A stretch of DNA of 64,000 bases from Macrostomum hystrix (GCA_950097015.1 CATNEN010000005.1:3596001-3660000); one strand, 5' to 3'. Positions 1-64,000 are shown, numbered from the stretch's first letter. Made by a program: numbers and translations. Notes: a model not told the origin generated them from the sequence alone.

Positions 1-139
1 ATTTGTACGAGATTTTGTAAAAACAAAGAATGCCAGTGCTAGATCATCACCAAAGGCTAGAAAGCTATCACGATTTCACCTGTTCGGTAAGATTAACAAT
101 CATTTTTCTTTTTTTTTATTATACATTCTATACTTAATA

Positions 140-245
140 GGGCTGTAGCCTCTAGTGTATAGAGCGTCGGACTCACGACTTGGAGGTCGGGTGTTCGATT
201 CCAAATCTTACTGGAGCAAAATTTGTGTCCTTTAGCAAGATATTA
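140..245 (+). mobile_element. tRNA-derived SINE head / tRNA pseudogene
   Basis: GGGCTGTAGCCTCTAGTGTATAGAGCGTCGGACTCACGACTTGGAGGTCGGGTGTTCGATTCC has an A-box-like (TAGCCTCTAGTG) and a B-box (GTTCGATTCC, 193-202) at tRNA spacing, but the acceptor and anticodon stems pair poorly. It is followed by TTGTGTCCTTTAGCAAGA, reminiscent of SINE central domains. Confidence 0.55.
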
Positions 246-328
246 TGTTTCTAAATAACTTTTGTGATTTTAACAAACGGCAATTGCTAATTGAACTAAT
301 TATTACATTGATATGTCAACTTTCGTAG

Positions 329-403
329 GATCGTCGTCAAGACCTTCAACCGACTATGGCAGTTGCAGCAGCCGCCGATGCAACAACGCCCTCGCCGACG
401 CAT

Positions 404-434
<31 letters not shown>

Positions 435-523
435 CAGAATTTCAGCCTCCGTATTTTCCTCCACCGTATGCGCCAGTGCATCATCATTATCAGCAACATC
501 AGCATATGCCAGCTAGTCATCAG
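329..523 (+). CDS. TFAP2: AP-2 transcription factor, exon (PY-motif exon)
   Basis: Acceptor tttcgtAG at 327-328, then DRRQD...MAVAAAA...QQQ SEFQPPYFPPPY (AP-2 PY motif). Donor CAG|gtgagt at 524, phase 0. DRRQD resembles the DRHD that starts vertebrate TFAP2 exon 2, so the first coding exon is probably upstream. An in-frame ATG at 356 is an alternative start. Confidence 0.85.
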
Positions 524-635
524 GTGAGTCTCTATCCTGTACACGATTATAAATTCAATAGTAGAAACTGTAAAAAAACAATATAATGTTTTTCAACTAA
601 TCCGTTTTCCTAAAAAACTCGCACATTTTTCACAG

Positions 636-959
636 TTTGACTTTCACGATCATTGGCAAACCTTTGCAACAGCTGCAGCGTCTAGCTATCATCATCAGTA
701 TCAGTATCAGCAGCAGCAGCAGCAGCAGCTTGGTGTTAGTGCCTATCACAATCAACTACCTCAGCAGCAGTACCAGCAGCATCAAGCTCTACAAAGTCAG
801 CAGCAGCAGCAGCAGCAGCAGCAGCTTGAGCACCCCACAATGCCCTATTCGGGTCATGTACTACAGGGCATGGAATTCTCGAGGGTCAGTCATCACCAGA
901 GCGCCCTATTAATGAAGCGCTACCATCAGCAATCACCTTTGCATGCGGCCACTTTGAAG
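636..959 (+). CDS. TFAP2: AP-2 transcription factor, Gln/His-rich exon
   Basis: Acceptor ttttcacAG (634-635), 108 open codons (FDFHDHWQ...polyQ...MPYSGH...AATLK), donor AAG|gtagga at 960. Phase 0 at both ends. Confidence 0.75.
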
Positions 960-995
960 GTAGGAAAACTGATTTCTATTCTATTTATTTTTCGA

Positions 996-2293
996 CAGTC
1001 TCAGAATCTCATATCAAACTTCTCATGGCAGTGTCAGAATCTCATATCAAACTTCTCATGGCAGTGTCAGAATCTCATATCAAACTTCTCATGGCAGTCT
1101 CAGAATCTCATATCAAACTTCTCATGGCAGTGTCAGAATCTCATATCAAACTTCTCATGGCAGTGTCAGAATCTCATATCAAACTTCTCATGGCAGTCTC
1201 AGAATCTCATATCAAACTTCTCATGGCAGTGTCAGAATCTCATATCAAACTTCTCATGGCAGTGTCAGAATCTCATATCAAACTTCTCATGGCAGTGTCA
1301 GAATCTCATATCAAACTTCTCATGGCAGTGTCAGAATCTCATATCAAACTTCTCATGGCAGTCTCAGAATCTCATATCAAACTTCTCATGGCAGTCTCAG
1401 AATCTCATATCAAACTTCTCATGGCAGTGTCAGAATCTCATATCAAACTTCTCATGGCAGTGTCAGAATCTCATATCAAACTTCTCATGGCAGTGTCAGA
1501 ATCTCATATCAAACTTCTCATGGCAGTGTCAGAATCTCATATCAAACTTCTCATGGCAGTGTCAGAATCTCATATCAAACTTCTCATGGCAGTGTCAGAA
1601 TCTCATATCAAACTTCTCATGGCAGTGTCAGAATCTCATATCAAACTTCTCATGGCAGTGTCAGAATCTCATATCAAACTTCTCATGGCAGTGTCAGAAT
1701 CTCATATCAAACTTCTCATGGCAGTGTCAGAATCTCATATCAAACTTCTCATGGCAGTCTCAGAATCTCATATCAAACTTCTCATGGCAGTGTCAGAATC
1801 TCATCAAACTTCTCATGGCAGTGTCAGAATCTCATATCAAACTTCTCATGGCAGTGTCAGAATCTCATCAAACTTCTCATGGCAGTGTCAGAATCTCATA
1901 TCAAACTTCTCATGGCAGTGTCAGAATATCATATCAAACTTCTCATGGCAGTCTCAGAATCTCATATCAAACTTCTCATGGCAGTGTCAGAATCTCATAT
2001 CAAACTTCTCATGGCAGTCTCAGAATCTCATATCAAACTTCTCATGGCAGTCTCAGAATCTCATATCAAACTTCTCATGGCAGTCTCAGAATCTCATATC
2101 AAACTTCTCATGGCAGTCTCAGAATCTCATATCAAACTTCTCATGGCAGTGTCAGAATCTCATATCAAACTTCTCATGGCAGTCTCAGAATCTCATATCA
2201 AACTTCTCATGGCAGTGTCAGAATCTCATATCAAACTTCTCATGGCAGTCTCAGAATCTCATATCAAACTTCTCATGGCAGTTTCAGAATCTC
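996..2293 (+). repeat. 33-bp minisatellite (CTCATATCAAACTTCTCATGGCAGTGTCAGAAT), ~39 copies, in TFAP2 intron
   Basis: Directly visible tandem array with GTGTC/GTCTC variants and two units with 2-bp deletions near 1800-1870. Explains ORFs 840..2348, 1025..2404 and 1879..2358. Confidence 0.97.
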
Positions 2294-2894
2294 AGAACTT
2301 CCAAAAATTGCTTATCAAATGTTTCCTATTCGCGAGAATCCCAGATGAAGCTGCATGAGACTTTGATTCCTCTGGATTCCTCAAGGAATCCAGTCTATGA
2401 ATAGCTTTTCCATAGACAGAAAAATACAATAACAGTCACAGGTGGCTTTTACACGCCTTTCTGAGGGTCTTAAGTTCTTATATTGCGGGATTTTTGAAGG
2501 CAGTTGTATAATTAGCCAATTTCGTGTTATGTTAAGGCCGTTGGGCCGTCTAACAGATCCCTAAAGTCGACAGATGTTAGTGACAGGCGATAAAATCCCC
2601 AAAGAAGTTAATACCCATCAGAATGACTTCGGCCATAATTGGGAATGAGTGAAAGTGGAGAGTAGTGGGCAAAGAATGCATTCTTGGGAATTTAAAATGG
2701 TACACACGCTATACACAGTGACTTTAATTGCTACTGAGATTGTGTTACATGCCTTGGTCAGTTAAAGAAAGTGAAACAGTCGTTTGTAACAATAGATGTT
2801 TGGTCTTTAACTGGTAATTTTCTATTTTTGAGTCAATTTAAAACTGAAACTAGAGATTCTCATTTGATTCTATTGATTTGCCTTCCGTACGATA

Positions 2895-3625
2895 TACTAT
2901 ATACTCTACTCAAGTTCTACTCAAAATATACTTAGAAAACTCTACATAAGCTCATCTAAAAGTTTAATTCAAGATTTACTCAAGCTCTACTCAAACTTTA
3001 ATAAATCTGTACTCAAACTATACTAAAGCTTTGCTCAACCTCTACTCAAACTCTACTCAAACTCTACTCAAGCTCTACTCAAACTCTACTCAAGCTCTAC
3101 TCAAGCTCTACTCAAACTCTACTCAAGCTCTACTCAAGCTCTACTCAAACTCTACTCGAACTCTACTCAAGCTCTACTCAAGCTCTACTCAAGCTCTACT
3201 CAAACTCTATTCAAGCTCTACTCAAACTCTACTCAAGCTCTACTCAAACTCTACTCAAACTCTACTCAAACTCTACTCAAGCTCTACTCAAGCTCTACTC
3301 AAACTCTAGTCAAGCTCTACTCAAGCTCTACTCAAGCTCTACTCAAACTCTATTCAAGCTCTACTCAAACTCTACTCAAACTCTACTCAAGCTCTACTCA
3401 AGCTCTACTCAAACTCTAGTCAAGCTCTACTCAAGCTCTACTCAAGCTCTACTCAAACTCTATTCAAGCTCTACTCAAACTCTACTCAAGCTCAACTTGA
3501 ACTCTACATAAGCCGTACTCAAACTCTACTAATTCTCTCTTCAAGCTCTAATCAAATTGTGCTCTACTGTATTTCTACTTTATCTCTACTCAAGCTCCAC
3601 TCTAACCCTACTCAAATTTATTGAA
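2895..3625 (+). repeat. 11-bp minisatellite (CTCTACTCAAG/A), homogeneous core ~3030-3500, decayed flanks
   Basis: Directly visible tandem array. Explains ORF 3031..3309. Confidence 0.95.
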
Positions 3626-3694
3626 CTGCCCTACAATTACAACCTATATCTGCAATACTCCTAAAAGCAGAATTTCTACAATTCCAAATTTCAG

Positions 3695-3752
3695 ACCGAA
3701 TCGGCAATGGAAGAAGAATCAGGATACGATTCGCCAGTTCTGATGCACAAAG
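3695..3752 (+). CDS. TFAP2: AP-2 transcription factor, short exon
   Basis: Acceptor aaatttcAG (3693-94), TESAMEEESGYDSPVLMHK, donor G|gtaatt at 3753 (phase 1). The phase matches both neighbours, and the end resembles the ...VIKKG| exon end of vertebrate AP-2. Confidence 0.7.
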
Positions 3753-5123
3753 GTAATTTCAAAGTTAATTGTATTTTTTCGCGGGAATATAAAGAATCGA
3801 ATATTTGGGAGTTGATTAATTGCAATATAGAAGAGCAAAGAGACTGGGTTGCCATCGCTGTTGCAAGTATCCCATTAAAGTTTTGTAAGCAGGTATAACA
3901 AAAGGTGTCATTGTTATATAAATATGGCGGAAGTTTTTCAGCCAGTCTGGTGGTGTCAATTAAGAATTTAGTTCAACTCAAACACTCAAAAGATAGCTCA
4001 AAGATTCAGTGTGAATTGGCGATCCCAAACACGGTGGACGAGTAGACGAGTAGCTTCTCATTTATTTCTCACTCCTCCTCCTCTTCCATAGTTATACGCA
4101 CTAGCATAGACCGTTGTATATTCCCGTTGTTTTGTTCCCCAAACCTACCTTCTTATAGTGGAGTTGTTTGCCCCGCGGCAAAGACTATAGACAACTGACG
4201 ATGAAGAAAGGTAGAACCTAGAAGGGGTTCTCTCGAGTCTACTCAGCGAGCTGGGCAGGGAAGTTGCTGTAAGAGGCCTATGCGATCTCTGCTTCCCCGT
4301 TGCGTCCGTATAAGGGAGTTGGGGAGGAGAGAACGAGGAAAAACTGCCCCAGGGCTTGTGAGCTCTCCCACTAACTAGTTTGCCGTTGAGTTGTTCTCTC
4401 TCTGCACAGTCCACACTCCGGGTGTTTTCCAAATTGTGAGCATAGAGATTCGATCATGAGTTTTGTGAGTGAATTCGACCCTTAATCATTTCTTTTTGTT
4501 CCGATAGCTATAAGGATTAGGCGTGTGGGTGAGTGAGTGTGATAACCATGGCGAAATTCTATTTCCATAAGCTGATAGGATCAGGATCTTGTTATAAACA
4601 TAGGGATTTGATCCTCCCTATCATCTCAAGAGTCAAGATGATAGTGAGAATCTAATCTAGTTGTCTTAGATTAACAGTACCAGAAGTCAGCATTGAATAC
4701 ATTATGGTTGTCTGTTATTAAGGTCAACGGAACAAAACCTAAAATTTAACCCGACGAAACTTAAACTCGAGACATAGGATTTAAATAGGAATAACTAAAA
4801 CTGAAAAGGTGTAAGAAATTGGATTAACGAATTGGATGAGATGACAAAGGAGGATTAACGGAACTTTTAATGGGATAATAAGAGAGGGTGGGATAATAAC
4901 AAGGGATTAGCTAAAATTGATGGGATAATAAAATATTAAAATAAATTAGATGGGATAAAATGGAGGATTATCGGGAATTTAAACGGGATAATAAGAGTGG
5001 ATTTCTTGAAATTTCTTGGGATAAAAAAGAGCATTAACTGAAATTTAAATAGGACAGACGATGTCCAAAAGTCCAGGAAGGTGTGTTAAGCTTAGCTAAT
5101 TAAAACAGAACTTGTGTCTCCAG

Positions 5124-5528
5124 GCAAGTCCAAGGAGTGCGCCTCTGCAAAGTACATTGACGTCGCCACGTTAGCGGCGGCGGCTGCGGCGGCTGCGGCA
5201 GCGGCGGCGGCCAACAATACGGCCACAACAGATCTGAGCTCGGAGCAGGAAATGTCAACCGAAGCGTCCGGCATCTTCTGCACGGTGCCCGGCCGTTTAA
5301 GTCTATTGTCGTCCATCTCTAAGTACAAGGTGAGCGTTGCCGAGCTGCACAGACGCCTTGGCGCGCCCGAGTGTCTGAACGCGTCGCTGCTTGGCGGTCT
5401 TCTTCGACGGGCCAAGAGCAAAGACGGCGGTAGATCACTGCGCAGAGATCTAGACGACATCGGCCTGTGTCTGCCCGCTGGTCGGCGCAAAACTGCTCCT
5501 GTGACCCTGTTCACGGCGCTAGTTGAAG
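5124..5528 (+). CDS. TFAP2: AP-2 transcription factor, basic DNA-binding domain exon
   Basis: [56 protein letters not shown]...LPAGRRK...TLFTALVE is the AP-2 signature. Phase-1 acceptor at 5122-23 (alternative at 5107-08 giving start 5109). Donor G|gtgagc at 5529. Confidence 0.97.
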
Positions 5529-5779
5529 GTGAGCTTTGTGAGGCAGAAACCGGTGTTAGACCAGTGATGATTTTTCCGGGTCAGGGTATCGGGTTCAGAA
5601 CATAAGCATACAGAAAGTAAATTGACTTGATCACTCGAACAGAGAAAAGTAGAAAACAGAAAGCTTTAGTTTCCGAGTTTCCGATAGTTAATGTTTCGGT
5701 AGGCACCCGAAGTCTAACACAACCTTAAACACTTATAAACCTTTAAAATAAAATGAAAATTCCGATTACAAAATTTCAG

Positions 5780-6011
5780 AGGAATCAGTTCGTCTAGCAA
5801 AAGATTTCAGCCAACTGTGCGAAACGGAATTCCCAGTGCGAGCGTGCGCCACTGCTCTGATGAATTCTCCCAATTCAGCAAACGACAGGCAGTGTCTGGC
5901 GCCGTCCGATGCAGCTATCGTAGCAGCGGACGAGCAGCGACGCGCTAGTCGGCAACAGCGCTCACAAAGGCTTGGTCGTGAACGCCGCGTTGAAGCGATT
6001 CGAGCAGCTAG
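5780..6011 (+). CDS. TFAP2: AP-2 transcription factor, helix-span-helix exon
   Basis: Acceptor atttcAG (5778-79), EESVRLAKDFSQLCETEFP (cf. EAVHLARDFGYVCETEFP), donor AG|gtgagc at 6012 (phase 2). Confidence 0.92.
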
Positions 6012-6131
6012 GTGAGCCTATTTTTAGAAACAAATGGATAAGCATAAAAAGTCTACTGGGGGATTCTCGATCAAGGTCAATTCTATTTTTAGAACCAATC
6101 AAACGCCCTCTTAAAATTTTCTATCACACAG

Positions 6132-6465
6132 AGGCATCGTGGAAGAAGTGACGGACCTATTGCACAAGGATCGTTCGCCTCTGTGCAACATCAACCCACC
6201 GCCGCTGCTAGACCAGGAAACCCAGCGTCAGCTGACAGGTTTCAGCTTGTTGACACACGGATTCGGCACGCCTGCATTGGCCAGCGCGTTTGTTGTTCTT
6301 CAACGCATCCTGGGCGAGATGGAGCGACAGTTGCAGGCAGCCCCGGGTGCTGCACAAAACGGCGACTCCCTGATTGCAGACTTTGACTCCGAGGTCAGAT
6401 CTTCGGCGACGATCAACGAGTCGGCGGTTCATTGGCGGGGATCCGAAGCCAAAGAGAATCTCTGA
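6132..6465 (+). CDS. TFAP2: AP-2 transcription factor, last exon
   Basis: Phase-2 acceptor cacAG (6130-31), EEVTDLLHKDRSPL...QLTGFSLLTHGFGTPALASA (AP-2 C-terminal signature), stop TGA 6463-65. AATAAA at 6794-6803. Confidence 0.95.
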
Positions 6466-7531
6466 CTGGATGATTAACCCAACTGCTGCCTGATTGACAA
6501 GTTTTGACAGTTTAAGTTTTGTCTTTTAGTTGTTCAAGGCAAAAAAATCAGTTGTTTTGTTTCCTGCACATGTATAAAGTTCGCTATGTAGATTGTTTTC
6601 GAATTACGATAAGTACTTTTGCGTGTACTTATTGTTTTCGAATTATTATTTTTCTATGGAACAGATTTGCTCAATTGCTGCAGTTACTGTCTATTTTGTC
6701 TAGTTAAGTCTATTTTGCTACTAATTTAAAATGCGCTGATATATTTCGTCTAACTTGAACCTTAGTAAATCGTGTAAATAGTTTCGAAATGCTAATAAAT
6801 AAAGCCACAAAAAGCAAAAAATCTAAATTTTAAACACGTGACTTTTAAATATTATTTTTTTTAGCACGACGTTCTGAAACCTGCCACTTCATCAGCACTT
6901 GTTGACTATTCTGTAAATCGGATAGATACGAAGGCACTCTGACCCTCACACACAAAACGAAAAAAACAAACACTAGATAATAAATTCCTCAAAGAGAATT
7001 TTAAAATCCAAAACAGAGTAGGTCAAGTGCGTTTTTATTTTGCAAAGGCAAATTTTTTTAATGTTGTACAGAAAATCGAAAACACCATCACCGAATAACA
7101 GCAAAATGGTATTTTTTACCAGCGTGTAAATTATCAAATTCGTCGAAGCTGTAGAGTGCAATCTGACAAGACCGCTTGCATGAACCAACTACGAAAATAA
7201 TGATGAGCGAATTAATGTAGCTAGGTAAAATATTAAATAAGTATTTCAAAAAAGTAGATGATAGTGAAAAACAGTAGTGGAATCCTAACAACACTACTAA
7301 CTAAAATAAGTAAGTAGTAAAAAGCGTACAAATATTTTAAAGTGTAAACTGTAAATAAAAAATGACTGAAGATAAGGAGTAAAATTATATATAGAAAATC
7401 GGTGAGAATTAACACGTAGAAGCTTAATTGTGATATTTATTTCATAAAAAGTCAACTTTAACCAATTAAATGTCAAATTAAAAAAAGCAAGAAAGAAATA
7501 ACAGTACAAAATCAAAGCTGTCAATCATTGC

Positions 7532-7780
7532 TCAAACATAGATACCGACCCATAGGCAGAGGAATAAAACACCAAAGCCAAGGAAACCAGAAGCAACCAG
7601 AGACACCAAAGTCTCTTTGCGAATGTCCCTTGTGAATCGATTGGCTGTGACTTCGTAAACAAAGAACCAGGCAGCAAAGAAGATACCAATGCCCATTAGG
7701 ACAATTGTAAGGTGTGGAAACACTGCCGGATTTATTGGAGACACATAGCGCTGCATTGAGTCCAGGGGGATCTGGTGCAT
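7532..7780 (-). CDS. TMEM258: Transmembrane protein 258 (OST complex subunit, UPF0197)
   Basis: [35 protein letters not shown]...[32 protein letters not shown] is recognisably TMEM258, with two TM helices. The 5' end may be spliced (pyrimidine tract + CAG ending at 7772). Confidence 0.95.
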
Positions 7781-10346
7781 AAAATGAGAAATATGAGCAG
7801 GGTTACAGTGGCAAAATTATTAAGTTTTTATGTGAATATTATTTAGATAACTCCCACAAAAATTATTTAGATAATTAGTATTAATTTAACTGAAAAATTA
7901 ATTGTTAAGCCAATCTATTTTCAGTGACATTTTTGTTAAAAGATGGTAGATAGGTCATTGACATTAATTTTAGATTATTTTTATTTTATTTATCTCAGGT
8001 TTTATTGATCTAGCTAGTACATTAGATCTAATTTAGGCATTTTTCCTATGGTGATGTACTTTTAGAACAAATAGTAACAACAGTCATTTTTACAATTACC
8101 ATAATTTTTTAGTTCTCATTTCTTTTATAGTGGTAGCTTTTGATCAATTCAAAAAAAGAAAAAATTAAGTAAATAAAAAAAATCTAGAAAATATGCTTCA
8201 TATTATGTTTAACATATTTAAATTTCTTTATCAAAAAGCTATATATTATAAATCTATAATATATGCAAAATCAAAGCATATGGATTTTGAAGGACATGGC
8301 TATAGGTGGATAACCTATTTAGTCATCAGCTTTGAGCTTCATAATATACCTGAGCATTCAGTATTAGAAGTCAGCAATATCAACAAAAAAGTTATTAGAA
8401 CGACAAATTAGAATGAAAAGCAAAAGGACGATATTGCGGCATATAGGCCTATAGTATACATTATATACTAAAAGCTAAAAGCCAAGCATTTTAAATAAAC
8501 AACTAATTGTACAATGAAATAACAGCGTAATTACTGTAACGAAATAGAATTGCCTCAACAATGATACGGTAGGGCAACTGCTTAGTGTCATTTTAACAAT
8601 GCACTGGAGTTATCAGAATTTTTACACTACCACTAACGAAACTGTCGGGTAGGAAATAAAAAAGGAATAGGAGTGCCAAATTTACATGTTAATATAAAAA
8701 CGTTACCTCGCCTTTAAAACTCATTTTGTCGTTCTTAAAATCAGCAATCAGTCTTGACCGGATCGAAAAGTTTGAGCTGATGACTACGACGTAGTAATAT
8801 GTAAGAAAAATCTAGAAGTCGTTTTTTCGCGAAAGTTTCTTTTTGAAATCATAAAAGTGACACCCACAAAAGAAAAACTTACCAAGGAAACGAAGCAATA
8901 CATTTTTGTACAAGATATGTTGCTTATATATAAATGCGGTAAAAGCCTTTCCTGGTTTCAGAATACTAACGATATTTAGAATAAATATTTGTTTTACCCT
9001 ATATAAAGCTAATAATTCTGAATGCGTTATTTTTTATTCTGACGGGATTATAATACAAATATAAATTCTAAGTCATTGCCTTAATTAATTATAGCGTTAA
9101 AAGACAATCGCAAACTTCAGATAACTTTTAATACAACTGCAAGCTCGTTTTTAACATCCCAAAAATATAAGTGGCGCATGGCGCATATAGTGCAGCAATT
9201 GCTAATTGTTACAAGTTTATCGTACGCAAACAAATTGATCATGTTGTCCTTTAATTAAACAACGAGAAAATGTATGAAAAGCTGAGTTTTAAGATTTGAT
9301 TATCTGCATGGTCAAAAAAATCATATTTACTGTTTACAATCTGCCAGCGAGAGACAAAAAGGCACCACAAAAAGCTTTTTGTAACTAATTAAAGGATGTC
9401 GTAGGCGTGTACATTTAAGGTATTGTGTACAGCCATGCGAACACAGTAATATAGTTTTTTTTCTAATTGATGTGGCACTCAAAACACACTTAATAACCTA
9501 CTTTAGGGTTTGTTTCTCATCAGATGTCCACAACCTTATCTTTCTTTCTATATGGATCATAATTATAGGCTTATACTTTTTTTGCTTTTTGGAGCAGTTT
9601 TTCCTAGCGTTTCCGCCACTATAATATCAGCGAGTCTAAAGTTTGCAAATCAGTAGATATCAGTGGATCAACGCATTGCGGAAGCAACGAAGCTTTTTCG
9701 AAATAAGTTTTCGGATCTCTTCAGCTATTATATATGGTCAGGACCGGCGGTATCTTATCGACTGTCGCTATCAACAGCTGGAGTTATTTGCACTATTTTC
9801 TAGCTCGAAGATCGCATGACTGCTGACTGCCGCTAATTCTGCTGCTGTTTAAGCTTCACTTCACCGACACATCTGGATGGGTGGATGAAGGGAAAAATTT
9901 CATATCACCCAAGCACCGGCGGGACCCATGCGACAAGATTTCCAGGCTTCATTTAATGCAAGGAATTGCTCACTATATTTTTTACCTCACATTTTTTCAC
10001 TACCCGATCGGAACCGTGCGAAATGTGATTGACAAAAAATAATGATATCATTTTCATGATTGTATTAGACATGCAACTAAAGCTAACTTTTCCAGATTTT
10101 AATTAAAGAAAAGAAAACTAAAGTATTTCTATTTCTAGCCAGTAAAGTTTAATAAGCAACTTAATAGTCACGTTTGCACGTTTCAAAGAACGAAGATTTT
10201 TTGGGGGTTTATTACCGACTTTCGATGGCTGCCCTAATGGATTTTGGTGCCTGCCATCATGGATTTGCATAGCTACGCTCATGGATTTTGATGGCTGCCC
10301 TCATGGATTTGGATTTAAAATTTACGAGCTGCACGCGAATACTACG

Positions 10347-10348
<2 letters not shown>

Positions 10349-10382
<34 letters not shown>

Positions 10383-10739
10383 TTAATAATTGCAGGAGAC
10401 CTGCGGGCAATGGCACATAATTTGGTGACACTATAGACCCGCAGCCAGCGAGGAGGCAATTCTGCACATTTCGCTGACTCCTGAGCACACACGCACACAG
10501 ATACCGTACACAGGCATACGCTCACACAGGTGTGTACATCTGGCCTGACTTTTTCATCGTCAGGCAGTGTACATTTAACTGTGCCTTGGAGGTTGGCCCT
10601 CGAGGGCGTAAATTGCACGACAAACCCCCAAGCCTTCTCTCCGCGGCTGCGCCCCAAATAAATGTAGCCTCGCCGTGGAATCGAACTTAGGGACCGTGGT
10701 GCGAGAGGCAAACGCGTTAACCGCTCTGCCACCGACCCC
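10349..10739 (-). mobile_element. tRNA-derived SINE, full length with (ATT)n tail and probable TSD
   Basis: The minus strand starts GGGGTCGGTGGCAGAGCGGTTAACGCG...GTTCGATTCC (A/B boxes), is colinear with the copy at 29231, and ends in a TAA/ATT microsatellite. TACGAT flanks both ends (10343-48 and 10740-45). Confidence 0.85.
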
Positions 10740-11726
10740 TACGATTTACTACTATAAAAATAGTTAAACGGATGAAGATTTAAACAAAACTAAGGCTTTT
10801 TTGTTTTCATTTTACAACATGAAGTTGAACGAAGTTCTGTGAATTTGTATATCTACATTTTCTATGTGTAAAATTGTGCAACTTGTTCTCTATAGATTGC
10901 TCCTATTATTTTCATAATAGTTATAATTTGCATAGTGCATTGAGGTGTTTTTATAAAATAGGCGACATATCATAAGTATACAAATTGTGTTGCATATAAC
11001 TTTGCATTGGAACAGTTGCAGCAAATACATGTACACTCGACTCGACACTACGAAAGTGTGTTTAACCGTTCGTTTAAATTTAATAAAGTTCGACATGGGG
11101 CTAATGGTTGCAAGAACTGAAAAATGTGACTTTTTATCAGAATAAAATCCTAAACACAAATATTTAAAATGCATTCACAATACTCGAACTGAATAATATA
11201 CGTGATATAAAGTTGCTTGAATTTATTCAAGGTAAAAAACGACACAGCTGCCACAAGGACAAAGACCCACAAAATATAATATAATAAAATACGCACTACT
11301 AAATACTAATAAAGAGTGTATAGTAGCCATTGAACGATAATTAGTGACAGAATGACAGTTACACGCAAAAAGGACTGGAGCTGTTTATATAATCAGATAA
11401 TCATGCTTTGACGTCGAAATCGATAAAAAAATCCAAAATTAAAATTTTGAAGTTTAAAAAAAACTTTTTTTTCGAAGGATAGAAGGACCGATTTTTCATG
11501 AAAATCAACATTCGTCGCTATTTACGGTGATCTAACCTTCAAATCCGTCCGATCCCCATCAGCATCGTCAATATATTCAGCGATAGTTGTCAAGGACCTT
11601 GTGATAAGGACTAAAATGGCTCTTTAAAAGCTTCTAAGACGAATAAATATTGGTTAAATGATATAGAAGTTAATTTTATAATCAATGCAATATAATTAAC
11701 AAAATATCGTCAACAATATAATAGCC

Positions 11727-11904
11727 GACACCCCGAAGAGAATCCTTGAATACCTTGACGATGCCGATGTTTTGTGATTTTGGAAATTGTTTCACCGGAT
11801 AGGGCGGAGCAGTTCAGCCCGTGTTCTGCATTTTCGAGAATATGCAGGTCGGTCGAATATTTTAGGAGATACAGAAAAAAGTTACGTGCATTTGAAATAC
11901 CCCC
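11727..11904 (+). repeat. Unclassified dispersed repeat (copy 1)
   Basis: GACACCCCGAAGAGAATCCTTGAATACCTTGACGATGCCGATGTTTTGTGATTTTGGAA...TTTAGGAGATACAGA aligns by eye with 36741-36910. Confidence 0.7.
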
Positions 11905-11923
11905 GTTCCCGTACTGTTAAGTA

Positions 11924-12692
11924 CGAGGGGTGTTGCAAAAGTTTCCGGACTAATGCTAATCCTGGTGACAATTCGTGTTTGATTTGGCTGAAAATTGATG
12001 TCTATGGTATTCAGCCGTAGAAAAGACTTTTCCTAAAATGTTATGCAGCTCAGTCAACCACAGCATACATGAGGGCCAAAATAGGTTGCAACCCTTTGAA
12101 GCTTTTGACACGATTTTTCACAAACCAAAAGTGAGTGAAAATGAGTCGACCGAAGAATCCATCGGAGTTCGGGTCTAAGAAAGCCAGCTTCCAACGACTG
12201 CTGAACCACCCAGCCTACAGTCCCGATCTCGCCGTCGCCGAATTCCACCTCTTTGGCCCAATGAACATGCCAATGCGGGGCGAGATCTTCACAATGCGCG
12301 AGGAGGTCATCGAAGCAGCCAACAAATCTCTACGTCAGTTCGATGCCAGCTTCTGGGGGTCTGGCTTCGACATGCTGATTGAGCGCTACCGAAAATGCAT
12401 CTCCGTAAATGGCGAATACGTGGAGCGAGCCAGCAATCAACCTGTGGACGCATCCGGCGATAGAAGCGAAAGTGACAGTGATTGGTAGCTGTAACTCGGA
12501 AATCGTATTTCATGACTATAATAATCTAGTGTACAATCGCTTATTACTTTGGACCATCAATTCCAAACTTTCTGAAACTTTATAATATTATAAAATACAG
12601 TTGCCTGTTCGTCTGTTTAAATTTTTTGCTGAATCAGGCTAAAATTATCACCATGACGAGCATTAGTCCGGAAACTATTGCAACACCCCTCG
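11924..12692 (+). mobile_element. Internally deleted Tc1/mariner element (769 bp)
   Basis: 34-bp TIRs CGAGGGGTGTTGCAAAAGTTTCCGGACTAATGCT (one mismatch), TA duplicated at 11922-23 and 12693-94. Contains only the C-terminal part of a transposase. Confidence 0.93.
12135..12488 (+). pseudogene. Truncated mariner-type transposase (C-terminal fragment)
   Basis: HPAYSPDLAVAEFHLFGPM...RGEIF...F...GFDMLIERYRKCISVNGEYVE matches the mariner YSPDLAPxD and C-terminal helix pattern. The first two catalytic Asp and the HTH are absent. Confidence 0.88.
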
Positions 12693-12892
12693 TACTTAGT
12701 CTGACGTGAGGACTCGAGAAGTGACAAGCCAGCGTCTTAAAAAAGCATTTCTGCCGGTGAGAACAACAACCTACTCAATTACACATGCTGCACAACAATG
12801 CGAATCTAAAATACAGTTTGACTAAAACAGACTTGATAGATACGAAAAACACAAACAAGCTTTTTCTCAGAAAATCCACGACAATTTGCGAG

Positions 12893-13854
12893 TCAGTCGT
12901 CGCCAATCGGGCAGCTCAGCAAAGCTACGGCTGCCTGAGCAGCCTCGTCAACCGCATCAGAGATCTGATCCCGATGACGAGTGATGAGCGTCGAGCGCCC
13001 GCCGACGTTGCCAACGCCGGTGCCGACTGTGCCAGGCGACACAGTGGCCGATACAGCCACGGCGCCACCCGCTGTGTTAGCAGCAGCCGCAGCCGTGGAA
13101 TTTCTGGGCCTTCCTAGGCGAAAAAATTGGCGAGCCCTTCGACGAAACGGAGTGTAGCAGGCGAAGTAGATGAAGAAATTGCACAGCGAGTCAATGTTAG
13201 CCGGTAGATAGCTGAAGTACATCAGGTAGAAAATAGCCAGATGATAATTGTGCAACAGGCAGGTGAAAATGTATGACACTGCTGTCATAGCGAAGAATGG
13301 CACTTCAAATATTAGAAAAGTGCCAAGAAGTGTGAAGATGGTCCTTGTTACGGTGCGTTTTCGTCTGAGCAGCGATTGCGTCAATCGACGCGTGTGAAGC
13401 GCGCTGCTACGAGGCGAGTTCAGCAGATTTCGCGGATGCTGGCAGACCATCTGCAGTAGCTGCTGCTGCTGCTGCTGCGCTGAGTTGCGTCCATTGCCGC
13501 TGCCGATGCTATTCTGATTGGCGCTAACAGCAGAGATCGTTCCGCCATTGTCGGCGAGTGGAAGCAGATGGCGCGGCATGCGGCCGCTTCGCCGTATAGT
13601 CAGGAAGCCGCAGCCAAGAATGATGGCGAATGTCATCAGATTGCACACAGCGCCATAGACAATATGGTAGCGCATCTGAGAGCAGGTTTTGTTGACAAAG
13701 TGCACGGGCAGGAGCAATAAGCCGGCGATGAAGAACATTCCAGTGAGGATTAGCAGGAAGGCGTTGTTTCCGTAGATGTTGAATCGCGGGCGCAGTGGCT
13801 TGGTTACTGCGTCCCAACGCGTCACGGCAATAAGGGCTACCCAGAAGTTCCGCA
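12893..13854 (-). CDS. Rhodopsin-like (class A) orphan peptide-type GPCR, exon 2 (TM3-TM7, C-tail)
   Basis: Phase-1 acceptor tttcAG (13856-55). TM3 end ALIAVTRWDAVTKPL (DRY position), TM4, TM5, long ICL3, TM6 TFLIFEVP, TM7 NIDSLCNFFIY. Stop ends at 12893. Confidence 0.88.
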
Positions 13855-14195
13855 CTGAAATTTTTAGCGGGTGTAGATTAAGAGGCTTGTTTTTGGGGGT
13901 GAATGGACGGCAGGATGTTAGAAATCAAAACATGATCAAACCAGGAGGTGTAGTTAGTCAACCAATCACTGAGTAGTTAGAGAAAGGAAAGGACGCGCGG
14001 AGTTCAGGTTGACACGGTCAAGTCAGCCAATCGGAGAAGAGTTACGGAAAGGAAAGGGTTCGGGGTTGGTGCTTCTATTGCTATCCAATATGAGATAGGC
14101 GGGTTGGCTTACTTTAATCAGAGTGGCATTTGAAGAAGATGCAGATTTAAGGCTAAATAAATAGATAGATAGATAGATAGAGACAGTCCTCTCAC

Positions 14196-14649
14196 CCGAA
14201 ATGGACACAATTCGTATGTCGCTGCAGATTTCCAGCACTTTAGAAATGACGGATGATGACAAAACCCCCTGTTCCAGCACGCCATCAGATGCGGCCGCCA
14301 AGGCGGCTGCCGACGCAGTCTGGCTGCAGAAGGCAGTCCGTAGCGAGACCATTGTCAGACTATAAATAGCCGAAGATACCTGTTGAATGCATTCAACTAC
14401 TGACAGATAGTAGAGCATGACGCGCATTCTCGACTGCTGTTCGCGTTTAGTGCGCAGTATTAGTACGGCCAGCAGGTTGGTGAGAAATGCGGCCAAATTG
14501 ATGCACAAATCGGCAGCCAAAATTTTCATTACACTGCCGAACGCTTCTAAGCACATGAAATTGAGGTCCAATACAAAGCGAGAACTGCCATTAACTGCAG
14601 TGGCTTCAATTTGTGGCAAACTGGAAGGAGTTACAACTTTTTGATTCAT
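14196..14649 (-). CDS. Rhodopsin-like GPCR, exon 1 (N-term, TM1-TM3 start)
   Basis: ATG at 14649 (MNQKVV...), N-glycosylation sequon NGS, TM1 (CINLAAFLTNLLAVLIL), TM2 (LYYLSVVECI), ECL1 Cys. Donor G|gtgaga at 14195 (phase 1) joins exon 2 into a 471-aa protein. Confidence 0.82.
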
Positions 14650-14946
14650 TTTAATGATTACAGGCCTAGCTGTTTGGGATCGATAACACCTTGTCAAAGT
14701 TTGTCAGTTCGAGTTAAATATGCCATGATCAGATCCGAGTCTGGCTTATAAGTAGATTTGTCTTTTTAAAACTATTCTGATTGGACAGTTTGTCTGCCAG
14801 CCAATAACAGAGCAGGGTGAGGATTTTGATTAGTTTGACTTCTAAGCTCATTGCTTCACATATTTGGCCCCTAATGTCTGATAACAGACAAGTCTCAGTA
14901 ACCATGCCGTAAATAAGTAGATTTCTGTGACAATCTAATAATTTCT

Positions 14947-15556
14947 CATATCCTATATTATCCCATCCTATATTATCCCATCCTATATTATCCCATCCGA
15001 TATTATCCCATCCTATATCACCCCATCCTATATTATCCCATCCTATATTATCCCATCCTATATTATCCCATCCTATATTATCCCATCCTATATTATCCCA
15101 TCCTATATTATCCCATCCTATATCACCCCATCCTATATTATCCCATCCTATATTATCCCATCCTATATTATCCCATCCTATATTATCCCATCCTATATTA
15201 TCCCATCCTATATTATCCCATCCTATATTATCCCATCCTATATTATCCCATCCTATATTATCCCATCCTATATTATCCCATCCTATATTATCCCATCCTA
15301 TATTATCCCATCCTATATTATCCCATCCTATATTATCCCATCCTATATTATCCCATCCTATATTATCCCATCCTATATTATCCCATCCTATATTATCCCA
15401 TCCGATATTATCCCATCCTATATCACCCCATCCTATATTATCCCATCCTATATTATCCCATCCTATATTATCCCATCCTATATTATCCCATCCTATATTA
15501 TCCCATCCTATATTATCCCATCCCATATTATCCTATCCTATATTATCCCATCCTAT
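14947..15556 (+). repeat. 15-bp minisatellite (TATTATCCCATCCTA), ~40 copies
   Basis: Directly visible. Explains the GWDNI-repeat ORF 14729..15526. Confidence 0.97.
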
Positions 15557-15972
15557 AAAGCATACAAATATTGCAACCTCAAGACATTCTAAGATAGAAA
15601 CCAAACGGGCTCTCTCGTCATAATCGAACAAGCCAAGTTCACTAGTCAGTGAAGCCCCATGAATAACTAATTACTAGACTTGGTAAGCGAATTGTACCGG
15701 GCGGCAATGTATTTGCTACCTATAATTCGTTGCCATTATCAACAACATCCAGGAGCACAATACGCTCGTAATCTACAGCACATTCTCATTGTCAAAGAAA
15801 GGCTACCTTGTTATAAGGGGCGAAATGAGACTTTCGAAAAATATGATTAAAACTCTTCCACTTCTGAGACAGAAATTTTGTCAGTAGATCCCATTTTGCC
15901 AGTCTTTCAGGCCGACTGTCAAGCAACTAATTATCTAATCAATGAGATGATAAAAAAACAGCAATAGATATC

Positions 15973-16775
15973 CTGTCTGTCTCATCCCTCCCGTGTCTCA
16001 TCTCTCCCGTGTCTCATCTCTCTCGTGTCTAATCCCTCCCCTGTCTCATCTCTCCCGTGTCTCATCTCTCCCATGTCTCATCCCTCCCGTGTCTCATCTC
16101 TCCCGTGTCTCATCTCTCCCGTGTCTCATCTCTCCCGTGTCTCATCTCTCTCGTGTCAAAACCCTCCCCTGTCTCATCCCTCCCGTGCCTCATCCCTCCC
16201 GTGTCTCATCCCTCCCGTGTCTCATCTCTCCCGTGTCTCATCTCTCCCGTGTCTCATCTCTCCCATGTCTCATCTCTCCCCTGTCTCATCCCTCCCGTGT
16301 CTCATCTCTCCCGTGTCTCATCTCTCCCGTGTCTCATCTCTCCTGTCTCTCATCTCTCCTGTGTCTCATTTCTCCCGTGTCTCATCTCTCCCGTGTCTCA
16401 TCTCTCCCGTGTCTCATCTCTCCCGTGTCTCATCTCTCCCATGTCTCATCTCTCCCGTGTCTCATCTCTCCCATGTCTCATCCCTCCCGTGTCTCATCTC
16501 TCCCGTGTCTCATCTCTCCCGTGTCTCATCTCTCCCGTGTCTCATCTCTCCCGTGTCTCATCCCTCCCGTGTCTCATCTCTCCCGTGTCTCATCTCTCCC
16601 ATGTCTCATCTCTCCCGTGTCTCATCTCTCCCGTGTCTCATCTCTCCCGTGTCTCATCTCTCCCGTGTCTCATCTCTCCCGTGTCTCATCTCTCCCGTGT
16701 CTCATCTCTCCCGTGTCTCATCTCCCCTGTCTCTCATCTCTCCTGTGTCTCATTTCTCCCGTGTTTCATCTCTCT
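15973..16775 (+). repeat. 16-bp minisatellite (GTCTCATCTCTCCCGT), GAGACA family, reverse orientation
   Basis: Directly visible. The reverse complement ACGGGAGAGATGAGAC matches the 23.7 kb array and the subunits of the giant array. Confidence 0.96.
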
Positions 16776-17436
16776 CTATCTAATCAACCAATCAATCAAT
16801 CAAGTGATCTATCCATTTTAAAGCAATTTCTTACTTTGTTACTATCAGTGAGAAGTATTTTTTTCATAAAAGCCTGTAAATTTTTGTATAAAAGTGCAAT
16901 CCTCTAACCAGTGGCATAGAAATGCATTTTGTCTACACATTAAATCGGAGAATTAAAACTATATTTTTCGCTCAAGAATCAAACATCAGGAATTGTCTGC
17001 CAACAATCAATGCGGGCTTACTAGTTGTCTAGTACAGTTGAACTGAAATCTGCAGCACAAAATCTTGATTTGCATTTGCTATAATTCTTCCATTTTCCAG
17101 GGCTGTTTGTTGATCTAGGCTTTCGTCGCTGCCTCTAAGATCATTATAAAAGCGAAAAACACGGACTCAGTCCGAAAATTCTTCAGTAGGGAATATTTTT
17201 TAATTACAAAAAAACTAATTGAAACTGTTTTAAATCACGTTTAAAACAGAATCGGGACTTTAATATTAACAAGGAGCAATAGAGAGAAAAAAATAATTCT
17301 CGTCGGCAGTGGCGAAAATTCAAAATCGAGAAAAAAATAGTTTTTTTACTGTCGACGATCATGTTAGCACGCAGTGAGAGTGGAGAGTGGAACTATATAG
17401 TTTTATAGTAACTATATAGTAACTATATAGTAACTA

Positions 17437-18810
17437 CTTCGGGTGTCCGGAAAGTCATGAGAATGTGTTATTCTAACTACTTAGACACAAGCTATTGACA
17501 AGATACTGTACCATTCTAACACTTGACTTAATATATGTCTATGGCTGAAAGAGCTAGATTCTTGCTTCAAATTTGGGGGTAAGGCTGATGGTTATAACTT
17601 AGAAGTCTAGGCCACTGCAACGCAGAGGCAAAGCAAGCATCTATCGTTACTTTTTTCTTCATTGATCCTTGCTGCTGCTTTGAGATGGACGAGTTTCAAG
17701 CTTATGCTTATACCAGGTATAAGCTTGGTATATCTGCTCCTGATTGCCATGGAGAACTGCTGAAAGTGCATGGAGATGTGGCGCCTGGTCTGTCATCAGT
17801 GTACCGATGGTATACACAAGGTTCCATGACGAGTTGTACCCACTGGCCCAAGCTGCCCGTACTGGCCGGCCGGGATTGACGAGAACACCAGAGCTGATCG
17901 AGACCTGCAGAAATCTCGTGAAAGAAGACCCAAAAGTGAGTGTCAGAGATCTTGCTGACTTCATGGAAGTTGGGAAATCAACAGTGCATGAAATATTGAC
18001 TGAAGACCTGCAACTTCGCAATGTGTCTGCCGTGTGGGTCCCGCATGTTCTCTCCGAGGAGAACAAGGTTGCTCGCGTCAATTGTGCCAAGCAAATACGT
18101 CGGATTTTTCATACCGAGGGCATGACCAGCTTCTGCAACAAGTACGTGGTGGAGGACGAGACATGGGTGTACCTTAAAAACACTGGTAAACGGCAGAACA
18201 ACCGGTGCTGGCTGGGTCAAGGCGACCATCGACCTCAAGTTGTGAGACACTCAGTCGGGGACCCAAAGACAATGCTGGTAGTCGCTTTCACCCCAAGCAA
18301 GCGATTCTCTATCATGTCAACGGCGCCAAAGCAGACTGTTGATGCCAATCGCATCGTTGAATTCGTTCGACACACAGGTGACCTATGGCGGAGCCTCAGA
18401 TCACAGCCAATTCATCTGTCCGAAGTCTTGTGGCAGTGGGACAACGCACGACCTCATGTGGCCCAGCCTGTGCAGCAGTACATGGAGACTCGTGGAGTTC
18501 AACTGCTTTTTCAGAGTCCCTACAGCCCTGATTTCAATTTATGCGACCGTTTTTTCTTCAATTGGCTGAAATCGGACTTCTCGAAGCGGGAGTTCAGCAG
18601 CCACGATGAGGTCCGCGAGGCCGCGTTGCAGTGGGCGAGGGGTCTGGATGCAAACTGCTTGAAACGCGAGGTTCTACGGCTCGTGGAGCACTGCCAAGCT
18701 GTGATTGACTTCAGGGGAAATTACATTACTGATTAGTAAAGTTTCACTGTTCTGCGCGTTTTTATAATTAACCTTTTGTAGTTTTCTCATGACTTTCCGG
18801 ACACCCGGAA
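17437..18810 (+). mobile_element. Full-length mariner (DD34D) element, 1374 bp
   Basis: TIRs (c/t)t(t/c)cGGGTGTCCGGAAAGTCATGAGAA at both ends, TA duplication at 17435-36 and 18811-12, transposase inside. Confidence 0.95.
17685..18736 (+). CDS. Mariner transposase, ~349 aa, interrupted by one frameshift near 17810
   Basis: The N-terminal HTH (MDEFQAY...VYRWY) is in one frame and continues in another (RFHD...GRP...WVPHVL...DETWVY...DNARPH...YSPDFNLCD). 34 residues counted between the 2nd and 3rd Asp. Confidence 0.92.
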
Positions 18811-19048
18811 TATATGGAACTATTGGGTCTTTCTCTTTACTTCTTTGCCAACAGTAAATCCGAAAATAGATATTGTCTTATCAAAAGAAAGATTTAAATT
18901 ACGCATAAAATACACTGAAATAGGATATATTATTGGTTCTTTAGCAGCAGATGTAACACTCACTCACGCATGTGTCTGTAAAGAATTCCTAAAAAAACAG
19001 AAATCTTATAGAGTTAGATGCACTTTTCGACAGATAGACACAATGAAA

Positions 19049-19200
19049 AAACAGACAGACAGGCGGACAGACAGACAGGCGGACAGACAGACAGGCGGAC
19101 AGACAGACAGGCGGACAGACAGACAGGCGGACAGACAGACAGGCGGACAGAAAGACAGGCGGACAGACAGACAGACAGACAGACAGACAGGTGGACAGAC
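19049..19200 (+). repeat. GACA-rich 16-bp repeat (AGACAGACAGGCGGAC)
   Basis: Directly visible. Confidence 0.93.
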
Positions 19201-20085
19201 AGTATGACTGATTATAGTCAACTGCATGACTTATCATAGTCAACTGCATGACTGATCATAGTCAACTGCATGACTGATCATAGTCAACTGCATGACTGAT
19301 CATAGTCAACTGTATGACTGATTATATTCAACTGCATGACTGATTATAGTCAACTGTATGACTGATCATAGTCAACTGCATGACTGATTATATTCAACTG
19401 CATGACTGATTATAGTCAACTGTATGACTGATTATACTCAGCTGTATGACTGATTATAGTCAACTGTATGACTGATCATAGTTAACTGCATGACTGATTA
19501 TAGTCAACTGCATGACTGATCATAGTCAACTGTATGACTGATCATAGTCAACTGTATGACTGATCATAGTCAACTGCATGACTGATTATAGTCAACTGTA
19601 TGACTGATCATAGTCAACTGCATGACTGATCATAGTCAACTGCATGACTGATCATAGTCAACTGTATGACTGATCATAGTCAACTGTATGACTGATCATA
19701 GTCAACTGTATGACTGATCATAGTCAACTGTATGACTGATCATAGTCAACTGCATGACTGATCATAGTCAACTGCATTACTGGTCATAGTCAACTGTATG
19801 ACTGATCATAGTCAGCTGTATGACTGATCATAGTCAACTGTATAATTCTTCATAGTCAACTGCATTACTGGTCATAGTTAACTGTATGACTGATCATAGT
19901 CAACTGTATGACTGATCATAGTCAACTGTATGACTGATCATAGTCAACTGCATGACTGATCATAGTCAGCTGTATGACTGATCATAGTCAACTGCATTAC
20001 TGGTCATAGTCAACTGTATAATTCTTCATAGTCAACTGTATGACTGGTCATAGTGAACTGAATGAATGGTCATAGTGAACTGTAG
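19201..20085 (+). repeat. 22-bp minisatellite A (CATAGTCAACTGYATGACTGAT), ~40 copies
   Basis: Directly visible. The last units grade into the B-type unit. Confidence 0.95.
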
Positions 20086-20363
20086 GAATCGCACATCTAA
20101 GGATTGGTCATGCAAGCTGTTGAAGACAAAGGGTCATTGACAATCAAATAGTAATCTATAAATTCTAGAAATACCTTAGTTAATCATGATTTGATCGTAG
20201 CTTTAAGACGCAATTAATATGGAGAAAATATTTATTTCTCTGTTTCTAGACCGTAAATATTTAGGTAAGAATGTCACTTAGCAACTAGTATTGATTAGCA
20301 ACTTAGCTACTAGATTTTTATTGTTTTATTACGATTCGTTTTGTTAAAATAATTAGTTATCAA

Positions 20364-20621
20364 TCAGTCGTCACAGGCTCCGTGCTGAGAGCAGGCGTCG
20401 TTAAGCATGTCGTGAGCTTGAATGATACCTTTGGCGGCCGCCCTGTGTAAATATTTTCTAGCCTCGCCCGGTTTCAAATCGCTGGGCAAGCCTTTGAGAT
20501 GGCCCACTGCCAAATTGTAGGACGCGTGCGGATGGCCTCTCTCAGCCGCGGATTTGAACCAGCGCATCGCCTCGCCGTGATGCTTGTCGACGCCTTTGCC
20601 GTGAAGGTAGCGCTGGCCTAC
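20364..20621 (-). CDS. TM + Sel1-like repeat protein, exon 2 (Sel1 repeats)
   Basis: Phase-0 acceptor tatctcCAG (20624-22). VGQRYLHGKGVDKHHGEAMRWFKSAAERGHPHASYNLAVGHLKG...ARKYLHRAAAKG is typical Sel1 (SLR) repeat consensus. Minus-strand AATAAA near 20231. Confidence 0.88.
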   Translation of the reverse strand, partial: VGQRYLHGKGVDKHHGEAMRWFKSAAERGHPHASYNLAVGHLKGLPSDLKPGEARKYLHRAAAKGIIQAHDMLNDACSQHGACDD

Positions 20622-20628
20622 CTGGAGA

Positions 20629-22381
20629 TAGGATTGGTCATAGTGAACTGTAGGATTGGTCATAGTGAACTGTAGGATTGGTCATAGTGAACTGTAGGAT
20701 TGGTCATAGTGAACTCTAGGATTGGTCATAGTGAACTGTAGGATTGGTCATAGTGAACTGTAGGATTGTTCATAGTGAACTGTAGGATTGGTCATAGTGA
20801 ACTGTAGGATTGGTCATAGTGAACTGTAGGATTGGTCATAGTGAACTGTAGGATTGGTCATAGTGAACTGTAGGATTGGTCATAGTGAACTGTAGGATTG
20901 GTCATAGTGAACTGTAGGATTGGTCATAGTGAACTGTAGGATTGGTCATAGTGAACTGTAGGATTGGTCATAGTGAACTGTAGGATTGGTCATAGTGAAT
21001 TGTAGGATTGGTCATAGTGAACTGTAGGATTGGTCATAGTGAACTGTAGGATTGGTCATAGTGAATTTGTAGGATTGGTCATAGTGAACTGTAGGATTGG
21101 TCATAGTGAACTGTAGGATTGGTCATAGTGAACTGTAGGATTGGTCATAGTGAACTCTAGGATTGGTCATAGTGAACTGTAGGATTGGTCATAGTGAACT
21201 GTAGGATTGGTCATAGTGAACTCTAGGATTGGTCATAGTGAACTGTAGGATTGGTCATAGTGAACTGTAGGATTGTTCATAGTGAACTGTAGGATTGGTC
21301 ATAGTGAACTGTAGGATTGGTCATAGTGAACTGTAGGATTGGTCATAGTGAACTGTAGGATTGGTCATAGTGAACTGTAGGATTGGTCATAGTGAACTGT
21401 AGGATTGGTCATAGTGAACTGTAGGATTGGTCATAGTGAACTGTAGGATTGGTCATAGTGAACTGTAGGATTGGTCATAGTGAACTGTAGGATTGGTCAT
21501 AGTGAACTGTAGGATTGGTCATAGTGAACTGTAGGATTGGTCATAGTGAACTGTAGGATTGGTCATAGTGAACTGTAGGATTGGTCATAGTGAACTGTAG
21601 GATTGGTCATAGTGAACTGTAGGATTGGTCATAGTGAACTGTAGGATTGGTCATAGTGAACTGTAGGATTGGTCATAGTGAACTGTAGGATTGGTCATAG
21701 TGAACTGTAGGATTGGTCATAGTGAACTGTAGGATTGGTCATAGTGAACTGTAGGATTGGTCATAGTGAACTGTAGGATTGGTCATAGTGAACTGTAGGA
21801 TTGGTCATAGTGAACTGTAGGATTGGTCATAGTGAATTGTAGGATTGGTCATAGTGAACTGTAGGATTGGTCATAGTGAATTGTAGGATTGGTCATAGTG
21901 AACTGTAGGATTGGTCATAGTGAACTGTAGGATTGGTCATAGTGAACTGTAGGATTGGTCATAGTGAACTGTAGGATTGGTCATAGTGAACTGTAGGATT
22001 GGTCATAGTGAACTGTAGGATTGGTCATAGTGAACTGTAGGATTGGTCATAGTGAACTGTAGGATTGGTCATAGTGAACTGTAGGATTGGTCATAGTGAA
22101 CTGTAGGATTGGTCATAGTGAACTGTAGGATTGGTCATAGTGAACTGTAGGATTGGTCATAGTGAACTGTAGGATTGGTCATAGTGAACTGTAGGATTGG
22201 TCATAGTGAACTGTAGGATTGGTCATAGTGAACTGTAGGATTGGTCATAGTGAACTGTAGGATTGGTCATAGTGAATTGTAGGATTGGTCATAGTGAACT
22301 GTAGGATTGGTCATAGTGAACTGTAGGATTGGTCATAGTGAATTGTAGGATTGGTCATAGTGAACTGTAGGATTGGTCATA
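20629..22381 (+). repeat. 22-bp minisatellite B (CATAGTGAACTGTAGGATTGGT), ~80 copies, fills the Sel1-gene intron
   Basis: Directly visible, highly homogeneous. Confidence 0.97.
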
Positions 22382-22598
22382 GGAATATATTGATTTTGGT
22401 CATTATCGTCTTGGTCATAGAGACAAATTGGGTCTAAGAGGCCAATAGAATTGCGTCACACATGCTAATAAAATTGTGTCATTTAGATACAGGCCAACGT
22501 TATTTTGGGTCATTGAGACAAGCATGATTGTGTCGTACTGTCGAACAGCTTTCGGTCATAAGTCGCAAACTCAATGGACAAAATCTTCAGCCACTAAC

Positions 22599-22865
22599 CT
22601 GATGCTGTGCGTCCTCATAGCCCAGATGAGCATAGGCCTTAGTGACGTGAAAGTGCAAATGATCGAAATGATTATAGGCGTAATAAGCGAAGCAGAATGT
22701 GGCAAACAGGATGCCAACTTCGAGACCTATAATCCACCAAGGATCAGATTTCTTCTGCCTGGCAAGATAGACTTTATCAGCGTAAGGAGGAAGCGGCTGA
22801 TAACGGTACTGGTCCCGCTGCTGCTGCTGCTGCTGCTGCGCTCGCTGACGAAGCATAGACGACAT
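22599..22865 (-). CDS. TM + Sel1-like repeat protein, exon 1
   Basis: MSSMLRQR-polyQ...PWWIIGLEVGILFATFCFAYYAY (TM)...YAHLGYEDAQHQ (start of a Sel1 repeat). Donor CAG|gttagt at 22598, phase 0, gives AQHQ|VGQRYLHG and a 174-aa protein. Confidence 0.85.
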
Positions 22866-23741
22866 TTTCTTAATATGAGTTTGGATTTTTTCTCTCTATC
22901 CTAAATCAGTCTCTTGAGCACCAATCCTCTATTGTTTTATGATAGACTAGGCCTGTATATACCCTCGACAGAAATATAATGAATTATTAATTGTATTTAC
23001 CTGATCCACACTGTTCAGCTAGACCCGGTTGCTACGCAAATGAATATCCAGTTGTAGCTACGTATAGTGAATAATTAATTTCCAATGATCAAGTCTTAAG
23101 ATCCAGTTTCGACTCATCTTGTATTCGTGTCGCACAAATCCGAGTCTTGTTTCTTGAAAATAATTCATCTTATTAGTATCATTAAATCGACAATATCCAG
23201 TCATCAAACTGATTATCAACATATTTATTTATATTCATCTGTTGAAAACATCCAAGATTAAAACAAATTTGAATCACGGAATCATGAAAGCAGAATTTCA
23301 AGCAGTCATTGAGATGTGAAAGATAATTAAGAAGTTTAATCTAACTGACTAATATATTCTCCTACAGTACTTGTCATGTGACCAGTAGAGCTTAAAAGAA
23401 ATATAAAGAAAGATAATGAATTTGTTTTTAGTTTAAGCAACCCTTCTTCATGTCTTCTGTGTAATCCTTTCCCTCGTTAATCTCTTTCTAGTTTGCATTT
23501 TAATTAAATCGTCAAACAACGCCATTTCACTTTGTAGTTTTAGAATTTTTTTTCACCAGTTGCTAATGAAAATTATATATTTTTTAGGATTCTAAATTTA
23601 GCACCAGTTTTTTTGTTAGTTTGTAAAAAATTTAAAATATATTGCCAGACATAATTAAAAAGCCAATTTAGAAAACTGACTTACGTCATTAATAATACCG
23701 TTTAATCTAATTGAATTTAAAAAAATAAATAGAATGCGATA

Positions 23742-24182
23742 GATGAGACAGGAGAGAGATGATACAGGAGAGAGATGAGACAGAGAGAGATGAGACAGAG
23801 AGAGATGAGACAGAGAGAGATGAGACAAAGAGAGATGAGACAGGAGAGAGATGAGACAGGAGAGAGATGAGACAGGAGAGAGATGAGACAGGAGAGAGAT
23901 GAGACAGGAGAGAGATGAGACAGGAGAGAGATGAGACAGAGAGAGATGAGACAGGAGAGAGATGAGACAGGAGAGAGATGAGACAGGAGAGAGATGAGAC
24001 AGGAGAGAGATGAGACAGGAGAGAGATGAGACAGGAGAGAGATGAGACAGGAGAGAGATGAGACAGAGAGAGATGAGACAGGAGAAAGATGAGACAGGAG
24101 AGAGATGATACAGGAGAGAGATGAGACTGGACAGAGATGAGACAGGAGAATGAGACAGGTGAGAGATAAGACAGTTGAGACA
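23742..24182 (+). repeat. 16/14-bp minisatellite (GAGACAGGAGAGAGAT), GAGACA family
   Basis: Directly visible. Explains ORFs 23655..24281, 23707..24183 and 23717..24208. Confidence 0.95.
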
Positions 24183-24483
24183 ACGCAGGGCCAAGATAGG
24201 CGATTCAAGCATTTTTATCTTGCTTTCGCATGAACAAAGAAGGAGTTGTGAGTTAGAAAGCATTATAAGGTCTTTGATCAACGGATCAAGATCCTGTACT
24301 TACAGTAGAGTAGTGAGAAAATTTTGTGTATAAAATTACGAAAATCGAAGAAATATACAGGGGACAATATCGGAAAACTTGTGGTTTTATTTATAACTGG
24401 ATAATCTTCGAAAATGCCATTTTACTATCTACGATTAACATGGTGTACACTATATTGCTGTTTCCACTTTGCAAATTGTGCAA

Positions 24484-25912
24484 CTCATCCCTGTCTAATC
24501 TCATCCCTCATTCCTGTCTAATCTCATCCATCATTCCTGTCTAATCTCATCCCTCGTTCCTGTCTAATCTCACCGTCATTCCTGTCTAATCTCACCCGTC
24601 ATTCCTGTCTAATTTCATCCTTCATTCCTGTCTAATCTCACCGTCATTCCTGTCTAATCTCATCCCTCATTCCTGTCTAATCTCATCCCTCATTCCTGTC
24701 TAATCTCATCCCTCATTCCTGTCTAATCTCATCCCTCATTCCTGTCTAATCTCATCCCTCATTCCTGTCTAATCTCATCCCTCATTCCTGTCTAATCTCA
24801 TCCCTCATTCCTGTCTAATCTCATCCCTCATTCCTGTCTAATATCATCCCTCATTCCTGTCTAATCTCATCCCTCATTCCTGTCTAATCTCATCCCTCAT
24901 TCCTGTCTAATCTCATCCCTCATTCCTGTCTAATCTCATCCCTCATTCCTGTCTAATCTCATCCCTCATTCCTGTCTAATCTCACCCCTCATTCCTGTCT
25001 AATCTCATCCCTCATTCCTGTCTAATTTCATCCCTCATTCCTGTCTAATCTCATCCCTCATTCCTGTCTAATCTCATCCCTCATTCCTGTCTAATCTCAT
25101 CCCTCATTCCTGTCTAATCTCATCCCTCATTCCTGTCTAATCTCATCCCTCATTCCTGTCTAATCTCATCCCTCATTCCTGTCTAATCTCATCCCTCATT
25201 CCTGTCTAATCTCATCCCTCATTCCTGTCTAATCTCATCCCTCATTCCTGTCTAATCTCATCCCTCATTCCTGTCTAATCTCATCCCTCATTCCTGTCTA
25301 ATCTCATCCCTCATTCCTGTCTAATATCATCCCTCATTCCTGTCTAATCTCATCCCTCATTCCTGTCTAATCTCATCCCTCATTCCTGTCTAATCTCATC
25401 CCTCATTCCTGTCTAATCTCATCCCTCATTCCTGTCTAATTTCATCCCTCATTCCTGTCTAATTTCATCCCTCATTCCTGTCTAATCTCATCCCTCATTC
25501 CTGTCTAATCTCATCCCTCATTCCTGTCTAATCTCATCCCTCATTCCTGTCTAATCTCATCCCTCATTCCTGTCTAATATCATCCCTCATTCCTGTCTAA
25601 TCTCATCCCTCATTCCTGTCTAATCTCATCCCTCATTCCTGTCTAATTTCATCCCTCATTCCTGTCTAATCTCATCCCTCATTCCTGTCTAATCTCATCC
25701 CTCATTCCTGTCTAATCTCATCCCTCATTCCTGTCTAATCTCATCCCTCATTCCTGTCTAATCTCATCCCTCATTCCTGTCTAATCTCATCCTTCATTCC
25801 TGTCTAATCTCATCCCTCATTCCTGTCTAATCTCATCCCTCATTCCTGTCTAATCTCATCCCTCATTCCTGTCTAATCTCATCCCTCATTCCTGTCTAAT
25901 CTCATCCCTGAT
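24484..25912 (+). repeat. 23-bp minisatellite (CCTGTCTAATCTCATCCCTCATT), ~62 copies
   Basis: Directly visible. Confidence 0.97.
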
Positions 25913-26145
25913 TCTGTCCCAGAAATAGAAACACTCAATTAATGATTTGTTTGATATTCATCTTTGATAAAAGCGCTCGTCAGATGTTAATAACTTATAT
26001 TTCTTCGAAAAAAATTACATGGCAACGGAATGTTGAAGTTTTGTAATATCATTAACCGAAATTTTAATGAATCGAAATAACAAGTACTTACCTTTATTTG
26101 AAATGTTACGTCAAATATCAATGATAATTAGGCATGCTTAACCTA

Positions 26146-26529
26146 CTAAAAATAGGTAATGATGAACTCACGAATCTCTATAACGTAGATACTATTTGCC
26201 CAGGTGCCACCGCAGATAATATTAGAGTCTCCTGTACATCTTGAATTGCACACCGCATCAGCCTGACCGTGACTACCGTAGGTGTTACCACAGTAGCATT
26301 GTGATGAGTATTGCAAACCAAAGAATTGATAACTAGCGCAGACTTCGAAGCATAAATCTGGAGATTGCTTGTCGGAAGATGTTACGACGGGCAAGTCACG
26401 GTCAGAAGCGTCTTTGTAACAGCCAAGGTATCGATATTTGTTGCTAAACGTTGATATTAACTGGCCTTTTGAAGAGTAGAACAATATTAGAAGAGTTAGA
26501 ACAAATGCCAATTGCCACAAGCGAAACAT
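26146..26529 (-). CDS. Secreted single WSC-domain protein (127 aa)
   Basis: Signal-peptide-like N-terminus, then YLGCYKD...C...C...FFGLQYSSQCYCGN...C...C.GD....CGG.WANSIY with all 8 WSC cysteines. Minus-strand AATAAA at 26098-93, 48 nt after the stop. A possible donor at 26171 means the 3' end could instead be spliced. Confidence 0.88.
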   Translation of the reverse strand: MFRLWQLAFVLTLLILFYSSKGQLISTFSNKYRYLGCYKDASDRDLPVVTSSDKQSPDLCFEVCASYQFFGLQYSSQCYCGNTYGSHGQADAVCNSRCTGDSNIICGGTWANSIYVIEIREFIITYF

Positions 26530-26693
26530 TGTGTGCTATAGTTATTACAAAAATGCAAAAAAATTTTGTGGAAAGACAAATATATAGCTATCGTTTTAAC
26601 AAATTTCATTGGCTGCTGTAAAACGTTGTCGTTATAGGTCCACTCTGAGATGGACTTTTTATGACAACCAATCTCCTTCCCCTCTCTACCATT

Positions 26694-28775
26694 CATTGAC
26701 ATCTCATAATATCTCCTCGACATGACATAATATCCCCTCGGCATCTCATAATATTCCATCGACATCTCATAATATCCCCTACACATCTCATAATACCCAT
26801 CGACATCTCATAATATCCATCGACATCTCATAATATCTCATCGACATCTCATAATATCCCCTCGGCATCTCATAATATTCCATCGACATCTCATAATATC
26901 CCCTACACATCTCATAATACACATCGACATCTCATAATATCTCATCGACATCTCATAATATCCCCTCGACATCTCATAATATCCCCTACACATCTCATAA
27001 TATCCCCTAAACATCTCAGAATATCCCCTCGACATCTCAGAATATCCCCTACACATCTCAGAATATCCCCTCGACATCTCAGAATATCCCCTACACATCT
27101 CATAATATCCTCTACACATCTCATAATATCCATCGACATCTCATAATATCCCTACACATCTCATAATATCCTCTACACATCTCATAATATCCCCTCGACA
27201 TTTCATAATATCCTCTACACATCTCATAATATCCCCTACACATCTCATAATATCCCCTAAACATCTCAGAATATCCCCTCGACATCTCAGAATATCCCCT
27301 ACACATCTCAGAATATCCCCTCGACATCTCAGAATATCCCCTACACATCTCATAATATCCTCTACACATCTCATAATATCCTCTACACATCTCATAATAT
27401 CCCCTACACGTCTCATAATATCCCCTCGACATCTCATAATATCCTCTACACATCTCATAATATCCCCTACACATCTCATAATATCCCCTACACGTCTCAT
27501 AATATCCCCTCGACATCTCATAATATCCCCTACACGTCTCATAATATCCCCTACACGTCTCATAATATCCCCTCGACATCTCATAATATCCCCTACACAT
27601 CTCATAATATCCCATCGACATCTCATAATATCCCATCGACATCTCATAATATCCCATCGACATCTCATAATATCCCATCGACATCTCATAATATCCCCTA
27701 CACATCTCATAATATCCACTCGACATCTCATAATATCCCCTCGACATCTCATAATATCCCCTACACATCTCATATTATCCCCTACACATCTCATAATATC
27801 CCCTACACATCTCATATTATCCCCTACACATCTCATATTATCCCCTACACATCTCATAATATCCCCTACACATCTCATATTATCCCCTACACATCTCATA
27901 TTATCCCCTACACATCTCATAATATCCCCTACACATTTTATAATATCCCCTACACATTTTATAATATCCATTGACATCTCATAATATCCCATCGACATCT
28001 CATAATATCCCCTACACATCTCATAATATCCCCTACACATCTCATATTATCCCCTACACATCTCATATTATCCCCTACACATCTCATAATATCCCCTACA
28101 CATTTTATAATATCCCCTACACATTTTATAATATCCATTGACATCTCATAATATCCCCTCGACATCTCATAATATCCCCTACACATCTCATAATATCCCA
28201 TCGACATCTCATAATATCCCATCGACATCTCATAATATCCCATCGACATCTCATAATATCCCATCGACATCTCATAATATCCCCTACACATCTCATAATA
28301 TCCACTCGATATCTCATAATATCCCCTCGACATCTCATAATATCCCATCGACATCTCATAATATCCCATCGACATCTCATAATATCCCATCGACATCTCA
28401 TATTATCCCCTACACATCTCCTAATATCCCCTACACATCTCATAATATCCCCTCGACATCTCATAATATCCCCTACACATCTCATAATATCCCCTACACA
28501 TCTCATAATATCCCCTACACATCTCATATTATCCCCTACACATCTCATATTATCCCCTACACATCTCATAATATCCCCTACACATCTCATATTATCCCCT
28601 ACACATCTCATATTATCCCCTACACATCTCATATTATCCCCTACACATCTCATAATATCCCCTACACATCTCATAATATCCCCTACACATCTCATATTAT
28701 CCCCTACACATCTCATAATATCCCCTACACATTTTATAATATCCATTGACATCTCATAATATTCCCTTGACATCC
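26694..28775 (+). repeat. 20-22-bp heterogeneous minisatellite (ACATCTCATAATATCCCCTAC / ...CCCATCG), ~100 copies
   Basis: Directly visible. Explains the MCRGYYE / CVGDIMR / TSHNIPY ORFs. Confidence 0.96.
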
Positions 28776-29230
28776 CATGATATCATGAAGAACAAATAAA
28801 ACAAGCACCTCCCCTTCTGAGCATCCAGCCACAACAATACTATCTGAGTCTTCAATGCAGTTTGCTGACAGAGAGCTTCTCAATTTTCATTATACACAAA
28901 GTGAACAGACACTACTAAATCTGCTGAGTGTGAATAGTCCTTACCGTTAGGATTTGGCAAATAAACCTACATCGAAATGTATTCGATTTCATAAATGTTA
29001 AACAAAACCACAGGGTTTAGAGCTCTAGCGGTATGGTTTCTATAAAGTTTAAAAGTCAGATGGGATATTGCGTGAATAATTATTGAAAATGAATTTGCAC
29101 TTTTATATTAAACACACCGTAGAATCCACTGGAACAACTGTATGGGTCCTTTTGTGGGACAAAATCTTTGCATTGCTTCAGTTCAAATAGTTCACATATT
29201 TTTACATTAATTATGTATGGCTAACACCTT

Positions 29231-29592
29231 GGGGGTCAGTGGCAGAGCGGTTAACGCGTTTGCCTCTCATACCAAGGACCCGGAGCTCGATTCCGCGGCG
29301 AGGCCACATTTATTTTGTGGCGCAGTTGCGGAGAGAAGACTTGGTGTCTCTTCGTGCAATTTACGCGCCCTTAAGGGCCAACCTCAAAGGCACAGTGAGA
29401 GTGTACACTGCCTGACGATGGGAAAGTCAGGGCAGATTAGTGTGTGCCTGCGTACAGTAGCTGTGCGCGTGCATGTTTGCTCAGAAGTCAGCGAAATGGG
29501 CCGAATTGCCTCCTCGCTGGCTGCGGGTCAAGTGTGGTGTCACCAAATGATGTGCCATTGCCCGCCGCCCTCCTGCAATTAGTATTGATTGA
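29231..29592 (+). mobile_element. tRNA-derived SINE (same family as 10349-10739)
   Basis: GGGGGTCAGTGGCAGAGCGGTTAACGCG...GCTCGATTCC head. Body colinear with the minus-strand copy (AATTTACGCGCCC...GGGCCAACCTC...GTACACTGCCTGACGATG...GAATTGCCTCCTCGCTGGCTGCGGGTC...CCTGCAATTA). Confidence 0.85.
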
Positions 29593-30282
29593 TTTTGATA
29601 TGTATTTTTGATGCCATTTAAAGACACATTAAAAAAGAATTGGGGTTAATACCACGACTGCTACTGGAAGATACACTAAAGCTAAAGGGGTCTAAAAACG
29701 GCCACTATAAGGAATATAGTGCAAGAATAGTCTTACTGCAGTACTACTTGTGTGTACATAGCCGAGCATCTTTTTCGTCGTCTCCAGCTCGTCTCTGCGA
29801 GACACGCAGATATCCGGCAAGAGATTAATGTAACAGGTGAATTGAGCTATATATGCATTTGTAGGATAAGTATGGAAGAAAATTGGCAGGAAAAATATAA
29901 TAGACTGTATACTATGAATGCAGACTGAAAGTATATATTAGGCAACGGAAGTCGTGCCTAAAACGATGGAAAATGTTGGACACAGTTAGCAAAACCACCG
30001 ACGGGATAAGGGCAATGTAAATGAGGCACTAACAGTGGATGAGAACAGTGGATGAGAGCTTGACTTTAAGGAAAATGATATTGAAAGGTTTTTTCCAGGC
30101 ACATCTATATATACTCGAGCTAGAAGAATTCTGGAAATTTAAAGTCGTTAGAGCTGCCTTTTATTAAGAGCCTTCAATCCTGTTGAGTACTCAACAGCGT
30201 GTTGAGTACACTCATTCTAAGAGAAGCTTCCAGAACTCACACAGTCTTCATCTATATATCTGCTGTTCCACACAATTGTCGC

Positions 30283-33200
30283 TACAGATCGAACGTTAAA
30301 CCAACGAAATTACAGATTGAGCGTTAAACCAACGAAATTACAGATTGAGCGTTAAACCAACGAAATTACAGATCGAACGTTAAACCAACGAAATTACAGA
30401 TTGAGCGTTAAACCAACGAAATTACAGATTGAGCGTTAAACCAACGAAATTACAGATTGAGCGTTAAACCAACGAAATTACAGATTGAGCGTTAAACCAA
30501 CGAAATTACAGATTGAGCGTTAAACCAACGTAATTACAGATTGAGCGTTAAACCAACGTAATTACAGATTGAGCGTTAAACCAACGAAATTACAGATTGA
30601 GCGTTAAACCAACGTAACTACAGATTGAGCGTTAAACCAACGTAATTACAGATTGAGTGTTAAACCAACGAAATTACAGATTGAGCGTTAAACCAACGAA
30701 ATTACAGATTGAGTGTTAAACCAACGTAATTACAGATTGAGCGTTAAACCAACGAAACTACAGATTGAGCGTTAAACCAACGTAATTACAGATTGAGCGT
30801 TAAACCAACGAAATTACAGATTGAGCGTTAAACCAACGAAATTACAGATTGAGCGTTAAACCAACGAAACTACAGATTGAGCGTTAAACCAACGTAATTA
30901 CAGATTGAGCGTTAAACCAACGAAATTACAGATTGAGCGTTAAACCAACGAAATTACAGATTGAGCGTTAAACCAACGTAATTACAGATTGAGTGTTAAA
31001 CCAACGTAATTACAGATTGAGCGTTAAACCAACGAAACTACAGATTGAGCGTTAAACCAACGTAATTACAGATTGAGCGTTAAACCAACGTAATTACAGA
31101 TTGAGCGTTAAACCAACGTAATTACAGATTGAGCGTTAAACCAACGAAATTACAGATTGAGCGTTAAACCAACGTAATTACAGATTGAGCGTTAAACCAA
31201 CGAAATTACAGATTGAGCGTTAAACCAACGAAAGTACAGATTGAGCGTTAAACCAACGAAATTACAGATTGAGCGTTAAACCAACGAAATTACAGATTGA
31301 GCGTTAAACCAACGTAATTACAGATTGAGCGTTAAACCAACGTAATTACAGATTGAGCGTTAAACCAACGTAACTACAGATTGAGCGTTAAACCAACGTA
31401 ATTACAGATTGAGCGTTAAACCAACGAAATTACAGATTGAGCGTTAAACCAACGAAACTACAGATTGAGCGTTAAACCAACGAAATTACAGATTGAGCGT
31501 TAAACCAACGAAATTACAGATTGAGCGTTAAACCAACGTAATTACAGATTGAGCGTTAAACCAACGTAATTACAGATTGAGCGTTAAACCAACGTAATTA
31601 CAGATTGAGCGATAAACCAACGTAATTACAGATTGAGCGTTAAACCAACGAAATTACAGATTGAGCGTTAAACCAACGTAATTACAGATTGAGCGTTAAA
31701 CCAACGTAATTACAGATTGAGCGATAAACCAACGTAATTACAGATTGAGCGTTAAACCAACGAAATTACAGATTGAGCGTTAAACCAACGAAATTACAGA
31801 TTGAGCGTTAAACCAACGAAATTACAGATTGAGCGTTAAACCAACGAAATTACAGATTGAGCGTTAAACCAACGTAATTACAGATTGAGCGTTAAACCAA
31901 CGTAACTACAGATTGAGCGATAAACCAACGAAATTACAGATTGAGCGTTAAAACAACGTAATTACAGATTGAGCGTTAAAACAACGTAATTACAGATTGA
32001 GCGTTAAACCAACGTAATTACAGATTGAGTGTTAAACCAACGAAATTACAGATTGAGCGTTAAACCAACGAAATTACAGATTGAGTGTTAAACCACCGTA
32101 ATTACAGATTGAGCGTTAAACCAAAGAAATTACAGATTGAGCGTTAAACCAACGTAATTACAGATTGAGTGTTAAACCAACGAAATTACAGATTGAGCGT
32201 TAAACCAACGAAATTACAGATTGAGTGTTAAACCACCGTAATTACAGATTGAGCGTTAAACCAACGTAATTACAGATTGAGCGATAAACCAACGAAACTA
32301 CAGATCGAGCGATAAACCAACGAAATTACAGATTGAGCGTTAAACCAACGTAACTACAGATCGAGCGTTAAACCAACGTAACTACAGATTGAGCGTTAAA
32401 CCAACGAAATTACAGATTGAGCGATAAACCAACGTAATTACAGATCGAGCGTTAAACCAACGTAATTACAGATTGAGTGTTAAACCAACGAAATTACAGA
32501 TTGAGCGTTAAACCAACGTAATTACAGATTGAGCGTTAAACCAACGAAATTACAGATTGAGCGTTAAACCAACGTAATTACAGATTGAGCGTTAAACCAA
32601 CGAAATTACAGATTGAGCGTTAAACCAACGTAATTACAGATTGAGTGTTAAACCAACGTAATTACAGATTGAGCGTTAAACCAACGTAATTACAGATTGA
32701 GCGTTAAACCAACGAAATTACAGATTGAGCGTTAAACCAACGTAATTACAGATTGAGCGTTAAACCAACGAAATTACAGATTGAGCGTTAAACCAACGTA
32801 ATTACAGATCGAGCGTTAAACCAACGTAATTACAGATTGAGTGTTAAACCAACGAAATTACAGATTGAGCGTTAAACCAACGTAATTACAGATTGAGCGT
32901 TAAACCAACGAAATTACAGATTGAGCGTTAAACCAACGTAATTACAGATTGAGCGTTAAACCAACGAAATTACAGATTGAGCGTTAAACCAATGTAATTA
33001 CAGATTGAGTGTTAAACCAACGTAATTACAGATTGAGTGTTAAACCAACGTAACTACAGATTGAGCGTTAAACCAACGAAATTTCAGATTGAGCGTTAAA
33101 CCAACGTAATTACAGATTGAGCGTTAAACCAACGAAATTTCAGATTTAGCGTTAAACCAACGAAATTTCAGATTGAGCGTTAAACCAACGAAATTTCAGA

Positions 33201-33319
33201 TTGAGCGTTAAACCAACGAAATTACAGATTGAGCGTTAAACCAACGTAATTACAGATTGAGCGTTAAACCAACGTAATTACAGATTGAGCGTTAAACCAA
33301 CGTAACTACAGATTTAGCG
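30283..33319 (+). repeat. 28-bp minisatellite (GATTGAGCGTTAAACCAACGWAATTACA), ~108 copies
   Basis: Directly visible, head-to-tail with no spacers. Confidence 0.97.
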
Positions 33320-34039
33320 CCTTCAATTTGCCTTCAATTTGCTGAAATGGGCTACCTCCGGAAATGATTTATTATTGCATCTGCGCATCACGCAATGCTA
33401 TTGAGACTATTGAGGCGCTCAGTCACGTACTGAGAGCCCACACACATTGAGAAATCTCATTTTCTTATCTTCTTCTGCTCATATTCTGCAATCAGACCGT
33501 GCGAAAACAATTTTTTACAGCTGCATCGTAAACATTTCACATCGTTCTGCATGCTTACACAGATACGCCCAGAACCTGTAATCCCTTCTTTGAATACAGT
33601 CGCTTGTACTCAATCGACAATTTGCATTATTTAGAAGGTAATTTAATGATATTAATAACATTAATAATCTTAAGTACTTAAGTACTTGTACTTGAGACAA
33701 ACATCACTATGGGACGGATTACTCAAAGGGATGAGATAGAGATCTATGAGATAGATCCCATAGATTTACCTGTCTCATCCAAATGAAGTTTAGTTTATTT
33801 TATGTCACTATGCTCTGAATCGAAACGCAGATTTCTTTGTATTCTTATTATTTTCTAGTCACATTAAATATGAAAACCTTTATGGCATTATAAAATAGTT
33901 TTCTATGTAAAAATTTGTGTTGTCGTATAATACAATGTCTAGTTGTCGCAGGGTATGACTAGTTCACACTGTGTGAGCCATGCTAGACATTGAATGTAGA
34001 TATTGAATGTAATTGACATTGAAGCATTTACCTAGAAGT

Positions 34040-34120
34040 CACATTCATTTGGGGCCCAGCCGCGGAAGGCTGGGTGGCTTGACGTTCACAATTTACGCGC
34101 TTGAGGGCCAACCTCTAAAG
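34040..34120 (+). mobile_element. Partial SINE sharing the central domain of the 10.5/29.3 kb family
   Basis: CACATTCATTTGGGGCCCAGCCGCGGAAGGC...CAATTTACGCGCTTGAGGGCCAACCTC matches the family core. The sequence downstream diverges. Confidence 0.6.
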
Positions 34121-34616
34121 CTCAGCGAACATGCACACCAAATGATGGGTCTGTGTGAGTCGAGAAGGCTTGCTTCCTTGCAGCCAGTCAAAAACCGTCA
34201 TTTTCCATACCTACAGTACTACAAATAGCAAAATACAAGGATTTAATTAGACTAGTCAGGCAGTGATGATTTACTAACATACAAGCATTGGTGGTCATTG
34301 TATGTACCTGCCGTGCTCTACACTGAATATACTGCAGTCGTTAAAAATTAAATGTCTGTGATTTTGTGATATCTGTAACAATTCTGAAATGAAAACATCA
34401 GCTGCAGTGTCCGGAAGTTTTCAATTGTTTCGCCGAAATTGCTTGATTTAATATTCGAGCTGAAATTGGCAGATAGTTTAATAAATATTCAAGCATTCAT
34501 GGAAATTGCATCAAGCTAAACATTCTGGTGGATATAAATTCGTGTGAGGTACAGTTCACCTAGAATTCATTTCAATTGTTAATGTTCTTTTTCATAGGCA
34601 GAACATCTACTGAGTC

Positions 34617-34695
34617 ATGGCTGCAGCCCAGGAATGCATTTTGCTGGCAGCAGCGGCCCTCCTAGCTGGACTGTGTGCGGCTGACAGCAATCAGT
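34617..34695 (+). CDS. Lectin-Ig membrane protein, exon 1 (signal peptide)
   Basis: MAAAQECILLAAAALLAGLCAADSNQ. Acceptor ttcatAG at 34596-97 upstream, donor T|gtgagt at 34696 (phase 1). Confidence 0.75.
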
Positions 34696-34786
34696 GTGAG
34701 TTGCAGTCCATGGACATTCTTGTTCGAATGAGAATCGGTCAGTATGTCGTCCACTTCAATTGATTCTAAACTAATTTTCGTTTCAG

Positions 34787-35171
34787 GCACTCTCAACATC
34801 ACCAAAGATTCCATCGCTGACTCGTGGCAGTCGTCCAGCTATATTGAAAACCATCAGACACCACTGTGCTTTAAAAACCAGTCCACAGAGACAGAATCCA
34901 AAAATTTCTACAGATTCTTCCACTCGAAAGTCAGTAAGAATGACGCAGATGCAGGCTATCACTGGTTTGTGATCAAACTGAAGAGGCCTGAGCTGATCAG
35001 CTCTGTGGGCATCAGTGCCAGGTCTTTGACTTACTTTGACTTAGCGGCAGGGGGCCTCCATGACGGACGCAGCGAGGAGGCGGCTGGTGCCGCCCATATC
35101 GCTAACCCTTGGCAGCCAGACGGCCTCCAGCGAGGCGGTGCCGCTCAGGGTGGTCCGTCGGTCAGTGCCAG
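34787..35171 (+). CDS. Lectin-Ig membrane protein, exon 2 (F-type lectin/discoidin-like, N-half); 3' end ambiguous (35021, 35171 or 35176)
   Basis: Phase-1 acceptor cgtttcAG. C...CF...FFHSK...HWFVIKLKRPELISSVGISAR resembles the PWWxVDL...IxxVxIxNR pattern of FTP/F5-8 domains. Confidence 0.65.
35025..35161 (-). mobile_element. 5'-truncated non-LTR retroelement fragment (RTE-like 3' end) with 13-bp TSD
   Basis: TCAGTGCCAGGTC is repeated exactly at 35012-24 and 35162-74. The GC-rich insert reads on the minus strand ...SRLLAASVMEAPCR* immediately followed by a TAAGTCAAAGTAAGTCAAA tail. Confidence 0.7.
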
Positions 35172-35325
35172 GTCAGGTGAGCGATTCAGTTAATTTACAA
35201 TCAAGAGGTACTGAATACCTGCTCCTAACGATTCTCTTCAAGCTCTTGTTTGCAGCTCAAAATAAATAACTAATTGACATTGTAGAAGCAATGGAAGTTC
35301 CCATCGCTAAAATAATTAGCTTCAG

Positions 35326-35512
35326 AGCAGCAGACATTGAGATCTGGACTTCTCAAACAGACGTCGATTTTGGACATGAGCACTGCGACTCAAAGAACAT
35401 CAGCTCTACTTTCATTAGAGGACAGAGCTCAGGTATCTGGAAGCTGTGCGGCAGGACGCCCTCAAATGTTTCTGCAGGACAATACTTGAGCGTGCCCTGC
35501 GTCAGGCAACAG
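35326..35512 (+). CDS. Lectin-Ig membrane protein, exon 3
   Basis: Acceptor gcttcAG (phase 2; phase-1 alternative at 35331). DIEIWTS...HCD...KLCG...GQYLSVPCVRQQ, donor CAG|gtgagg at 35513 (phase 0). Confidence 0.65.
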
Positions 35513-35909
35513 GTGAGGCGATCAGGTGACTGATGGTTGATAATTTATCAGCAACCTTGGCTTGACATCTCAGTGCAAGTAAGTTAATTTTGCAAGTAAA
35601 CAAAAATTTGCTAGGAAAAAGGAATTAATTGCTTAGGATTTTTTTCCGAGAAATGATCCACATTAGTACAGTATCCATTTCGTGGCACACATCGACTATA
35701 TTTTGAGGCAAATAAAAGCTAAGAAGGCACCCAGGTCGATTTTACTTGAGCAGAGAATGAGTCACAGACTTCAGCGACAATATTATTTAGATTATATTAT
35801 AATATTATATTATTAGACAATACGTATTATTTTGCATCTGTTGAAAATTCTCTAAAATTTCACCCAAATCTGAAAAGTGATGAGATGAGAAACTGTGTGC
35901 GGCTTTCAG

Positions 35910-36012
35910 GTCCGAATGATTCTGCTGAGAAAATACGTCGCAAACGTTACTGATGAACAAAAACAGTGCATGAACTTTATTGGCATGTGGATTCGAATAC
36001 TCGTAATAAAAG
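35910..36012 (+). CDS. Lectin-Ig membrane protein, exon 4
   Basis: Acceptor gctttcAG, VRMILLRKYVAN...CMNFIGMWIRILVIK, donor G|gtgagt at 36013 (phase 1). Confidence 0.6.
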
Positions 36013-36328
36013 GTGAGTTTCCTCTACGATTTGCCAAGAAAATTTTGCAAAGAAAGAAGCAAACATGTGTTAAGCTAATTGGCATATAGAGTCAAATTTT
36101 TCAATAAATATTTTTCAATTAAGCACCAGGTGAGTATTCCACACTATTTTTCATTCGATACCGAGTATAACAAAGGAACTTGGAAAAGTGTTGCGCCTGT
36201 CGCGGTATTGAGAACACTTTTGGTGTGCCATGAAGCACCTGCCAATCTGCCAACTCTTATTCTGACTCTCGCAAAGTCCAACGGAGATGATATCAATGAC
36301 AGTACCAATCCATACAATATAGTTAGCG

Positions 36329-36740
36329 ATAGTAGCCTCACAATAGTAGCCTCACAATAGTAGCCTCACAATAGTAGCCTCACAATAGTAGCCTCACAAT
36401 AGTAGCCTCACAATAGTAGCCTCACAATAGTAGCCTCACAATAGTAGCCTCACAATAGTAGCCTCACAATAGTAGCCTCACAATAGTAGCCTCACAATAG
36501 TAGCCTCACAATAGTAGACTCACAATAGTAGCCTCACAATAGTAGCCTCACAATAGTAGCCTCACAATAGTAGCCTCACAATAGTAGCCTCACAACAGTA
36601 GCCTCACAATAGTAGCCTCACAACAGTAGCCTCACAATAGTAGCCTCACAATAGTAGCCTCACAATAGTAGCCTCACAATAGTAGCCTCACAATAGTAGC
36701 CTCACAATAGTAGCCTCACAATAGTAGCCTCACAATAGTA
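36329..36740 (+). repeat. 14-bp minisatellite (ATAGTAGCCTCACA), ~29 copies, intronic
   Basis: Directly visible. Abuts dispersed repeat copy 2. Confidence 0.96.
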
Positions 36741-36910
36741 GACACCCCCGACGAGAATTCTTAAATATCTCGACGATGCTGACGTTTTGTGATTCTGGAA
36801 GTTGTTTAATCGGATAGAGCTAAAAGTTTTAGCCCGGGTTATGGACTTTCATGGCGAATGGTTGAATAATTTAGGAGATACAGATAAAATGTTGGAGTTT
36901 GAAATACTCC
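36741..36910 (+). repeat. Unclassified dispersed repeat (copy 2)
   Basis: Aligns by eye with 11727-11904. Confidence 0.7.
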
Positions 36911-36969
36911 ATGTGGCCTTCTCACCGTTTACAATGTTTTTCATACCTAATTCCGAATTTCATCAATAG

Positions 36970-37209
36970 CGAATATATCAAAGAATTCGGCGATTCAAAA
37001 CTCACAAGTCACCGTCAGATGCCATGTCGATTGCATACAGAACAATGAGACGATCAAAATGGTCAGACTGACTCGCGAAAACTCCCCTCTGACACTCTCC
37101 ACCGGATTGCAAGCTCACCTGATTGAGCAGGTGCAGCTGTCTGATGCAGGCAACTACATCTGCAGCCTAGGCGATGAGGTGCTCAGCAGCCAGACCCTGC
37201 GAGTACTCC
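36970..37209 (+). CDS. Lectin-Ig membrane protein, exon 5 (Ig domain)
   Basis: Phase-1 acceptor catcaatAG (36968-69). The frame is open upstream of the ORF-track start: NSQVTVRCHV...LIEQVQLSDAGNYIC (both Ig cysteines, DxGxYxC). Donor C|gtgagt at 37210. Confidence 0.75.
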
Positions 37210-37277
37210 GTGAGTGGCTCGTTACCAATGAGCCCATCAAACTATCCAACACTCACTCATAAAAGTGCACATTGCAG

Positions 37278-37610
37278 ATCCTCCGAGACATCTGTCGATC
37301 TCCGTTGATGAGCACAGTCTCAGTGTGGGGTCTCGAGCTCGATTCGCAATAACTTTTGAGTCGTCAGTGTCAGAGCCTACTCCTGAGCATGAGTGCATTG
37401 CTACCGACTCGAGTCTCAGACTGCTCACTCTGCGAAGACTTGGAAACTCGAGTATGACCAGCTCACAGTCACTGACCTCTGTGTGGGTCTGTGAGAAGTG
37501 CTCCTATGTTGACAGGCTGACTGCAAACTGCTCAGCTAATCAGTTTGATGAAGTGAGCCAGTCTCGACTGCTGTTCTCAACTCACGCAAGCATCGACTGG
37601 AAACAGAAGT
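37278..37610 (+). CDS. Lectin-Ig membrane protein, exon 6 (second, degenerate Ig-like domain)
   Basis: Phase-1 acceptor attgcAG. PPRHLSISV...SEPTP...LTANCSAN, donor T|gtaaga at 37611. Confidence 0.65.
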
Positions 37611-37682
37611 GTAAGAAGAGTTTAAGCTTTTGTAGAAAATCAGTCGCAATGAAATGTGATGCTCGCTGCTCTGTGATTTCAG

Positions 37683-37804
37683 CTGCAACGAAATCCGACA
37701 TGCAGCCAAAGCAAGTGTGCTCAGTGATCTGGCTTCCTTGGTTGCTCATTGCTGTTCTCACCGCGGCACTCTTGAGCGTTTGCGGTTATCTGGTGAAAAC
37801 AAAG
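37683..37804 (+). CDS. Lectin-Ig membrane protein, exon 7 (transmembrane helix)
   Basis: Phase-1 acceptor gatttcAG. VIWLPWLLIAVLTAALLSVCGYLV followed by KTK. Donor AAG|gtagca at 37805 (phase 0). Confidence 0.7.
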
Positions 37805-37872
37805 GTAGCAGCTTTACCTGACAAACTTTTTATGAAATCTGGCTTTGATAAATCAGTGCTCAACTGTTTCAG

Positions 37873-37959
37873 AGGCAGCTGGCCATTGTTGAGCGCCAGC
37901 AAGCCATCAAGATGTCGGCAGCTCGACCATCTCGAGCGAGCATCTACATCGAAGCTTAG
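37873..37959 (+). CDS. Lectin-Ig membrane protein, exon 8 (cytoplasmic tail)
   Basis: Acceptor ctgtttcAG (37871-72), RQLAIVERQQAIKMSAARPSRASIYIEA*. The eight exons sum to 1386 nt (461 aa), or 511 aa if the 150-bp insert is included. Confidence 0.55.
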   Translation, partial: RQLAIVERQQAIKMSAARPSRASIYIEA

Positions 37960-38647
37960 CTCCAATGCGTGTTGAATGCGCTGCATTGCTGGAGGTGATC
38001 ATGCTGGAACTGATGTTTCGGAAACTGGTTTTGCTGTCGACACGGAATGAACTGCATGTGCTGACAGCTTTCACTGTGCCTACTCTTGGAACATTTTATC
38101 CATGGCAGATTTGATTAATATGATATTCAGCACGAATTCAGTCACTGTTGGATGATGTACTCATGAATGCGGTGACAGAACTAGCCTTCTTAATTAATCA
38201 TACCGTTTGCCGTGAAACCAATACTATTTTTAGACCGGAAAATGTTTTGTTTTTGACTGAGTCCAGTTTATATGTTTCGACAGTTTCTGCCGGTAAAACA
38301 GAAGGCTTTTGTTAAACAAGTGTGCCTGAAAGCTCTGCGCTGAGTCTTCGTATCAAGTCTTTATGCTTATTCAGTACTTTGCAATCGCAATAAATGTGTT
38401 ATGTTTACCCCCTCTAAGACAAACTACCTGCATGGAATATTTTTTTTATTTTTTGATACGACAATTTAGTAGTCCGTGACTGCATAATGCTAATGTTCCG
38501 TTGATTTGCAAAGATTTTAAATAAATCAATAAATGTATAAAAATAAACTCTTATAAAGTGATCCAGCACTAAACACTCGTAACAAATGAGTACTTGGGTG
38601 AATTTACTTGGGTGAGTTCGCTGGGCTGTTCGTGAGTGACTAAAAGG

Positions 38648-41600
38648 GAGATGAGACACAGGAGAGATGAGACACAACAGATATTAATATGTGCAGAAGA
38701 GATGAGAATTGGAAAATAGATGAGACACGGAATAACTGAGACACGGAATAGATGAGACACGGAGTAATGAGACAAGGGAAATGGAGACACGGAATAGATG
38801 AGACACGGAGTAATGAGACAAGGGAAATGGAGACACGGAATAGATGAGACACGGAATAATGAGACAAGGGAAATGGAGACACGGAATAGATGAGACACGG
38901 AATAATGAGACAAGGGAAATGGAGACACGGAATAACTGAGACACGGAATAATGAGACAAGGGAAATGGAGACACGGAATAGATGAGACACGGAGTAATGA
39001 GACAAGGGAAATGGAGACACGGAATAGATGAGACACGGAGTAATGAGACAAGGGAAATGGAGACACGGAATAGATGAGACACGGAGTAATGAGACAAGGG
39101 AAATGGAGACACGGAATAGATGAGACACGGAGAGATGAGACAAGGGAAATGGAGACACGGAATAGATGAGACACGGAGTAATGAGACAAGGGAAATGGAG
39201 ACACGGAATAGATGAGACACGGAGTAATGAGACAAGGGAAATGGAGACACGGAATAGATGAGACACGGAGTAATGAGACAAGGGAAATGGAGACACGGAA
39301 TAACTGAGACACGGAGTAATGAGACAAGGGAAATGGAGACACGGAATAGATGAGACACGGAGAGATGAGACAAGGGAAATGGAGACACGGAATAGATGAG
39401 ACACGGAGTAATGAGACAAGGGAAATGGAGACACGGAATAGATGAGACACGGAGTAATGAGACAAGGGAAATGGAGACACGGAGAAATGACACAAGGGAA
39501 ATGGAGACACGGAGTAATGAGACAAGGGAAATGGAGACACGGAGTAATGAGACAAGGGAAATGGAGACACGGAATAACTGAGACACGGAGTAATGAGACA
39601 AGGGAAATGGAGACACGGAATAGATGAGACACGGAGTAATGAGACAAGGGAAATGGAGACACGGAATAACTGAGACACGGAGTAATGAGACAAGGGAAAT
39701 GGAGACACGGAATAGATGAGACACGGAGTAATGAGACAAGGGAAATGGAGACACGGAATAGATGAGACACGGAGTAATGAGACAAAGGAAATGGAGACAC
39801 GGATTAACTGAGACACGGAATAATGAGACAAGGGAAATGGAGACACGGAATAACTGAGACACGGAGTAATGAGACAGGGGAAATGGAGACACGGAATAGA
39901 TGAGACACGGAGTAATGAGACAAGGGAAATGGAGACACGGAATAGATGAGACACGGAGTAATGAGACAAGGGAAATGGAGACACGGAATAGATGAGACAC
40001 GGAGTAATGAGACAAGGGAAATGGAGACACGGAATAGATGAGACACGGAGTAATGAGACAAGGGAAATGGAGACACGGAATAGATGAGACACGGAGTAAT
40101 GAGACAAGGGAAATGGAGACACGGAATAACTGAGACACGGAGTAATGAGACAAGGGAAATGGAGACACGGAATAGATGAGACACGGAGTAATGAGACAAG
40201 GGAAATGGAGACACGGAATAGATGAGACACGGAATAATGAGACAAGGGAAATGGAGACACGGAATAGATGAGACACGGAGTAATGAGACAAGGGAAATGG
40301 AGACACGGAATAGATGAGACACGGAGTAATGAGACAAGGGAAATGGAGACACGGAATAGATGAGACACGGAGTAATGAGACAAGGGAAATGGAGACACGG
40401 AATAGATGAGACACGGAGTAATGAGACAAGGGAAATGGAGACACGGAATAGATGAGACACGGAGTAATGAGACAAGGGAAATGGAGACACGGAATAGATG
40501 AGACACGGAGTAATGAGACAAGGGAAATGGAGACACGGAATAGATGAGACACGGAGTAATGAGACAAGGGAAATGGAGACACGGAATAGATGAGACACGG
40601 AGTAATGAGACAAGGGAAATGGAGACACGGAATAACTGAGACACGGAGTAATGAGACAAGGGAAATGGAGACACGGAATAGATGAGACACGGAGTAATGA
40701 GACAAGGGAAATGGAGACACGGAATAGATGAGACACGGAGTAATGAGACAAGGGAAATGGAGACACGGAATAACTGAGACACGGAGTAATGAGACAAGGG
40801 AAATGGAGACACGGAATAGATGAGACACGGAGTAATGAGACAAGGGAAATGGAGACACGGAATAGATGAGACACGGAGTAATGAGACAAGGGAAATGGAG
40901 ACACGGAATAGATGAGACACGGAGTAATGAGACAAGGGAAATGGAGACACGGAATAACTGAGACACGGAGTAATGAGACAAGGGAAATGGAGACACGGAA
41001 TAGATGAGACACGGAGTAATGAGACAAGGGAAATGGAGACACGGAATAGATGAGACACGGAGTAATGAGACAAGGGAAATGGAGACACGGAATAGATGAG
41101 ACACGGAGTAATGAGACAAGGGAAATGGAGACACGGAATAGATGAGACACGGAGTAATGAGACAAGGGAAATGGAGACACGGAATAGATGAGACACGGAG
41201 TAATGAGACAAGGGAAATGGAGACACGGAATAGATGAGACACGGAGTAATGAGACAAGGGAAATGGAGACACGGAATAGATGAGACACGGAGTAATGAGA
41301 CAAGGGAAATGGAGACACGGAATAGATGAGACACGGAGAGATGAGACAAGGGAAATGGAGACACGGAATAGATGAGACACGGAGTAATGAGACAAGGGAA
41401 ATGGAGACACGGAATAGATGAGACACGGAGTAATGAGACAAGGGAAATGGAGACACGGAATAGATGAGACACGGAGTAATGAGACAAGGGAAATGGAGAC
41501 ACGGAATAGATGAGACACGGAGTAATGAGACAAGGGAAATGGAGACACGGAATAGATGAGACACGGAGTAATGAGACAAGGGAAATGGAGACACGGAATA

Positions 41601-44600
41601 GATGAGACACGGAGAGATGAGACACGGGAAATGGAGACACGGAATAGATGAGACACGGAGTAATGAGACAAGGGAAATGGAGACACGGAATAGATGAGAC
41701 ACGGAGTAATGAGACAAGGGAAATGGAGACACGGAATAACTGAGACACGGAGTAATGAGACAAGGGAAATGGAGACACGGAATAGATGAGACACGGAGTA
41801 ATGAGACAAGGGAAATGGAGACACGGAATAGATGAGACACGGAGTAATGAGACAAGGGAAATGGAGACACGGAATAACTGAGACACGGAATAATGAGACA
41901 AGGGAAATGGAGACACGGAATAACTGAGACACGGAGTAATGAGACAAGGGAAATGGAGACACGGAATAGATGAGACACGGAATAATGAGACAAGGGAAAT
42001 GGAGACACGGAATAACTGAGACACGGAATAATGAGACAAGGGAAATGGAGACACGGAATAACTGAGACACGGAGTAATGAGACAAGGGAAATGGAGACAC
42101 GGAATAGATGAGACACGGAGAGATGAGACACGGGAAATGGAGACACGGAATAGATGAGACACGGAGTAATGAGACAAGGGAAATGGAGAGACGGAATAGA
42201 TGAGACACGGAGTAATGAGACAAGGGAAATGGAGACACGGAATAACTGAGACACGGAGTAATGAGACAAGGGAAATGGAGACACGGAATAGATGAGACAC
42301 GGAGTAATGAGACAAGGGAAATGGAGACACGGAATAGATGAGACACGGAGTAATGAGACAAGGGAAATGGAGACACGGAATAGATGAGACACGGAGTAAT
42401 GAGACAAGGGAAATGGAGACACGGAATAACTGAGACACGGAATAATGAGACAAGGGAAATGGAGACACGGAATAACTGAGACACGGAGTAATGAGACAAG
42501 GGAAATGGAGACACGGAATAGATGAGACACGGAGTAATGAGACAAGGGAAATGGAGACACGGAATAACTGAGACACGGAGTAATGAGACAAGGGAAATGG
42601 AGACACGGAATAGATGAGACACGGAGTAATGAGACAAGGGAAATGGAGACACGGAATAGATGAGACACGGAGTAATGAGACAAGGGAAATGGAGACACGG
42701 AATAGATGAGACACGGAGTAATGAGACAAGGGAAATGGAGACACGGAATAGATGAGACACGGAGTAATGAGACAAGGGAAATGGAGACACGGAATAGATG
42801 AGACACGGAGTAATGAGACAAGGGAAATGGAGACACGGAATAGATGAGACACGGAGTAATGAGACAAGGGAAATGGAGACACGGAATAGATGAGACACGG
42901 AGTAATGAGACAAGGGAAATGGAGACACGGAATAGATGAGACACGGAGTAATGAGACAAGGGAAATGGAGACACGGAATAGATGAGACACGGAGTAATGA
43001 GACAAGGGAAATGGAGACACGGAATAACTGAGACACGGAGTAATGAGACAAGGGAAATGGAGACACGGAATAGATGAGACACGGAGTAATGAGACAAGGG
43101 AAATGGAGACACGGAATAGATGAGACACGGAGTAATGAGACAAGGGAAATGGAGACACGGAATAACTGAGACACGGAGTAATGAGACAAGGGAAATGGAG
43201 ACACGGAATAGATGAGACACGGAGTAATGAGACAAGGGAAATGGAGACACGGAATAGATGAGACACGGAGTAATCAGACAAGGGAAATGGAGACACGGAA
43301 TAGATGAGACACGGAGTAATGAGACAAGGGAAATGGAGACACGGAATAACTGAGACACGGAATAATGAGACAAGGGAAATGGAGACACGGAATAACTGAG
43401 ACACGGAGTAATGAGACAAGGGAAATGGAGACACGGAATAGATGAGACACGGAGAGATGAGACAAGGGAAATGGAGACACGGAATAGATGAGACACGGAG
43501 TAATGAGACAAGGGAAATGGAGACACGGAATAGATGAGACACGGAGTAATGAGACAAGGGAAATGGAGACACGGAATAGATGAGACACGGAGTAATGAGA
43601 CAAGGGAAATGGAGACACGGAATAGATGAGACACGGAGTAATGAGACAAGGGAAATGGAGACACGGAATAACTGAGACACGGAGTAATGAGACAAGGGAA
43701 ATGGAGACACGGAATAGATGAGACACGGAGAGATGAGACACGGGAAATGGAGACACGGAATAGATGAGACACGGAGTAATGAGACAAGGGAAATGGAGAC
43801 ACGGAATAGATGAGACACGGAGTAATGAGACAAGGGAAATGGAGACACGGAATAGATGAGACACGGAGTAATGAGACAAGGGAAATGGAGACACGGAATA
43901 GATGAGACACGGAGTAATGAGACAAGGGAAATGGAGACACGGAATAGATGAGACACGGAGTAATGAGACAAGGGAAATGGAGACACGGAATAACTGAGAC
44001 ACGGAATAATGAGACAAGGAAATGGAGACACGGAATAACTGAGACACGGAGTAATGAGACAAGGGAAATGGAGACACGGAATAGATGAGACACGGAGTAA
44101 TGAGACAAGGGAAATGGAGACACGGAATAGATGAGACACGGAGTAATGAGACAAGGGAAATGGAGACACGGAATAGATGAGACACGGAGTAATGAGACAA
44201 GGGAAATGGAGACACGGAATAGATGAGACACGGAATAATGAGACAAGGGAAATGGAGACACGGAATAACTGAGACACGGAATAATGAGACAAGGGAAATG
44301 GAGACACGGAATAACTGAGACACGGAGTAATGAGACAAGGGAAATGGAGACACGGAATAGATGAGACACGGAGAGATGAGACACGGGAAATGGAGACACG
44401 GAATAGATGAGACACGGAGTAATGAGACAAGGGAAATGGAGAGACGGAATAGATGAGACACGGAGTAATGAGACAAGGGAAATGGAGACACGGAATAACT
44501 GAGACACGGAGTAATGAGACAAGGGAAATGGAGACACGGAATAGATGAGACACGGAGTAATGAGACAAGGGAAATGGAGACACGGAATAGATGAGACACG

Positions 44601-47600
44601 GAGTAATGAGACAAGGGAAATGGAGACACGGAATAGATGAGACACGGAGTAATGAGACAAGGGAAATGGAGACACGGAATAACTGAGACACGGAATAATG
44701 AGACAAGGGAAATGGAGACACGGAATAACTGAGACACGGAGTAATGAGACAAGGGAAATGGAGACACGGAATAGATGAGACACGGAGTAATGAGACAAGG
44801 GAAATGGAGACACGGAATAACTGAGACACGGAGTAATGAGACAAGGGAAATGGAGACACGGAATAGATGAGACACGGAGTAATGAGACAAGGGAAATGGA
44901 GACACGGAATAGATGAGACACGGAGTAATGAGACAAGGGAAATGGAGACACGGAATAGATGAGACACGGAGTAATGAGACAAGGGAAATGGAGACACGGA
45001 ATAGATGAGACACGGAGTAATGAGACAAGGGAAATGGAGACACGGAATAGATGAGACACGGAGTAATGAGACAAGGGAAATGGAGACACGGAATAGATGA
45101 GACACGGAGTAATGAGACAAGGGAAATGGAGACACGGAATAGATGAGACACGGAGTAATGAGACAAGGGAAATGGAGACACGGAATAGATGAGACACGGA
45201 GTAATGAGACAAGGGAAATGGAGACACGGAATAGATGAGACACGGAGTAATGAGACAAGGGAAATGGAGACACGGAATAACTGAGACACGGAGTAATGAG
45301 ACAAGGGAAATGGAGACACGGAATAGATGAGACACGGAGTAATGAGACAAGGGAAATGGAGACACGGAATAGATGAGACACGGAGTAATGAGACAAGGGA
45401 AATGGAGACACGGAATAGATGAGACACGGAGTAATGAGACAAGGGAAATGGAGACACGGAATAACTGAGACACGGAGTAATGAGACAAGGGAAATGGAGA
45501 CACGGAATAGATGAGACACGGAGTAATGAGACAAGGGAAATGGAGACACGGAATAGATGAGACACGGAGTAATGAGACAAGGGAAATGGAGACACGGAAT
45601 AACTGAGACACGGAGTAATGAGACAAGGGAAATGGAGACACGGAATAGATGAGACACGGAGTAATGAGACAAGGGAAATGGAGACACGGAATAGATGAGA
45701 CACGGAGTAATGAGACAAGGGAAATGGAGACACGGAATAACTGAGACACGGAGTAATGAGACAAGGGAAATGGAGACACGGAATAACTGAGACACGGAGT
45801 AATGAGACAAGGGAAATGGAGACACGGAATAACTGAGACACGGAGTAATGAGACAAGGGAAATGGAGACACGGAATAGATGAGACACGGAGTAATGAGAC
45901 AAGGGAAATGGAGACACGGAATAGATGAGACACGGAGTAATGAGACAAGGGAAATGGAGACACGGAATAGATGAGACACGGAGAGATGAGACAAGCGAAA
46001 TGGAGACACGGAATAGATGAGACACGGAGTAATGAGACAAGGGAAATGGAGACACGGAATAGATGAGACACGGAGTAATGAGACAAGGGAAATGGAGACA
46101 CGGAATAACTGAGACACGGAGTAATGAGACAAGGGAAATGGAGACACGGAATAACTGAGACACGGAATAATGAGACAAGGGAAATGGAGACACGGAATAA
46201 CTGAGACACGGAGTAATGAGACAAGGGAAATGGAGACACGGAATAGATGAGACACGGAGTAATGAGACAAGGGAAATGGAGACACGGAATAGATGAGACA
46301 CGGAGTAATGAGACAAGGGAAATGGAGACACGGAATAGATGAGACACGGAGTAATGAGACAAGGGAAATGGAGACACGGAATAGATGAGACATGGAGTAA
46401 TGAGACAAGGGAAATGGAGACACGGAATAGATGAGACACGGAGTAATGAGACAAGGGAAATGGAGACACGGAATAGATGAGACACGGAGTAATGAGACAA
46501 GGGAAATGGAGACACGGAATAGATGAGACACGGAGTAATGAGACAAGGGAAATGGAGACACGGAATAGATGAGACACGGAGTAATGAGACAAGGGAAATG
46601 GAGACACGGAATTGATGAGACATGGAGTAATGAGACAAGGGAAATGGAGACACGGAATAGATGAGACACGGAGAGATGAGACAAGGGAAATGGAGACACG
46701 GAATAACTGAGACACGGAGTAATGGGACAAGGGAAATGGAGACACGGAATAGATGAGACACGGAGTACTGAGACAAGGGAAATGGAGACACGGAATAGAT
46801 GAGACACGGAGTAATGAGACAAGGGAAATGGAGACACGGAATAGATGAGACACGGAGTAATGAGACAAGGGAAATGGAGACACGGAATAGATGAGACACG
46901 GAGTAATGAGACAAGGGAAATGGAGACACGGAATAGATGAGACACGGAGTAATGAGACAAGGGAAATGGAGACACGGAATAGATGAGACACGGAGTAATG
47001 AGACAAGGGAAATGGAGACACGGAATAGATGAGACACGGAGTAATGAGACAAGGGAAATGGAGACACGGAATAGATGAGACACGGAGTAATGAGACAAGG
47101 GAAATGGAGACACGGAATAGATGAGACACGGAGTAATGAGACAAGGGAAATGGAGACACGGAATAGATGAGACACGGAGTAATGAGACAAGGGAAATGGA
47201 GACACGGAATAGATGAGACACGGAGTAATGAGACAAGGGAAATGGAGACACGGAATAGATGAGACACGGAGTAATGAGACAAGGGAAATGGAGACACGGA
47301 ATAACTGAGACACGGAGTAATGAGACAAGGGAAATGGAGACACGGAATAGATGAGACACGGAGTAATGAGACAAGGGAAATGGAGACACGGAATAACTGA
47401 GACACGGAGTAATGAGACAAGGGAAATGGAGACACGGAATAGATGAGACACGGAGTAATGAGACAAGGGAAATGGAGACACGGAATAGATGAGACACGGA
47501 GTAATGAGACAAGGGAAATGGAGACACGGAATAGATGAGACACGGAGTAATGAGACAAGGGAAATGGAGACACGGAATAGATGAGACACGGAGTAATGAG

Positions 47601-50600
47601 ACAAGGGAAATGGAGACACGGAATAACTGAGACACGGAATAATGAGACAAGGGAAATGGAGACACGGAATAACTGAGACACGGAGTAATGAGACAAGGGA
47701 AATGGAGACACGGAATAGATGAGACACGGAGTAATGAGACAAGGGAAATGGAGACACGGAATAGATGAGACACGGAGTAATGAGACAAGGGAAATGGAGA
47801 CACGGAATAGATGAGACACGGAGAGATGAGACAAGCGAAATGGAGACACGGAATAGATGAGACACGGAGTAATGAGACAAGGGAAATGGAGACACGGAAT
47901 AGATGAGACACGGAGTAATGAGACAAGGGAAATGGAGACACGGAATAACTGAGACACGGAGTAATGAGACAAGGGAAATGGAGACACGGAATAGATGAGA
48001 CACGGAATAATGAGACAAGGGAAATGGAGACACGGAATAACTGAGACACGGAGTAATGAGACAAGGGAAATGGAGACACGGAATAGATGAGACACGGAGT
48101 AATGAGACAAGGGAAATGGAGACACGGAATAGATGAGACACGGAGTAATGAGACAAGGGAAATGGAGACACGGAATAGATGAGACACGGAGTAATGAGAC
48201 AAGGGAAATGGAGACACGGAATAGATGAGACACGGAGTAATGAGACAAGGGAAATGGAGACACGGAATAGATGAGACATGGAGTAATGAGACAAGGGAAA
48301 TGGAGACACGGAATAGATGAGACACGGAGAGATGAGACAAGGGAAATGGAGACACGGAATAACTGAGACACGGAGTAATGAGACAAGGGAAATGGAGACA
48401 CGGAATAGATGAGACACGGAGTAATGAGACAAGGGAAATGGAGACACGGAATAGATGAGACACGGAGTAATGAGACAAGGGAAATGGAGACACGGAATAG
48501 ATGAGACACGGAGTAATGAGACAAGGGAAATGGAGACACGGAATAGATGAGACACGGAGTAATGAGACAAGGGAAATGGAGACACGGAATAGATGAGACA
48601 CGGAGTAATGAGACAAGGGAAATGGAGACACGGAATAGATGAGACACGGAGTAATGAGACAAGGGAAATGGAGACACGGAATAGATGAGACACGGAGTAA
48701 TGAGACAAGGGAAATGGAGACACGGAATAGATGAGACACGGAGTAATGAGACAAGGGAAATGGAGACACGGAATAGATGAGACACGGAGTAATGAGACAA
48801 GGGAAATGGAGACACGGAATAGATGAGACACGGAGTAATGAGACAAGGGAAATGGAGACACGGAATAGATGAGACACGGAGTAATGAGACAAGGGAAATG
48901 GAGACACGGAATAGATGAGACACGGAGTAATGAGACAAGGGAAATGGAGACACGGAATAGATGAGACACGGAGTAATGAGACAAGGGAAATGGAGACACG
49001 GAATAACTGAGACACGGAGTAATGAGACAAGGGAAATGGAGACACGGAATAGATGAGACACGGAGTAATGAGACAAGGGAAATGGAGACACGGAATAACT
49101 GAGACACGGAGTAATGAGACAAGGGAAATGGAGACACGGAATAGATGAGACACGGAGTAATGAGACAAGGGAAATGGAGACACGGAATAGATGAGACACG
49201 GAGTAATGAGACAAGGGAAATGGAGACACGGAATAGATGAGACACGGAGTAATGAGACAAGGGAAATGGAGACACGGAATAGATGAGACACGGAGTAATG
49301 AGACAAGGGAAATGGAGACACGGAATAACTGAGACACGGAATAATGAGACAAGGGAAATGGAGACACGGAATAACTGAGACACGGAGTAATGAGACAAGG
49401 GAAATGGAGACACGGAATAGATGAGACACGGAGTAATGAGACAAGGGAAATGGAGACACGGAATAGATGAGACACGGAGTAATGAGACAAGGGAAATGGA
49501 GACACGGAATAGATGAGACACGGAGAGATGAGACAAGCGAAATGGAGACACGGAATAGATGAGACACGGAGTAATGAGACAAGGGAAATGGAGACACGGA
49601 ATAGATGAGACACGGAGTAATGAGACAAGGGAAATGGAGACACGGAATAACTGAGACACGGAGTAATGAGACAAGGGAAATGGAGACACGGAATAACTGA
49701 GACACGGAATAATGAGACAAGGGAAATGGAGACACGGAATAACTGAGACACGGAGTAATGAGACAAGGGAAATGGAGACACGGAATAGATGAGACACGGA
49801 GTAATGAGACAAGGGAAATGGAGACACGGAATAGATGAGACACGGAGTAATGAGACAAGGGAAATGGAGACACGGAATAGATGAGACACGGAGTAATGAG
49901 ACAAGGGAAATGGAGACACGGAATAGATGAGACATGGAGTAATGAGACAAGGGAAATGGAGACACGGAATAGATGAGACACGGAGTAATGAGACAAGGGA
50001 AATGGAGACACGGAATAGATGAGACACGGAGTAATGAGACAAGGGAAATGGAGACACGGAATAGATGAGACACGGAGTAATGAGACAAGGGAAATGGAGA
50101 CACGGAATAGATGAGACACGGAGTAATGAGACAAGGGAAATGGAGACACGGAATAGATGAGACACGGAGTAATGAGACAAGGGAAATGGAGACACGGAAT
50201 TGATGAGACATGGAGTAATGAGACAAGGGAAATGGAGACACGGAATAGATGAGACACGGAGAGATGAGACAAGGGAAATGGAGACACGGAATAACTGAGA
50301 CACGGAGTAATGAGACAAGGGAAATGGAGACACGGAATAGATGAGACACGGAGTACTGAGACAAGGGAAATGGAGACACGGAATAGATGAGACACGGAGT
50401 AATGAGACAAGGGAAATGGAGACACGGAATAGATGAGACACGGAGTAATGAGACAAGGGAAATGGAGACACGGAATAGATGAGACACGGAGTAATGAGAC
50501 AAGGGAAATGGAGACACGGAATAGATGAGACACGGAGTAATGAGACAAGGGAAATGGAGACACGGAATAGATGAGACACGGAGTAATGAGACAAGGGAAA

Positions 50601-53600
50601 TGGAGACACGGAATAGATGAGACACGGAGTAATGAGACAAGGGAAATGGAGACACGGAATAGATGAGACACGGAGTAATGAGACAAGGGAAATGGAGACA
50701 CGGAATAGATGAGACACGGAGTAATGAGACAAGGGAAATGGAGACACGGAATAGATGAGACACGGAGTAATGAGACAAGGGAAATGGAGACACGGAATAG
50801 ATGAGACACGGAGTAATGAGACAAGGGAAATGGAGACACGGAATAGATGAGACACGGAGTAATGAGACAAGGGAAATGGAGACACGGAATAGATGAGACA
50901 CGGAGTAATGAGACAAGGGAAATGGAGACACGGAATAACTGAGACACGGAGTAATGAGACAAGGGAAATGGAGACACGGAATAGATGAGACACGGAGTAA
51001 TGAGACAAGGGAAATGGAGACACGGAATAACTGAGACACGGAGTAATGAGACAAGGGAAATGGAGACACGGAATAGATGAGACACGGAGTAATGAGACAA
51101 GGGAAATGGAGACACGGAATAGATGAGACACGGAGTAATGAGACAAGGGAAATGGAGACACGGAATAGATGAGACACGGAGTAATGAGACAAGGGAAATG
51201 GAGACACGGAATAGATGAGACACGGAGTAATGAGACAAGGGAAATGGAGACACGGAATAACTGAGACACGGAATAATGAGACAAGGGAAATGGAGACACG
51301 GAATAACTGAGACACGGAGTAATGAGACAAGGGAAATGGAGACACGGAATAGATGAGACACGGAGTAATGAGACAAGGGAAATGGAGACACGGAATAGAT
51401 GAGACACGGAGTAATGAGACAAGGGAAATGGAGACACGGAATAGATGAGACACGGAGAGATGAGACAAGCGAAATGGAGACACGGAATAGATGAGACACG
51501 GAGTAATGAGACAAGGGAAATGGAGACACGGAATAGATGAGACACGGAGTAATGAGACAAGGGAAATGGAGACACGGAATAGACTGAGACACGGAGTAAT
51601 GAGACAAGGGAAATGGAGACACGGAATAACTGAGACACGGAATAATGAGACAAGGGAAATGGAGACACGGAATAACTGAGACACGGAGTAATGAGACAAG
51701 GGAAATGGAGACACGGAATAGATGAGACACGGAGTAATGAGACAAGGGAAATGGAGACACGGAATAGATGAGACACGGAGTAATGAGACAAGGGAAATGG
51801 AGACACGGAATAGATGAGACACGGAGTAATGAGACAAGGGAAATGGAGACACGGAATAGATGAGACACGGAGTAATGAGACAAGGGAAATGGAGACACGG
51901 AATAGACTGAGACACGGAGTAATGAGACAAGGGAAATGGAGACACGGAATAACTGAGACACGGAATAATGAGACAAGGGAAATGGAGACACGGAATAGAC
52001 TGAGACACGGAGTAATGAGACAAGGGAAATGGAGACACGGAATAGATGAGACACGGAGTAATGAGACAAGGGAAATGGAGACACGGAATAGATGAGACAC
52101 GGAGTAATGAGACAAGGGAAATGGAGACACGGAATAGATGAGACACGGAGTAATGAGACAAGGGAAATGGAGACACGGAATAGATGAGACACGGAGTAAT
52201 GAGACAAGGGAAATGGAGACACGGAATAGATGAGACACGGAGTAATGAGACAAGGGAAATGGAGACACGGAATAGATGAGACACGGAGTAATGAGACAAG
52301 GGAAATGGAGACACGGAATAGATGAGACACGGAGTAATGAGACAAGGGAAATGGAGACACGGAATAGATGAGACACGGAGTAATGAGACAAGGGAAATGG
52401 AGACACGGAATAGATGAGACACGGAGTAATGAGACAAGGGAAATGGAGACACGGAATAGATGAGACACGGAGTAATGAGACAAGGGAAATGGAGACACGG
52501 AATAGATGAGACACGGAGTAATGAGACAAGGGAAATGGAGACACGGAATAGATGAGACACGGAGTAATGAGACAAGGGAAATGGAGACACGGAATAGATG
52601 AGACACGGAGTAATGAGACAAGGGAAATGGAGACACGGAATAGATGAGACACGGAGTAATGAGACAAGGGAAATGGAGACACGGAATAGATGAGACACGG
52701 AGTAATGAGACAAGGGAAATGGAGACACGGAATAGATGAGACACGGAGTAATGAGACAAGGGAAATGGAGACACGGAATAGATGAGACACGGAGTAATGA
52801 GACAAGGGAAATGGAGACACGGAATAGATGAGACACGGAGTAATGAGACAAGGGAAATGGAGACACGGAATAGATGAGACACGGAGTAATGAGACAAGGG
52901 AAATGGAGACACGGAATAGATGAGACACGGAGTAATGAGACAAGGGAAATGGAGACACGGAATAGATGAGACACGGAGTAATGAGACAAGGGAAATGGAG
53001 ACACGGAATAGATGAGACACGGAGTAATGAGACAAGGGAAATGGAGACACGGAATAGATGAGACACGGAGTAATGAGACAAGGGAAATGGAGACACGGAA
53101 TAGATGAGACACGGAGTAATGAGACAAGGGAAATGGAGACACGGAATAGATGAGACACGGAGTAATGAGACAAGGGAAATGGAGACACGGAATAGATGAG
53201 ACACGGAGTAATGAGACAAGGGAAATGGAGACACGGAATAGATGAGACACGGAGTAATGAGACAAGGGAAATGGAGACACGGAATAGATGAGACACGGAG
53301 TAATGAGACAAGGGAAATGGAGACACGGAATAGATGAGACACGGAGTAATGAGACAAGGGAAATGGAGACACGGAATAGATGAGACACGGAGTAATGAGA
53401 CAAGGGAAATGGAGACACGGAATAACTGAGACACGGAGTAATGAGACAAGGGAAATGGAGACACGGAATAGATGAGACACGGAGTAATGAGACAAGGGAA
53501 ATGGAGACACGGAATAGATGAGACACGGAGTAATGAGACAAGGGAAATGGAGACACGGAATAACTGAGACACGGAATAATGAGACAAGGGAAATGGAGAC

Positions 53601-56600
53601 ACGGAATAGATGAGACACGGAGTAATGAGACAAGGGAAATGGAGACACGGAATAACTGAGACACGGAGTAATGAGACAAGGGAAATGGAGACACGGAATA
53701 GATGAGACACGGAGTAATGAGACAAGGGAAATGGAGACACGGAATAGATGAGACACGGAGAGATGAGACAAGCGAAATGGAGACACGGAATAGATGAGAC
53801 ACGGAGTAATGAGACAAGGGAAATGGAGACACGGAATAGATGAGACACGGAGTAATGAGACAAGGGAAATGGAGACACGGAATAACTGAGACACGGAGTA
53901 ATGAGACAAGGGAAATGGAGACACGGAATAACTGAGACACGGAATAATGAGACAAGGGAAATGGAGACACGGAATAACTGAGACACGGAGTAATGAGACA
54001 AGGGAAATGGAGACACGGAATAGATGAGACACGGAGTAATGAGACAAGGGAAATGGAGACACGGAATAGATGAGACACGGAGTAATGAGACAAGGGAAAT
54101 GGAGACACGGAATAGATGAGACACGGAGTAATGAGACAAGGGAAATGGAGACACGGAATAGATGAGACACGGAGTAATGAGACAAGGGAAATGGAGACAC
54201 GGAATAACTGAGACACGGAGTAATGAGACAAGGGAAATGGAGACACGGAATAGATGAGACACGGAGTAATGAGACAAGGGAAATGGAGACACGGAATAGA
54301 TGAGACACGGAGTAATGAGACAAGGGAAATGGAGACACGGAATAGATGAGACACGGAGTAATGAGACAAGGGAAATGGAGACACGGAATAGATGAGACAC
54401 GGAGAGATGAGACAAGGGAAATGGAGACACGGAATAGATGAGACACGGAGTAATGAGACAAGGGAAATGGAGACACGGAATAGATGAGACACGGAGTAAT
54501 GAGACAAGGGAAATGGAGACACGGAATAGATGAGACACGGAGTAATGAGACAAGGGAAATGGAGACACGGAATAGATGAGACACGGAGTAATGAGACAAG
54601 GGAAATGGAGACACGGAATAACTGAGACACGGAGTAATGAGACAAGGGAAATGGAGACACGGAATAGATGAGACACGGAGTAATGAGACAAGGGAAATGG
54701 AGACACGGAATAGATGAGACACGGAGTAATGAGACAAGGGAAATGGAGACACGGAATAACTGAGACACGGAATAATGAGACAAGGGAAATGGAGACACGG
54801 AATAACTGAGACACGGAGTAATGAGACAAGGGAAATGGAGACACGGAATAGATGAGACACGGAGTAATGAGACAAGGGAAATGGAGACACGGAATAGATG
54901 AGACACGGAGTAATGAGACAAGGGAAATGGAGACACGGAATAGATGAGACACGGAGTAATGAGACAAGGGAAATGGAGACACGGAATAACTGAGACACGG
55001 AATAATGAGACAAGGGAAATGGAGACACGGAATAACTGAGACACGGAGTAATGAGACAAGGGAAATGGAGACACGGAATAGATGAGACACGGAGTAATGA
55101 GACAAGGGAAATGGAGACACGGAATAGATGAGACACGGAGTAATGAGACAAGGGAAATGGAGACACGGAATAGATGAGACACGGAGTAATGAGACAAGGG
55201 AAATGGAGACACGGAATAGATGAGACACGGAATAATGAGACAAGGGAAATGGAGACACGGAATAACTGAGACACGGAATAATGAGACAAGGGAAATGGAG
55301 ACACGGAATAACTGAGACACGGAGTAATGAGACAAGGGAAATGGAGACACGGAATAGATGAGACACGGAGAGATGAGACACGGGAAATGGAGACACGGAA
55401 TAGATGAGACACGGAGTAATGAGACAAGGGAAATGGAGACACGGAATAGATGAGACACGGAGTAATGAGACAAGGGAAATGGAGACACGGAATGGATGAG
55501 ACACGGAGTAATGAGACAAGGGAAATGGAGACACGGAATAGATGAGACACGGAGTAATGAGACAAGGGAAATGGAGACACGGAATAGATGAGACACGGAG
55601 TAATGAGACAAGGGAAATGGAGACACGGAATAGATGAGACACGGAGTAATGAGACAAGGGAAATGGAGACACGGAATAACTGAGACACGGAATAATGAGA
55701 CAAGGGAAATGGAGACACGGAATAGATGAGACACGGAGTAATGAGACAAGGGAAATGGAGACACGGAATAGATGAGACACGGAGAGATGAGACAAGGGAA
55801 ATGGAGACACGGAATAACTGAGACACGGAGTAATGAGACAAGGGAAATGGAGACACGGAATAGATGAGACACGGAGAGATGAGACAAGCGAAATGGAGAC
55901 ACGGAATAGATGAGACACGGAGTAATGAGACAAGGGAAATGGAGACACGGAATAGATGAGACACGGAGTAATGAGACAAGGGAAATGGAGACACGGAATA
56001 GATGAGACACGGAGTAATGAGACAAGGGAAATGGAGACACGGAATAACTGAGACACGGAGTAATGAGACAAGGGAAATGGAGACACGGAATAGATGAGAC
56101 ACGGAGTAATGAGACAAGGGAAATGGAGACACGGAATAGATGAGACACGGAGAGATGAGACAAGCGAAATGGAGACACGGAATAGATGAGACACGGAGTA
56201 ATGAGACAAGGGAAATGGAGACACGGAATAGATGAGACACGGAGTAATGAGACAAGGGAAATGGAGACACGGAATAGATGAGACACGGAGTAATGAGACA
56301 AGGGAAATGGAGACACGGAATAGATGAGACACGGAGTAATGAGACAAGGGAAATGGAGACACGGAATAGATGAGACACGGAGTAATGAGACAAGGGAAAT
56401 GGAGACACGGAATAGATGAGACACGGAGTAATGAGACAAGGGAAATGGAGACACGGAATAGATGAGACACGGAGAGATGAGACAAGGGAAATGGAGACAC
56501 GGAATAGATGAGACACGGAGTAATGAGACAAGGGAAATGGAGACACGGAATAGATGAGACACGGAGTAATGAGACAAGGGAAATGGAGACACGGAATAGA

Positions 56601-59600
56601 TGAGACACGGAGTAATGAGACAAGGGAAATGGAGACACGGAATAGATGAGACACGGAGTAATGAGACAAGGGAAATGGAGACACGGAATAACTGAGACAC
56701 CGAGTAATGAGACAAGGGAAATGGAGACACGGAATAGATGAGACACGGAGTAATGAGACAAGGGAAATGGAGACACGGAATAGATGAGACACGGAGTAAT
56801 GAGACAAGGGAAATGGAGACACGGAATAACTGAGACACGGAATAATGAGACAAGGGAAATGGAGACACGGAATAACTGAGACACGGAGTAATGAGACAAG
56901 GGAAATGGAGACACGGAATAGATGAGACACGGAGTAATGAGACAAGGGAAATGGAGACACGGAATAGATGAGACACGGAGTAATGAGACAAGGGAAATGG
57001 AGACACGGAATAGATGAGACACGGAGTAATGAGACAAGGGAAATGGAGACACGGAATAACTGAGACACGGAATAATGAGACAAGGGAAATGGAGACACGG
57101 AATAACTGAGACACGGAGTAATGAGACAAGGGAAATGGAGACACGGAATAGATGAGACACGGAGTAATGAGACAAGGGAAATGGAGACACGGAATAGATG
57201 AGACACGGAGTAATGAGACAAGGGAAATGGAGACACGGAATAGATGAGACACGGAGTAATGAGACAAGGGAAATGGAGACACGGAATAGATGAGACACGG
57301 AATAATGAGACAAGGGAAATGGAGACACGGAATAACTGAGACACGGAATAATGAGACAAGGGAAATGGAGACACGGAATAACTGAGACACGGAGTAATGA
57401 GACAAGGGAAATGGAGACACGGAATAGATGAGACACGGAGAGATGAGACACGGGAAATGGAGACACGGAATAGATGAGACACGGAGTAATGAGACAAGGG
57501 AAATGGAGACACGGAATAGATGAGACACGGAGTAATGAGACAAGGGAAATGGAGACACGGAATGGATGAGACACGGAGTAATGAGACAAGGGAAATGGAG
57601 ACACGGAATAGATGAGACACGGAGTAATGAGACAAGGGAAATGGAGACACGGAATAGATGAGACACGGAGTAATGAGACAAGGGAAATGGAGACACGGAA
57701 TAACTGAGACACGGAATAATGAGACAAGGGAAATGGAGACACGGAATAGATGAGACACGGAGTAATGAGACAAGGGAAATGGAGACACGGAATAGATGAG
57801 ACACGGAGAGATGAGACAAGGGAAATGGAGACACGGAATAACTGAGACACGGAGTAATGAGACAAGGGAAATGGAGACACGGAATAGATGAGACACGGAG
57901 TAATGAGACAAGGGAAATGGAGACACGGAATGGATGAGACACGGAGTAATGAGACAAGGGAAATGGAGACACGGAATAGATGAGACACGGAGTAATGAGA
58001 CAAGGGAAATGGAGACACGGAATAGATGAGACACGGAGTAATGAGACAAGGGAAATGGAGACACGGAATAACTGAGACACGGAATAATGAGACAAGGGAA
58101 ATGGAGACACGGAATAGATGAGACACGGAGTAATGAGACAAGGGAAATGGAGACACGGAATAGATGAGACACGGAGAGATGAGACAAGGGAAATGGAGAC
58201 ACGGAATAACTGAGACACGGAGTAATGAGACAAGGGAAATGGAGACACGGAATAGATGAGACACGGAGAGATGAGACAAGCGAAATGGAGACACGGAATA
58301 GATGAGACACGGAGTAATGAGACAAGGGAAATGGAGACACGGAATAGATGAGACACGGAGTAATGAGACAAGGGAAATGGAGACACGGAATAGATGAGAC
58401 ACGGAGTAATGAGACAAGGGAAATGGAGACACGGAATAACTGAGACACGGAGTAATGAGACAAGGGAAATGGAGACACGGAATAGATGAGACACGGAGTA
58501 ATGAGACAAGGGAAATGGAGACACGGAATAGATGAGACAAGGAGAGATGAGAAAAGCGAAATGGAGACACGGAATAGATGAGACACGGAGTAATGAGACA
58601 AGGGAAATGGAGACACGGAATAGATGAGACACGGAGTAATGAGACAAGGGAAATGGAGACACGGAATAGATGAGACACGGAGTAATGAGACAAGGGAAAT
58701 GGAGACACGGAATAGATGAGACACGGAGTAATGAGACAAGGGAAATGGAGACACGGAATAGATGAGACACGGAGTAATGAGACAAGGGAAATGGAGACAC
58801 GGAATAGATGAGACACGGAGAGATGAGACAAGCGAAATGGAGACACGGAATAGATGAGACACGGAGTAATGAGACAAGGGAAATGGAGACACGGAATAGA
58901 TGAGACACGGAGTAATGAGACAAGGGAAATGGAGACACGGAATAGATGAGACACGGAGTAATGAGACAAGGGAAATGGAGACACGGAATAGATGAGACAC
59001 GGAGAGATGAGACAAGCGAAATGGAGACACGGAATAGATGAGACACGGAGTAATGAGACAAGGGAAATGGAGACACGGAATAGATGAGACACGGAGTAAT
59101 GAGACAAGGGAAATGGAGACACGGAATAGATGAGACACGGAGTAATGAGACAAGGGAAATGGAGACACGGAATAGATGAGACACGGAGTAGATGAGACAA
59201 GCGAAATGGAGACACGGAATAGATGAGACACGGAGTAATGAGACAAGGGAAATGGAGACACGGAATAGATGAGACACGGAGTAATGAGACAAGGGAAATG
59301 GAGACACGGAATAGATGAGACACGGAGAGATGAGACAAGCGAAATGGAGACACGGAATAGATGAGACACGGAATAATGAGACAAGGGAAATGGAGACACG
59401 GAATAGATGAGACACGGAGTAATGAGACAAGGGAAATGGAGACACGGAATAGATGAGACACGGAGTAATGAGACAAGGGAAATGGAGACACGGAATAGAT
59501 GAGACACGGAGAGATGAGACAAGCGAAATGGAGACACGGAATAGATGAGACACGGAGTAATGAGACAAGGGAAATGGAGACACGGAATAGATGAGACACG

Positions 59601-62600
59601 GAGTAATGAGACAAGGGAAATGGAGACACGGAATAGATGAGACACGGAGAGATGAGACAAGCGAAATGGAGACACGGAATAGATGAGACACGGAGTAATG
59701 AGACAAGGGAAATGGAGACACGGAATAGATGAGACACGGAGTAATGAGACAAGGGAAATGGAGACACGGAATAGATGAGACACGGAGTAATGAGACAAGG
59801 GAAATGGAGACACGGAATAGATGAGACACGGAGTAATGAGACAAGGGAAATGGAGACACGGAATAGATGAGACACGGAGTAATGAGACAAGGGAAATGGA
59901 GACACGGAATAACTGAGACACGGAATAATGAGACAAGGGAAATGGAGACACGGAATAGATGAGACACGGAGTAATGAGACAAGGGAAATGGAGACACGGA
60001 ATAGATGAGACACGGAGTAATGAGACAAGGGAAATGGAGACACGGAATAGATGAGACACGGAGTAATGAGACAAGGGAAATGGAGACACGGAATAGATGA
60101 GACACGGAGTAATGAGACAAGGGAAATGGAGACACGGAATAGATGAGACACGGAGTAATGAGACAAGGGAAATGGAGACACGGAATAACTGAGACACGGA
60201 AGTAATGAGACAAGGGAAATGGAGACACGGAATAACTGAGACACGGAGTAATGAGACAAGGGAAATGGAGACACGGAATAGATGAGACACGGAGTAATGA
60301 GACAAGGGAAATGGAGACACGGAATAGATGAGACACGGAGTAATGAGACAAGGGAAATGGAGACACGGAATAGATGAGACACGGAGTAATGAGACAATGG
60401 AAATGGAGACACGGAATAGATGACACACGGAGTAATGAGACAAGGGAAATGGAGACACGGAATAGATGAGACACGGAGTAATGAGACAAGGGAAATGGAG
60501 ACACGGAATAGATGAGACACGGAGTAATGAGACAAGGGAAATGGAGACACGGAATAACTGAGACACGGAATAATGAGACAAGGGAAATGGAGACACGGAA
60601 TAACTGAGACACGGAGTAATGAGACAAGGGAAATGGAGACACGGAATAGATGAGACACGGAGTAATGAGACAAGGGAAATGGAGACACGGAATAGATGAG
60701 ACACGGAGTAATGAGACAAGGGAAATGGAGACACGGAATAGATGAGACACGGAGTAATGAGACAAGGGAAATGGAGACACGGAATAGACTGAGACACGGA
60801 GTAATGAGACAAGGGAAATGGAGACACGGAATAGATGAGACACGGAGTAATGAGACAAGGGAAATGGAGACACGGAATAACTGAGACACGGAGTAATGAG
60901 ACAAGGGAAATGGAGACACGGAATAGATGAGACACGGAGTAATGAGACAAGGGAAATGGAGACACGGAATAGATGAGACACGGAGTAATGAGACAAGGGA
61001 AATGGAGACACGGAATAGATGAGACACGGAGTAATGAGACAAGGGAAATGGAGACACGGAATAGATGAGACACGGAATAATGAGACAAGGGAAATGGAGA
61101 CACGGAATAACTGAGACACGGAATAATGAGACAAGGGAAATGGAGACACGGAATAGATGAGACACGGAGTAATGAGACAAGGGAAATGGAGACACGGAAT
61201 AGATGAGACACGGAGAGATGAGACACGGGAAATGGAGACACGGAATAGATGAGACACGGAGTAATGAGACAAGGGAAATGGAGAGACGGAATAGATGAGA
61301 CACGGAGTAATGAGACAAGGGAAATGGAGACACGGAATAACTGAGACACGGAGTAATGAGACAAGGGAAATGGAGACACGGAATAGATGAGACACGGAGT
61401 AATGAGACAAGGGAAATGGAGACACGGAATAGATGAGACACGGAGTAATGAGACAAGGGAAATGGAGACACGGAATAGATGAGACACGGAGTAATGAGAC
61501 AAGGGAAATGGAGACACGGAATAGACTGAGACACGGAATAATGAGACAAGGGAAATGGAGACACGGAATAACTGAGACACGGAGTAATGAGACAAGGGAA
61601 ATGGAGACACGGAATAGATGAGACACGGAGTAATGAGACAAGGGAAATGGAGACACGGAATAACTGAGACACGGAGTAATGAGACAAGGGAAATGGAGAC
61701 ACGGAATAGATGAGACACGGAGTAATGAGACAAGGGAAATGGAGACACGGAATAGATGAGACACGGAGTAATGAGACAAGGGAAATGGAGACACGGAATA
61801 GATGAGACACTGAGTAATGAGACAAGGGAAATGGAGACACGGAATAGATGAGACACTGAGTAATGAGACAAGGGAAATGGAGACACGGAATAGATGAGAC
61901 ACGGAGTAATGAGACAAGGGAAATGGAGACACGGAATAACTGAGACACGGAGAGATGAGACAAGCGAAATGGAGACACGGAATAGATGAGACACGGAGTA
62001 ATGAGACAAGGGAAATGGAGACACGGAATAGATGAGACACGGAGTAATGAGACAAGGGAAATGGAGACACGGAATAGATGAGACACGGAGTAATGAGACA
62101 AGGGAAATGGAGACACGGAATAGATGAGACACGGAATAATGAGACAAGGGAAATGGAGACACGGAATAACTGAGACACGGAATAATGAGACAAGGGAAAT
62201 GGAGACACGGAATAGATGAGACACGGAGTAATGAGACAAGGGAAATGGAGACACGGAATAGATGAGACACGGAGTAGATGAGACAAGGGAAATGGAGACA
62301 CGGAATAGATGAGACACGGAGTAATGAGACAAGGGAAATGGAGAGACGGAATAGATGAGACACGGAGTAATGAGACAAGGGAAATGGAGACACGGAATAA
62401 CTGAGACACGGAGTAATGAGACAAGGGAAATGGAGACACGGAATAGATGAGACACGGAGTAATGAGACAAGGGAAATGGAGACACGGAATAGATGAGACA
62501 CGGAGTAATGAGACAAGGGAAATGGAGACACGGAATAGATGAGACACGGAGTAAGTGAGACAAGGGAAATGGAGACACGGAATAGATGAGACACGGAGTA

Positions 62601-64000
62601 ATGAGACAAGGGAAATGGAGACACGGAATAGACTGAGACACGGAGTAATGAGACAAGGGAAATGGAGACACGGAATAGATGAGACACGGAGTAATGAGAC
62701 AAGGGAAATGGAGACACGGAATAGACTGAGACACGGAGTAATGAGACAAGGGAAATGGAGACACGGAATAGATGAGACACGGAGTAATGAGACAAGGGAA
62801 ATGGAGACACGGAATAGATGAGACACGGAGTAATGAGACAAGGGAAATGGAGACACGGAATAGATGAGACACGGAGTAATGAGACAAGGGAAATGGAGAC
62901 ACGGAATAGATGAGACACGGAGTAATGAGACAAGGGAAATGGAGACACGGAATAGATGAGACACGGAGTAATGAGACAAGGGAAATGGAGACACGGAATA
63001 GATGAGACACGGAGTAATGAGACAAGGGAAATGGAGACACGGAATAGATGAGACACGGAGTAATGAGACAAGGGAAATGGAGACACGGAATAGATGAGAC
63101 ACGGAGTAATGAGACAAGGGAAATGGAGACACGGAATAGATGAGACACGGAGTAATGAGACAAGGGAAATGGAGACACGGAATAGACTGAGACACGGAGT
63201 AATGAGACAAGGGAAATGGAGACACGGAATAGATGAGACACGGAGTAATGAGACAAGGGAAATGGAGACACGGAATAGATGAGACACGGAGTAATGAGAC
63301 AAGGGAAATGGAGACACGGAATAGATGAGACACGGAGTAATGAGACAAGGGAAATGGAGACACGGAATAGATGAGACACGGAGTAATGAGACAAGGGAAA
63401 TGGAGACACGGAATAGATGAGACACGGAGTAATGAGACAAGGGAAATGGAGACACGGAATAGATGAGACACGGAGTAATGAGACAAGGGAAATGGAGACA
63501 CGGAATAACTGAGACACGGAGTAATGAGACAAGGGAAATGGAGACACGGAATAGATGAGACACGGAGTAATGAGACAAGGGAAATGGAGACACGGAATAG
63601 ATGAGACACGGAGTAATGAGACAAGGGAAATGGAGACACGGAATAGATGAGACACGGAGTAATGAGACAAGGGAAATGGAGACACGGAATAGATGAGACA
63701 CGGAGTAATGAGACAAGGGAAATGGAGACACGGAATAGATGAGACACGGAGTAATGAGACAAGGGAAATGGAGACACGGAATAGACTGAGACACGGAGTA
63801 ATGAGACAAGGGAAATGGAGACACGGAATAGATGAGACACGGAGTAATGAGACAAGGGAAATGGAGACACGGAATAACTGAGACACGGAATAATGAGACA
63901 AGGGAAATGGAGACACGGAATAACTGAGACACGGAGTAATGAGACAAGGGAAATGGAGACACGGAATAGATGAGACACGGAGTAATGAGACAAGGGAAAT
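38648..64000 (+). repeat. Giant 46-bp satellite (GAGACACGGAATAGAT-GAGACACGGAGTAAT-GAGACAAGGGAAATG), ~550 units, open at the right edge
   Basis: Directly visible, three 16+15+15 bp subunits sharing GAGACA. The 46-aa periodicity of the minus-strand ORFs equals three units cycling through all frames. Confidence 0.99.

Follow-up and report, generated by a model that had tools for sequence, protein, structure and literature searches.

Insertions of L1 into human coding exons that cause disease combine an intact 3′ end with a 5′ truncation and microhomology at the junction. They are flanked by 12-13-bp target-site duplications, end in poly(A) and stem from a young, high-copy source family. Among the other non-LTR elements of the APE type, those of the RTE clade finish with a short tandem repeat where L1 has poly(A), are about 3.2 kb long and contain essentially a single ORF, without RNase H. 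LINEs of the I group (I, Nimb, Ingi, LOA and Tad1) have a separate ORF1, an ORF2 with the domain order APE, RT, RNase H, and a short-repeat tail. Inserted DNA can also become an intron when a proto-splice site is duplicated, as seen with introner elements, which are DNA-transposon-like and bring their own splice signals, and with experimental AGGT duplications. On the protein side, the eel agglutinin (1K12, Anguilla anguilla) and the striped-bass protein FBP32 (3CQO) are F-type lectins, for which the fucose motif reads His ... Arg-x-Asp-x4-Arg/Lys.

Here we describe a LINE fragment in a predicted receptor gene of Macrostomum hystrix, within a window of 64,000 nucleotides, the whole stretch of DNA that was analysed. 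The fragment has the intact 3′ end, the 5′ truncation, the microhomology, the duplication length, the coding-exon target and the type of source family known from L1 insertions, but it differs in that its element has RNase H and a short tandem repeat at its end, and in that the insertion keeps the reading frame and brings in no stop. Its source is an APE-type element with a short tandem repeat at the 3′ end, as in the RTE clade, but unlike the compact RTE elements it is about 6 kb long, its ORF1 encodes 518 aa and an RNase H domain follows RT. It shares the ORF2 domain order, the separate ORF1 and the short-repeat tail with the I group, although its ORF1 has no Pfam match. As in introners and AGGT duplications, the inserted DNA has GT at its 5′ end and AG at its 3′ end, so that exact removal is formally possible; unlike introners, it is GC-rich and offers a poor donor context. 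The host domain has F-type lectins as its profile match and best fold match, and equivalents of Arg79 and Arg86 are present. It differs from these lectins by sub-threshold Pfam scores, a Glu in place of Asp81, a longer loop between the two Arg residues and near-equal fold scores for CBM32.

Results

A 137-nt LINE fragment flanked by a target-site duplication

A reading made earlier from the sequence alone (hereafter the sequence-only reading) had described an exact 13-bp duplication around a 137-bp GC-rich insert. We found both copies: within the 64 kb examined, TCAGTGCCAGGTC has exact matches at 35012-35024 and 35162-35174 and nowhere else, and two matches were seen in none of 100 dinucleotide-preserving shuffles of the window. 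The insertion consists of the following features.

35012 to 35024, unstranded: left copy of the target-site duplication, 13 bp, TCAGTGCCAGGTC; single copy in eight paralogs
35025 to 35161, minus strand: 3′ end of a LINE, 5′-truncated, 137 nt, near-identical to dispersed copies in the genome
35162 to 35174, unstranded: right copy of the target-site duplication, 13 bp; the paralogs carry one site

The fragment lies antisense to the host gene and is made up of the last 14 nt of ORF2, a TGA stop and a 3′ UTR of about 120 nt; it closes with a short-repeat tail at 35025-35042. Read on the minus strand, it ends in two copies of a unit of about 10 nt, with a TAA just before them. A minus-strand end composed of a stop and a short-repeat tail had been proposed; the tail is indeed there, but the TAA is not the stop of the element, which is the ORF2 TGA at 35145-35147. 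At the other junction, the last two bases (GA) of the right duplication copy, on the 5′ side of the element, equal the element consensus, which amounts to a junction microhomology of two bases. When compared with 19 other copies, the window copy showed a single private substitution in its 137 nt, and an extra A in its tail was common to three of the 19.

The source is an abundant LINE family with APE, RT and RNase H domains

Searching the M. hystrix genome with the 137 bases yielded at least 408 first-look candidate copies. Forty copies among these candidates were scored, and all 40, spread over at least 15 contigs, were 97-100% identical to the insert. A common 3′ terminus was present in all copies, consisting of two 9-10-nt units (AAGTCAAGT/AAGTCAAAGT) followed by unrelated flanks. 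Upstream the copies run on for differing lengths, with many truncation points, into RNase H, RT, APE and ORF1. First-look candidates numbered 408 at the 3′ end, 262 at RT and 184 at APE, and this falling count toward the 5′ end is the usual 5′-truncation gradient.

The element is about 5.9 kb long, as seen in the copy at L022:3775-9659, which is 99.2% identical to a second copy, L046. A Pfam search of its 518-aa ORF1 gave no match. In ORF2, Pfam detected APE (Exo_endo_phos_2, E=5.8e-18), RT (RVT_1, E=1.6e-28) and, after RT, RNase H (RNase_H, E=1e-13). ORF2 has the C-terminus ...PTDGPP-TGA, and the window fragment starts 14 nt before this TGA. Furthermore, the truncated copies L003 and L006 are also flanked by 12-13-bp target-site duplications. 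The insert had been taken for a retroelement fragment with a target-site duplication, and both the dispersed copies and the longer ones, which encode endonuclease and RT, agree with that view.

Together, the duplication, the colinearity with the 3′ end of the element, the truncation gradient, the microhomology and the single private substitution are hallmarks of recent target-primed reverse transcription, and the insert is a fragment left by such an event. An assembly artefact, in which a repeat entered the exon through chimerism of a long read or an error in polishing, would draw on just such a high-copy, near-identical repeat family. Against it stand the perfect 13-bp duplication of the local target, a length typical of the LINE family, the precise 3′ end of the element, the microhomology at the 5′ junction and the private substitution, and we regard it as extremely improbable.

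From sequence comparison, the source LINE is judged to be young, and it is, or was until recently, active in M. hystrix. It had been assigned to an RTE-type clade, which fails because an ORF1, an RNase H domain and a span of about 6 kb all depart from the RTE type. About 1,300 public relatives have the same APE-RT-RNase H Pfam architecture, the closest named source being Macrostomum lignano, and this architecture was common to all 1,200-aa ORF2 relatives found. A clade label, sought in the source names of the ORF2 relatives, was found in none of them. We therefore file the element as I-group-like, an assignment by domain architecture.

Two shorter candidates for a full-length element, L021 (2.2 kb) and L038 (3.4 kb), were rejected, since longer copies show both to be merely truncated. 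Tandem repeats with a unit of about 96 bp occur in the 5′ region of the LINE and vary in number by copy (L022:3507-4039, equal to G000:C1:2091506-2092038), and ORF2 of L022 has a TAG between its APE and RT parts. One LINE copy (L021:6856-7600, on G000:C39, together with the L005 flank) lies within a long GGTTCCGAAGGGGTT-like array that repeats about every 19 bp, which is another abundant satellite of the M. hystrix genome.

Splice sites and phases place the fragment inside exon 2

To describe the host gene, exons were searched singly and by reference, and phases were read across the separate exons. The resulting model is as follows.

34617 to 34737, plus strand: exon 1, with start codon and signal peptide; ends in phase 1; read from the ORF and donor
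34787 to 35176, plus strand: exon 2, 390 nt now and 240 nt before the insertion; phase 1-1; first half of the lectin-like domain
35022 to 35171, plus strand: hypothetical GT..AG interval, 150 nt, arising from the duplicated AG|GT; a reading of the sequence
35177 to 35285, plus strand: intron 2, with donor GTGAGC at 35177 and acceptor TTGTAG| at 35285
35286 to 35512, plus strand: exon 3, second part of the lectin-like domain; starts with a loop hypervariable across the paralogs
35910 to 36012, plus strand: exon 4, last strands of the lectin-like domain; ends in phase 1

In the exon 1 region, homology to paralogs runs from 34481/34549 onward. The acceptor (TTTCAG|) and donor (CAG|GTGAGC) of exon 2 are kept in all eight close paralogs, the frame of exon 3 is open only with one base carried over from exon 2, and exon 4 is 50% identical to residues 168-199 of the M. 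lignano protein P0007.

The three GT sites listed in the sequence-only reading, GTCTTT (35022), GTCAGG (35172) and GTGAGC (35177), are all present in the sequence. Donor 35177 (CAG|GTGAGC) is in phase 1 and agrees with the consensus at 8/9 positions, and the other two are in phase 2, with 6/9 positions for 35022 and 7/9 for 35172. Moreover, the GT equivalent to 35172 is AG in two of the eight paralogs, whereas the donor at 35177 is invariant. The true donor, as predicted from these sites, is thus 35177, and the insert is exonic. Since both repeat copies lie upstream of this donor, the insert sits inside exon 2, 2-15 nt upstream of the conserved donor, and not at a splice donor as had been supposed.

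The same three sites had been proposed to act as a switch, with donor choice giving isoforms of 461 aa and 511 aa and a regulated ligand loop. The phases speak against this. Both 35022 and 35172 are out of phase with exon 3, as the acceptor at 35285|35286 needs phase 1, and the 461/511-aa switch fails for that reason: joining either donor to this acceptor gives AG|A AGC AAT GGA AGT TCC CAT CGC TAA, with a stop eight codons past the junction codon in exon 3. A fitting alternative acceptor for exon 3 was sought and not found, since the upstream CAG at 35255 leads to stops within six codons in all frames, and in-phase GTs within the insert match the consensus at 5/9 positions at most, so that none makes a good donor. 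Although three GT sites exist and 35172 agrees with the consensus at 7/9 positions, two of the paralogs have no GT there, and a donor switch is very unlikely.

A different way to an insert-free message is offered by the duplicated AG|GT. Removal of 35022-35171 restores the ancestral mRNA exactly, in one register only, and an mRNA lacking the insert would require this interval to leave as a GT..AG intron of its own, from a weak donor. The locus would then hold a nascent intron, with mRNA and protein both ancestral. Its boundaries are exact, with a single working register, and its 150 nt are a normal size beside local introns of 49-397 nt; the pyrimidine fraction is 0.55 at the candidate acceptor and 0.45 at the real acceptor of intron 2. 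However, the donor GTCTTT (6/9) has no purine at +3, no A at +4 and no G at +5, whereas the real donors here read GTGAGC, GTGAGG, GTGAGT and GTCAGT. The interval, which comprises the insert and one repeat copy, is 66% GC, against 35% in each of three local introns, and a consensus donor in the right phase is available 155 nt downstream. A nascent intron is thus an unlikely outcome at this site. From splice-site quality and phase we infer instead that the insert is kept in the mRNA.

The insertion site is empty in close paralogs

A six-frame search of the genome with exon 2 identified at least 77 homologs. Eight of these are close paralogs, with 83-86% amino-acid identity and on the same contig as the host gene. 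Comparison with empty sites had been suggested as a check on the insertion, and the paralogs bore it out: in the DNA alignment all eight have a single target site, TCAG(G/T)GCCAG(GT/AG)CAG|GTGAGC, and all are exactly 150 nt shorter than the host copy. In addition, exons 2, 3 and 4 align colinearly with P0007 of M. lignano, which does not have the 50 residues. By these alignments, the insertion is specific to the host paralog. An empty-allele ORF was also sought with the 149-aa ORF of exon 2 plus insert among 5.8 billion proteins, a set from which M. hystrix proteins are seemingly absent, and there was no match at E<=0.001.

The assembly represents the M. hystrix inbred line SR1 (F ~0.998), with haplotigs purged (PMC10468722), and the insertion is therefore probably homozygous in this line. 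RNA-seq of M. hystrix has also been published (PMC10468722). Homeologs had been named as a further place to look for the empty site, a notion that does not suit this species, since the karyology of M. hystrix is simpler than that of M. lignano and lacks the recent whole-genome duplications of the latter (PMC10468722). Apparent intronless distant paralogs on contig C38, with open frames of 266-310 aa, were discarded because they are in truth read-through of a stop-free intron.

As had been noted, the insertion adds 150 nt (insert plus one repeat) without a stop in the exon frame: the ORF at 34744-35193 yields the same 50 residues. On the gene strand, the insert can be read without a stop in two frames out of three. 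The usual family copies of 135-136 nt would bring stops or a frameshift into the exon, and only the 137-nt tail variant is open and in frame. Since copies of typical length would break the frame, the openness amounts to an event of about one-in-ten probability, or to survivorship, and is not evidence of function.

The fragment lies in a predicted loop of a divergent F-type-lectin-like domain

Pfam searches with the single exons, with and without the insert, found no family at E<=1. With the M. lignano homologs they gave F5_F8_type_C and F5_F8_type_C_2 at E ~0.01, below the cut-offs, and the language-model neighbours of exon 2 were clusters with F5_F8_type_C_2 or F5_F8_type_C. A profile built from M. 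lignano proteins (A2) and run against the PDB matched the striped-bass FBP32 (3cqo, E=7e-5) and the eel agglutinin (1k12, E=3.4e-4), with none else below E=1; a profile of exon 2 only had 1k12 as its sole PDB match, at E=1.2.

The AF2 model of P0007 has a mean pLDDT of 66, with blocks of 64-94 across most of the domain and lower values in loops. When residues 20-207 of this model were compared with 48,161 chains, the best match was 1k12_A (Z 10.3, 136/158 residues aligned). The next structural matches were the F-type lectins 3cqo (Z 9.7) and 2j22 (Z 9.4) and CBM32 (Z 9.5-9.9). Foldseek with the full 407-residue model returned mostly Ig and Fab matches. On this medium-confidence model, the host domain is predicted to be a divergent F-type-lectin-like fold, with fold and loop taken from a homolog at 40% identity.

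HMM alignments, of exon 2 and of the family profile, put the insert right after the Arg equal to Arg79 of eel fucolectin, as the sequence-only reading had it. Arg79 corresponds to the final Arg of exon 2, and Arg86 to the one that precedes A-A-D-I-E-I-W in exon 3. The assignment to F-type lectins thus stood as far as fold and profile are concerned, but the RxDxxxxR motif that had been read into it is degenerate here. Both Arg residues of the fucose motif are kept, and the window has R-S-E, with Glu for Asp81; the Cys82-Cys83 pair is missing and a Ser is aligned to His52. Before the insertion, the spacing from Arg to Arg was 14 residues in the subfamily, compared with 6 in the eel lectin. Because the rest of the fucose motif is lost, we treat sugar binding by the domain as hypothetical and place the domain as divergent F-type-lectin-like.

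Variation among the paralogs is concentrated near the insertion point. In the nine A-type paralogs (L049-L056 and the window copy), nearly all differences fall in 34845-34859, 34890-34904 and 35280-35324, and the rest of the A-type exons and intron 2 are 92-100% identical. The third patch, 35280-35324, is the loop that hosts the LINE fragment, and its length already varies among paralogs; it would fit a variable recognition loop tolerant of change. The three-patch pattern is CDR-like and suggests that a recognition receptor is under diversifying selection or undergoing patchy gene conversion.

The host gene is a mosaic member of an expanded family

A profile of 23 exon-2 translations, run against 1.84 billion proteins, found 19 representative relatives only, and the eight relatives' clusters that were looked up were all from M. 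lignano. The receptor family appears, from these searches, to be restricted to Macrostomum and expanded. Its predicted proteins combine Ig-like domains, a TM segment and a tail containing Tyr with an F-type-lectin-like head, and its members lie in tandem clusters on C5 (3.50-3.57 Mb and 4.24-4.31 Mb), C8 (2.5-3.7 Mb), C38, C31, C7 and C3. The tails of the M. lignano proteins P0003 and P0008 end in Y-E-N-S-E-Y-K-L-E-N-A-x-G-(V/I)-Y-I, with three tyrosines, a possible signalling motif.

Beyond exon 4, the host copy contains two further parts.

36222 to 36290, plus strand: relic of an A-type Ig1 exon, 69 nt, 93% identical to L090:1932-2000, which lies within the intact Ig exon of a paralog
36295 to 38407, plus strand: 3′ part of the gene, 2.1 kb, with minisatellite intron, Ig exons, TM and tail

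As far as 36290 the host copy is 84-93% similar to the A-type paralogs. By blastn, 36295-38407 is 98.6% identical, introns included, to a B-type gene (L093) at C5:3518500-3524000, on the minus strand and about 110 kb off, and the last-exon proteins of the two are 98% identical. The mosaic junction cuts the A-type Ig exon at a 14-bp minisatellite. This minisatellite (36300-36750, unit CAATAGTAGCCTCA, about 30 copies) is found in the B-type source gene and not in the A-type paralogs, and it is a possible recombination substrate at the junction. Phases are coherent across the junction, from exon 4 (phase 1) to the B-type Ig exon (phase 1) and on to the last exon, and the chimera could still encode a complete receptor. 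Read in this way, the host copy is clearly a young product of birth-and-death evolution.

These features also bear on whether the host copy is dead or dying, that is, an untranscribed or nonfunctional mosaic paralog in which the open frame is coincidental. The near-identical 2.1 kb shared with a second member of the family, with its junction at a minisatellite within an A-type Ig exon, would be in keeping with this, as would the high redundancy implied by at least 77 exon-2 copies, the two open frames out of three with openness at about a one-in-ten chance, and inbreeding, which allows harmful alleles to be fixed. Yet all recognisable exons are open, their phases are coherent across the junction, and the start codon, the signal peptide and the splice sites are intact. 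A dead copy, which as to consequence overlaps with the explanation that we prefer, is possible, but we think it the less probable state of this gene.

Discussion

The explanation that we prefer begins with a recently active LINE of about 6 kb, which would have inserted its 5′-truncated, 137-nt 3′ end in antisense orientation by target-primed reverse transcription. The nick would have fallen 2-15 nt upstream of the donor at 35177, making the 13-bp duplication and, by its position, leaving the whole insert exonic. That the length (137 + 13 = 150 nt) preserved the frame, and that this frame has no stop, would be chance. If the gene is transcribed, the default product would have 50 extra Gly/Ala-rich residues right after the Arg79 equivalent, between the two Arg-bearing strands and in the most variable part of the paralogs. 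We infer that the insertion was tolerated, as neutral or mildly harmful, in a redundant and rearranged copy, and was fixed in the inbred line. The outcome would be a retained and probably disordered loop insertion of 50 residues in a redundant mosaic paralog, fixed in the inbred line and without any regulated switch, and we hold this to be likely.

On this evidence, the locus presents an ordinary young transposon insertion at a notable position. As a young LINE insertion of the textbook kind, it serves above all to improve the annotation: it reveals an active LINE family of the APE-RT-RNase H type in M. hystrix, corrects the gene model with its donor at 35177, and flags one receptor paralog with a 150-nt exon segment derived from a transposon. 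More would follow if the insert were expressed and either spliced out in part through the duplicated AG|GT, as an intron born of a retrotransposon, or displayed as 50 Gly/Ala-rich residues in the hypervariable ligand loop between the two Arg residues, where a transposon tail would have diversified the recognition surface of a rapidly evolving receptor family. Though we rate such an outcome as improbable, the first case would be a natural example of intron birth and the second of transposon-driven loop diversification.

The context outweighs the insertion itself: the host belongs to a large family of membrane proteins, arrayed in tandem and restricted to Macrostomum, whose head is divergent and F-type-lectin-like. 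Variation among paralogs almost only in the three patches, together with near-identical introns, suggests a family of diversifying recognition receptors.

About 750 bp past the end of the receptor gene, a 46-bp satellite begins. With a strong strand skew that makes the plus strand rich in G and A, it occupies 38738-64000 and runs off the window, in at least 549 tandem copies that are 97% alike.
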